64,000 nt of DNA from Leidyana gryllorum EB-2025a (GCA_048772705.1 JBLWGC010000109.1:124001-188000), one strand, 5' to 3'. Positions 1 through 64,000 are shown, counted from the stretch's first letter. Translations and numbers: made by a program. The notes: generated from the letters alone by a model not told the origin.

Positions 1-1793
1 ATGGTTCTGGAAATCCCCAAAGTACTGACTTTTTACGACGAAATTAACCAAAGACACGGCACGCCCGAGGCCACCAGTGCCGCCATGATCGAACATTTCC
101 GTCGAGAAGAGCGTACCAGATGGAAGGATGTCCCGCGGAGCGCAAAAAGCGAGGCCAATCAAAAGGTCAACTTACTCAACGACCCCACCGCCGGAGGCAC
201 TGAAGAAGGGGTCCTGGACATCATTAACGCGTTGGCCTTGCACCTCTATACCTGGAGAGACCAAGTCGCCCCCCCAGGCGGCGACGTCGAACCTCAGATG
301 TACCCCAAAGAGCTCTCACCGGAGACAGAGTTACTCCTCATCTACTTGACAGCCTGTAAACCAGAGTATCCCGGACGACAGTTCATCCGTCCGGCCCTGG
401 TGGCTCTGGCAGCCAGACGGGCAGAGGCTGAAAAACAGCTCAAGGCCTCCAAAACAGGCGGCGATGACCACTCACAGCTCGGGAGAGACAATGTGGACGA
501 AGTCCTCCGGAATGTCGGCTATCTGCCCATAAATAGCCACGTCTCCTTCCCCGAGGCGGTCGACTGGGCCATAAAGGAGTATCTGCGCTTAACCGAGGCA
601 GACAGGCCTGCCATTCCCATGGACGATGTGACCCCCAATCGGCTCCCCAAACTCATCGGTGTCCGTCTCAAAGGTATATACACCAAGGTGAGCCTTTCCA
701 ATCACCCCGCCTCTTCCAATCCCGCAATGCAGACCGAATTGCAAGTGTTCGAGCATATAATACGAGATCTCGGCGACTATATACCAACACCCACCTTGGA
801 GGCTTTCCAACATTTGCGCCCCGTCTACTACCGTCTGCGAGGAGAACGTGTTGAGACTTGGGACAAAAAGTCGCCAAACGCCGAGGGGAGGTCCTCGCCC
901 GACGACAGGGACGCCAAGGCGGACTGGGAAGCCTTAACCAAATATCGGGAGTCTATTGCGGAGTGTATGCGCGAATGGGTGAGTACAAATCAGTCGACCT
1001 CTCCATATTCCACCGCCGCACTATCTTTCACAGGGGACCGCGTGCGATAAAGTCTTTAGTCAAATGAAAGCGGTGCAACTCGTTCTCCTCCGACACTACG
1101 TCAAGGAAACTTTGGCCTGCATCCCAATGGCTGGTGAGTCCTAAAAGCTGCCCCGTCTTCCTTATGACAACCCCTTCTGTACAGCTATCGAAAGGATGTC
1201 CGATCTCCGGTCCGGTGCCGAAAGGACGCCCGTGGTTACCAGCGCCCCCATACGGCGCGGAGGATTGAGCTCAGCGGTAAGCTTAGTGTGTGTGACTGCA
1301 AGTTCAATTGGCGCAGGTTGTCGTGGCGGGTACTGGTGAAGTCCGCAGTGTTCAAGATCCCAAAATCCAGGAAGAGTTCCCCGCACTCAAATCGCCCTCC
1401 CCGATTTCCGGGGGCGCCTGGGTACGATTGGCGGGCAGTGCATCGGCTTCCTCATCCGTAAGTTGAGCCATAATGTGTGCTTCTCCTTCATGTTCGCTCC
1501 AGAGCCGGCCACCAACCGGAAACTCTACCTCCGCCGCTGCTGCTGGTCGCCCAAGACGGATTGTCTGCCGCGGTTGTTCCTATTCTAATCGGCCGGGGAG
1601 AAACACTTGTGAAGCCTGCCACCGCTCACTGAGTGATCAGATCGCAGACATGGAGCAATTCCCGTCTTTGGGTACTCAACACATCGCCGCTCTGGCCGAG
1701 AATCGCAGGGAGCGGTATGGACCTGCCGCGGATAGCAACACCATCCACGGCATTCCCATTACCTTCAAAGAGCCACGAAGAAGGAAAAAGTGA
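1..1793 (+). CDS. 5'-partial multi-exon gene ending in a RanBP2-type zinc finger and EEFPAL/EQFPSL motifs (possibly ZNF598/Hel2-like)
   Basis: ORF 1..1050 splices in frame through short GT-AG introns (first 979-1033, GTGAGT..CAG) into ORF 1473..1793. CRGC-SYS-N-RPGRNT-CEAC fits C-x2-C-x3-N-x6-C-x2-C, and the tail is basic (KEPRRRKK). The family assignment is tentative. Confidence 0.55.
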
Positions 1794-1796
1794 ACT

Positions 1797-1877
1797 GCGG
1801 GGATGCCCGAGAGGTTAAGGGGGTGGCCTTAAGATCCACTGGCTCTGTCCGCGTGGGTTCGAACCCCACTCCCCGCA
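1797..1877 (+). tRNA. tRNA-Leu (anticodon TAA)
   Basis: GCGGGGA/TCCCCGC acceptor stem, D-loop AGAGGTTAA, anticodon loop CTTAAGA, long variable arm, T-loop GGTTCGAACCC, discriminator A. Confidence 0.92.
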
Positions 1878-2150
1878 AACCCAAAATCGTGTTACTTCTT
1901 GCTGCCTCTGGAGCACTTAGCTGTCTGATGGACAGACGTCAACTTATCAAGTCATGCGTCGGTCCCATCATCTAATATGTGATTGCATCGCTATCTACGA
2001 ATTATAGCGTATTGGGAACAAATGTGTGTGTGTGCAAATGAAGAGACACTGGCTTATACGGATTAAGAAGGAATCCTTTTCACGTTTGTTGGGGAACTCT
2101 AATGCAAATGAGAGCTTTCAAAATAGCGATTTATTCTATCTATGGGACTT

Positions 2151-4100
2151 TCACTGCTTGCGGCATGATTTCTTGGATTTGGAATCCCGCGTGTGCAAGT
2201 TGGCAAACCGCACACTCTTCTTGGGGTGTGCATCTCGCTGCACAACAGTGCACTCCTCTTGCTCAGAATCGTCGGAAGAGGAAGAGCTGGACTCCATATC
2301 ACAGTCCTCTACTACGCTTTCAGCTTCACTCTCGTCGGAGTCCTCGTCTTCGCTCTCACTGACCTGACCACATGGCATCAACTCCCCCGCTATAAGATCA
2401 ATCTTGTGCGCGCATCTCTCACAGCCTCCGTCGCACTCGGAATACTCATCGTGCCGACGGCAAGCACAAGTCTTGTCGCAAGGGCAGTATGCCAGCACCT
2501 CTAATTGCTCCTTGAGTAAGTCGATTGCCCCTTTCACAGCTTCTTGATGGATCTCGACCTGATTTTCGGCGACGGATTCACTTTCGTCGGACTCATTGTC
2601 CGAATCTGAGTCGCTGTTGGCCGCAATCGCCTCTTGGTCCTCATTGCAGTTGCAAGAAACGCATCCTGTCTCATCTTCATCATCACCTTGAGTGCTCTCC
2701 ACATCGCTGGCGTCGTCGAAGCAACCGCAACACACATTCGGGATGCACCCAACACACTCGACATCATCACATTTGCAGTCATCGCAAGTGCAACTGCGTC
2801 TTTTGCACTTCGAGCACTTGCATTCGTTGCATTTGCATGAGTTATCGCGGCATTCGGTGCAGTCAGCACAGATGCAGTTGTCTGATTTGGTCTCGTTGCA
2901 AATGCAGTTATTGCAATCGCATCCACCACATTTGCATCCCAAGTCTTCAGCTTCTTCGACATCGGAATCATCATCAACGACCACGGTGCGCTGGTCCTTG
3001 TTGGACTTCGAGCACCCGCAATTCTTGCCCTCGCATTCCATATCTTCCTCCTCATCTTCGCTCCCGCTGGACTCAGAATCTCCAACATTCCCACACTCGC
3101 AGTTTGCGCACATGCAATCATCACATCCGCACGACTGTGCACCGGATTCGATAATATCGCACGAAGTGCAGTCACATTGCGTGGTGTTGCAACCACATGA
3201 CTTGCAGTCACAGGCATTGCATTCGCAATCACAGGTGTTGCATTCGGTGGTTTCCTCCTCATCCTCGCTGGAGTCTACTTCTTCGACTTGTGCGCAAGAG
3301 CATCCTTCCTGAGTGTCACTATCGCTATCTTCAACAGTGCATTCACACTTGTTTGGTAGTACGTGGTCGATGCATTCGCAATCGCTGTCGTTGGAGTTGC
3401 ATTGACAAGTCTGAGCAGTTTCCTCCGCCATGCAGCCGCAAGATTCGTGTTCTTGGCAGTCACATTCGTCAGAGCACCCGAGAACTTCGCACTCGCAATC
3501 ACTTTCCTGATCGCTAGGTACGCATTCACAAGCCTCATCCGTGGTCGAAGATTGGTGGCTGCAACAATTCTTATCATCGTCTTTGGGTGAACATGGGCAG
3601 GCCGAATCGCATTGGCAGTCCTCGCAAGGGCACTCCCAAACGTCATCTTGGCCGCATTGGTTTTCAGGTACGCAGCTGCATGATTCAGGGCACGACGCCA
3701 TGTGGGGGACACATTGTTTCTGAACATTATGGTTGTTGCAGGCTGCAACGTCAATGTAGCGTCTTTTTGAGGGCCGCTGCTTAGCGAGACCACAGCTCTT
3801 TTGGCCATTTGCACGACCACTGCTCAGTAGAGTGGCAAGGAGGGACAATTCCTCGTCACTGAGTACGTATACCTGTGGTGTGTCGCTACATTGTTCAGTA
3901 GTTGCGCAGTTTCGTGAGTGACACCGTTGTTTGCGGCTGTCAGCTCGCTGGCACATCTGGACATGGGCTGATGGTTGGTTAGCTACCCGTCTGCGCTTAG
4001 TTTGCTGGGCAGCGGGGGAACAGCACTCATTGGATGCCTGAGGCGGGGACATGAGCCCGAGACAGGCCCGTGTGCGAAGACAGCAACTGCAGCAACTCAT
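2151..4100 (-). CDS. 649-aa Cys-rich, Asp/Glu/Ser-rich protein with metallothionein-like CxC/CxxC clusters
   Basis: Single long ATG ORF. Repeated clusters such as CNTCDCECNACDCKSCGC and CKCNECKCSKCK are separated by acidic linkers. Confidence 0.8.
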   Translation of the reverse strand: MSCCSCCLRTRACLGLMSPPQASNECCSPAAQQTKRRRVANQPSAHVQMCQRADSRKQRCHSRNCATTEQCSDTPQVYVLSDEELSLLATLLSSGRANGQKSCGLAKQRPSKRRYIDVAACNNHNVQKQCVPHMASCPESCSCVPENQCGQDDVWECPCEDCQCDSACPCSPKDDDKNCCSHQSSTTDEACECVPSDQESDCECEVLGCSDECDCQEHESCGCMAEETAQTCQCNSNDSDCECIDHVLPNKCECTVEDSDSDTQEGCSCAQVEEVDSSEDEEETTECNTCDCECNACDCKSCGCNTTQCDCTSCDIIESGAQSCGCDDCMCANCECGNVGDSESSGSEDEEEDMECEGKNCGCSKSNKDQRTVVVDDDSDVEEAEDLGCKCGGCDCNNCICNETKSDNCICADCTECRDNSCKCNECKCSKCKRRSCTCDDCKCDDVECVGCIPNVCCGCFDDASDVESTQGDDEDETGCVSCNCNEDQEAIAANSDSDSDNESDESESVAENQVEIHQEAVKGAIDLLKEQLEVLAYCPCDKTCACRRHDEYSECDGGCERCAHKIDLIAGELMPCGQVSESEDEDSDESEAESVVEDCDMESSSSSSDDSEQEECTVVQRDAHPKKSVRFANLHTRDSKSKKSCRKQ

Positions 4101-4213
4101 TGATTAATCCGTGATAAGTGAAGTGAAACAAATTTTTTGTCACTCCATTTTCATTTTTTGCTGATTTGTCGATAGGACAAAACAATCATTATCTAAAGGC
4201 TACTCGTACACAA

Positions 4214-4623
4214 TCACTTGCAGCATTGACCTTTCTGGCCACCGCAGGGCTTCTCAGAGCAACAGCCCTTCCTGAAAGCACCAAAGCGATGGCACTTGCG
4301 CGCTGAGCATTAACTTACCCGGTGTCAGAACAACATTGGTCCTTGCAGCAATCTTTGGACTCACAACACCCTTTACTGGCGCAGCAGCAGTTCGGTTTGC
4401 AGTCAGACGGGTTGGGGCAGCACGCCTTCTCCTTACAACACTTGTCAGTACAGCATTGCTCACCCTTGCAGCATCCTGTGGAGACACAGCAGCAGTTAGG
4501 CGCACACTTGTTCTTGTCCTGGCAGCACTTGGGATTGCAGTTGCAATCAGGGGTGCATTTAGACTTGTCCACACAGCAACGGCCTTCGATCTTAGTTTCA
4601 CAGCAAGGGCAAGAGGAAGTCAT
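4214..4623 (-). CDS. Metallothionein, CC/CCC-cluster type, 120 aa, 2 exons (4623-4319, 4271-4214)
   Basis: A 47-bp intron at 4318-4272 (GTAAGT..TTTCAG) extends the ORF to ...DTGKGCCSEKPCGGQKGQCCK*. About 37 Cys in 120 aa by hand count, no aromatic residues or His, and an internally duplicated module. Confidence 0.85.
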
Positions 4624-4731
4624 GATCAAAGTCAATCACACTATTCAAATTGAGCCTTTAAATTAGTACAACGACATATTGCCGTCTCCCGCCCCACCTC
4701 GTGTGTGTGCGTCGGTTCCGGAAGGACTTGA

Positions 4732-7700
4732 ATGCCTCATATAGTGGAATTAGTTTTCAAGACCGTTCTTGACACTCTATGTGTTCTTGAGCGAACTGAG
4801 ACCCCTCCCAGACTGAATGCCTTTTGGCGAGCTTTTCAAGATGTGTGGAAAGCACGAGCCAAGGGGTCTGGTTGTATAGCGGCCATCCGTCAGTTCTGTG
4901 AGGAATGGGTGAAGAACAAGCAGCCAGGTGTGTCTTCTGAGTTCAGAATGGTAGTTGAAGGATCTAAAATCCTGCAGATGTGGCTACTCTATGTCAGAAT
5001 CCGCTTGACGCTCTCTTAGCATATCTTGTTAGTTTCTGCGAGGTGGGTAGCACTCGTCATCACCCCCACCCCCACCCGACCTGACTTTTAGAACCTGGCC
5101 ATCATATTTGATGAGGGTGGCTCACCGACAAACAAGCGGCGGCGATTGGGGACAGAGGCAGCTCCAGAAGCGGAGGAGAGTTCGGGTGCTTCGCGACTTT
5201 TGTGGGTTCAGTGGCCACATGTGCGCGGCACCGAAGATCGACAGGAGCTCACTCGAGTCCTCTGTGAAGCTTTCAAAGACAACCACGACCGTTTCTTGGC
5301 GCTAAATAATCTCAAAGTCGAGCCTCGCAACGGCGCAGAGTTGGTGCCTGCTGTAAGGCTGTTTACCAAGCAGAACAAGGCCGCCGGACAGGGCGAAGCC
5401 AGTGCCCTCGAGAAGGAGTTTCAAGCGGTTTTGGTCGATGTACAGAAGGAGGTGAGTGATTTCACCTCACCCGTTGTGCATCGGAATGACGATCCCTATG
5501 TGGATTGTAGGAATGGTACAAAGGACAGATGCAGCTTTATCGCGAAGAGCCGAAAGTGGTTCGTCGCAGCGTGCTGTTGCACGAGGATCTGCTCCATCCG
5601 GCGGTGGTCCATACGTTGAGGTACCCGTTCATCATTCATTCTTTACTCCTCTCCCGCTCACGGTCCACAGTCATTTTTGTTTCCCGGAGGACGCGGATCT
5701 AACTCGCCTGGAGGCCAAGTTAGAGTTGTACACCCATCAAGCCAAAGCACTTGACTATCTCCTGGAAGGTCACGATGCGGTGGTCTCGACTTCCACAGCG
5801 AGTGGAAAGAGTCTGTAAGCGGCTCAGATCTTCCTCTTCAATCTGCATCTTGGACGACCACAGGATCTTCCAGACACACGCGATCAACAGACTCATTAAC
5901 AATCCTTCTGAGATTGTTCTGGTGGTATATCCCACCAAAGCTCTTGCGCAAGACCAGCTTTCCAAGTGGCAAGCGTTTCTTACGCGTGTTAAGACTATGG
6001 ATGAGAGCGTGCCCGACCTCAACGTTCGCGTGATCGACGGCGACACCTCGTACAGTGACCGGAAGACGTTTGCCGATGAAGCGGATATACTCTTAACCAA
6101 CTTTGATTTCTGTCACAAGACAATGCTGACCACTCCGAGTTACTACGCACGCTTCTTCCGCGATCTCAGCTTCCTGGTGGTAGACGAAGCGCACACCTAT
6201 CGCGGCGTGTTTGGAGCTCATTCTGCCATGACATTGCGACGGATACTATTGATGCACGGCCTTTTGTGCCCTCAAGCACCGGCCGTCCAAATCATCACAT
6301 GCACAGCTACACTGGGAAATCCCCAGGATCACTTCCAGCTCTTGACGGGCCGAAGCCAGGTGAAGTGCGTCGCCGAAGACGGCTCTCCCGCCGAGGCCAA
6401 ATACTTTGTGCTATGGGATCCGCCGGCCGTGGGAGCGGGGTCGCTGGACTCTGCGGTGAAAGCTTTGGGCCCTCGCGCAGAGGAGATAGTCTCGTCAGTT
6501 CCGACCACCGACATTGATGCTATTTTCGGCGGCGGGTCGTTACAAAGGGCACCAGCTGTGATTGATGAGAATCAGACAGAGAGTATTGCTGATTTCGTCG
6601 TTGGAGATATGGCATCGACAACTAAAGCTGACGACAAGAAGAAGGGGCCCGTAGTCCGCAAGAAAGGTCTCCCCGCCCAATGGGGGGGAGTTCATCTCGA
6701 GGAAGAGTTGCACAAAATCAGTGCGATCAACGAATGTATCCGCCTCTTTGTCTTCATGGTGAGTTTGCAATATGAAAGGCCCCTCTTGGATGACTCGGAT
6801 GGCTGGCTGGTTCACTACAGATCCGTCGCAACATCAAGACTTTCTTGTTCTGTAACGCTCGCATTCTGGTCGAAATTGTATTTGGAGCAGTTCAGAAGCG
6901 TTTGAATAAAGAGAAGCAGCTATTGGGAAAGGTCGTCAGCTATCGCGGTGGGTACACCAAAGATGTGCGGAGGAATCTCGAACAGAAGATCTTTCGTAAC
7001 GAAGCCGTGGGAGTCATCAGGTAAGTAATGTCGAAAGAGAGAGTGGCTTGGAGTACACACAGTCCCGCAGTACCAACGCGTTGGAACTCGGTATTGATCT
7101 TGGACTACTGGATGTTGTCATCACGTTGGGATTTGAGGGGTCAGTGAGTTCCGTACGTCAAAGACTCGGGCGAGCCGGACGGGCCCAGCGGCCGTCATTG
7201 GGGATCTTGGTGGCCTTTGATTCGCCTGTGGAGCGTTATGTGGTGCGGCAACTCGGCAATGCATTCTGGGCCAAACATGCCGAACCCGTTGCTTTCGACC
7301 CCACCAACCTGATCCTCCTGAAACAACACGTCATTTGTGCACTCAAAGAGGCCGGGAGACCGCTAACGCTGTCGGTAAGCGGTTGCGGCAATGTTTCTTC
7401 AAGTTGTGACTGCTGACAGGTCCTCAAAATGTACCTCGGAGATCGAGTCAAAGAGGCTCTGGTGATCGCACTTCGCACCGGCGAGGTGCGTCAACTGGAA
7501 GACAAAACTTTCAAGTTTGCTGTGACATCCCGTCAACTGATCGTTAGCGATGGCGACGAGGGGAAACACGAACGGGAGATCACTGAGCGGAAGCAGCGGG
7601 AGGAAGCCGAGGCAGCAAAGATCGATCTGCGTGATTACGATGCGCCTATCCCTGAATCTGTTTTGCAGACAATGCCCTTCTTAGATCCTCGGCATCACGA

Positions 7701-9184
7701 AGCAAATCGAGCGACATTGACAGAGGAAGAAATCCGAATGCAATTCCTCGAACAGGTGGCAGCTCAGGCTGAGATCAAAGCGACTAAACGCCAGAAAGGA
7801 GAGAAGGCTCAGCGGCCGGTCTTCTTCATCAACGACGTCTCTGGATTGGCAGAGGCGCGCAAGTTTACCGATCCTCACAGCATAATTGATCTCCGGTCCG
7901 CCGGGATACCGAACGTTGCCGTGTACGCCGTGGGGGCGTCAGGTGGGAATGATAGGCGAAGGGGTGGCCCAGCTGAGGTGTCGAGATCGAACGAAGAGGG
8001 CCCCGGAGGCTATGTTCTGCCTGGAGACGACGAGACGAAAGGACTGCAGTGCATTGACGAGACCGATCTGCGTGACGCGTTCATGAAGCTCTATCCCGGA
8101 GCGGTCTATCTCATGCGAGGGAAGGAGTGGATTGTGAAGGTGTTCAATTTTCGGAAGCGTTACGCAATAACGGAACTCCACAAGGAAGGGAAGTACTATA
8201 CCGTGGTCTCCGATACTCACAGCTTCGTTCTACTCAAACAAGAGAGAACGCTCAACCACCGCAACTTCCCGAAGATCAGTCACAATTTTGAAGTCTTTCT
8301 CGGACCGTTGCGAGTCTCTTATGCCATTCCTCACTACTGGAAAGTCTTCAAAGAGGGCCCAAAGAAGTGGGAGAGTATCGAGTTGAGTCTTCCTGACCTG
8401 GCCTATGACACGAGGGGTGTCTGTTTTGAGTTCCTCGCACAGTCGCTCGACAAGTTTTACGCGAAAGCTCGTCCCCTCCTCCAGATTCCAGAGATGGTAA
8501 GGCGGCCATCAGTCGGTTGCGGTTGCTCGCTCCATTGGTCTGAAAAGGGTTACTGTTGTTTCTCAGGCCGAGAGCTTCCAGAGCGAGGCCACTGGAGACG
8601 AGAGTCTGCTGTTGGCCGGGTTACATGGATTGGGGCACGCATTGGTGAAGGCGGCGACGTCGGTGATTTGGTGCGATGTACGTGAGATGGGTGAGTGAGG
8701 GAGAGGATAGATTACATTCGCTGGCTGACTGACTGTCTCAGATTCAAGCTGTCCCTGCGCTTTCTCTAACTACAGTAAACAGGCGACGAAGCTGTACATA
8801 TTTGAGAAGCCTTCCACTCTGGCATTGGGCCTGGCCGACATCCTGTTTAGAAACCAGGGCGAAAAGCTCGGTGAATTGCTGGACGCCACCAAGCGGATGA
8901 TTACTAACTGTCCCTGCAGTAAAGGTAAGACCAGCCGGTGGGAGTTGTGTTTGAGAGGAGTGCACCCTGGGGGGGGCGGGTGTTGCGGTCTAAGGGATGT
9001 GTGCCGGTCCTATCTGAGTGTGTATATGTATTACTACGGGTGACTTTTGAGGTTATGTATGTAAATTGCAGATGAAAGCGCTGCTGGGTGTCTGGAATGC
9101 GTGTTGTCCCCCTATTGTATCGAGCGTAACGCCCTAGTCAACGTCAAGTCGGCTATCATCATATTGGATATGATTCTCAAGTAA
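4732..9184 (+). CDS. HRQ1: Hrq1/RECQL4-type DEAH-box helicase with C-terminal DUF1998 Zn-binding domain (multi-exon)
   Basis: Motifs YTHQ, STSTASGKSL, YPTKALAQDQ, DGDT, VDEAH, TATLGNP, TNALELGIDLG, QRLGRAGR. The last exon gives CPC...GCLECVLSPYC and stops at 9182-9184. The 5' exons are less certain. Confidence 0.9.
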
Positions 9185-9360
9185 GGCGTGGGGTGTGGGT
9201 GAATTATTGACTAGTGCATGTCCTGCTCAGTGAGTGAGGTGAAGTGTGTTTCTGGTGTGCAGTGAGCGCAAACTAAGGAGCGGGACTCGTTTGTCGTATA
9301 TTTTCCTGCGTTATCGCAACCTACATGGGACAACTTTGACTTAAGTCCGATTTGTTATAT

Positions 9361-11467
9361 ATGATAGAACTGACATCTCATGAAGATCCCCACGAGATTC
9401 AGACCGGCGGCGGTCGGCAGGCTTTGACTTCCACAACCGCATCATCAGCCAGCAGTCACTCCACAAGAAATCCGTTCACCATTAGTGACCCGTGCGCGAT
9501 GCGATCCCTCTTGAAGGAACCTTCCACGCCGTTTATCGTCTCTCCGCCCCCTTTCAGTCCCCCTAGCACCACCAACCTGACCACCCCACCCGTCATCCGC
9601 AATATCATTGATGATATCGACTGGTCGGTCACGCGGCCCCCCATCATGAAGGAAGAGCCCCCAGGCGCCGGCACTCCAATGTACGCCAACCATATGACCA
9701 CCACCACCACCACAGGATTCCAGTATGAAGGAGAAGACGAGGCAGTCGAATCTGACGAGTTTTATGAGAATGACATGTGGGGGTCTGCTACTCCCTGTCG
9801 TCGTCCCCCCGCGCCCTTTGACAATGTTGAAGCGGTTGGTCTTCCCATGCAGCCTATCCAAAGCGAAATCGATACCTCGAATCTCAATCAACTCAACGTC
9901 AGCAACGAGCAGCAGGAGCTCATTCGTGTGCTCTGCCACCTACTGTTGACCCCTGGCGAGGCAGGCGGCCGAGCGTCACAGGCGCTACGTCAAGCCGTTG
10001 CCACCCTGAACACGCCAGCCGTGGATAGTACTGTTGGGGACTTCGGCACCGGTGGTCGCTTCCATCCCCCGCAAACCTCCAAACGGGCAAAACTGACTGC
10101 AGCTCGTAGTGCTCATCATACCATCTCGACCCAGCCAGCTCCCCGAGGCCGTCGATATCCTCCATCCAATCCCCTCAAGGGTCTCGAAAGACCAATGCCA
10201 TCACCCCAAAGCGGACTGCCCTGCGGCAATGGTCCACTCGCTTCGGCACGGGTCGAGGCTATCATTGCAGCTGTCGATGCCAGCCTCCAACAAGCACTGG
10301 TGTCCTGTCGGAGTCCGACCACAGGACCGTTGCCATCAGCTACGGGGAACTGTTTTGGATTGTTTGGCAGCCAGATCCTCGGGCCCAACGGTGGACCTCT
10401 CTCGTGGGAGCCTCATGGGCCCAGCATAAACCGCTGGAGAAACATAGATGTCACATTACCCATCATAATCCCGCAAGGCACACTTGTTGTGCAACCTTCA
10501 CATCCCAATTCAATGATGTCCCCTTCTGCTGCTCAAAGTGATCACAGTGGCGGCGACTTAGACACGCGCTACGACTTCAGCACAAACCTTCCCACCGACA
10601 ATTTAGCTGTTTTTGGTGCGAGAGCCGCATCGCTCTTTGAGTCCAACGGCACAACCAATTACGTACCGGCCTCGATGCTGCGAACCCGTGTCGCGGTCCT
10701 TCACAAGTGTCCGGACTTTTTGATCGCCAAGATCGCCCAGGTGAGCCGACAAGATGATTCCTTCTTCCCACGACCTTCCCCTCTGCCTGCAGTTATTTGA
10801 GGCCAGTGTGGCTGCCATTTGTCCCATTCTAGACGAGCCAGTTCAACTAATTTGCGACAGAGTCAGTCGTTGTTCAGTACCGTTCAAGCCCAATCCCAAT
10901 GGCGGTGGACATGATGGGACCTCCTTCAGTCAACAGTGCCAGGAAAGGATTGAAGCTTTGGTAGCCGCAGCGACCCCGCAGGACGAGCGCAAGCTGCTAG
11001 CAATATCTTCCGTATTGTGGAACTTTGCTAACTTGATAAATCACAGGATTCGTCCGCTGGTCGGCGATTTTTACTCGAAACTGCCGCTGTCTGCACTGCA
11101 GAAGCGCTCCGTTCCGGAGGATCTGTACAGCGCTAGAACGGGCAACATTGGCTTAGAATTTCGATTCGCTCCCAGCAAACAGATGAAGGTCCTATTGGCG
11201 CAAAACATCACTTCGCAACCGTCCGCTCTCGCTATCAAGAGAGTGGACGTGCGGGGATTGGAACTCAGTGAACTCCGTCTCGAACAAGATCGGCGTCAAG
11301 ACAGAGAGTTTGATCCCCTGTTCCTGGAAATGTGTGATGCTCGGGTACCCACCAAACCGATTCTGCGCGACGAATCAGGAAACCGTTCTGGACGAGCAAT
11401 TTTGGCACCAAGGAGTGCAATCAGTATGCCCAGGGTTGATACGGAACCCCTTTCTTTTTTGAGTTAG
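9361..11467 (+). CDS. Hypothetical Pro/Thr-rich protein, 2 exons
   Basis: ORFs 9352..10800 and 10754..11467 join in frame through intron 10741-~10791 (GTGAGC..CTGCAG). No family recognised; start uncertain. Confidence 0.6.
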
Positions 11468-11594
11468 AAGTGATCGGCCAGCAGCACAGCATTTGATCGT
11501 TACTTTCTTCCAATGTCTCACATTTTGCTCATTTTAAGTTTCACATCTATCGCAACCAGACATATCGCAGTAGCACACACGTGTGTGCGGAACA

Positions 11595-14500
11595 TCATTT
11601 GAACATAATGACAAGAAAGATGATTCCAGCAATCACGAGAATAAGTATTCCCATATAGAGATACCACTTTGTGGTACGGGCAATCGAGGAGCCCAGATCC
11701 TGCAGAGCGGCTCCCATACTGACCCAGTCCATGTATGTGCGATTCTCAGATACGGGTTCGAGATATGGATCTCGGTTAGGCTCCTCCCGTCCTTTCCCCA
11801 CAGGCATGGCCAGTGCATCTCGAGCTGCAATGATAGCCCCCTCCAACTCGATCTCCCCTCGAGACTTTCCAGGGGCGCTGGAATGTCGAAGAGTTACCCA
11901 TGTACGTTTGATGTGATGATACTCGCGCTGTCGTCTCCGACGCTTGGCCAACGCATACTCGGGCCCCATATCAATCTCGGTTTCCCCAATGACATCTCCA
12001 GTTCCAATGAGGGTATGGTGGTGGACGGTGATGTACACATTCGTGAACCGAGCTGGAATCAGTACATTCCACACCATTCGCCAGTTGAAGAGCCCACTTC
12101 CATCCTTTGAGTTGAAATGGGTATCGGTCCACTGTTTGTCGAGCGAGTCGTCTTCCTGTCGTAAAGCCCCAGCAACAAGTATGGACAACGTGGACACATC
12201 TCCCAGCGGCAGGTTTCTTACCCCCCAGATCACCAGCTGCGGCACATGGTGGGCAAAGCAGACAGCTGGCAGGGCTCACTCTCAACTGGAAAGGTTCGGG
12301 CTCAGCATTGGAAAGTACCGAGATTGGTACACTCTGAGCGGTGGCTTGAGTCATGAGTTCTACCCAAAGACGTAGCATTCCTCGCGCGATGACCTCGCCC
12401 TTGCGGAATAGTGGTCGCTGCTCGATCGGGACATTCCCTTCTCTGACGAGGAGCTGGTAGGACTGGTTCCACCATCGGTCCTCCAGATCGATGTGCTTGG
12501 AGAGAGATCGCAGAGTGAGTGGCGGCATCTTACCGTCTCTCCGACCAGCTCGTCTCTCAAGGCCCCGATCTGCCAAAGGGCGATGGTTAAGATCGCGTTG
12601 GCCGGCAAGCGCACTGCCAATTGATAGCATTTATTGTACACCGGAGCAGCTGTTTCTTTGGCATTGGGGCGGTCAGTGACATTATAATAAAGGCCGCCTG
12701 GCAGCGGTGTTGGATCCTCTCCGACCTTCAGTCTGCATTAGCAATGCATAAGTGTTGTTCAAGGCCATCTCCCCGACTCTCACGTCACGTAGAATGAGGA
12801 CGTTGCGGCTTGTTCAGCAACAATGCCCCGAACGGATAAGATGTAAACACGTGCGACCAGATCTTTTGCCGCTAGACGAGACGCGCGCTTTCGCATCTGT
12901 CCGAGGATTCTGTGCACTTTGTCTCCATCGTCTTCTTCCTCGTCGTTGTCATCCTCAGATCTCTCCTCATCCTGATCGAGCGCAAGAATATACTTGGCAA
13001 AGCCCGCTCTCTCTGGCACTGAGCCCTTGATGGGGCGGAGCAATGGAATTGTTTCATAGGGCAAATCTCCGCCTCTGAGTTCGTCTTCGAGTTTGCCAGG
13101 GATCACTTCCCGTCTCTCGTCTTCTGCCACATCGTCCAGCTCTTCTTCGGGAGGAGTGATCTCGAAAAACAGCTCGTCTAAATGGATGCCGCAGACTTTA
13201 GTCTTATCCTTCTCCACCTCCTCATCCATATAAAAGTCCAATAGCTCCCGCCGGCCCGGAGCGCGGACCTCCATTCTCTCTCCCATTTCCATTCGCATCA
13301 CACCGAAAGTGTCCATGACCAATGCTTTAGCTGCCCACGGATTGGTTTCTTTGCACAGCTCTCGTCTGAGGAAGTGTACGTTAGCACCTCAGTCTTCTTC
13401 CGCTCACTGACGATTCTCCTCGGTCACTTCGGGGTCCACCAATTCTATACGCGTCTGGCGGCGGTTGTGAAAGGGTGGCCATTCCGTACACTCTGTCAGC
13501 TCACTTGCTTTCCCTTGGGACCATCTGCCACTGCCTGGGCAAATGTGTCTTTGGCAAACTCGCGTTCCGGCTCGCTGACCCACGGCAGCAATACCGTCAA
13601 CGGGGTGTACCCAACCAGTACGGGCGCCCACGTCTCAGATCGCTCGTCGTAAACCTCCATCTATGTGTCAGAAGACATAAAACCATCGGACGGATGATGA
13701 CGACCCCACCTCCAGATAGGCGTTGTGGATGTACCGTTTAGGGAGCTCCAGGGACACCGTGAAGGGAGAGAAGAAGTCCAGTCCCATGCGATCTGCTCTC
13801 GTTGGCGGTCCCGTGATAGCCGACCACACTGGTGCTCGGGTGTCTCGGACCTCGCGACCGTAACTCAGCTGTCCTCACGCCGTCCAATCGATATCACATG
13901 TCACAATGACTCACCCTCACTCGCGCTTTGGCAATCGGCTCAAATACCCGAATACCCATAAACAACATTGTGACCGTCGCAGGAAGTGTGGTAGGCCGGA
14001 TGTCGTCGAAGAACGGAAAATCTGCCAAAGCATTCTCCTCCAATGAGATCAACTCGAATGAGCAAAGGATTTTGGCCTGAACCCGCCGGTCAAAGTTGTC
14101 AACTGACTCACGTCTCACACCATCGAGAGTGCCTCCTCCATTGCACAGAGGAAGCCAGACAGGATATGTCTGCCACTGTTTCGGTGTGTCTTCCAGCAGA
14201 TATGTCGCATGCCCCAACTACATTAATTCTCAAAGAGTAACGCCACTGTGCGCCTCTTACCACTTCAGCTGTCGCATCCTGCCCATGAATCACCTCAACC
14301 TGCCTCCAAGAGTGGGTCAAAATGAACGACCACCCACCGTAATCTCTGGCGCCCTACTCAAATCAGAGGGAAGCATCACCTGTCCCTCAAAGGCTTCGTA
14401 ATACTCCGGATGAAAACACGCAGGTATGCTCAAGGTCTTGAAGGTCAAGCCTGCCAGATCTACACGGGCACAGGTGTTCGGCAACTCCACCACCTGTGCT

Positions 14501-17500
14501 GGGCACGGTAGGTTCACAGCTTCGAATATGGAAGCTCGAAATACAAACCTAAGTCACGAATGCAGAATCTGGGAACAAATCCAAGCTTGTGGCAATCAAT
14601 CCCCTCCTCAAAATATGTCGGCACTACATCATCCAGCATCTGAATAATCAGCGCATGACACTCAATTGGCAGTCCTTCCCCCTCCCCAAGTGCATTTGGC
14701 TTGGCGCACTTCGGACGATGCGGTAGTGTGCAACGGTAATTTGCACAAAACACCGAACGATCGTATGCAGATAGTTGCGTGTGGCAATCACTGGTTCCTC
14801 GAGCACAAAGCAAAGTGCTTCGGAGCTTGGTGAGCAATCGTCTTCGATCATGTTGCATACTGCTCATGGCGGGCCATGCACTGTGCACAGTCCTCCGAAG
14901 CAAGTGCTGCGTTGCATCTCGTTCACCTGAGAGTGACATGACTCTGCACAGTCGTGATGTGCGCCATTCTCTTGCACGATATGTTTATCATTGAGCACAC
15001 TGCATCGTGCGGCGGACAGTTTGATCAATCCTCATGCACCTCGAGCGGATGCACAATGTAAGTCGCGCGAAAGCTTAAGCGCCCATTTTATTGTAGTCAG
15101 GACGAAACAGAGCTCATAGGCTAAACTTCGTGTTGATCCTCAGGAGCCTAGCGCAATACCTTGTCTTGCCCTTTACATCGGGCAATATGCGAAATGCAAG
15201 ACGCGCAGTGCAAGTGCGCGACAGGGAGTAACACCCTGTCCAAGTCACTTTGACGCCACTGATCGTGGACGGAGGCTCGTTATGAGTTGTGTCTCACGCA
15301 CAGGATGTATGCAATGGAAGCATGAACGAATTCTGCATAGAGCGCCCAACGCAAAGGACTTGCACTGTGCATGAGGGTCTTTGACTGCAATCTCGCGATG
15401 CAACTCTCGAATTGCATCTTGCGATCGCCGAAGGTTGACCGCAATGCTCATGATCCTCCGCTTCGGCTTTCATCCTTTACATGGCGTAATGATTTTGGGC
15501 GTTACATACCCGCCATCTCTCTGGATCCACAGGGCACCAGAATGGCTCAATTAATTGCCGATGCACGATTACGCTGTCAGCCTCATTCTTCCACCAAGTA
15601 CTCCTGGGCATTGCACCGTCGCGTTGTGCATTGCAGATCTTCTGAGTTGCTCATCGAAATCTTGGTGGAGTGTGGCATGATCAGTCTAACGTTTTGCCTC
15701 TTTCCTGAGGATCTTTTGAGCGACATTGAGGTCAGTCCGTCAGCATTAAATGAGTGTGAGTCATCTTCTGCTCATGCCGAGTGGAAACACAATTGCTGTG
15801 TTGTGTGTTGTGTTGCTCGTCGCACACTTTCCGTCAGCGCTGAAGCCCTCGCAAACCGCAACAACAGGTCGCATGTACGACCTGCACAATGACATCGCAC
15901 AATGCGTAAACCAGCAATTCCAATGTGCAATTAGCTAGGTTGCATATCATCCATCCATACAAGTATCCTTGACTTCAACCTGTCCACTGATCCTCATGTT
16001 TCGTAATATTCGCTCCCCTTATGTCACGCGCGTAACGATCGACATCACCTCATCTTCATCCCGAGTACCCAATAATTGGGCTGCAGATTAGCCAACAGTT
16101 ACACCAAAAGTGTGTATTTCGGCTCGCCTACACAGCTCGAGTTCCTCGGACGCACAAAGTCTTGTCTGAGAGATGAATCCAGTCATGCGAGGGTTGCGTC
16201 GTGCGATTGAGGTACATGTTTCTTCTCAACTTCCAAAGGTGCTTCCCACATCGACCTGAAACTGCCTCGTGCAGCTTGCTTCACGGCCCACAGTGCACAT
16301 TCCCTTTGCAAAGGGACGTATCATTACAGTGCTCGACCTCAAATTGCATCGAAGGAAGTGTGGGGTGCAGCTGGAGAGTGTATTGCAATGCAAGTGCACA
16401 GGGCACGGATTGATCACGCAAAATTGTCAGGATTTGAGAATGCACAGACAAACGATTGTGCGTGCGTGATCTGCGGTTTACACTTTCCCTCCCACACATA
16501 GCGCAATCAACGAGCAACGGATGTGGAAGGTGTGCGAGATCCAACTTAGGCCTGCCCAGGCCCCTGTTGAAGCTTGAATCGAATGATATGTGCACGCTTT
16601 TGCTGGGAATTGCACGCCAGACGCACATCTGCTGCTCTCGATGGCAATTGGGTTATTGCCATTTGCAATCCTTTGTAATGCACTTTGCATTCATGCGCAA
16701 AACCGTGCATACGCAGTCGCTAACATAGTGCACATCGTGCACTGCCGAGCACAATCCTCGTACTCATGGCAGTCCGACAGCGTTCATTGGTGGCTTCTGA
16801 TCCATCAAGACGGTTACAACACCGATCGTACGTTCATTAAGACTTTCAGTGCAACCGGTCAGATAGTCCAGACTGTAGTTTGCTCGCCACACTGCCATTG
16901 CGCAATGTGCAGCACTGTCCCATCACACAGAAATGCGGTGTACGTTCCGTGAGAGCTTCTCAGTCCGCATGGCGAATGCTTGACTAGCTGGCACGCACAC
17001 GTCGGTCGCCAAAGACAGTTTCATCAGGATGATAGGATTTGCAAGCGCATTGAGCACAGTTGGATTTTCGTGAACAAGTCCGCAACGTCTTTCTTGCGCA
17101 CAGTGCATCGCCGAGAGCCGGAACGTAAAGTGGATTGGCCAGATGCGCGATCGTAATGAGCATATTCACCCAGTGCGCTGCGTTCACTTTGCAGGAGCCA
17201 TGAGCACATTCGGTAGCGAATAGCTTCCCACGCATCGTGCACCGCTAAGAAGTGAAGTGCAACGTGGTTGGCCAAGTGCCCGATCATAGTGAGCATTTTC
17301 ACCCAGTGGACCGCATCCACTTTGCAGGAGCCATGAGCACATTTGACAGCAGGTAGTTTCTCGCGCACCGCGCAAACAGGTGAAGTGCAACGTGGATTGG
17401 CCTGATGCGCGATTGTAATGAGCATTTTCACCCAGTGCACTGCGTTCACTTTGCAGTCAGCCGTGAGCACATTCGACAGCAAGTAGTTTCTCGAGCACCG

Positions 17501-19773
17501 TGCACCGCTAAGAGGTGAAGTGCAACGTGGATTGGCCTGATGCGCGATCGTAATGAGCATTTTCACCCAGTGCACTGCGTTCACTTTGCAGTCAGCCGTA
17601 GCGAGCACATTCTACAGCAGGTAGTTTCTCGCGCACCGTGCAAACGCAAAGTAAGTGCAACGCGGAGTGCCCAAATGCGCGATGGTAATGAGCATTTTCA
17701 CACAGTGCACTGCATCCACTTTGCAGGATGCCATGAGCACATTCGACAGCAGGTAGTGTCTCGCGCACTGTGCACCGCTGAGAGGTGACGTGCAACGTGG
17801 ATTGGCCAAATGCGCCATCGTAGTGAGCATTTTCACCCAGTGCACTCCATTCATTTTCCAGGCAGCCGTGAGCACATTGAGCTTCCATTGCGCGATCATA
17901 CCAGATCCGGGAGATTGATTGCCACTACGAACACTCACCGAGCTATATTGAAGTCCGGGGCTATCCTCCGGGGTGCTCTTCCCCCTTCATACAAGACCAG
18001 TCGAAAGCACAGACATGCTTGAAAAGCTTTCTCGCCTGCATCAATGGTGTACAATGTTGGCCACAAAGGCTGCCCATTGGACTGCCAGATTTCGGTCATG
18101 GTGATCCGCGTAAAGGCAGTTCTGGTGAATGCTGCTGCTGACGAGAAGGGAAAGTTGGATGAGGATGTAGAATGTACGTATATAAATCCATCGTACGACT
18201 GCCATTTGTCGTCGAGAATATGAATTTTGAGATCTTTGAGGGCAGATTGATTCTCTTCGGTACATTCATATATGTCGCCGTGGGAGTAGAGTCCATCCGA
18301 CTGAACGGAGTAGGGTCCTATTTTGACCTCCACCTGAAGTTTGCCCAGTGCAATATTGAGAAGCACCGTGTATGTGCATGAGCGCATACCTTGATGGGTC
18401 CTACATTCCCTCGCAACGATCTAACATTGAGTACGTCCACCCAGACAGCGTATTGCTGCGACGGAGGTTGCGCCAAAGCGGCAGCATGGCTCCAGTGAGG
18501 CGGTTGAAGGGTTTGACATTTCTGTACAATGGCGCCAATTAAGATTCTGCCGGCGTATTCCGTGGGATCAGAGATCTCATGGGGTGTGTCGTCCCAGGGT
18601 AGGCAGCTGGAAGAGACGGTTCCCGTGAGAGGAGTGAGGTATTTCTGTGTGAGGTTGGCGACTCCCTGCCACTCCGACAAGAGTTCTGCAGATGGAATCG
18701 ATCAATTGGTCAGAGCTTCTCAGCACCGTGTGATACCATTAGAGGGCGGTCTCCTGTAGAAATTGATCCATTGATAGGTTCCTCCCACCTCCTTCATCAT
18801 TTCCTCTATGTTAAGCAGCCCGTAATTGTACAACACGGGGCCCTCCACTGATCGACGATGAGGTCAGAAAGGCTTGAGGCCCTCGCCGCCTCACCTCCGT
18901 TCCACAAAAGGATACGGACATATTTGTCCAATTCCACCATGGTGGTAGGAATGTGGAGCTGCATATGCCACTCCGGATTGCGTGTGCTGCGTGCGACAGT
19001 GGTCTTTTGTGCCACGACGCCGTGACGAATTTCAACACACGGGTCGGTGACCATATTGCCCAACATTCTGGAGCTCTCAATGTCTTCTCCACGATGTACA
19101 CTGAGGAGTATCTCATAGTTCTGCAGCAGTACCGATTCGGCCCCCTTTGTAGTCCCTCCACCGACAGCTTGTGTCAGACTCTCTGAGGGTCGGTCACCGT
19201 CTAAGCCCCGATCATGTGGGCCCAGAACGATGACACTGAAGCATATGCGTCCCTAACGTGTTCAAGATTGATTGTGTGAGGGGAGGGTACACAGAGTTGG
19301 TCGTCGTACCATAGATTCATTTGGGGCAGATTCGTTGAACAAAGGGTGCCAATGGTTTGGCAAATGATGATGGGGCAATGCATAGATAGTCCCCGGGGAG
19401 AAGGCTACTTTGCCAATCAACGCTGATTCCAGCAGACCCTTGTGATTAACCGATATCTCCAAAATATGGGCGTTCAGATCCTGGCGGGTGGCTTGTAAAA
19501 CGAAGCGGAAGCTCGATTTGTACGCAGCAGACGGGGCCTGAAGTCGGGCAGCGACGTGTCACGGGGTGTGCGGATCGACGGTTGCAAGGTGTGTGCGGGG
19601 AGGTGTGAATATTGTGTGTGTGCGTGAGTGTTCACATTCTCGCGTATAGGTGTGTGATGAGTTTGTGTGCCCAACTTGAGGGTCACGAACTGTGAGGGCG
19701 GTGTGTCCCTGTCTAGAAGTCGGCACTGATTGGTCTGCTCAATTTGTACACGAACATCATACTTGAGGTTCAT
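11595..19773 (-). CDS. Ferlin-family multi-C2-domain protein with C-terminal TM anchor (multi-exon, one 3.39-kb intron)
   Basis: C2-like exons throughout (KYDVRVQIEQ, DPCVEIRHG..NPEW, FVFRASIFEAVNLP, ARVYILSVRG). Ferlin C-terminal signatures TDTHFNSKDGSGLFNWR and GKGREEPN, followed by TM YLYMGILILVIAGIIFLVIMFK. Confidence 0.9.
14589..17925. mobile_element. 3.34-kb degenerate insertion with 13-bp terminal inverted repeats inside a ferlin intron (non-autonomous or relic DNA element)
   Basis: GTGGCAATCAATC at 14589-14601 and its reverse complement GATTGATTGCCAC at 17913-17925. Removing the span leaves a 53-bp intron typical of this window. TGCA-rich composition, no long ORF, no transposase recognised. 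Confidence 0.7.
17130..17880. repeat. Tandem array of about 6 diverged 129-135-bp units
   Basis: Core GAGCATTTTCACCCAGTG or a close variant at 17158, 17291, 17420, 17555, 17690 and 17825. Confidence 0.92.
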
Positions 19774-19813
19774 AGGCCTTTTTTTGAGGTTGCGATCAAG
19801 AGGGAGGAGGGAG

Positions 19814-20029
19814 ATGACGGCGTTGTTCAATCTACAGAGTTTGATAATCGTCGTCCTGCTGACGATTTGCACATGCGCATATCTCAAGACGAGTTTCCCG
19901 CAGTTGATTGACCATCGGAGACCAGGTTTTCAAGGGATACTGGGCAAGTTTGCGTTGATTGGCAACCGACTGAGCATCTGGGTGTCGTTGGGATGCTTGG
20001 TAGGAGCAGGAATGGTCGTTTTCAGATGA
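19814..20029 (+). CDS. TMEM167: Protein kish (TMEM167/Ksh1), 71 aa
   Basis: MTALFNLQSLIIVVLLTICTCAY...GFQGILGKFALIGNRLS matches the kish consensus. Confidence 0.92.
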   Translation: MTALFNLQSLIIVVLLTICTCAYLKTSFPQLIDHRRPGFQGILGKFALIGNRLSIWVSLGCLVGAGMVVFR

Positions 20030-20267
20030 GAGTGTGCAGCTTCTTTGTATGCTGTTGTGCTGACTGAGACATATATGGGGCGGGTTGAGCGCCTCGGTTG
20101 CCAGGGCTGCAGAAATGAGATGTGTGTGCGGGGGTAGCAGTCCCATTGCGTCTAGTGGGCGTGAATCAAATTGAATAAGAAGGAATCCTGTTGGTTTCAT
20201 TCTCACACTTCAGATCTCCTTTTCGGCCTTTTCTTCTGATCCTTTGAACTACCAACTGCATTTGAAG

Positions 20268-20549
20268 ATGAAGTTCACTCAATTCCTGACTACTCTTGTT
20301 GTCGTTGCCACCGTCGCCAGCGCATCCAATCTCCAGGCGGTGGACGCTGATGTTGTTAGAGAGCGTTCCGTGACCGGTTGCCAGAGCTACGTGTCCTCCA
20401 CGGTGAACTCTGAGAAGGCTTGGTGCAAGAGTCTCTGTTCCGACTACTACCAGAGCAAGCACTGCCCGACGCAACAGACTGCCCTGTCGCTGGCACAGTG
20501 TGTCTCTAACAATCAGAAGCTGTGCACTATTGACTACGGTTTTTACTAG
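20268..20549 (+). CDS. Small secreted Cys-rich protein (93 aa, 6 Cys)
   Basis: Signal peptide MKFTQFLTTLVVVATVASA, short pro-segment ending RER, mature part with six Cys; intronless. Confidence 0.75.
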   Translation: MKFTQFLTTLVVVATVASASNLQAVDADVVRERSVTGCQSYVSSTVNSEKAWCKSLCSDYYQSKHCPTQQTALSLAQCVSNNQKLCTIDYGFY

Positions 20550-20703
20550 ACGCGTAACGAATGGTGTTTTTTGATTGGCACCTGGAGGTGTCTTGAAGAA
20601 TATTATTATTGTTATTATTCTGGCTATCGATCAGCCAAGTAGACAGGCCACGCATTATAGACTGTAACTAATACATACGAACCGATATTTTACTACCACC
20701 ATA

Positions 20704-23700
20704 CTAAACCGACATAACTAACGATGGTTGGGACAACCTGCGTTTCTTAGCCGGGGGGGGTTCTACTTCTTCCCATAACACTCCCCATCCTGCCCAACAT
20801 TCCTCCACACCACCCCCTGTCTCCTCGTTCTCTTCCCCCCCCGACACTTCACACTCATTCTCACCTTGCTGCAGCAGGATAGTCCCATCCTCGCTCTCTG
20901 CTTCTTCGCCGCTACTGACCAACTCGTCCGCCATTTGTGCCAATTCTGCCCGCCGGGCGAACATTGTGGACAGTGACGTAGCCGTTAGCGAAGAAGGACT
21001 CGCGTACTCGTCCTCCTCTGCGCTGTGCTCACTCCCGCAGTCCTCACGCTGCTCCGCCTCAAAGTAAAACGACTCCATGAACACACGCCCAACACCCGGT
21101 GAGGAATCCGGCGGGTCTTCAAGGTCGGCAGCTTCCGGCCAGAGACTCAATATCGTGGCGGCTTGGTGCGCCAAAAGCTCATCCAATTCAGGCTGACTCG
21201 CCGCTGGTACTACTGCCGCGTTCGCCATCGCCTGCCCCTCGCACACACCCTCTAAAGCCCCGCCTGGTGGACCACTTGGTGTTGTGGAGTACTCAAAGGC
21301 TGGCCAATCCCGATCCAAGGCCGATGCTGCGAACGAAAACGGCAGGTTGCTCACCCGCTGCTATCAAGTAAGCCGGAAGTGCCAAAAAGCTTACTTACCA
21401 CATTTGAAATCCTTGGTGATATTATGCACTTCACAGCACTTCTCCAACACAGTACCAACGGAAACTCGTAATCCCACCGGTTAATCACTCCATTGTTCCG
21501 CCGCTTCGCAGGTGGCGTGCTTCCGCTCGTTGGAACCGTTAGTGTCCCATGCCACTTCTCCCGATGGTGGTGTTGTGAATGCGAATGCGAATGACGAGGC
21601 GGCTCCGCTGAGGCCGCCGAAAGTGCATTCCCAACCGGCCCAGGGACCCCGAGCAACAAGCGAGGTGGCACGGGTGTATTATCAGTTGTACTGGAATGTT
21701 TCCGTGTGTCCACTACGGGGTGTGCTGTTGCGACCACGTCCCCTCCGAACGTGTGTGCTGCTGGCTTGACGACAGGCGGCTCTGTTAACTCCACCTTGAG
21801 CGTTTCGATGGCGGGTACAATGAGTTTCGGCGGCCGCCGAGATCGTGGCCGCAGGACCATAGCAGGGGTGGCCGCGGTTGACGGCTCAGACTCGGGCACT
21901 TTGGGTGTTGCTGGGCGTGAAGACGGGGGTGTGATAGGAGTGCCGCCACTGGGAGCGGGAGGCTGTGCATTTGCAGCCGGAGGGGGTTTGCCGAGGACGA
22001 TACGGTCACCGGTGGCGGCGAGCGGCGGAGGAATCGATAGATTCAAACTCAATTTAGGGGTTGCCTTCCGTCGTTTGACCCTTTCGCCGCCGGCTGCTTG
22101 TTTCGCAGGACGTTTTCGCTGTCGTGTAGCTCCGAGTCCGCTGACGACCGAACTCTCTCGAGAGGGAGCGTTGCCCGGCTCAATATGGGGGACTTGATCT
22201 GGTATCAACAGAGATACTGTGGGGGCGGTTTCGCTGGTAGCCGGTGGGGCAGAAGTTGCCGCCGTCTGAGCAGGGTGACTAGGCTCTTTAAGCTTCACGA
22301 TCAGCTCCTTGGGTACCTCCTTTGAGTGAGGCTCTTTATATGTGGCGGTGGCCTCCGGAAGGAGGTTGGCGGACGTAGGGCCTGTCGCCTCGTTGCTGGG
22401 GAGGGCATCGCTTGAGGCTTTGTGGGGGGCCCCAGCCGCCGTTTTGAGTGGTCGCGGATCATCGAGCCACGCGGGAGTCTCGCCCGGTACAGGAATAGCT
22501 AATAAAGGCGGGGCTGTTCGCACCTCGAGCATAGGCAGCGGTGGATCGATGGCCAGGATACTCAGACGGAAAGCTATGTCGTTGGCTGGTAGGGCATCAT
22601 CGTCTGTGGCCTGCAGTAAGTCTGCCAGTTGGACCTTAGGAGGGGCTGCTTTGGGAGCGGGTGACTTGACGACGGCAGCTTCGGTTTCTGCTTCTCCGTC
22701 CTCCAATTCTTCCCCCTCCTCTTTGAGGTTGGAGGGGGTTGCCGGCGGAGTATCGGCGACGGTTGTATCGAACAACAGTGTTTCTAATTTGATCCGACGA
22801 TTGGAGGGCCGATTGGTTGCAGCTGTTGCTCGGTGGACCACGACTGGGGCTTGCGATGGTATTTGTGCCGAAGCGGAGGACTCTGGCTCAGAATTGGGCT
22901 CAGACAAGGGCCGCGTTTGTTGAGGCGGTTTGCGTGGAATGGGTGGTGAAGGCTCTGACACGATTTTTATTCGTACTGTTGGGGTTGGTTGTCGGGGGGG
23001 ACGGGCGGCGGGGACAGTGATTTCCGCAACGGCAGCACTTCCTGACGTTTGTGTGCCGTGTCCACCTCCGCGTCCTCCATGATGGTGGTGATGTCGCGTG
23101 TTAGATGCGTTACTGGTGGTGGTGCTTGTTGTCGGCTCCGTCTGAGCGGGCTGCGTGGGGGGTGGGAGCAACTGTGGTGGGGGTTGGGGTTGCGGCGGAG
23201 GTTGCGATACCACAACGATAGCCGTAGGCGGCTCTTTGATCGGAATCTCTTTGACCTTAACTGGAATGGGAATTGGGGTCTCTTTTATAGCCGGCGGGGT
23301 AGGAGCTTCTGCAACGGGCGCAGAGGCCTCCTTGTGTACCTCTTTGATAACAGGTGGCTCCTTGATGGGCAGTGGAGCCTCTTTGATCGCCATAGGAGGC
23401 TCGCGTTCCTTTTCAATCCGTCGACGCTTTGGTGGAGGTGGGGCAGCACACTCGGAAGGGGTGGGCGGCGGCGGCGGCGACGGTAGAGGCGGGGAACTGG
23501 TCTCATCATCCACAGATTTAGAGTTGGCGCCCCCGGAGGAGCCTCCCTGATTGCCAGAAGCGCCAGTCGCATCGCTCTTTGTATTCGTAGCCGAAGAACT
23601 TGTGGTCCCGGCGCCGGCAGTGGTACTCGTTGACGTCGTGGTGGTACTTGTAGTCGTACTCGAGCTCGTTGTGATCGCGTTCGCAAGCGCACTTCCACTC

Positions 23701-24779
23701 CCAATCGCACTCGCACTCGCGGTGGCGATAGCGCTGGCCACCGCAGTTGCAGTGACTGACGGGGCGGCTGAGGCGGTTTGTTGGGATCCCTTCTTGTCGA
23801 ATTGTCGGTTTCCCTTGGCACCGCTGGCTGCACCGAGTCCCGCCTTTCTTCGTGTGCGTGTGGAAGATACCTCGCTGGACTTGGAGGTTGGCCTCGGCAG
23901 ATGGCTGGAAGGTGCAGGTCCTCCGCCTCCTGTGCCCGATGTGTCCTCATACCGTCTCCGTGTTTGCGATGATCGTCGATCAACACTGCTGCGACGTGAG
24001 GAGGAGGCGGAGTGGTGGGCAGACGAGGGCCAATTTCGCCGGGAAGAGGGCGCTGGAGGGTCTGCTGCTGTAACACTGGAAGTCGTACTGGTCGACACTC
24101 CGAGCGATGGTGGGTTGCGACCAGTGGCTGTGGCTGTGGCAGTCGTCGTGGTCGAGGCAGTGACCGCCTTTCGCTTCTTGGGTATGCTGACGACTGTGTT
24201 GGCCGCGGCCACCGGAGTGGGGGCGGTGGCCGGAGTAGCAGTCGTCGGGGCCGCTGTAGCTGCGGGGGGGGGCTCCGCAGTGGACGGCGGTTTGGTGGTC
24301 ACAGTGGAAGGCGGCGGCAGCACAGGCGGCGCGGCGGCTGGTGGAGGCGACTCGACGGCCTCGCCCTCTTCCATTTCCTCTCCCTCCTCTGGTAGAGGCA
24401 GCGGTGTGGAGCGCGCGGAGTTTGAATTGGAGGAGTTTGCGGCTGAGGCCGTGATCAACGGCGGGGGAGGCGGTGGAGGCGGTGGCCGAAAGTCACATCG
24501 CAAGAGAGGAGACCGAGGAGGGGAAGAGCGAAACTCATCACGATAGCGCAGTTGATATTGAGGGTGGGCATAGTACTGAGCTGGGCCAATCAAAGGCGGT
24601 GGCTGCTGAGCCAAGGTACCGCCGGTACAGGTATCGTCCTCGTCATCCTCGAGCTCACCCTCTTCGCTACCACTTTTCCCCTGATCTGAGGGCAGCCGCC
24701 GCCTATTCGGCTTTTTGGCCCCACTGTGTGAAGAATCGCAAGAATCGCGACGAGATCGATTGCTTTCTGCCACATCCAT
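20704..24779 (-). CDS. Large Pro/Thr/Ser/Ala-rich disordered protein with several NLS-like motifs (multi-exon)
   Basis: 1146-aa ORF plausibly spliced to the acidic ORF 20704..21354. Motifs PKKRK, PPKRRR, KRRK, PAKKRR and repeated EEGE. First ATG (MDVAES) at 24779. Confidence 0.65.
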
Positions 24780-25399
24780 CCCTATCGCCACTTCATTCCG
24801 CTACACTCAAAAAAACGCGAACATATCACGCCACATCAACCATTCGCCGAGCTGTTCAAAGAAGAACACCGCTGCTCCCACGATAACGGTCCACGCAGAC
24901 CTCAAACTATCACCATCTCCCGCTCTCTCCCAATGAACTCCACTCCCCGCAACACCCCTCTCCCACGGCGCCGACGGAATCTTCGAAACCTCTCGCGACA
25001 CCAGCAGCGGGTCCCAACTCGCCGTTGCGAATAATGAACTCAGCAGCACTTCATCTATACGACCAGAACAACGCCCCCCCTCATCATCAGACACGCCGCC
25101 TCCCACTCGCTGCTCTTCTCTAATGAGCATTCTCGATGCGCGGATTTCTTTACACTTAAGAGGCAACGATTTCACCGCAGACCGCAAACCCCACTCACTA
25201 AGTTCCCATCACTACGGCGCCGCGCCGATCCTTCAAATATGTCGCCGCACGCCAAAAGAAATATCCCACACGAACAGCCTGAGTGAATCGCTGTATTGCC
25301 GATGGCGGAGGTACCCGCACTCTCTGTCTGCCCGGCTTCACCACCGCCCTTCCCCGGTGGAGGTCCAAAAAAAAGTGGGTCTGGAAGGGAGCGAGCACC

Positions 25400-27205
25400 A
25401 TGGCTGACGGCGTGTGTCAATACTACGTTCGCTCTCGGAATCGCAACTGCCGATTTGAGCTCGTCCCCGGTACCCAATGGTGTGCTATGCATCAACCGGA
25501 GACCTCTGCCACCTGTCGGCGAATCCCCTGTCCCATAGATGAGCGCCACAGCATCGCGGCCAACTTGATCCAGAAACACCTCTTGAAGTGCCCCAAAGTC
25601 CGAGAGGCCGCCTTGGAAGCTCTACGCCCCTTCTATAAAGAGGGCTGTAACGATCCCTCCTTTCGGCCAGAGTTCGACCAACCAGACCCCAACAAGCAGA
25701 TCACAGAGGAGTATATCAAACAACAAGCCCGCAACAAACCTCGCTTCTTCCACATGCGCGATACCAACGTCGTTCCGCGCAAACGCCGAGCCTCGCCCTT
25801 CGGTGGCGACCCCGATAAGATGATAGAGCACTGGAACTCCTCTCTGGACGCCGCGCTCGCCACAGCCAAAACAGCCGTCGACTGTCACCGGGACCTCACT
25901 TCATCTGCTGCCTTCGACCAGCTCATGAATGAACTCAAAGGCTGTCCCGAAAAGTGGAGCCGAGCCGTCGATCTGGCCAACAGGACGGCTCTGAACAAAC
26001 GAGGCATTACGGCGACTGCCGACTGGTCGACTAAAGAACTGGAAGAGGCACTGGGGAAGCACGAGATACAGGAGTTTGCGCTTTGGGCCACCTTCGACCT
26101 CAAGTTCGGTGCAGAACTCCTCAAGAAAGCGATCGTCATAGAGCTCGGGGCAGGCAGGGGAGGTCTGTGCCAGTGGTTCATACAGGCAGGTGACTCCCTG
26201 CCAGACGAATCCAAACCCCTATCCATTCTGGTCGAAAGGGAGAGTCGTCAAAACAAGAAAGAGGCACGAGACGCACAGTGAGTTGAAACTTTGACAACGC
26301 TCCACTGACACCACTGTCTTTCCTAACAGGTCCAACACTGACTTTGCTCTCAAAGAGAGATTGCTCCGTGTGAAAGTCGACTTGGCCCACTTTGACTGTG
26401 TTCGTTTGGTTCAATATTTGACCTCCACCGATGACGATCGCGACGAGCTCCTCAAAAACCAGTAAGCCTCCCCCATTGTGCCGCTTCGCCCACACTCTGA
26501 CCACTGAACAAACAGATACGAGCGTCCGCCTTGGATCATGCGGTTTCTTGAAGCCTGCAATTCGTGCCGATCGTGTGCGACAGAGGACGAAATTCGGACC
26601 AAACTTCTCCATCTGCGCTCAGAAGGTCAGGACCACAACGAGGAGCTCCGGCGTCGCCTTTCACAGACGGCTGTCCGAGATAAAGATGATGTGACTGTTA
26701 TAATTCTGACCAAACACTTGTGTGGGGGTGCGTCCGACTTGGCACTAAGGTAATCCACCCGTTTTCCCACCCCTTCAATTGGCTTTCTCTGCGTCCAGAT
26801 GCATAGACCGATTGCAAACAGCATTCCCGAATGCCCGTATCGCCGGTTTGCTAACGCCTTGCTGCTTTCACGGGTAAGCGAGACAGACAGACCACTGCCG
26901 CAGGGCACTGTTCGACTTTCCTATTTGGCAGATGTGATCCCTCCGTGACGGTCCATCACGAACAGCTGGAACAATGGTTCCCGAAGGGCACTTTTGACTC
27001 AGAAAAGGCATCTGCGTCGTGTGGGTGGTCTACAGGCGCGACGGGCGAGCGCAGAGAGATAGGGTTGAAGATGAAGCAGTTATACTTTCAGATCAGAAAC
27101 AATTGGTTGAAAGAGCGAGGGTACAAGACATCAGTGGAGTATTATATGCGTCAGGAAGTTAGTCCCGAAAATCGGTTACACCTTATTTCAAGAAACATAG
27201 AATAA
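25400..27205 (+). CDS. TRM13: tRNA:m4X 2'-O-methyltransferase TRM13 (multi-exon)
   Basis: N-terminal CCCH finger (CQYY..RNC...WCAMH), RIPCPID..H..KHLLKC finger, IELGAGRGGL, KHLCGGASDLALR, C-terminal VSPEN. Confidence 0.92.
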
Positions 27206-29148
27206 TGAGATTGATAGCTGATGTCTTGCTACATCTCGCCATTGCTCTAGCTACCCCCATAGTCCCTGTGGGTCATTTTCAAGAATTGCCACCCAGTCCC
27301 TTGTGTAATGGTACCCTTAACAATGTTCTGGAGTTGGGCTTAGGCCTGCAAGAGAACTTTCTGTCTACAGAGGGTATCAGTCTCACACTGAACCTCCTTC
27401 TCTCTCTGATCAATACCCTCCCGATCGGAGCGGATCTACTGCCTATGCTCGAAACTGTATTGGGAAGTCTTGACCTTCTGGTGGACGATGCGATCAGCAA
27501 TGCGACCGCAGCGACCGCGAGCAGCCCGACGGGTGCGCGCTTGGCTCTTCGGCGTCGTCTGGCGACGGATGTGGCGCCCGTCGAGAATTTGGGCTCCATC
27601 AAGTCTGATGGAGGCATGTCGGCCGCCCAGCAACACATGGAACAGCTGCAAAGTTTGATGGCCTCGAAAGACTTTGTCCCGCCACAGTGTCACCGAAACG
27701 GCACAGCACACGAAAAGGCACTAAGTTTGATCACAGATCCTGTGGCCGAGCGCCTGGCGGCCAACTCAACCGCCGATGCGGCTACGTGGTTGGCTTTTCT
27801 GAGCTCACCGTTACTGTTGACCATAGTGAATGGCTTTTTTAGTGGCGTTGCCATCAATGATGCGGGCACCGGTATCGTCATTCAATCGCCGATGCTGAAT
27901 CCGGGGACTGTACTTTGCCAAGGCTCAGCCTTGAGCACGCCTTTGTACAGTGAGGGAGTGTGCACGGTTCAAAGTGTACTCGGATGGATTACGGGATGCG
28001 CTGGGACTATGGAGATGACCTGTCCCCCGCCAGACACTCCTTCGGTGCCGATGAATACCTGCACCAAGTCGGGTCCGGTGGTTGACCCGCTTTCAGATGT
28101 CGTGGACTTTGACTGGAGCGATGCTGCAGAGTTTCGGACGGCGTACTGGTTATTCCGAGCGATCTTTGCCCTTTACTACGGCACATTGGAACGCTATCCC
28201 TGTGGAGTGCGCAACACGAACCCCCTCGAAATCCTGCCCGGGTGGAACACCATAGCTGAATTCGCTGTGAACGAACCTTCTGGAAACCTGAACTATGAGG
28301 TTCGAGAAGAGGTCAGCCCGGCAGCTCGCCTCTTAGAACACCGCTCGAGCCCCTGTGATCTCACGCTTGTGTTCCGCGGGACTACCAGTGACTACGAATG
28401 GCACAAGGACTTCCAAGCCGTCTCCATCCCTTTGCCAGGCAACGAACCGGAAGCTCTGATACACGCTGGCTTCTTAGAAATGACCACTGGCATGAGAGCC
28501 CCGCTGGAGGCGATACTGTCAGAAAAGATTGACAACTGTCCGCACCTCAACCTCACAATGACGGGACACAGTTTGGGAGGCGCGACCACAAATGTGCTCG
28601 CAGTGTCTCTCCTGTCTCACTGGGCCCAAGCCGGGTGGCAGGAACTCCCCAATGTGGATTTGAATGTCATAACCTTCGCCCCTCCACGATCCCTGAACGG
28701 CGCAGCTCGTACCCTTCTGCGACGTGCCACTCGGGTGCGGGCGTATACCTACGAACTGGACGTTGTGCCAGAGCTTCCTTGCGCCAATGCGGGTGGGAAC
28801 CCGCGCTGCGACTCTCGGACGAGCTATGCCAACTGGGTGGACGGGCTGGATTACTACGCCAATCATCTCAACGTCAGACGGGTAAGCAGCAAAAGGTCAG
28901 ATAGCAGCACAATTGATACGCGATCAAATGCTCAGATACCTCAAGCGGCCTTGACTGCTATCAATCCAGAGTTTGGGGACTCAACTTGGGGCGAAATCAT
29001 ACTCACCCCCCAAATTGACACCTCAAACATATCGTTACCAGCCCCCTTACGACTCCAAACCAACCACATATGTTCATACGCCTGCTACTTCTCAAGCCAG
29101 GGGTGTGTGGAAGACCCCACCCTCGGGTGGTATTGTTCTACTTGTTAG
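27205..29148 (+). CDS. Secreted class-3 (fungal-type) lipase, 647 aa, intronless
   Basis: Signal peptide, LVFRGT, IHAGF, TGHSLGG nucleophile elbow, TFAPPR, DVVP. Confidence 0.9.
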   Translation: MRLIADVLLHLAIALATPIVPVGHFQELPPSPLCNGTLNNVLELGLGLQENFLSTEGISLTLNLLLSLINTLPIGADLLPMLETVLGSLDLLVDDAISNATAATASSPTGARLALRRRLATDVAPVENLGSIKSDGGMSAAQQHMEQLQSLMASKDFVPPQCHRNGTAHEKALSLITDPVAERLAANSTADAATWLAFLSSPLLLTIVNGFFSGVAINDAGTGIVIQSPMLNPGTVLCQGSALSTPLYSEGVCTVQSVLGWITGCAGTMEMTCPPPDTPSVPMNTCTKSGPVVDPLSDVVDFDWSDAAEFRTAYWLFRAIFALYYGTLERYPCGVRNTNPLEILPGWNTIAEFAVNEPSGNLNYEVREEVSPAARLLEHRSSPCDLTLVFRGTTSDYEWHKDFQAVSIPLPGNEPEALIHAGFLEMTTGMRAPLEAILSEKIDNCPHLNLTMTGHSLGGATTNVLAVSLLSHWAQAGWQELPNVDLNVITFAPPRSLNGAARTLLRRATRVRAYTYELDVVPELPCANAGGNPRCDSRTSYANWVDGLDYYANHLNVRRVSSKRSDSSTIDTRSNAQIPQAALTAINPEFGDSTWGEIILTPQIDTSNISLPAPLRLQTNHICSYACYFSSQGCVEDPTLGWYCSTC

Positions 29149-29155
29149 TCAAAAA

Positions 29156-31432
29156 ATGTTGATGCACTACGTTGCTCTGGTCCTTCCAGCCCTGATATTA
29201 GTTGCCTTAGCCTTCTGGGTCGTTATTACTACCGAATCATCCTTCACTCCAGTCTTCAATGCGCGGGTTGAGCGTATTCAGTTGCATCTAGCGACCCCGC
29301 TCCGGCCGACCTTTTGTCATGTCAGCGATTTTCATGCACACGTTGAAGGCGACCAGAACGACCCCAGCGCGGTCACATGCCAACGAAATGGCAAGGAATG
29401 GTTCAAACTGAGCGCTGCCACCAGCTATCGTCACGCCCTGGATCTACACTGCCCCCACAACGCCTCCTTGCGCTTCTTCACGGGAGACCTCATGTCCGGG
29501 TCCGAGTACGACTCTTTGATCAACACCAACTACAGCGTCGCCTCTACTCTACTCGCATACTGGAACATGTCGGCCCTCACCTGGGGGAATCACGAATTTG
29601 TGGACGGATGGTCGAGACTCCGAGACATCCGCTTGAATCGAGTGCCACCCGTCACCACCAATCTGGTCCCTCTCCCCCCCCCACGGTCCAAAAACCTCTC
29701 ACCACCCAACAAAAACGACATTGGTGCTGAAATTATCGATCAGACATCCGGTGTACTCATCTTCCAAGTCTTCCATTCTATCGAACATGACGGTCAATCG
29801 ACCCATCAGCATCTTTACAATATTTGTGTATACGGATGGGTAATTCAAGATCTGTTTCAATTAGGAGATCCTGTTCCCGGATACTTCCAAGTAACCCAAT
29901 ATGCAACCGCCCTCGAAAGTGCTGTCTATGACACGTCAAACGAATGTATCGCACGCTGTTATGGATGTCAATACTACCCCTTGCGTGCCCTGCTCAGTCA
30001 CGCCGGATACGGCGCTGACTCTGACACTATCATAAACCAACTCCCCTCGCCTTTCGTCACACCAATCGTCCACTTTGTCCTGGGTGGCCACACCCACTCT
30101 CTCTCCAACCCCGATGGCTATCCCCAGCCTATTCCTGTCCAGAACAGCCCTGGCTCCCTCCCTGCTCTCTCCCATACCGGAGCTCACGGCGCCTGGCTGG
30201 GCGTCATCCAACCCATTCTGGTCGGTGCTGAAGACGGTGAATGGGACGTCGACCGATCAGCTTCCCGATTGGTGTCCATAAGAGACCTTCCAATGGCAGA
30301 GTCAACCGAGACGAAAGAACGTCTGTGCGACATGGATACAGCCCTTCTCGATCCGGCAAGAGAGAAGTTGCTAACTGAGGCGTCCAAGAAAACCGCCAAA
30401 ATCGTAACCAAGAACTTTCCCATAGATACACACACGGACAGCTACTCCTGCCGTGGAGGGCCTTGCCGCATGGCTGAATGGATTGCTGCATCAATGCTCA
30501 AAGAAACTGAAGATTGGTTGATGATGGAAGCGCCCAAACGAATCCGCCCTTCAGTCTCCCATAACAATTGCCTCACGGCTCACCTCCATAAACCCACAGA
30601 TAGCGACGAGGTGTGGAGCGCCGAAGAGGTTAGAGTGTCTCTAAGCGAACAACTGCGAAAGTCCAAGGCAAAAAGTCTTGATGCCAATGAAAAGCCGGTG
30701 GTGTTGGTCGCGGCGGAAGCTGCTGGAGACATCAGGTCTCGGTGGCCTCCTCCGTGTGACTCCCCCATAATGTACTTTGGCAACGGTTGTCAACCTCCGA
30801 ACGTCTTGACAGCCTTCGACATCGACCGAGCACTGCCCTTCAAATCGAAGCTTGAAATCGGAGAATTGTCTGAGCCTTCCGCCATCTGTCGAATCATTCT
30901 GCGCAGTTGCAGAATGCTTTGGCAAGCAGAGAATCTACGCATAGACCACAAGCGCAGATCGTCTGCCTATGTCCATTTCGCTGGCATCCATGTCCAGATT
31001 AACGAGGACTGGATGATTCGGTACGCCTCCGAGGACGAGAAACTTCCCAGTGACAAGTTGCACGCGGAGTCGGCCGCTACCCAGTATCGGAACGTGGAGG
31101 ATCCTGGTCAGGAGGTCGGTGCCTCAACCACCAGCGCCAAGTACCCACTGAAAGAATTCGGAACCAATGAACTCGCCCGACTGTGGATCGGCGAGCCCGG
31201 GGAAGACATGATCGAAGCCAGCTGCACAGGTACTCCGGGCGAAGATATTCAATATGCTGGCAAGGACCTGCGTCTCGTGGTTGTCGGCTCCGATTGGATC
31301 ATGAAAGGAGGAGACGGCCTGGTAGATGTACAGCGAGATCTGGGATGTCCTGTAATGGAATTAGGGGAAGGGCGAACCGTCAACGAAGCGGCCGTGAGAT
31401 GGCTGGATTCGGTCATTCTAAGCAACTCATAG
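29156..31432 (+). CDS. 5'-nucleotidase/apyrase-family metallophosphoesterase with N-terminal signal anchor, intronless
   Basis: HVSDFHAH, TGDLMSGS, WGNHEF, LSHAG, LGGHTH, C-terminal LPF and GGDG; hydrophobic segment after ATG 29156. Confidence 0.88.
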   Translation: MLMHYVALVLPALILVALAFWVVITTESSFTPVFNARVERIQLHLATPLRPTFCHVSDFHAHVEGDQNDPSAVTCQRNGKEWFKLSAATSYRHALDLHCPHNASLRFFTGDLMSGSEYDSLINTNYSVASTLLAYWNMSALTWGNHEFVDGWSRLRDIRLNRVPPVTTNLVPLPPPRSKNLSPPNKNDIGAEIIDQTSGVLIFQVFHSIEHDGQSTHQHLYNICVYGWVIQDLFQLGDPVPGYFQVTQYATALESAVYDTSNECIARCYGCQYYPLRALLSHAGYGADSDTIINQLPSPFVTPIVHFVLGGHTHSLSNPDGYPQPIPVQNSPGSLPALSHTGAHGAWLGVIQPILVGAEDGEWDVDRSASRLVSIRDLPMAESTETKERLCDMDTALLDPAREKLLTEASKKTAKIVTKNFPIDTHTDSYSCRGGPCRMAEWIAASMLKETEDWLMMEAPKRIRPSVSHNNCLTAHLHKPTDSDEVWSAEEVRVSLSEQLRKSKAKSLDANEKPVVLVAAEAAGDIRSRWPPPCDSPIMYFGNGCQPPNVLTAFDIDRALPFKSKLEIGELSEPSAICRIILRSCRMLWQAENLRIDHKRRSSAYVHFAGIHVQINEDWMIRYASEDEKLPSDKLHAESAATQYRNVEDPGQEVGASTTSAKYPLKEFGTNELARLWIGEPGEDMIEASCTGTPGEDIQYAGKDLRLVVVGSDWIMKGGDGLVDVQRDLGCPVMELGEGRTVNEAAVRWLDSVILSNS

Positions 31433-31449
31433 GGCACAACGAGAAAGCT

Positions 31450-33396
31450 TCATCGGCCGTCCTCATCTGCGTACCACACGGCACTAGTGGAAAAGGAGCG
31501 ATGACGAGGGCGAACTGAGCCGCCGCCGCCGCCTGCAGTAGGCGGTGCGGGCCATCCCGAAGGCACACTGTAACCCAGTTGTTGTTCTGCTAAGTCGGGA
31601 GCTGCAGCATAAGAGCTTTCGGGGGGATTGGTTGGCCCAGCAGTCGTCGTAACAGAAGTGACTGATGCCCATCCATGAGGGGCTGGGGTTAGGTCCTTCA
31701 ACAACTCCAATAAAACTCCAGCGATGCCACACAAATCACTCGGATTAATAGAAAGCCGATGATCTACCATACTCTACCCAAGGCCGAAATTGCGTCCAAC
31801 AGCGGAGTGTGTGTATGTACCCACCATTATATTAAACATCTTCCGTTCGAAGTCGGTTCGAGTGCCTCCATGAGATTTGCGAAGAGAAAGCTCACGTTGC
31901 TGCTCCTCTCGAGGCGTATGCGGTTGCATAGGTGACATATGGGGACGGCAAATTGCACAGCAGGTCTCCGGCTCTACAGAGCCGGTGGGAGAATTAACGC
32001 ACGGGACGAAGCTGAGATAATGGCTCGTGGCAGCTGCCATTCGACGCAACGTTAGGTTCCTATGCGTCTCGTGGAGTCGTCCTGTTGGTGGTGAGCAACT
32101 ACGGCGACAGACTTTAGCCGCAGATAGGACAGTGAAAGCGGAAGATAGGAACCGCCCCACTACGGTGGAAGATATAGGTTCCTGTTCATCCACCCAGCTG
32201 CAAAACGAGCATTGATGAGTCGATCATTGTATGTAGCCTTACGCTGAACCAATTATTAAACAGGTGCAGAACCTCTGTAGTATTTCCATGAGAGCTGAGC
32301 AGTCGCGTAGTAGAACGGCGTATTCGGGGGCCTCAACAGTGCTCTGCGTTGGTGAAGAAGACGAGAAATCATTGGCTAGAGAGGCTTTGCTCCGCTTCGA
32401 CATAGGGGAGGTGGTGGTGCGATTGTGGTGGAGAACTCGAAGGTCCAGTATTCGCGAGAAGAGGGAGGAACGCTTCCTGGCCGATTCAGACAAACTTGAT
32501 GAGCTCAGAGCCAGACCAGGACAGCAACAGCAGCCCAGTTGCGCGATACCGTTTTGCTTGTGACTTTTCAATTGTAGCCGATGCTGCAGAGATAACGCGG
32601 CGGCTAGAGACCAGAAGGAGGCTTCGAAAGGGACGGGAAGAGGGTCCCGGTGGGCGCCAGCATGGCGGCGGAACTCAAGTACCTGAAGATTGTGAACAAA
32701 GGCCATGACGATGGCCAAAGCCTGCACCAGAGTGAGGTGTCCACTGATCTCTTCCTTGGGAAGCCGGAAAGACAGCCAATCCATTTGAGCTGTTTGAGCT
32801 TGCAGTGCACTTGTAGGAAGGAAAGTTTGGCTCAAATTCGATGCTGGGCCGGCACATTCAGGGCAGAGCGCACGACTCAGCACATATACGGAGCTGGCCA
32901 AGAGTCGCAGGTCCGTAGGAGACTCGAAGTGATCATTGCATAACCAGAGGCAGGCCACATCCCCCAACAGGCCAGCAACAGGCGGGCGGATCGTGCTAGT
33001 TTTCAGCGCCAAACCGCGCGGACGATTCAACCTCCGAGGTGGCGGGGAACAGTCAAAAGGTCTCGGCGCGGTAGGCAAAGGCTCCGACTCGGCTTCGCCC
33101 ACAAACGTGAGTGGATCCACCACAGAAGTCGCTGCCACCGACTGACGCCACCAGCTGACGGCAGGGGAAGGTACGCCTTGTGCGTCGTCACAGGAAGAAG
33201 AATGAGAAGGGGCTTCCGGGAGCCATCGGTCGCCGTACTGGGGGGTCAGGTATCGCACGAGCTTCTCGGATAATTGAGCCCCGTAAAGCTGGGGGTCTGT
33301 CGCAGCAATTGGCCAAGCCGGGGCCAAACAATCGTCCTCCGCATCGTGTCGGTGTCCCCGAACCAAGGAGATGAGATACCCATCCGACATTCTCAA
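31450..33396 (-). CDS. Hypothetical protein (multi-exon)
   Basis: Three consecutive minus-strand ORFs (385, 139 and 106 aa) separated by intron-sized gaps; no recognisable domain. Confidence 0.5.
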
Positions 33397-33581
33397 GCGT
33401 TTGTCATACTGTGTGCAGGGGGTGCGACTAAAGCCAAAAACTGAGCCCTAGCCTTGCCTTGCCCAGCCTTAGTAAGCTCTTTCAATGTTTTCGCTCTTTG
33501 TGTTCATCAAGCGCACGCGTCGAACGAAATTGGATTACATAGCATTCACGGCCGGACGGGACTCTGTGTTGGAAAATCGTC

Positions 33582-34598
33582 ATGAAGTGCTTCCCCGCGT
33601 ATCTATTCTTCCTTCTGGGTGCTGATGGTCAGTCATTGATCCCTCGCGGTGCTTTATCTGCCCGTTCGATCGTCCTTGTACCCGACTCACGATCCAATAC
33701 CCCACCCACTCTGCACTTTGGCGAAATTACCGCTCACAGGTTCTCTGTGCAGGTTTCTAACGACGGAACGCTTCTCCTGACACATGGCGAAATCACACCA
33801 TACTTGGAATTTGATGCCACACACAATCGAACCAGTGTTCTGAGTGATATTCTTCGGGTCAACGGGTAGGACCGCATTGTGTACCCGTGCACTAAGGGAC
33901 TGCAGAACGCTGGAGTTGCAGGGGGAACTGAAAGTTCAGAATCACCCTCAATGGCGCTTAATACATGCTGAAGATTTCTCCACCAGCCCCATCGAAGGAT
34001 GGGACAACCCCCGGGCAGACCTTGTCACCCAATGTGCAGGGACAACTATGCTGGGAGGATATGGAAAGTTTGCTCAGGTGAGTCGTGGGTGCATGAAATA
34101 GTGCACGTGATGCTCAGGGTGAAATCGCTAAGACTTACACAGGTTTGGCCACACATTCCTACCTGAAAGTCAAAGCGGTCTTCCACTTCATTGATCAATG
34201 GAGGGGTGAAACCGGCTTCATGCGTCTGGACGTGGGACGAGATGGTACGATGCACCTACTACACAGTTGATTCAAATCCCTGTCTAAATGATATCAGGTA
34301 GTATGGTTCATGTCTGGACGGACCGACACAATGAATCAGGAGGGTCAGGCATCAATGTTTGTGGTGAGGGAGCAGGCGTGGCACCTCATATTTGGCTTTA
34401 GGAGCGGCGACACCGGAAAGCAAGTTCGCTGTGAGCATTGAAGTGGTCGTCCCACACACGGCCAGCTCTGTGCGGGTTGGTTTTGGATCCACCCTCGACA
34501 ACGGTGAGTTAATTAGCCGCCCAGACAGACGAAGCTTCGTAGATGACTCGACGGAAGCCTCTTGGGGGATATCAGACGTGAATCTCTATGTGAAATAA
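33582..34598 (+). CDS. Secreted alveolate-type protein resembling the Plasmodium crystalloid 'PH-domain' family (multi-exon)
   Basis: Signal peptide. Spliced exons give QWRLIHAEDF..GW..TQCAG..MLGGYG, FHFIDQWRGE, GINVCG, VPH..VGFGSTL, SWGISD. The family link is from recall. Confidence 0.6.
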
Positions 34599-36831
34599 TT
34601 AGGACAGAACTTGTTGGGTCGAGGCGGGAATGGATCTTGGGATCGACCTATCACGCTCGGCTTCATTGGGCACCAAGGGGGGTTTGGGCAGCATTATTCG
34701 TGGACTGGGGCTAGGACTTATGATCTTTTGTCCTTGATACAATGATCTGTGCAGACCCACTGCCTGACCCACACTGTCAAGTCGTTGGGGCATGAAGACA
34801 GGCTCCGCCTCATCTATCCGGAGGGCGGGCGTAAAAGATTGACGCCAATCTGCTGGGGGAGTCGCGACATAGGGTTGGACACTGCCCTGCCGCGTCAGCG
34901 CTGCAGGGAAGGGCTTTCCAGGAGAGAACGAGGCTGATGTCCGTTCGACACTTCCAGTCGGGCCAGGAGACGCCGTACTGGGAGTAAGGACCCGCGACGG
35001 AGTCATTGTGTGTCTTGCAGGAACACCACTCGTGTTCGCTTGCGAGCGGCTCCTTCTGAAACTGTTTTCCCAGTCCTTGTGGTACTTTTCTTGATTGGTG
35101 CGCCAATAGCGTCCCTTGTGCGCCTGCATACCATGAACAGCCAACGCCGCTTCTGCCTGCCACGCGGTCACATAATCGTCACGGCGAGGGAGCCAATTGG
35201 ATTCTGAGAAGCATCTGTGTTAGGAGGCGAGTGGTTGTTACCTTTGCGAGCCAGTTGGCTGGTTTCGGTGGCATCCGAGTATCGGAGCTTGGTGGAATGG
35301 CCGTGGAGAGGATAGAACACAAAGTCACTCAAAGCTGAGCCACTGGGACGGAAGAATGTGATTTCCGAGGTCTGATTCAACTTGGACAGTCCTTGCCTAC
35401 GAATATTCGGAAGCGGAGGATAAGGATGAGAATGTTGCTGAGCCACTTACTTGCTCCGAATAGTATCGATAGCCCGTTCGAGAGCAGCCGCTAAGGACTT
35501 CCATGAGACCGTTTTATCTCCATTGAAACTTCTGACGCTACCAATGACACAGTCGCTCATAGCCTTGACAAGTGCCCACGTAAAAACGCCTGTTTCAGGT
35601 ATTGTGAGTGTTGCCACTTATCATCAGTGACCTACCGTGAACAACTGGTTTGTTCGCGGGGATAACGGGGAGGGAGCTCAATTCCCCTTTATTGGATACG
35701 GAGCGCAGGCCAATAGAGGGTAGCCGCGCTTCAACAGCCACTTGATCGAAAGCTGAAAGGCGGGCGAAATGGTGAGAGCCTATGCGCAATGGGAGAACTT
35801 ACGCGCAGCCACCAGTAAGAAGCCCTTAGCACGACCGAGGCCGCGTCCAGCAGGAGCAGGCTCGGTTAGATCAGCCGAATTACTGACTTCGACACCGGGA
35901 ACAAACCGTGGTCTTACATCCAGCTTGCGCATCGCAGGATGCATCCACACATTCGAGTCATACTTTGCTCCTGCGGATAAGGGAAGATGTGGGATGAGCC
36001 AGCCACATCAGTGATGAGGTCTTACTTTCCATTTTGTCTGTGGGATCAGTGAAGAAAGGCCATACACCTTTCTGCTTGACCCCCCGGATATATTTCCATT
36101 TGCCTGTGCCTGCTGGATCTAGCATGGTCTGGCCACCAGTACAGTCCAGGAAGACGCTGATTTGCACGTCTTCTTCGACGGACATGAGTATCTGTGGGTA
36201 CGGGTGGGGTTGTGGTTGATTTGGTGGGACGGAACTTACATTGCGTAAGCCGACCGCTGTCATCGCATTGACCTCGCCGTCTTTGTGGGAGCAATCGATT
36301 GGGAGGATGCATTCGTCATATCCTTCGCCCTCCCAGCCAGACATATTGTCGACTTGCAGTCCATGGCCGGCGAAGTAGAAGACCAGAATGTCGCCAGGGA
36401 TGGCGCCGGTGATGAGCCATTTTAGCCCACTGGCGCGTGGATGGTGGGAAAGCTGAGTTTTGGCGTACTTACAGAGCAATGTGGGTCCGAACTGGAAGTT
36501 GACTGCCTCCCAAGGAAAAGAATGATTGTTTGTCCAGGTCGTCGGCATGCAGGAGGGTTTCATCGGGCGTGACATCGGTTAGGAGAAGAATGTTCTTCGG
36601 GTGGAACTCCCAGAGGTTGGTCAATGCGAGGGCAAAGAGATGCGCATCATTAACAGCACCTTTGAGGCGAATATTGCCGGACTCGGCATAGTTGCACCCG
36701 ACGACCAGTGCTCGTCGACGCGGTTTACGGCGAGGTGGGAGTTGCTCTGGCACACTCACCGACCGCTGGCGACTTTCAGGAGTGGGTTTGTCCCGCGAAC
36801 GTCCCTTCTTCTTGGTTTCTGGTGCATTCAT
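34599..36831 (-). CDS. Metacaspase-like protein (C14), atypical catalytic site (multi-exon)
   Basis: RRALVVGCNY..LKGAVNDA, LKWL...GDILVFYFAGHG, GYDECILPID, FLDCTGGQTMLD, GVFTWAL. Start uncertain. Confidence 0.85.
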
Positions 36832-37202
36832 TGTAAGGCCCTGCCAAAGGTGCACGAATTAGCTACCATGTTTTTGGAGACCCACCTCCACTAACGAATG
36901 AGCTCGAAGCCTCTCTTCAGCTTTAATGTAGTCGATCAGTAAGAGAAACTCCAAGTAATGTCCAGAGGTTCTTCAGGCCATCGCCTCACCGTTTGTCCAC
37001 CGCGCGAAACTGTCCCCGCACGTCGACTACGACCCGATATGCGTGAGTGTGTGCGCAGACGGCTTTCGATATCGTGCATAGAGCCCGCCAAGCCGCCAGT
37101 AATCGGGAGAATACCCGCATCAAGGCGCTGCAACGAGTTTTGTCAGTTGACTATCCACCCACTTTTCGGTCTGAAGATCCACCGCCCGCTCGATCACCCC
37201 TA

Positions 37203-38508
37203 ATGCAAGTCGTCCCCATTTTAGCCAAGACGCTCGTCTTTGTTCTGGTGTTATTGCTGATATACTTCTGCTACTGTCATCACGATAAAGCTCTCACGCT
37301 TCTCACACAATGCTTAGAATTGGTGAGAAACACTGGAATACCTCGCGCGCGAGACACTGTCGTCAATCCACAGCGACATAACCTCGGCCATTGGTATCCT
37401 TTCCTCTTCCTTCTTCTCCATGTGACTTCGGTGGTCTGCTTTCTTCCGGCTGAGATACTGGTGAGACTCATTTTCCGCCAGCACTGCTCTTTTCATCATC
37501 TCGTTGCCATTCGCAAGTGTAGACCATTTGCGGAGGGTTCATATTCACCTATCAAACCGGCTATGGCTTCGCCCGTGAGTCGTTCTTGCCGGCTTGGCGG
37601 CCTCTCCGCCCCGGGATGATCCTTTCTGCACAGTGGGACTATTACTGGCGGTATCCGTAGCAATGACGAGTCTGACCATAGGTGACCACTTTTGGTCCAC
37701 GTTACACAGCCACATGTTCTCATGCGACAGTTTCTACGATCCATTTCGCGATAGGCCGTTACGGCTTGCGCTCCTGGGCTGAGAATATCGTCGAATGGTC
37801 GGGAACCGCTCGGCTTCTCAAAGACGCTGTCAATGAGGGTGGACTTATTGCGGCCATAATGGTACGATTGGTCCCCATCCTCCCATTTGGGGTGAGCAAT
37901 TTTGTTGATCACACCCGCTGGACGGCTGTTTACGCAGCTCGGGAGTCTGATGTTAGGGATGACAGATCTTCCTGCACTCGTTGTCATATGCAGTGTTGTG
38001 GGCGCATTACCTCGTAAGCGAGAGACAATGCCTCATGTTCGACCCGCAACATGGCACAGTCACTTCTTTCTTCTGCTGGATCGGTTCGCAAATGGACGGG
38101 TTGACGTCTATTCTGCATGGCCACGCTGTCGGTGAGCCGCCGGAGATCCGCAAGTGGCTGTTGAATATACAGAAACAGGTTTCGACTTTCGATCCAGGCG
38201 CGGGGTCGCTTTCATTGGTATCAGCGCCTTCACAGTGATTGTGAGTTGCACTTCCGAGTCGCTATTTCATCGCTGTCACTGTCCTGCATCAGCTCACTGT
38301 GGCCTACTTTGCGTATTTACTAAAAGGCCGCGGACGCCGGGAGGAACAACTGCGTTCGAGACTGCTCTCCCAAAAGTTTGGTGAACCGGTCAGCTTAGAT
38401 CTGATGTCAATCTCATCTCATCGAGGGTCTCCTCGAGGGTCACCTCGAACGCATATCAAACGTTTCCCAGTGAGAAGGAGGAAGCGATCGAGTGTACATC
38501 AACGCTGA
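37203..38508 (+). CDS. TVP38/TMEM64 (SNARE-associated, DedA/VTT domain) membrane protein (multi-exon)
   Basis: Several TM segments; CFLP, FAIGRY and MVRLVPILPFG motifs. Confidence 0.82.
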
Positions 38509-38797
38509 TCTAATTTCTGCAGAGCGGAATGGTGGCGGTTTGGGTCAATCCCACATCGCCCAAATGAAGAAAATGAACACTGGTCGCGGAGTCTATTCGA
38601 ATCAATATTTCCACTAATTCGCAGCTCGTCTCGGGAACTTATGGAAGCTGGGCACTGCTCGATCTCGGCCGATCGCCGTGTGCTCCGAGATACCACCGCA
38701 CTGCGATCGGGCTCTGGATGCCCTGCTGATGTTGCGGTGAGATGTGCAACACATTTATCCTCCCTGCCCGCCGATCCAATCGTGTGGGGGTCACAGC

Positions 38798-41277
38798 ATG
38801 CGTCTTGAAGTCTTAGTATATGTACTGAGTTGGACGACGATATGGGCCCAGGAAGATCTTGTTACTCTTCCGCGATGTGGTCGCCCGGCCAACACCACCT
38901 GTCCATCTTTCTTTTCACGTGGTCTGTCAATTTTGGATGGGCTTGATGATCGTACTATCGACGATGTGCGAGCGACCATTTCTAGTGAGAGTGGAAACTG
39001 TGAATGAAACACTACCATTTTCATTCAGTGCGCAACATATCAGAGGTTCATACTAGTTACAGCTTCAATGCAGTCCGACTTGAACCCATTTGGAGTGAAG
39101 AAGAAGAAGCTATCGCTCGATATTATAACGCGTCGGCGGCCCCCACTAACAGCTTGGGGCCACTGGGACCCAACCACGACACCTATCCGGTGGTTATACC
39201 GGCCGATATGGGAGAGTATTTCTACTACGGCAGTATCGAGGACACAGCTCATGCCAAGGAGATCTTGATGTCCAGCACATTCCAAGCGCGCGCTGTGTGT
39301 GGTCTACCGAGTACCATCGTGGCCGTCTTGGATGGACGTCTGAGTTGCATAACACCCGATAATGGAATGAACGCTCACGCCGATACGTGTAGCGGAGACA
39401 GTAAGACAATGCGAAAAGCACACGCGCCAACACACACACTTCTTGCTGCAGTGTCTCGGCAATTTCTGGCGTGGCAAGCTGTTTGTTTCCCCAGTCAGGA
39501 CATTATGGTCATTTTGGGTACCCCGAATTATCTGGAGTCTGGGCGTGTCCTGGCTGTGTTTGCCACTGATCCTGACGTAGCGAATCCTCCATTCGATGCC
39601 GATCAGATGACCAGCATATACAACCAATGTGAGAGTAGCACTTTGTACCAACGATTTCACCGACACTTTGTGTGTCCCTCTCGGCAGTCAGAACACAGGG
39701 TGCGATGACAGGAGTCAGTAACGGTCGAGCTGTCGCTCTGCTCAGTCACTCCTTCGATCTCTGGTTTTGGGGGAACGCAGATTATGGGGGAGCCCGAGTT
39801 GATGATACAGCTAGGGTCATTCAGGATGTCGACGTAGTCGTCGCCAGCAGTTTGGGATTTGCCGTACTGAAACACAATCGGTTGGTGGAGACGTGGGGGA
39901 ACTTTCCGGCAGATTCAGTTCCCGACGTGGTCCGTAACAGGAGTGAAATGGTGAGGCGCGACTGATGGATGGATGAGCCGTCGTCACCTCACTATTAGGT
40001 GGAGAAACTGGTTGCGTTGCCCACTCAGCAATGCTTTGCGGTCATCTTGGAGAGCGGTAAGGTGGCTACTTGGGGAGGAGACAACGGAGCCTCGTATTGC
40101 CGTATGACTGCGAGAGGCACCAACTCTGATGTCATATACTATAACGACGTGAAGGTATGGGGGCATAGCTCCTCGGTTCCATTGATTGATTGTACCTGAC
40201 AGGAGCGGCTGGAAGCCGAGTCGACCAATGTGGTGGACATTGTGTTGACCGATGAGGCTATAATGGCAATGTTGGACAACGGAGAGGCGATAGTTTGGGG
40301 GGCAGCAGCAGCTGGAGGCAAAGTTCCGAACGAATTGGTACTTCGAAATCTAAAAACAGAATCTGAATCTTATGCCAGTTCGCAAGGTGCTTTTGCCGCA
40401 ACCCAAACAGTGAGTCTGATGAGGTGAATAGAGAGTGCGGATATGTAGGATGGCCGCGTCATTGCGTGGGGAGCGGAGTCCTACGGCGGGTCCACGACAG
40501 CCATCGTGACCGAAGCTGCCAACCAGATTCAATCCATCCGCGTAAGATTGATTTGTCGCGGCAACGGAGACCATTGTGCTGTTGCAGGCGGGACGATACT
40601 ACTTTACCGGCCTTTTGCGGAACGGCGGATGGGTACTTTGGAATGGTGGGCCCCAAGGAACCTACGGGAAGAATGAGTTTATCGAGTCTGATCGATATGA
40701 CTGGGAGGTCCAGCGAGTGATCCCACTCCTCGAGGGAGTGTTCATTACCCTTCGTAAGTGGAGAGGAGGAGATGCTGTTGGATTGATCACAATGATTGAT
40801 TTCTTCTTCAGGGATCCCGTGTGAGTATTCGGAGTGGGAGTGGGGCGAATGTGACGAGGAGACGTAAGCATTGTGGATAGACAGACTGACATTTTGGTGG
40901 ACAGGAACACTCGAGAGCGGTGGAGATCTGTGATTGTGAGCCCAGTGAATGACCGATGCGACGAGCCACGTGAGTGTTTGAGGCCAAGTGGCTGGTGGTT
41001 GACGGGTGATGTGTCTGTTGGCAGTGCGAGAAGTGGACGAATGCTCGACGACGACGGAGCCGACGACGACAACGCCCAAGGAGAAAGCGAAATTCCAATG
41101 GAACGCTTGTGAGTGTAGTCTGAGTTGTGAAGAAATAATGATTGATGCCGCCCACAAACAGTCAACGTGACCGCAATAGCGCTGGGAGCCGTGGGGGTAG
41201 TGGGTGTGCTAATTTTTCTCGTTCATTGTCTTAGACACAGATCTACACGGTCAGATCGGTCGCCCGAGCACCTCTAA
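38798..41277 (+). CDS. Type I membrane protein with RCC1/BLIP-II-like repeats (multi-exon)
   Basis: Signal peptide; repeats FAVLKHNRLVETWG, FAVILESGKVATWG, MAMLDNGEAIVWG, FAATQTDGRVIAWG; TM IALGAVGVVGVLIFLV; stop at 41275-41277. Confidence 0.7.
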
Positions 41278-41300
41278 TCGGCTCCTTTTTTTAGTGCGAA

Positions 41301-44300
41301 ATGGATCAGCAGGCTTGGAAAGAAGACGATGGGGCGGCTCGCAAGGAGAACAATTTCTTCTATCGCACCACCAGATATGACACGGTGGAGCTATGGCATA
41401 AATCTGTCGACGGTTCGTTAAACACCCCCACTGCGACACCAATGGAGCTCTTGCGGCCCGAGGTAGGTGACGGCGGTTGACAAACACTGACTGACGGGTG
41501 TGCTCTCTCCCTTTCGATGCAGATAGACGTAGCATTTCCGCGGCTGGATTACTCTCAGGGGAAGCGACTCAGGCGTCGCCGCGCTCGGACAGCAGCAGCA
41601 AACAGCAAGACGACGAGTACAGCTAAGGTCCCTGAAGTGATAATCCCGGACACCCCCGTAGCCGTTCCGACGATTGTTTCCGGAACTGGAAACACAACAA
41701 CAACCACACAGTGGCACAGACCACCTTCTGTATCCCCTCCGCGGGGCGGTGGCGGTGGCGGCGGATCGTCGCGTTTCCGCACGCCTCCGACGACGACCAC
41801 CACCTATCACACCACTGCCCGCCCGACGGCAACGCCGCTCGAATGCCCGATTGACAAGAGTGCGGCGACAGCCTTTCAACAATCACCTCTGTGGTCCATA
41901 CCCCAAGTAGCTCCCAGCGTGCATACAACTACAACGACGACCAGAGTGAATAAACCAGCGGTCCTGGAGTCGATTATGCCAGAGATTCGCCCGTTCGACG
42001 ATGGTCACCGGTTTGTCACCCATCTACATGAGACCGTCTCACATCATCAAGAGACCGTGCAACCGCCAATTGTTTCTTCTTCTCATCACACTGAAACGGT
42101 ATCGCAGGTTCCGTTGGTGGCGGCATCGTCACACCATCACCACGACGTCGTACATCGTCATGAAATTCCGGTAGTCTCGCATCATCACGAGAGCGTCACT
42201 GTGCCCCTGGGCTCGTATGAAGTTCCCTTAGTATGTACCCAACATCACGAAGTACCCCTAGTTTCACACCGCCCCGCTGCTGCTAATAGCTCTACTGCTG
42301 AAGTACCTCTCGTCTCCCACCACACCACACTCGTGTCGTCCGCCGCCGGCACACAGGTACCCTTACCGACCACTGTCGAGTATCGGACCTCCACAGAGAT
42401 ACACTCCGAGACGAGGACTTCCGACCCGGCTGCCACCCGTTCTTCCACAAGCACTAGGCGGCCTCAGCCAGGCGCTGTGCCTATTCGAGCCGAGCAGCCC
42501 GTTGAGGTACCCACTCAAGCACCGTCACCCGAGCAGACTCTCAACCAGCATCACGTGCGGGTTGAGGACATTTACTACAGCTCCTACGAAATCAGAAACG
42601 AAGTCCAAACCCAACCACCTTCTGGAGCTGCTGGCAGTGAAGCGGCTCATCAGGTATCCGTGCCACCTCCAGGAGACGGCGTCTCTGCTGGTCACCGACC
42701 CACCTCCCGCTTGAGTCGGGTGGTGACGGAAATAGTCACCGATGGTATTAATTTGACCGGTGGCCAACACGAGATCGTGGTAGATTCGGATCGTCTGGAG
42801 ATGATTGATCTCTCCCTCCCCAGTGGCGGTAAACAGGGCTATTCACGAACTGCCACAGAGATTGTCAGAAATGTCAACAATGTCAACACTGCTAACACTC
42901 ATCAGCAGCCCCTTTCCCAAGCTCAGTCGGCCGCACGTCGTCCACTCCATTCAACTGTATCTTCGCAGACACACATAACCACTCATGCGAACACGTCGCC
43001 GGCTGACACAACAAGCCCACGACCTTCGCCCGCCCTCGCCACAGGGACGGCCTCGACGACAGAGACAAAGAAGACCACTAAACCTACCGACTCAACGACG
43101 ACCACCGCTCCCCATCTGCCGTTCAACACTGTGACGACGACAACGACGACGACTACAACTGGTGCCGCCGCCGGTAACACAAACACCAAAACCACTGAGA
43201 CGGGTGCGACAAAGAAGACTCGTCCTCACGGGTCCACCACCACTTCCACCAACATATTCACGGAGCAGCAGCTGCATCATCTTCAAGAGTCGCCGTCTAT
43301 CGTCACCGATACTCTGAAGCAGACGGCAACGAAACAGTCGAAGACCACTAAAAAGGCGCAGCACTCAACCACCACGTCGTATGTCGCCCACGCCGTGCAG
43401 GATGTGAACGTGACCTGTACGACACAGGCCCAAGCCCACGCCCAAAACAACAACAGCTCGTCCAAGACACATACAAGCGCCACACACGCGACACACACTG
43501 CCCAAGACGTCACTGTTATCCAAAGCATAGCTCAACAGGAGGAGCATCACCACTCGACTGCGGCGCACATTGTTCCCCAAGGACAAAATAAGAATGTCTT
43601 TGACGCACATATAGTGCAGAATGTGACTGTTGCATCCGAGCAAAGGGAAAGGAATTCAAGTGGTACACCGCAAAGTGTAACACAGCCCGCGACTCAAAAA
43701 CCGGAACCCAAGACAACGTCTCGGGCGCCTGACAAAATCATTTTGGAAGACATACATCACCAGACCTATTCCACCGTCTACGAAACTACCAACACCAACA
43801 ATTGCACCGGAGTAGGAGTTGGTGTCGGAGTGGAGGATCGCATACAGCGACCTCAATTAAGTTTGAAGGGAATTTTGTCCGTCACGGTGTTGCCGAGTCC
43901 CCATAGTGATCGAAATCTATCTGCACATGAGCCCGTCTACTCAGTACCGTCTGAAGAATTCGATCTGGATCCCATGCTCACACAAGGGTCCGAAGGCCCC
44001 CAGCCATCTGTGATCTCCACAGCTGGCGTTGAAGACTTAGAGTTGATTATTCAAGAGCAAAACATTGAGTGCCCTGTGTCTCCTCGTCGGGCAGATAGCA
44101 GTGACAAGGCCACAGAAGTCCAGAGGGAGGACGAAACCGCCACTGCTCTCAAAGATCACACATATGTTACCACTCAAACACAATTTATTGAGACAGGCAT
44201 CACACTCCACGACGAAAGTCCCGAGTCTACTGTTGGTCACACGGCTAACGTCAACGTCGTCGTTGGAACTCACCAAACCAATCTTGTCGTTCAACAAGAA

Positions 44301-47300
44301 GATGAGAGTAGCCCTCCAGCACCTCTCGCCTCTAACAACAAAGATTACAAGTTGGAAGGAGTCCACGTTGAAATTGTGGAGAACGTCGAGGTCATTGCTC
44401 GAAATCAGAACGTTGACACATCGTACACTATCGAATCCCCGGCCTATGTTGGACCCACTGTGACCCACGACGGAGATGGTGTGAGTGTTTCTGACGATGA
44501 GGCCTATGTCGACATCAAAGAGCACATTGTCATCGCCACCGACCACGGTAGAGTTGAACAAACAGAACTTTCTGCCTATCTCGGGCCCCAACATTCCCCC
44601 GACACAGAAGAGGAAGATAACATTTCAATCACTTCTGACGATCGCGAGTTCGTCGACACTAAACAGCACATTGTAATCGATACCGAGCAGCGAGTGGACG
44701 AGGACGCCGTCTCCATCACCTCCGACGATCGCGAGTTCGTGGACACTAAACAGCACATTGTAATCGATACCGAGCAGCGGGTCGATGTCGAAGTGGACGA
44801 AGGCAATGTCTCCGTCAACTCTGAGGACCGCGAGTTCGTCGACACTAAGCAGCACGTTGTCATCGATACCGAGCAGCGGGTGGACGGAGACGCCGTCTCC
44901 GTCAACTCTGAGGACCGCGAGTTCGTCGACACTAAACAGCACATTGTAATCGATACCGAGCAGCGGGTGGACGGAGACGCCGTCTCCGTCAACTCTGAGG
45001 ACCGCGAGTTCGTCGACACTAAACAGCACATTGTCATCGAGAGTGAAAGCCCGGAGGTTCGGGAGGAGGTTTATGTGGAGATCAGCGCAGATGAGGACGT
45101 ACGTTCAGATCAGTCTCCTACTCCCCGTGTGCTTGAAGAAGAATCCAAGTCAGTGGCGTCAGAAAAGACCGGAGGGACGACTCCAGAGCAACCAGTCACC
45201 AGCAGCGACAAAATACCTCTCGAAGACGACGAGGCCCCTTCTGCCGAGATGATTTCGTCGGAAGAGGAAGAGTCCCACTCAGAAGTATCGGAGAACGTCT
45301 CAGCGAAGCCATTGGAAGAAGAGAGTCCCGTATCGGAGACAGCTGAGGAGACAGCGCCTCCGTATGCAGGCCCCCAAGACTTGGGCGAGGTATCGGAGGT
45401 CGAAGAGTCTGTTGACCAGGAAGACGTCGAGTTTGTGGACAACAAGCAGCACATCGTTATTCATACCGAGGAGGTCAGTTTGGTGAGGGAGAAGGAGGTT
45501 AAGGAGTCATCTCTCGTCGTGGAGACAACGACCGAACCGCATCCAGCAGTAGCTGAGAGTGACACCGAGGAGTCTAATGTCCCGATCGTTGCCCGACGTG
45601 AAACTGAAGAGGAGCAGGAGGAGGAGGCGTATGTGGAGATTGCGGATACACACGTTATCAGTAATCATTCCGAGGACGATGGGGAGCAGATCGAAGAAGA
45701 CGTCCCGGTGTATTTGGGTCCACAAAGTCGGAGCGACAGTTCGGGTGATCTGAGATCTGACGAGGAGTTTGATGAAACTTTCGTCGATCAAAAACAACAC
45801 ATTCTGATAGAAACTACTGAAGATCGCAGGGAAGAGACCGTTGTCAATCGCAATCAGCACACTGTCGTTCCAGCTGCTGATGAGGAAATCGATAACGTTT
45901 CTGTGAACAGCAGTGAGAAACTTCTCGAGGAGTTGCCGTCATCTGAGAACGAAGTGATGTCTGAGGACGACGAGATTCCCGTCAAAGAATTGGAACCACT
46001 CGATGATGACGAGGACGACGTGCTATCGGCAGATCGGCGATTAGAGTCAGATGATGGCCAAATCTCTCAGCAGTCGTCCGAAAAAGTTCTTCCCGAGACA
46101 AAGACAGTGAAAGAGGTTACCGAAGTGGTGGAAGTCACAGTCGTTCACCACGACGTTACAGAGGAGGAGGCATCCGACGACGACGGTTTCCTGCCCAGTG
46201 AGGAGCGCAAAGTCCTCCAGTCAAGTGGAAGTGATATTGAGCAGTTATCTGAGATCACTTCAAAGTCGGTCGCGGACAGTGGGGAGGAGAGAATCGGTTC
46301 GTTGCCCGACGCTCTTCCGGATGAGTCGATTGATGATGAGAGAATTGCACTCGGATCATCAGATTGCGACAATGAGATTACCACCAATGAGCAGAGCGCG
46401 GTGATCATTGTCGAGGAAGAGGAGGGAAGCAGTGTGGTCAAAGTGGTCACATCCGCTCCCGAGCCGCGGCCGGAGTCTGTCTCTCCAACTGACGAGGAGG
46501 AGCTTCCAGCCGAACAGCGCTCGTCCCACAGTGATCTGAGAGCTGACTCGGATATCGAGAATGACTCTTCTTCTTCGGTTCATCCGGCCACATCTCACGA
46601 GGGGACGATACTGTCCCCAACCGTTGTTGTAAAGCTGCCACAGGTGGTGCCACAGGTGGAGCCCTCTGAGACTCCATTGGTCGACGACGTGGACGAGTCA
46701 GAAAGCGAGCTGTTATCGGCGAGACTCGATGACGAGTCGGAAGGAGACGAGGCTCAAGTGACGCCTGTCCATCACCCAGCAGAATCTGACATTGAAGAAG
46801 CTGATCTCGAGGAGGACCTCTTGTCGTTGGAGGAAGATGAGCCCGGCTCTCCAGAGGGAACGGACGTCATCGAGCAAAAGTTGTCGGTTCCCACGGGAAG
46901 TGTACAGGAAGAGGTCTCGGTCGTCATCACCGAGGAGGAGAGTACGCCCGTGGTGAAAGTGGTGCCCTCCTTCCCCACGGAAACAGACGAACCGCGACCC
47001 GACTCCTCCCTGCTGACCGAAGAGGAGAGTGACTTAGTCTCGGATCGCTCTGCCGAGCAGAACGAAAAGGTGCCCGTGACTCAGCCTGCTGAGTCTCGCC
47101 CGCCTTCTGTCGGTCACGAGAGTGAGTCGCTGCAGGAATCGGATCTGCTCGGGACGCCGACGAGAGAGGAAGAGGAGGCGGAGGCTTCAGAGTTGTCGGA
47201 AGACAACGAGTCTCTTGAGGACACACTTATGACCCCGGAGGATATCCAGACGCCCACGAGTCGGGTCGATGAGTCCGCGGACAGATTCTCGATGGAGAAA

Positions 47301-50300
47301 GAAACAACCGTAAAGGTTGTGACGTCTGTTACTGAGGAACACATTGACATCCACGGATCTCATCCCAACTCTGCTGCACCTTCTGAGGAAGAAGAAGGGT
47401 TACTTTCGGACGAAGACAGTGAGCTAATGTCTGAGAGAGCGGTTGAGGAACCTGCCGAGAGGGTTCTGTCCAACGGGAGTCTCCGGTCTGAGGAAGACAG
47501 AGACCTCGAGGGAGTCGAGTTGTCATCCGAGGCGGAGCCGGAGGAGATGTCTACTAAAGAGGGACCCTCTGCTGCTGGCCAATTGGTGAAAGCAGAGACC
47601 GAAAGTGAGAGTCAAATCGAACTCGAGGTCACTCTTCAAAGACCACCAGAGGAGGAGTTGTCCATGCCGACGGGGCCCGAGTCGTCTCTGAAGAGCTATG
47701 ATGATGAAGAGCGTCTGTCCGAAGACTTGGGTGGCGATGGATTGCAAAGTACTACGACGATAGAGACCCGCACTATGAATTCGGTTCGGTCGTTGGACAT
47801 GGACAGAACAGAAGTCGAGGAGGAAGAGATTGTGAACAAAGTCATTAAGCAAGAAGCATCCGACGACCACCACCACCAATTTGTCGAAGAGGTGGTCGTT
47901 GTTGAGACAAAGGTTGATGGACACTTTGGAAATCCCAAGACGAACGTCACTGTTAATCAAATAGTGTCTATTGAGGGTGGCGATGATGTGCAGCGGCCCC
48001 TCCCAATAGGGGGTGGGGGAGAAATGGAGTCGGTCATATTGAGTAACAGCAGTGTGGTAGAAGTTGATGGAGCGACTACGACGGATGAAGTGCGATCTGA
48101 GGACGAAGTAGTCATTGATGGAATGGCTTTCGGCGAGGCAGTCGACGCTGCTGCCTTCACTAAGAAGGGCGGACGCAAAATGCTAATCTCAACCACCACC
48201 TTCTTGCCTCCGAAACAACAAGTGCAAACTGAAGCAGTCACTACGACGACCACCACCACTCGAAAGATCATTTCCACCACCCAACCGCCCATTCCCGCCA
48301 ATGACACCGAGAACGGATCGCTGAGATCAAAAGATGACTACCGAACAAACTCTGTCGGATCGCCGTTAGTGGACGATTTGAGCAGCGAGGAAGGGAATAT
48401 GGACGCTGGAGTGGACTCTATCAACGAGCAACGAGTCGTTGCCACAGAGTCAACTGTGAGAGTCGAAGAAGTCACCATGGATTCTGCCAAGACCCATTCT
48501 GTCTTGGAGAAAGATGAGCACATTGCCCACCCGGTGAGTGTAGAGGGGGCATCTTCAGCATCCAGTGATCTGTTGGACGACGACGAGGAGATTAGTTGTC
48601 GCTGTGCGGAAGGAGGAGGCCCGCGCGTTGTCTATCAGGAGGAGGAGGACGACTCTGTCATGGAAGAGACGGTGATTGTTGTGGAGACCGAGACACTGTG
48701 CAGCGGTCACACCAAGACTCACAACACAACAGCCCGCGAGGCTAATGTGGTGGAGGTGGTGTCTGCATTGCCCGCCTCGTCCAGCGCCTCGTCCAGCGAG
48801 TTGGAGGTCGAAGTCCAGCGTGTGGAAGAGGACGGCGGCGAAGAGGACACAGTGGAACAATACACAGTGGTGACTCAGGTGGTGGAGGAAGCAGAAGTGT
48901 CTGTGGCGGGAGGCGACTCGTTGGACTTGAGTTCCGATGAGCCCGACATCAGTAGCGAGAAGGCCACCGAGCCGGACGTGGACGCATTGAGTATTACCAT
49001 CAGCGACTGTGAAGGAGAGGGAGAAGACACGGCTAAATGGGAACGTGAGGTGGACGAAGAGGAGGTTTTGACTTATCGCTACAATGGCCCCACACGGAAA
49101 CTGATATCCAGCAGCGGATACGAAGAGGAAGAGGAGGACGCGAACGCCAGTAGTGAAGCGCTCGGGAGTGAAACGGTCGAAGACTCACCCACTTCACCCA
49201 CCACACTGCGCGAGCCGATTCCAGAAACTGACGTTGCGACTCCTCGTCAGCGTGGCAGCACTCTCAATTCTCTCGTGGAGATTACCGGTAAGATTCAGTA
49301 CAATTTTGTGACGACATTAACATTAACGTTCAGAGGAAACCACGGTGGTCCAGATTTGTCTAAATCAGAATCCCGACGTGGCCGACATTGTTTCGCCTCT
49401 CCCCGCTGACGGCCAAACCACTCCCACATCGGGAAGTGAGGGCTCATTCGAGACCTCGGATGGGAGCGCCGAAGTGATTGTCACGCGTGCAGAGTTCTTT
49501 GCGGGAGGCAGTCAACCGGACGGCGAGGGTCGGAGCTCGCAGGGCGTTGAAGTGGGCGTCGCCACTGACGTCAAGAATAAGCCACACACCAGTAAAAGCA
49601 GCAACGGCAGTACCGCTGCGAAAGAAAACTTGAGTGGAACTTCTTCAACGCCTCAAATCAGCACCTACGAGAGTGTTCAACACACACGGGAAGTGCATTT
49701 GTACTCACGAACTTCCTACTCGGAGGAGGAGGCCACTCCTCATCAGGATGGAGGCCGACCGCGCTCTCTGACATCGCACACTTCCGAGGCATGGAGCCAA
49801 TGCGGAGTCAAAGAGTTGCCTGATCTGGATGACACTTCCAGCGTGGACAGTCGAGAGGACAACGCAACCGAGCGATCCATCATCGAGTTGGAGGAAGTGG
49901 TCACAGTTCAGGAAGTCGTACACGAAGAAGTGCTGAGCGAGAGTGACAGTGGCAGCGAGCTGCTGAGCCACAGCGAACACGAACACGAGGTCACAGTCAT
50001 CGAACAAAGCCGATACTCTGCTCAAACGGTCAACACCGGCCGCGTTGAAGTTTCTCAGACTACACAGACAGTCGACCAACAGGTCGACACTCCGAGACTC
50101 ATCCAACAAGAAGAAGACAACTCGAGTGTGTTCAGCAGCTCTGAGGCCCCCGAAGAAGATCTGCCGATTGTCGAAACCGAAGACGAACCGGGAGTCCAAG
50201 CGATCGAGCAAACCATCACAACAGTCACAGAAACTTTGACCACTGTAACACAACCGATTGCTGAGGTCACAGAACCCGTCCGCGTCCCCCTCCCCGTCCA

Positions 50301-53300
50301 ACCCACCACCGACGAAGAGTCAATCAGCGAAGACGATCTCCGTTCTGTATCGTCTATGGTCTCCGAGGCGAGCAATGGTCAATTAGTTGTCGAGGAGCAG
50401 CGTGAAATTGTCCTCTTGGAGGAAAGCATTGAGAGGGAGGAGATTGTGGTGAAGAGTGAAATCGATATGGACGATGAGGGCAGCTCCTCGTCTCTGCTGG
50501 AGGAGGAGGATAACGACGACCACTTCGATGACGAGAAATTCGCTCCCTCCGAAGGCGAGAGTGAGACAGCAGACCACGGAACCCTCGACATAGGCTCCAG
50601 TGCCTCCGACACCCCAGGCGAAGGCGACAATCGCACCGTCACTGAACCCGCGACAGTGGAGGAAGAGACCAAACCGGCCTCGCCAGCGTCGGAGGTCTCA
50701 GTCTCGATATCGAGCGAGTCTGTTGAGGTTGTAATCGAGAGTGACGGAGAAGACCTCAAGTCTGTCTCGTCGGCTTCGACTCACCCTCTGCGGGCAGGTG
50801 GCAGTCTCTCCTCCATAGAGGAAGAGATGGCACCCGAGCAGCAACTTGAGACGATGGAGGAGAAGACGGTGACAACAACGACTCAGGTGGTCACCCAGGA
50901 CGTGCAGGAGGACGAAGTGGCGGAGGAGGAGGAGGAGGCGACTCCAGTCAGGATCAGTACCGTCGGATCTACGCTTCTGTCCAGCCGCTCCGACAGTGAA
51001 CCGTATGAGGAAAAGAACGCAGAGCCCGCAGTATCAGAGTCTCACGAGATACCCACAATGCCAGCGACTTCCGGGGCGGACAACCTCAAGTCTGGTTCAT
51101 CGATCAGTCTATTCGAAGAAGTTGAAGATAAGGCCGAAGAGTCCGAATTACTGTCAATGTCGACCAAACGGATGGACGAAGTGTCGTTGAGTCACACCGA
51201 CCTCAATGTCGGTGCCATGACAGCCAGAACGCACGTGGCGACATCTCAGGACGTCCAGTGGCAGGCTGACGAGTCCATCACTCAGAGCCTACAAGAGTCC
51301 ATCACTCAGAGTCTGCCACAACCCGACAGTTCTCTCGACGTTGGTGGAGATACTCTGATGCCTGAGAACGAGGAGGAGTCGAGACTGGTCTCATCCTCAT
51401 CAGAGGACCGGACTTCAGCTGAATTGCACGAAGTCACAGAAACAGAAGACGACTATCTCTCAGTTTCAGCAGAGGCGAGTACTGTTAGTGAGGGTACGGA
51501 ATCGGGAGAGGGAGAAATTACAGAAACAGCGGCTGCCGTGACCGTCACTGTTACTGAGACCACAAAGATCGAGCAGGACGCGAGTGTTGAGGCCCGATGC
51601 ACCAAAATTCACGTTGTCGACACTACCAACACTGTGGAGAACACCGCTGTCCAAGTGGAAGAAGTCAAAAATATCATCAATGCCACCATCTCCAACACCA
51701 ACGACGAGGAGTCTACGCCTCAGTCTCTAACCCCCGACGACGATGTTCCAATGCCGCATGTACACACTGAAGAATCTGTTGAAGTCGTGATCGAGACAAC
51801 CACTGAACACACTCGAGGACGCGAAACTTTGGTCACCGGTGAGCCAACAGTCTTTGAACCTCGAAGTTTAGATATCAAAATCTTCGCACACACAGTTCCT
51901 TCGATCCCCACAAAGAGTCGCGAAGAAGACTCAGAGGGATCCAGTCCAACCATTCAAGTATCTGAGGTGGACCAGAATGGAGCTGAGCATCCACTCAGTC
52001 CCACTCATCACCAGGACACCAACGCAGGAAAAGATGGGAAACCCAACCCTGATAACACTTATACGCAGATCGTTCAGACTGTGCACACCACCACTACCTA
52101 TCCCGAACCGAAACCCTCAGACTTGACAGAACTTCCAACGGTAACTACATACACAGTTCTGGAAGATCCAGAGGTGAGTTTATCCGCTTTGACACATGAA
52201 GCACTCTCTCAGATCGTGAGAGAGTTGCCACCGGGAACGGTCGACATCTTCCGCTCGATCTTAGTCAAGCTGACCCCAGGTACGCAGACGTGTTTATGCT
52301 GAGCCAGCCAACTGTGCTCCATCACCGCAGACGCTCAGTACCTGTGCGCATGCTGTCATCACCCGGTACAGTTGGCCACCTGGAGGACTGTAGGCACTCA
52401 GAGTCGCAAGCGAGTGAGTCCTACGGCCTCACAAGAGGGTGATCTGGACGAGGTGGAGATTGAGGACGAGTACGTGGCAGGTGGACGGTCAGATCGCCGT
52501 CGCGGAGATCGCAGATCACGTCGCGAGTTTGTGGAATACGAGGAGTACAGCGAGTCCGACGACGCCTGGGCTCCTCATAAAGGTTCTCAGGAACGTCGCG
52601 CTCGGATCTTAGAGGAGGTGGAGGAACGAGTACTCGTCGAGACTGAGCAAGCGATGGTGGAGATGTGGGGGAAAGCAACGCAGACTGAGACGGAAGACGA
52701 GTCTTTGCCCCAAATTCCGGAGGAAAGCACCACTGAAGAGAAGGGTGGTGTAACGGTCTGCGAGTCTGTGGAAGCTCAGACTCAAACGGACATAAGCGCG
52801 GCTCTGCTGGTGGAAGGCCGAGTGTTCGATGTCGTGACCGAGGATGAGGTACGAGACAAGGAACTCGAAGTCGAGTACCAAACACACGCCGAGAAGAATG
52901 CTGAGGGCGTTGAAGCAGATGCTGAGCTCGTAGCATTGGCGGAGAATCAGATGAAAGCCTCGACTTCAACCCAAACCGGCGAGTTCGGAGTCCATTTCCA
53001 CTCCCACACACACGAGCACGTACACGATCACCTCCATCAGCACCGTTTCGACGCTGAGGCCTTTCCAACCCAAACTGTGATCTCTTTCGCTGCCTCACCC
53101 GTGATGGCGGGGCCGAGCGGTGTGACAGTGAAGGCGCGAGGCGGCAGTGGCTACCGCAAGACCGCTTCGGTGTACTCAATGTCCCTCTCGACCGAACCTC
53201 GATCTGCTTCTCCAAGTCCGACTCCGAGTCCTTCTCCGTTGGGCGAAGGGATGCCGGAGTTTGAGCCACCGTGCATTCCTCCTCATCCACCCATGACGGA

Positions 53301-55126
53301 GGAAAGCAGTGTCAGTGAGCATGTGGTCGAGGTACCCGAAAGGCCGCATTTGAGTAGCACAGACTCGGCTGCTAACAGTTTGACTGATGATGGAATGACG
53401 CACGATGTCATAACCCCCCGTCAACCTTCGGTGGCCGCCCACGAGATGACAAGTGTCACATATATGACCAGCGAGACGGTTGGGCAGTCTGAGTGTTACC
53501 CGAGTGGCGAGCAGTCGCCGGATGATGGAGCCTCGGAAGAGTCCATCGGGGTTCACCACTCTGACTCGGTGACACCGCCTGAAGTGACAGCTCTGCTGCG
53601 CGGTCCTTCACAAACTATCAGCGACTTCCCACAGTTCTTATTTCCGGAAGACGTTGAGGATTGCAGCGAGTTCGATGGAAGTGAGAGCGGCACTGCCAAT
53701 AGTGACTCCTCCAGACATCGTCATCTGGCCAACTCTCTGGAGACGTTGAGACTGTTCCGACAACGGTCCGTCAACATCAGCCCCATTCATCGGGGACCGC
53801 AGAGCCCCACCAACGCTGGAATCCCCAAACAGTTCCCGACCAAAGCCACCCACTACAAAGCCGTTTCCCCGACTCACCCATGGGCAGTGCTCTTCATTAC
53901 CGACTGCCCAAGTCAAAGCGACCCCACCGTTGGCTATGTCACTGTTCAGGTTTACATCAATCAGCCGGTTTTCATGAAACCAGAAGATCGTAACCAACAT
54001 GGACCCTTCTCGATGATCTCTCAGAACATGGTGAAACACCGACGTTCCACTTGGGCACAAAGACGAACAGCTCAAACACGCCTCTATGAGGCCTCTTTGC
54101 TGTTCACATGTCCTCCTCCCCGAGGACTGCCCATTCACCAAGATATTGTTCAAAGCTTTGAACACGTTGTCAACAATGAGCAAATTCGAACCATGGCGAC
54201 CCGAGTGCTGCAACGAATTGTGTGCAGCGCAATTCCACTCAAGTGTCTAAACATTCCCGCTAAATTGGGTCTCTGCTGGTGGGTTGGTGCCGGCGCGCTC
54301 AGTGAAGGCGCTATCGTGGCGCGAAACGAGCTCACCGGCAGAGCTGTCATATATTCCTTCAATCACTCAAAGGAACCGCGCCTCCGTAGCCGGGCAAACC
54401 TTTGCCGTACCATTGGAGGCTTCATCACCGGAAGACTACTCCGTGGCATTCCTCCGGGACAGTTCCAACTCGATGATAGGCCACTGGGCCCCTATAATGG
54501 TTATCCTCGTAAGTCCAGTACCCCCTTGTTGTTTCCAACCCCTGCCTCGCCCAATAGTCTCACTGGAGAAGGCAATGGCTGACTACGACATCGTCGAAGC
54601 GATAGAACGGATGTTCCCTGAAGGCGAAGGACTTCAGGATGAGGACTGGCGCTTGCAGAAGGTCAATGAGGAAGTACAGCGTTGGTTGGTAGCAGCAGGA
54701 GTGGCCTTGGAGAGTAGTCGTCTCCGAACTATCGCAAGTGCAGCTCGTCAAGGGCACTTGAAGTATGAGTACACTTACTCCCTAGGGTTCCGAGGTCATG
54801 TCAGTGTCAACGACAGTATGGGATTCCTTGGCAACTCGTCTCCTGCACTGCCAAGACCACGCACTCAAACAGCCCACGCTCGGCTGCCGGTCTTCCTCAT
54901 GGAAGATCGACTGTGCATGATCCGCGGTGCGGAGAAATTGAGCCCAACTCTACTGTCTTCAGTGCCCTACCGATCGCATTTGATGGCCGAGGCTCTGACT
55001 AGCGTTGCCAAAGAGACTGAGCTCAAGCAGATCGAAGTTTTGCTCAGCTATTTGCGGCTGAGCTTCGCTCAAGCTCATTGGTTTCTGCTCAAATTGTTTG
55101 ATTTCCAGACCCAAAACACTAAGTGA
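41301..55126 (+). CDS. Giant (~4,500 aa) acidic Glu/Val/Thr/Ser-rich repeat protein with a compact C-terminal domain
   Basis: Exon 1 (41301-41462) splices in frame to the 2630-aa ORF. Short introns near 49288, 52174-52371 and 54510-54557 link the 985-, 736- and 280-aa ORFs. Confidence 0.75.
44620..45040 (+). repeat. Coding tandem repeat, about 5 x 87 bp (29 aa: DREFVDTKQHIVIDTEQRVDGDAVSVNSE)
   Basis: Near-identical units starting at about 44641, 44728, 44827, 44914 and 45001; one unit carries a 12-bp insert. Confidence 0.93.
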
Positions 55127-55246
55127 TTCTTTTCCACTTCACGGGGCTTGGCTTAGGCCGCAAGCTTGTTCCTAGCTATTAAATTGTGTGAACATTGGTC
55201 TGCACAGGTCATGTCGGAGATATGGTCTACTCCAAATTACTATCTA

Positions 55247-56559
55247 CTAAGATGTCTCATACACCTTCCGCTGGCATAGAGGACAAATGGCGCGGGTCAG
55301 CCTGAAGGTACAGAGTCAGATCGGTAATTTCCAGAACGATCGAACACGTGTGCAAACTTACAGCCACTTGTCAATACACGGTGGATGGAAGATGTGGAGA
55401 CAGACGGGCAACTTCCTCAGCCTTTCGCGGTTTTGGAACTCCGCGAGGCAAATCGCACAAAGATCTGGGTCGCCCCCTTCTTCAGCAGGCTTTGCCCGAT
55501 ACTTGATCGTCGGAATGCGGGTGATTTCATCCTTGCGACTCAGATTTTGGAGCCGCATCTCTTCATTCCGATTGTACATTGCCCTCCGTTCCGCTTCGTT
55601 CGGGAAATAGTAGTAGAAACACGCCAACGTCAGCATTAGACGCAGCATGGAGGCAAGGATCTGACGCGGGGAAAACAAGGCAGATGATGTATATGATCAC
55701 GAATGTGCCAGACTCGGCTTTTCCACAAGCAGAGCATGGGGTTGAGTGACTGACTTACCACACCGACCGAAACATGAAGAAGGTAGGGACTGTCATGGCA
55801 TCCTCCGCAGGTGGTGACCCAATAGATTCCCATTCCGAACCAGGTATAGGCTAAGAGGGAAAGGATCTTGCTGAAGCTCCACGCTTTGCTTGAGGTGAGC
55901 TGGTTGGTTCTGAGGCGTTATTTTGCCGAGAGTACTGCGTTTGGGGAATGACAGCTCACCCAAACATAAGGCGTGTGACTTGCTGATGAGCGAGCCATCT
56001 AAGCCGTAAGGAGAAAACAAGTCGTAGAGGTAGTTGTACGAAGGCTATAATACAATTAACTAATAGCCAGAGCCTACAGGGCGTTGGAGTGGCTGGCAGC
56101 GCCGAGTTGAAGGGTATTACCGTAATGGTTTCTGGCAGTAGGCAGCTTGATCCCAGTATTTATAAAGGTAGAGAACACACGGTGCCGCAGTTCCGGCGGC
56201 TGAGACAGTGGCGACATACATGACTCGTCTGCGATACGATCAAGAGGCGCTTGGCGGGCATATTAGGTACCTCATGAATCGAAGTCCCGTTTGCGGATGG
56301 ACCACAAGGAGATCCATAAGAGGATCCCGGTATCGACGAGCATCATTCTCGGTACCAAAGAAGAATGCGAGAAGGCCGGCATGCATCATGTAGAGCAATC
56401 CTTTGATACAGAACTATGGGAATTGATTCGCGAGGGTCTCTTCTCCTCGGCCCTCACTTTGGCAATTTGAAGCAAAACAATACCAGGCCCCGAAGCTAGC
56501 AGTAATACTTCAGATACACAGAGCACAGCGACTGCAGAGGTTGTTTCTATGCCTACCAT
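55247..56559 (-). CDS. Transmembrane RING-H2 E3 ubiquitin ligase (multi-exon)
   Basis: CAICLAEF...LRKLPVCLHIFHPPCIDKWL spliced to LTRAICPLC; several upstream TM segments (WFGMGIYWV). Confidence 0.85.
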
Positions 56560-56609
56560 CCTACTTCCAACCCTCTTCCCATAAGAGAGGGAAAACTACT
56601 ACTCCTCTC

Positions 56610-57085
56610 TCACAAACCCTTATCTATACGGCAGAGGGCATAGAGCTCAGCTCCACTCATCTCACTCAAGGGCTTTAACAGGTTGTTGTCATCCCCCTCT
56701 TCTTCAGACTCGTCGTCGGAACTCTCGGCGCTGTCCTTGTCAACCTTGCCAGCGATATCCAATGATCGCTCTGCAGCTATACGGTTGAACGAGTCCTCCC
56801 ACCAGGGTTGCCACTCATGCGCTTTGGCCTTGTCTGCTCCGAGCTGCACACAGTCGAAAGAGAGGGATATATAAAACGGGTTGGTACACGGCTCACCCCA
56901 AGATTCTCTGCTCTGCGTCTAATTTGCACTGGCTCCAATATGCCGTCATTGTTCTTCCCGAGTCCTTCGCCTTCTTGCCATCCGAACTTCTTCAAAAAAG
57001 CAGCACCAAAGCTGGACGATACCTCCTTCGACGAGGTTCCAGACAGTGAGAGCAGGGCCTCCTCATACTTCTTCCGACCCCCCAT
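56610..57085 (-). CDS. G-patch domain protein (GPATCH4/PinX1-like), 2 exons
   Basis: SFGAAFLKKFGWQEGEGLGKNNDGILEP..LG spliced to LGAD..WWEDSFN. Confidence 0.85.
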
Positions 57086-57095
57086 GGCAAAAAAA

Positions 57096-58699
57096 ATGGC
57101 CACTGTGGCTGCTCCCCCGGCCGACCAAGATAAGCTGCGCCCCTTGAAGAGAAAAGCAGAGGGCCCTTTGTTTCAGTCCAAGCGTATTCGACTGGCCGCC
57201 TCACCACTCCACCTTCAACCGCCATTACGTGTGCGCATCACCCACTTTCCTCCCGTCATAATGCAACCTCCCCTCGAGCACCAAGCCGTTCTGGCTCCTC
57301 CCACCCCCCGTGTAACCAACAATGCGCTTGATGGCGCCTTAGTAGTCCAATCCTTGCGGTCACAGCCCTTTGATCCTCAACGGGTCCGTAATGACCTCCA
57401 AGCCTACCGAGCGGAGGTCGGTCGTCGAGGGGTGCGTCTAGTCTACCTTTCTTTCTCCCCTCACACTCTGCAAACAGACCTCCTGGCGGGCTATCGCGCA
57501 CCCTATACGTAGTTTGTATGAGAATTTGAAAGTCTCCATAACGGAAGTGCTCCGATACAACCGTTCCACTGCTCCTCCTCCCCGTGTAAGTTCTTTTCCT
57601 CCCGAGATATCACACCAGACCCACTCCGCAGCCCGAATGGATCGCGGCAGCTGAGAGTTCCCGCTTCGTTGAAGTCACACCTGAAGAAGCGGCAAAGGTA
57701 GAGTATCTGCTAGAAACCGTTGACGACGACCCGTGCACAATCGTTGCTGAGGTCGATGGCATCACCCTCACCAAGTAAGACAAGTTGTGGTGGGCAACTC
57801 GCTCGACAACAAGCCCTGCAGACGCGATATGCGGTGCCTGCGGAGCGGCGAATGGCTGAATGACGAAGTAATAAATAGTTATATGAATCTCTTGAATGCG
57901 CGAAGCCGCCGAATGCATGAGCAGCGCAATCTGCCACTCGCATATCATTGGTCTACCTTCTTCTATTCCTCACTGACTGCTGAAGACAGCTATGGACAAC
58001 GGGAGTACACCTACAATCGTGTTCGAAGATGGACCACACGCAAGAAGGTTGATTTATTCTCAATGGATCTCGTCTTTATGCCGATCCATATCAACAAAAT
58101 ACATTGGGCACTGGGATGTATAGATCTTCGGTAAGCTTTGTCTTCCGGCCGATCCCGGACATCGCATGATGCAGGAGCAAGCTGATCTTCTTCTTTGACT
58201 CACTCGGAGGGATGGCGGAACGGGATTTTTTCGACACATTGCTGAGATACTTGGACGATGAACATCAGGATAAGAAGGGTAAGCCACCGTCATATGCGCG
58301 GAGACACAACTCATCGTATACACACACACGAACACACACACACACACTTACTTAGGTTCCCCTCTACCTGACAAGGATAAGTGGATGTTCGCGGGTAACA
58401 ACTTTGCGTTATCGGTATTTCTGCCTCGTTACAAGTTTGACATGTTGACGGGGCCTGATGCAATGCGAGACAACTCGACGTTGGTTGTGGAGGTTCCGTT
58501 CCAGGACAACGGGTCCGATTGCGGGGTTTTCGCGTGTCAATATGCGGAGAGCCTGGGGCTGTTGAGGTTCCCGTTTGAGTTCAGTTCGGAAGAGATTGGG
58601 ACGCGAAGGCACAAAATGGTGGGTGGCACTAGAAAGGTTGTGGTTAACTACTAGCATGTTCAGGCACTGCAAATTATCAGAGGGTGCATTGATTCCTGA
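57096..58699 (+). CDS. ULP1: Ulp1/SENP SUMO protease (C48), multi-exon
   Basis: WLNDEVINSYM, STFFY, VRRWT, PIHINKIHW, FDS, QDNGSDCGVF (His-Asp-Cys triad). Confidence 0.93.
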
Positions 58700-58701
58700 G
58701 G

Positions 58702-60887
58702 TCAGTTGTCTTTGTGGTGGGCGAGCTCCTCTGTGATGGTGGGCGCATCTAGACCAGCTGCGAGACCAGCTGCAAGTTGCGCTTCCTGTTTGGCTGCTTC
58801 TTTCCGTGCACGAGCAGTACTGACATCTATCAAGTATGCCTGGCATCGCTTGATGCAGATGCGGAACTGTATCATCAACTGCTGTTTGGGTATTCCGAGC
58901 TCTTTTGCCACGACAGCGGCTGCAAGCGAAGATTGAGAGAAAGGAATGGCGGGGAACAACAAGACCTACGTGATTTCTGCTGCAGACCAATGCCGACGAG
59001 TGCCGCTTGTTGGAACAATTCTAAGTGGAGCGGGGGGACTCCTTCGGCGTCCTCGCTCGGAGGCAGTCTCTGACAGAGGCCTTGGGTGAAAAGGAGTCCC
59101 AAGAGTGGCCAAATGTCTCCCACGAGGGAACCTTCCATGCTAATCTGTAGATGCCGCTCCAGTCTCTCTAGATCAAAGGCATCGAAGAACACTCGGAGCT
59201 GCGATGAGGATAACAATTGACAATTGATCAAAGATTCCATCGGCAACGTACCCTGCGTGCATTGAGGCCCCCATTGTCAGGCAGCAGTTTCCCAGCGAGC
59301 GCGGCAAAGTGAACACTGATCACCGCAGCCAGCCGGGAGTCGATATTCCGATACGTACCCCCCAGGATGATGGGCCAGGAGCTGACCATAGCGTGCTGAA
59401 TCTCTTTCACCCATTCGACGCAATCTTTCTTGGTGAAAACTCTCATATATTGCGCAACAAATTCATGGAGGAGCGGATCCACCCAACGCTCACATTTCAC
59501 CAGACTGAAACCCAAACTGATCCAGAAACTGAATGATCTGTGCGACAACCCTTCATTCACAGTCACAACCTCTGCGCCCTTCTTGCACTCGAGGTACTCT
59601 GCATTATCCAGCAGAGGCGCCAGACCGGTCGGATCCGCCCATCTCAACTCCTTTTCGACGCCCTTAACGGGACCCTTCCTCCCAACATACTCCAGCCACA
59701 GCTGCACGCACCTCTTGCCGTACCCTTTTTTCTCAATCTCCGGGTGCACAGCCATGTGAGTAATCTCAGCCACCGTCCCCATCACCGCCGGGTCGTACTC
59801 GTCAGGCGCTCTGCCTTTGTATTTGCTCACAAGAGCCGCCAGCGGCTGTGGCTTTTCCTCCTTGACATCCGTCCGTGAACAGAGGACGAATACATCGTAG
59901 TTCTCAGAGTCTTTCAACACCCCCATAAACTCCTCCTCAGTCACCACTGGCCGCGCTCTCGCGACAATTGACCCTATTTTGGCCAATAACGCCTCCGACT
60001 TGTCGCTTCCCGATAACAGAGTCGTGGTGTTGACTTTGTACAAGATACAAGCCCTGGGCGGGGGGACCTGCTCGCGGTTCTCAATAAACCAGGGCGAAGC
60101 CACATCCACCCGCAGCGACTGTTTGGGATCCTCCCCAACATACTCGTCAAACTTCACTTCACTGAAAAGCGGATAGGCACTGTTGTGTGTGTGTTCATTG
60201 CGCGTGACTTCCTCCAGCTGGTCGAACAGCTCGTATTGCCGGTAGATGGACGGTGATCCGGGGCCTCCAGTAGACGCGGCCACAACGGTCATATAGTTAC
60301 CTGAGCGATAATGGATGAAAAGGCATTTTGCAGCCGCCCTTACCGAGCATTGTAACGACCATATTTGGGGGTAATAGAGTGGCTTCATCCACGAGTAGCA
60401 GGTCAGGTCTCACAAGTCTTTGAATTTCAGAGGGGAATACATACTGAATTGTTTGACGGTGTCTCGCGATCTTTCCCCTCCCCATTGTCAACCGAATGGG
60501 AACAAAATCCACAATGTTATCAATGGTCTGTTCGATCACATCATCAGCCTTGTGCCTCTGATGACTACTGTCGATCTTGTCGATTATGTAATCTGCGCCC
60601 TCGTGATACCCCATGGCAGCTAAGCCGTGTTGCGCCCATTCGAACACCTCGGCAACCATCCCGGGCTCGCGGGCGGTGACGAAAACATTGCGCATGTCCA
60701 CTTCCAAACCATAGGCAGCGGCCAGTCCCAGAGCAGCACTCTTGCCAGTCGAACGGGGACCACTTATCCCGACGACTCCCCCAGGAATGCGAGTGCTAAT
60801 CAAAGTCCTCAGAAGTCCCAAGGCAGCTTCCTGGTAGGACGAGAGTGGTGGGAGATCCAGGCCATATGACGACCCCCGAGGGACCAT
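58702..60887 (-). CDS. Divergent N-terminally truncated NAT10/Kre33 paralogue (copy B; multi-exon)
   Basis: GPRSTGKSAALGL, VFVTA, QTIQYVFP, LLLVDEA, GNAT motif HMAVHPEIEKKGYGKR, C-terminal FDLERLE..GLQQKS..AKELGIP; introns including 60343-60301. Confidence 0.85.
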
Positions 60888-60930
60888 TGTGACTGTTTTT
60901 TTTGAGCGGTTGTTAATTCAGAGAACTGTT

Positions 60931-63803
60931 CTACTCAAGTTTTGCTAAAGCTTTCCTGAACCTTTTCGCTAATGCTACCGCCTCGTTCGATTCTACGCGT
61001 TGTCTTTTTGCTATTCGCACTGCCGTCAGCAGCTCGCCCTCTGAGGGAACTACTTTTGCCACCTGCCCCCGCAGGTACAGCAGGCACAACAAATACAACA
61101 CCTCATCCTCTCTCCCAACTGCCAAGTCTGTCCCCTCTGCTAAACGCTGCAGTCTCTTCAAACCCACTTTCGTCAACACGTGGTCTCTCTGAAGAGGGGA
61201 GAAAACAAAAATACTCAGCCAATAAAGACACCACGACTTACCGTATCGGCATCCATACTCCAATCCAGATCTCTGATCTTCCGGCTTTTCAGCACTCTCT
61301 TCCGCAAAGTCAGAAACTCCTTCACCAACGGCGTCACCGCGTCATCCGACAGCTCCTGCAGCGCTGACCCGAGCCACACAACGAACCGCCGACCGAAATT
61401 CACCACAAATGGACTGACCCAATCCTCGTTGCCGCCCGTCGGATCCCGTAGCTGTCCCAAATATATGGCACTCCAACGTCCAGTCACAGTGTCTCGGTGC
61501 AGATCGACCCAAACCGGCATCATCCCGCCCTTCTTCATCAACTTGATGTTGGCATTCGTCAAGTCCCCCGTCCCAGCGACCCAATCCAAGTTGAACGCCG
61601 GAAACGTTTGATTGGTGTCCTCCAACAGGGGGGGTATCTCTGTCGGAGCTTTCACCACCTCTGTCAATATAGACTTGTCCTCGACTTCATTTCCATTTCC
61701 ATTTCCGCTGCCCGCCTCCTCTTCGTCAGCTGTTGTGGCTCTCTCTGCTTCTTCTTCCTCCTCCTCAGTAGCCGCTGGGGCAGTCTCCGCTTTCTCTTCG
61801 GCTGGTAACTCCTTGCGGAGGTGTTCCAAGAGATCCTGCAGAGCTTTGGTGGCGAAGCCTCTCCGCAAGAGATCTTTGTGGGTCGCCAGTTTGAGGATCC
61901 GGGCGCCGGTGAGCTTTGTGAAATCGCTCTCACAAAAGTAGTTCGCCACAGTGTACGGGACGAGATCGGAGTTCTTGGTGGGGCTCGGGTCGTAATTGAC
62001 GCCGCCTTCGTAGGCCACTTCGATCGCACAAATTATATCCGGAACTGTCGCGGTGGAGGAGTCCAGCTGGGGACAAAGGACGAACAGCTCCACTTGGGGC
62101 GAATCAGACAATCTCAGGAGGTCGTCTGGAGAGTTCTTGTGGTGGGTGGAGGCAAAGAGAGTGACAATCTTTTTGAGAATCAGCTCGCCGGAGGGGTGGA
62201 ATGCGAAGAGAGCGTCTCGATTCAGCCGATACAAACAGGCCGTCTCCGGTTTGTACCAAGAGGGGTCCTGAGTCAGCTTGAGACACTTCTCTCCCCACAG
62301 GTCCAGACACAACAGTCGGTTAAGCCACGCTTCAATGGGGTCCTTCTTCCCGTACCGAATGGGTGCTGTTAGTTTGACAGTGGATTGTAGATTCTGCTCC
62401 CCCAAGACTTGCTTTGTCAATGCGTAACCGGTGCCTTCGTACCCATCAACAGTGGACGCCATCAACGTGAGGTAGGGACCCAAAAGTGCTCTCAGTGTCT
62501 CAGTCGGGATAGCAGCGGCTTCGTCGACCAGGAGAATGTCGGCACTGCCAACTTTGTCAACGGCGGTGGGGAAGACGTATTGCACATTTTGAGTGTAATG
62601 GACTGACTTGTTCTTCGTAATTCGGATCTCTGTGACGATGGAACGGCTTTTTAGACTCTCAACGATATTCTCCTGAGTCTCATTTTCGGCAGTTGGGAGT
62701 GTCGAGAAGACGAGAAAGTCTTGATGCTCCTCGTAGCCCAAAGCTTTCAGACCTCTGACGGCAAAGTCGAAAACTGCTGTGACATTGTCTGGAGAGGGTG
62801 CCGTGACGAATATGTGTTTGACTTGGTGAACAACCGCCAAGGCCACCGCCAAACCCAAAGCAGCTGACTTCCCTCTCCCGCGAGCTGCTGTGACGGCTAT
62901 CCTCCCCTCATTGACTGCACCACCTTCTCTGAATTGCTCAGCGAAAGCCGCAATGCATTTTGCCTGGTCTAAAGTGCGACACAACTTGACTAGTGGGCCC
63001 ACATGGGCATTATTGTCAAAACGGGCCTTCAACTCCACCAGCTGAGGGTCTTCAGGCTCCGTCTTGGTGCAACCAGCTGACAAGAGCGCTCCGTCAGGCA
63101 ACGCTGGAATCGCCTTGAGCTGTTGCATGCTCAGCGGCAGTACATTCAACTCGTCGTCCAGCACTAAACAGTTGGAACATTGGGTCAAACTCAATATCAG
63201 ACGTTGACAAAAGCGAGGTTTGATCCTCTCGTCAAAGAGCGAAGATCGAAACTCCTGATGTGCGTCCAACGCGAGATTGTATAGTTGGCGCAACGACGCC
63301 TGTGTCCGTAATAACAGACATATTAGCCCACCACCCCGCACCGTTTCGAACGTTCGGCATATCAAATTGGGGGTCAAGGCTTCAAAGTCTTGGATGACCG
63401 CCATGTCATACGTGTTTCCCAGCAATTGTTCAGAGTCACGGAACTTGCAATACCTAACGCTTGTACCCTGTTGGAATAACCAGAATGGATCCTCGGTCTC
63501 ATTGTCATATGCCCCCATAGCCTGACGCTTCTTAATCTGCTTCAGACGCTTAGCGCGGTGCGTAGTGAACCCTGAGGAACCAAATCAGAACACAGCCGCA
63601 CAGACAGACGACTCACCCAAGTCATCCTTATAACACCATACGACTGACGGCTTGCCTGGCCTCAACCTCGCTCGGGTTGCGTGCAGATTTACAACTTGAT
63701 CCCTTCCTCTGTCACCCACGATTACCAACAAGGCTCGATGGTTCTGGACCACTGCATCCCACAGAAGAGCCCCAACTCGGTCATCAACGCGCTTCCGAAC
63801 CAT
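60931..63803 (-). CDS. NAT10: RNA cytidine acetyltransferase NAT10/Kre33 (copy A; multi-exon)
   Basis: MVRKRVDDRV, QDFEALTPN..TFETVRGGG, TAARGRGKSAALGL, VDEAAAIP, ASTVDGYEGTG, PIRY...DPIEAWL, STHHKNSPDDL; stop TAG at 60933-60931. Confidence 0.93.
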
Positions 63804-64000
63804 GACCGGCTCCAAAAAAGAAAATCCTAACTAGCTACCTATTCACTGCCCTCCTTGTAGTGCTTTTCAAGCAATTGCCTGCACCATCAACTCACTCATA
63901 TCAGACATATCCTCACTTTGTTCGAGAGCTTATTGGTGACGAGCCAACCGAACTCGCCGAACTCGATTGACGTCCTTTGCTCTTCTTTCTTTTGGACTTC

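What the first reader, a model, noticed from the sequence alone, without database searches (positions are those of the whole stretch)
58702..63803. Tandem NAT10/Kre33 paralogues with complementary motif losses: candidate split, heterodimeric ac4C writer
Seen: two NAT10-like genes lie head-to-tail, 43 bp apart. Copy A keeps the N-terminal domain, full helicase motifs (GRGKS, DEAAAIP, GYEGTG) and the S-H-x-K-N motif. Its acetyl-CoA motif has drifted (KLATHKDLLRRGFATK vs canonical RIAxHPxxxxxGYGxR) and its C-terminal tRNA-binding region is short and eroded. Copy B lacks the N-terminal domain, has GYEGTG changed to GGPGSP and SHYKN changed to ARPVV, but keeps a near-canonical HP-x5-GYGKR and a recognisable C-terminal domain (GLQQKS..AKELGIP.QQL). 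Known: NAT10/Kre33 is usually single-copy and acts as a dimer. Inference: the homodimer has subfunctionalised into an A/B heterodimer, B is a pseudo-enzyme partner, or the two copies split tRNA and rRNA substrates.
Basis: partly seen in the sequence, partly recalled or inferred. Interest (0 to 1): 0.82.

Follow-up and report, generated by a model that had tools for sequence, protein, structure and literature searches.

The report
Tandem NAT10 pair: head and tail

Summary
Copy A (924 aa, 3 exons, 63803-60931) and copy B (679 aa, 4 exons, 60887-58702) lie head-to-tail on the minus strand, 43 nt apart. All five introns are clean 43-53 nt GT..CAG introns.

- **Copy A:** a NAT10/Kre33 orthologue (E 1e-154 to NAT10s; 465 bits to human NAT10).
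- **Copy B:** a very divergent NAT10 homologue (profile-profile 99.8%, E 1e-28). It lacks the N-terminal domain and the catalytic His-Tyr.
- **Conservation:** the pair and its flanking genes recur in an independent assembly of a distant relative (A-A 39% identity). Conservation is mirror-image: A keeps N-terminus plus helicase (47%) and loses the tail, while B keeps the tail (45-50%) and lets helicase and GNAT drift (23-25%). In solved NAT10 dimers the RNA-binding tail serves the partner's active site, so an A:B heterodimer is coherent.
a third full-length paralogue (C, another contig) is the only copy with the canonical His-Tyr. A has His-His, and published Tyr mutants are inactive. The relative's A has lost both the His and the acetyl-CoA loop.

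My best reading is an asymmetric A:B dimer doing the non-catalytic ribosome-assembly job, with C as the likely ac4C writer. No RNA data and no binding test were available.

The parts
63617..63803 (-). Copy A exon 1 (ATG 63803-63801; MVRKRVDD...WCYKDDL), the start of the NAT10 N-terminal domain.
   Evidence: Read and frame-checked. Collinear with the N-terminus of the relative's A in L008.
61242..63571 (-). Copy A exon 2: rest of the TmcA_N/DUF1726 domain, the helicase (GRGKS, DEAAAIP, GYEGTG), the GNAT domain (THHKN, RRGFATK) and the first helices of the tail.
   Evidence: Pfam. E 1.9e-154 to NAT10s. 465 bits to human NAT10 (PDB 9j3c). Motifs.
60931..61188 (-). Copy A exon 3: short, eroded RNA-binding tail (LLTAVRIAKRQ in place of LLGxGLQxK), with stop TAG at 60933-60931.
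   Evidence: No Pfam hit. Alignment to canonical tails. Only an 18-aa local match to the relative's A tail.
60888..60930 (-). 43-nt spacer between A's stop and B's ATG. A and B are in different frames, and a TAA lies five codons after A's stop.
   Evidence: Equally tight spacing is seen elsewhere in this genome: 47 nt between B's stop and the convergent Ulp1 ORF, and 27 nt upstream of C.
60344..60887 (-). Copy B exon 1: N-terminal half of the helicase domain (GPRSTGKS, LLLVDEA). There is no TmcA_N domain.
   Evidence: Pfam helicase 2.5e-16. 34% identical to A.
59252..60300 (-). Copy B exon 2: degenerate second half of the helicase (GGPGSP), a GNAT domain without the catalytic His-Tyr (ARARPVV) but with the acetyl-CoA loop HPEIEKKGYGKR, and the start of the tail.
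   Evidence: HHalign of the B profile against the NAT10 profile gives 99.8%.
58970..59198 (-). Copy B exon 3: core of the RNA-binding tail (FDLERLERHL...ALVGIGLQQKS).
   Evidence: tRNA_bind_2 2.4e-6. 50% identical to the relative's B. Its intron lies at the same alignment column and phase as A's intron 2.
58702..58919 (-). Copy B exon 4: end of the tail (AKELGIPKQQLMIQFRICIKR...), with the stop at 58704-58702.
   Evidence: tRNA_bind_2 7e-4. 45% identical to the relative's B.
57787..58654 (+). Convergent Ulp1/Peptidase_C48 gene (two ORF pieces), used as a synteny anchor.
   Evidence: Pfam. Same position and orientation in L009.
56777..57103 (-). G-patch gene, used as a synteny anchor.
   Evidence: Pfam. 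Same position and orientation in L009.

Best explanation
A and B are the two products of an old tandem duplication of the NAT10/Kre33 gene and have divided the parent protein between them.

- **A** keeps the N-terminal domain, the ATPase/helicase and the GNAT fold. These form the 'head', the part needed for the essential ribosome-assembly role.
- **B** has lost the N-terminal domain and the catalytic residues. It keeps a near-canonical RNA-binding/dimerisation tail and an acetyl-CoA-type loop.
- **Proposed mechanism:** they replace the usual Kre33/NAT10 homodimer with an asymmetric A:B dimer. B's tail serves A's side in trans, as the partner's tail does in solved NAT10 dimers. The dimer works mainly as the non-catalytic small-subunit processome factor.
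- **Copy C:** acetylation of RNA, if it occurs in this organism, is more probably done by the third paralogue C on contig C33, the only copy with the canonical catalytic His-Tyr.

**Shown:** gene structures, homology, conservation of the pair, mirror-image domain conservation, motif states, and the existence of C.

**Inferred:** physical A-B pairing, loss of catalysis in A/B, and C as the writer.
For: - **Intact genes:** both are multi-exon genes with clean introns.
- **Homology:** B is collinear with NAT10 from Walker A to the tail (HHalign 99.8%, E 1.2e-28).
- **Origin by DNA-level duplication of an A-type gene:**
  - A's and B's second introns lie at the same alignment column and in the same phase.
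  - B's helicase exon is 34% identical to A, and B shows no match to C.
- **Conserved pair:** it recurs with the same flanking genes in a relative whose A is only 39% identical.
- **Domain identities, window versus relative:**
  - A: N-terminus plus helicase 47%, GNAT 31%, tail almost unalignable.
  - B: helicase 25%, GNAT 23%, tail 50% and 45%.
- **Published structures (PMC13433802):**
  - NAT10 is a head-to-head, tail-to-tail dimer; the tails bury about 1000 A^2.
  - The RNA-binding domain around each active site comes from the other subunit.
- **Acetylation is dispensable for growth:** yeast H545A abolishes acetylation without a growth defect, whereas a Walker A mutant impairs growth and pre-rRNA processing (PMC6770127).
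- **Catalytic His-Tyr is near-universal:** it is essential (H548Q and Y549F are both inactive) and present in 327 of 339 family members.
- **States of the dyad here:** A = HH, the relative's A = NY, two further A-type relatives = SH, B = RP, C = HY.
- **Copy C:** it is full length, with a tRNA_bind_2 hit of 3e-15.
Against: - There is no direct evidence that A and B bind each other.
- A's tail is eroded exactly at the LLGxGLQ helix, which is conserved in B, in C and across eukaryotes. If that helix forms the tail-tail interface, canonical A:B pairing would be weakened, and B:B or B:C pairing becomes possible.
- The relative's A keeps more of its tail (LLGSCLQGKS), so tail loss in A is not an ancestral feature of the pair.
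- B in this genome keeps all six helicase residues flagged in a human mutational scan (R, K, S, D, E, T). The relative's B has lost them, so B's conserved role cannot be ATPase activity.
- C has a deviant acetyl-CoA loop (TGKRLG) and evolves very fast (28-30% identity to NAT10s, very long stem). Its activity is not assured.
- C was found only in this genome and one close relative.
- His-His in A has never been tested and could be active.
- No expression data are available.
Confidence: 0.4

Rival explanations
1. One reading: A:B is a catalytically active, split ac4C writer with one composite active site (A's helicase and GNAT plus B's tail in trans). C then handles a different substrate class.
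For: - The structural logic is the same as for the best explanation.
- A keeps a His at the catalytic position and a GxA acetyl-CoA loop that fits the GNAT consensus.
- A has intact Walker A/B and GYEGTG motifs.
- B keeps a near-canonical GYG loop in both species.
- Patch 3, on the partner's GNAT surface, contributes to activity in trans.
Against: - The catalytic Tyr is replaced in A, and even Y549F abolishes activity in CtNAT10.
- None of the four A-type relatives has HY, and the syntenic relative's A lacks both the His and the acetyl-CoA loop. The function the pair conserves is therefore unlikely to be acetylation.
- No THUMP-domain adaptor was found in the genome.
Confidence: 0.2
2. B does not pair with A. 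It acts as a B:B homodimer, as a partner of C, or as a free RNA-binding or acetyl-CoA-binding pseudoenzyme, perhaps standing in for a missing adaptor. The adjacency only reflects its origin by tandem duplication.
For: - B and C both keep the LLGxGLQ tail helix that A has lost.
- Tight head-to-tail spacing is common in this genome, so adjacency alone is not evidence of partnership.
- No THUMP-domain protein was detected.
Against: - Adjacency has been kept over a very deep divergence.
- The mirror-image conservation of A's head and B's tail is most simply explained by the two working as one unit.
- C-type genes were not seen in the relative that has B, although its assembly is incomplete.
Confidence: 0.2
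3. One chimeric mRNA: A's exon-2 donor (61241) is spliced to B's exon-3 acceptor (59199). This would give a single protein with A's head and B's canonical tail. A's own exon 3 and B's exons 1-2 would then be alternative or vestigial.
For: - The two introns lie at homologous positions and are both phase 0, so the junction 61242->59198 is in frame.
- The product would restore a canonical full-length NAT10.
Against: - It needs a roughly 2-kb intron in a genome whose introns here are 43-53 nt.
- B's exons 1-2 are long intact ORFs, conserved as a 615-aa ORF in the relative.
- There is no RNA evidence either way.
Confidence: 0.05
4. B is a decaying pseudogene or an artefact of assembly or ORF reading.
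For: B's helicase and GNAT regions evolve very fast, and Pfam's NAT10-specific GNAT model scores below its cut-off.
Against: - B has four exons with no stops and three frame-preserving GT..CAG introns.
- An intact orthologue sits at the same syntenic place in an independent assembly of a distant relative.
- The tail is 45-50% identical across that distance.
Confidence: 0.03

Closest known systems
NAT10/Kre33 homodimer (human, yeast, Chaetomium thermophilum; PDB 9j3c, 7mq8, 5jpq, 9aym/9b0i)
   Same: - A has the same domain order and scores 437-465 bits against these chains.
- B is collinear from the helicase to the tail.
- The proposed A:B dimer reuses the published head-to-head, tail-to-tail geometry, with the tail acting in trans.
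   Different: - Known NAT10s are single genes forming symmetric homodimers with His-Tyr in both protomers.
- Here there are three paralogues. A has His-His and an eroded tail.
- B has no N-terminal domain and no catalytic dyad.
E. coli TmcA (PDB 2zpa)
   Same: Shared helicase + GNAT + tail architecture (A matches it at 9.5e-11).
   Different: - TmcA is an L-shaped monomer whose own tail serves its own active site.
- It has no partner and no ribosome-assembly role.
RNA-modification heterodimers made of a catalytic subunit and a degenerate paralogue (METTL3-METTL14, ADAT2-ADAT3/Tad2-Tad3, Trm61-Trm6); cited from general knowledge, not tested here
   Same: Both start from a duplicated enzyme. One copy keeps the catalytic equipment, and the other loses catalysis but supplies RNA binding or scaffolding.
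   Different: - No such partner has been described for NAT10.
- Here the 'catalytic' partner A also lacks the canonical Tyr, and a third paralogue exists.
- Binding between A and B is not shown.
Other His-Tyr-less NAT10-like proteins (spiders Argiope and Uloborus, a mite, Perkinsela, a dinoflagellate transcriptome)
   Same: NAT10-family proteins that keep a GYG-type acetyl-CoA loop but lack the catalytic dyad.
   Different: - They are near full length (737-969 aa).
- They are not specifically related to B: they score E 1e-9 to 1e-13 against the B profile, like ordinary NAT10s.
- Their genomic context was not examined.

Membership tests
NAT10/Kre33/TmcA family - copy A | N-terminal TmcA_N/DUF1726 domain | tested here: met
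   PF08351 2.2e-31. Exon 1 supplies the start of the domain.
NAT10/Kre33/TmcA family - copy A | Helicase domain with Walker A (GRGKS), Walker B (DEAA) and GYEGTG | tested here: met
   PF05127 4.8e-46. Motifs intact.
NAT10/Kre33/TmcA family - copy A | GNAT_acetyltr_2 domain with a Q/RxxGxG/A acetyl-CoA loop | tested here: met
   PF13718 1.8e-40. The loop is LRRGFA: the G and A positions are kept and the first position has drifted. xxxGxA variants occur in other members.
NAT10/Kre33/TmcA family - copy A | Catalytic His-Tyr dyad (CtH548/Y549 = human H537/Y538) | tested here: not met
   A has His-His. Y549F and Y549A are inactive in CtNAT10. HY is present in 327 of 339 members.
NAT10/Kre33/TmcA family - copy A | C-terminal helical RNA-binding domain (tRNA_bind_2) with the LLGxGLQ helix | tested here: inconclusive
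   No Pfam hit. Alignment shows homologous helices, but the motif is eroded to LLTAVRIAKRQ and the domain is shortened.
NAT10/Kre33/TmcA family - copy B | N-terminal TmcA_N/DUF1726 domain | tested here: not met
   B starts 36 residues before Walker A and only 43 nt after A's stop, so there is no room for the domain and no Pfam hit.
NAT10/Kre33/TmcA family - copy B | Helicase domain with Walker A/B and GYEGTG | tested here: inconclusive
   - PF05127 2.5e-16, but covering only profile positions 2-110.
- Walker A/B are kept and GYEGTG has become GGPGSP.
- The relative's B has lost Walker B.
NAT10/Kre33/TmcA family - copy B | GNAT domain homologous to NAT10's, with an acetyl-CoA loop | tested here: met
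   PF13718 scores only 3e-4, below the cut-off. HHalign to the NAT10 profile is 99.8% and collinear through the GNAT domain. The loop is EKKGYG here and RARGYG in the relative.
NAT10/Kre33/TmcA family - copy B | Catalytic His-Tyr dyad | tested here: not met
   Arg-Pro at the aligned positions. The relative's B has no equivalent.
NAT10/Kre33/TmcA family - copy B | C-terminal RNA-binding domain | tested here: met
   tRNA_bind_2 2.4e-6 and 7e-4 on exons 3 and 4. GIGLQQKS and ELGIPKQQL are present. 45-50% identical to the relative's B.
Heterodimeric enzyme plus pseudoenzyme-partner RNA modifiers | The two paralogues physically form a stable complex | not testable with these tools
   - Full-length spliced A (924 aa) plus B (679 aa) exceed the complex predictor's size limit, and spliced models could not be submitted.
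- The main interface (the tails) is split across exons.
Heterodimeric enzyme plus pseudoenzyme-partner RNA modifiers | Both genes are expressed as separate products | not testable with these tools
   No RNA run was listed for this locus.

The most novel reading that the evidence does not exclude
This lineage has naturally taken NAT10 apart.

- The obligate Kre33/NAT10 homodimer of the small-subunit processome has become an A:B heterodimer in which one gene supplies the head and the other the RNA-binding tail.
- The acetyltransferase chemistry has moved to a separate, fast-evolving paralogue (C).

That would be the first heterodimeric NAT10 and a natural separation-of-function of its assembly and acetylation roles.
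Probability: 0.3. Interest if true: 0.75.

Novelty: new variant of a known kind. Interest (0 to 1): 0.6.

Why it matters
NAT10 is described as the sole eukaryotic ac4C writer. How its essential ribosome-assembly role relates to its dispensable catalytic role is an open question, currently studied with point mutants.

A lineage where evolution has split the protein would be a natural separation-of-function system:
- A keeps the head.
- B keeps the tail.
- C keeps the catalytic dyad.

It would also test directly the structural claim that the tail acts on the partner's active site.

It shows too that NAT10 can follow the same route as METTL3/METTL14 or ADAT2/ADAT3, from a homodimer to an enzyme with a pseudoenzyme partner.

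The practical caveat is that the organism is poorly sampled. Everything beyond sequence conservation is inference.

Tried and rejected
- **RNA evidence:** The look-up of sequencing runs listed no RNA run. Transcription, transcript ends and junctions remain untested.
- **Word search with B exon 2:** blank.
- **Exhaustive profile search with the B alignment:** only the relative's B (P0238, 3e-180) scored above ordinary NAT10s at about 1e-19. No wider B family could be assembled and no dN/dS was possible.
- **MAFFT alignments A1 and A2:** these scattered the exon-2 fragment and were discarded in favour of A3.
- **Tree including B:** the careful search did not finish in two 300-s runs. The quick tree gives B branches of about 10 substitutions per site, so B's placement is not trusted.
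- **Tree without B:** it supports the A clade (100/100) and the C clade (100/100) but not their positions. The apparent affinity of C to Perkinsus dissolved in the careful tree.
- **Fusion by read-through:** rejected, because A and B are in different frames and a TAA follows five codons after A's stop.
- **Complex prediction:** not run, for these reasons:
  - A plus B exceed 1000 residues.
  - The main (tail) interface is split over exons that may not be joined.
  - A single job cannot compare AB with AA and BB.
  - Any NAT10 paralogue pair might dock in the memorised homodimer mode.
- **Spliced (joined) protein models:** not submitted to any search or fold. Exons were always used separately by reference.
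- **THUMP-domain search of the genome:** no candidate even at E<=10. This is weak negative evidence only.
- **Organism identity:** could not be established.


Full report
**1. What is there**

The minus strand of 58702-63803 holds two complete genes.

- Copy A has three exons (63803-63617, 63571-61242, 61188-60931) and 924 codons.
- Copy B has four exons (60887-60344, 60300-59252, 59198-58970, 58919-58702) and 679 codons.
- No exon contains a stop.
- The five introns are 43-53 nt, all GT..CAG, and each restores the frame.
- A's TAG and B's ATG are separated by exactly 43 nt. The two genes are in different frames, and a TAA follows five codons after A's stop, so read-through fusion is excluded.
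- Such spacing is normal for this genome:
  - B's stop lies 47 nt from the end of the convergent Ulp1 ORF.
  - The third paralogue starts 27 nt from a divergent gene.
  - Other readers noted gaps of 0-10 nt in this same window.
- Adjacency alone is therefore weak evidence for co-expression.

**2. Family assignment**

- A matches TmcA_N (2e-31), the NAT10/TmcA helicase (5e-46) and GNAT_acetyltr_2 (2e-40).
- A is 35-42% identical to NAT10s from all eukaryotic supergroups, down to E 1.9e-154.
- A scores 465 bits against solved human NAT10 and 437 bits against Chaetomium Kre33.
- B is far more diverged:
  - helicase 2.5e-16, covering only the first 110 profile positions;
  - NAT10-type GNAT 3e-4, below Pfam's cut-off;
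  - tRNA_bind_2 at 2e-6 and 7e-4 on the last two exons.
- A profile of B and its one orthologue aligns collinearly with a profile of twelve canonical NAT10s over 426 columns, from Walker A to the start of the tail (HHalign 99.8%, E 1.2e-28).
- B is therefore a true NAT10-family protein without the N-terminal domain.
- Spliced, joined protein models were never submitted to a search or fold. Each exon was used on its own by reference.

**3. A third paralogue**

Six-frame scans of the whole 15.5-Mb assembly find exactly three loci with NAT10 domains: A, B, and a gene on contig C33, here called C.

- C is full length:
  - a very diverged N-terminal exon followed by an 856-aa exon;
  - helicase 3e-40, GNAT 6e-41, tRNA_bind_2 3e-15.
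- It is only 25% identical to A and 28-30% identical to NAT10s generally.
- It has one 70% orthologue, in a Logan assembly.

**4. Conservation of the pair**

- A Logan contig from another organism (L009) carries, in the same order and orientation, an A-type gene, a B-type gene, a Ulp1 peptidase on the opposite strand and a G-patch gene.
  - The B-type gene is a 615-aa main exon plus two tail exons.
  - The gap from A's stop to B's ATG there is about 10 nt.
- The A proteins are only 39% identical, so the arrangement is old. It is not an assembly artefact.
- Two further A-type relatives (L008, L011) show no B within about 4 kb downstream, and their A keeps a GIGLQ-type tail.
- An exhaustive profile search of 1.84 billion representatives found no other B-type protein.
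- A careful tree unites the four A-type proteins (100/100) and the two C-type proteins (100/100). Neither clade can be placed reliably. B's branches are saturated.
- B's origin from an A-type gene is supported by three things:
  - adjacency;
  - 34% identity to A in the helicase exon, with no detectable similarity to C;
  - A's intron 2 and B's intron 2 share the same alignment column and the same phase.

**5. Mirror-image conservation**

Identity between this window and the relative, by region:

| Region | Copy A | Copy B |
|---|---|---|
| N-terminus plus helicase (A) / helicase (B) | 47% | 25% |
| GNAT | 31% | 23% |
| First tail helices | 35% | 30% |
| Rest of the tail | an 18-residue local match only | 50% (exon 3), 45% (exon 4) |

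Selection therefore holds A's head and B's tail and lets the other halves go. This is the strongest new support for a division of labour.

**6. Motifs against the literature**

CtNAT10 H548 and Y549 (yeast H545, human H537/Y538) are essential: H548Q and Y549F both abolish activity. They are conserved in eukaryotes, bacteria and archaea (PMC13433802).

The states here:

| Protein | Catalytic dyad | Acetyl-CoA loop (QxxGxG/A) |
|---|---|---|
| A | His-His | LRRGFA |
| L009's A | Asn-Tyr | lost |
| A-type in L008 | Ser-His | RNRGFA |
| A-type in L011 | Ser-His | RRQGYG |
| B | Arg-Pro | EKKGYG |
| L009's B | none | RARGYG |
| C and its orthologue | His-Tyr | TGKRLG |

- Walker A/B and GYEGTG are intact in A and C.
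- B keeps Walker A/B here, but L009's B has lost Walker B.
- No copy has the full canonical set. C is the only one with the catalytic dyad.
- In the relative, neither A nor B looks able to acetylate.

**7. How it most likely works**

- Solved NAT10 is a head-to-head, tail-to-tail dimer:
  - the helicase contact buries about 400 A^2 and the tail contact about 1000 A^2;
  - the RNA-binding domain surrounding each active site comes from the other subunit;
  - a basic patch on the partner's GNAT domain also matters for activity.
- In the 90S particle the homodimer is used asymmetrically.
- Yeast H545A abolishes acetylation without a growth defect, whereas a Walker A mutant impairs growth and pre-rRNA processing (PMC6770127).
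- A duplicated homodimer of this kind is predisposed to become a heterodimer in which one subunit keeps the head and the other the tail.
- I therefore read A:B as an asymmetric replacement of the Kre33 dimer. Its conserved job is ribosome assembly rather than acetylation. C is the probable writer. Confidence is 0.4.
- The rivals are:
  - an active split writer (0.2);
  - B acting without A, as B:B, as B:C or as a free adaptor-like protein (0.2). This gains weight from the fact that A has lost the LLGxGLQ helix that B and C keep;
  - a chimeric splice from A's exon 2 to B's exon 3, which is frame-compatible by descent (0.05);
  - a pseudogene or artefact (0.03).

**8. Limits**

- No RNA run was listed.
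- No binding test was feasible.
- The organism is unidentified and its relatives are known only from short contigs.
- No THUMP-domain adaptor was found in the genome. This is a weak hint that tRNA acetylation may be absent.

**9. Novelty**

- NAT10 paralogues with a degenerate partner have not, to my knowledge, been described.
- The pattern is a new variant of the known 'enzyme plus pseudoenzyme paralogue' theme.
- The scan had noted the C gene's 27-nt upstream gap before, on another piece of this genome. It had not linked C to this pair.

Noticed in passing
G000 contig C33, about 249.1-252.0 kb (L002:629-3561; L006:136-2706): Third, full-length and very fast-evolving NAT10 paralogue (C).
- It has the canonical His-Tyr dyad, intact helicase motifs and a canonical tail.
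- Its acetyl-CoA loop is deviant (TGKRLG).
- It has a 70% orthologue in Logan sample ERR10900103.
   Followed up: partly
Proteins P0294, P0313, P0281, P0338, P0376 (hits): NAT10-like proteins lacking the catalytic His-Tyr also occur in other lineages.
- They come from spiders (Argiope, Uloborus), a mite, Perkinsela and a dinoflagellate transcriptome.
- Several keep a GYG acetyl-CoA loop.
- They may be independent NAT10 pseudoenzymes.
   Followed up: no
Whole assembly G000: No THUMP-domain (PF02926) candidate at any threshold in a six-frame scan. THUMPD1/Tan1, the adaptor needed for tRNA ac4C12, may be missing. The evidence is weak because the domain is short and the genes have introns.
   Followed up: partly
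window 61189-61241 and 59199-59251: A's intron 2 and B's intron 2 lie at the same alignment column and are both phase 0 and 53 nt long. This is a retained ancestral intron, and it would allow an in-frame A-exon-2 to B-exon-3 splice.
   Followed up: partly
L009:8447-8462: In the syntenic relative, A's stop and B's ATG are only about 10 nt apart, even tighter than the 43 nt here. This suggests operon-like or overlapping transcription units in this group of organisms.
   Followed up: no
window 56777-58654: A Ulp1/Peptidase_C48 gene (plus strand, split by an intron) and a G-patch gene (minus strand) flank the pair. They are syntenic with L009. B's stop and the Ulp1 ORF end are 47 nt apart, so the 3' ends must nearly touch.
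   Followed up: partly
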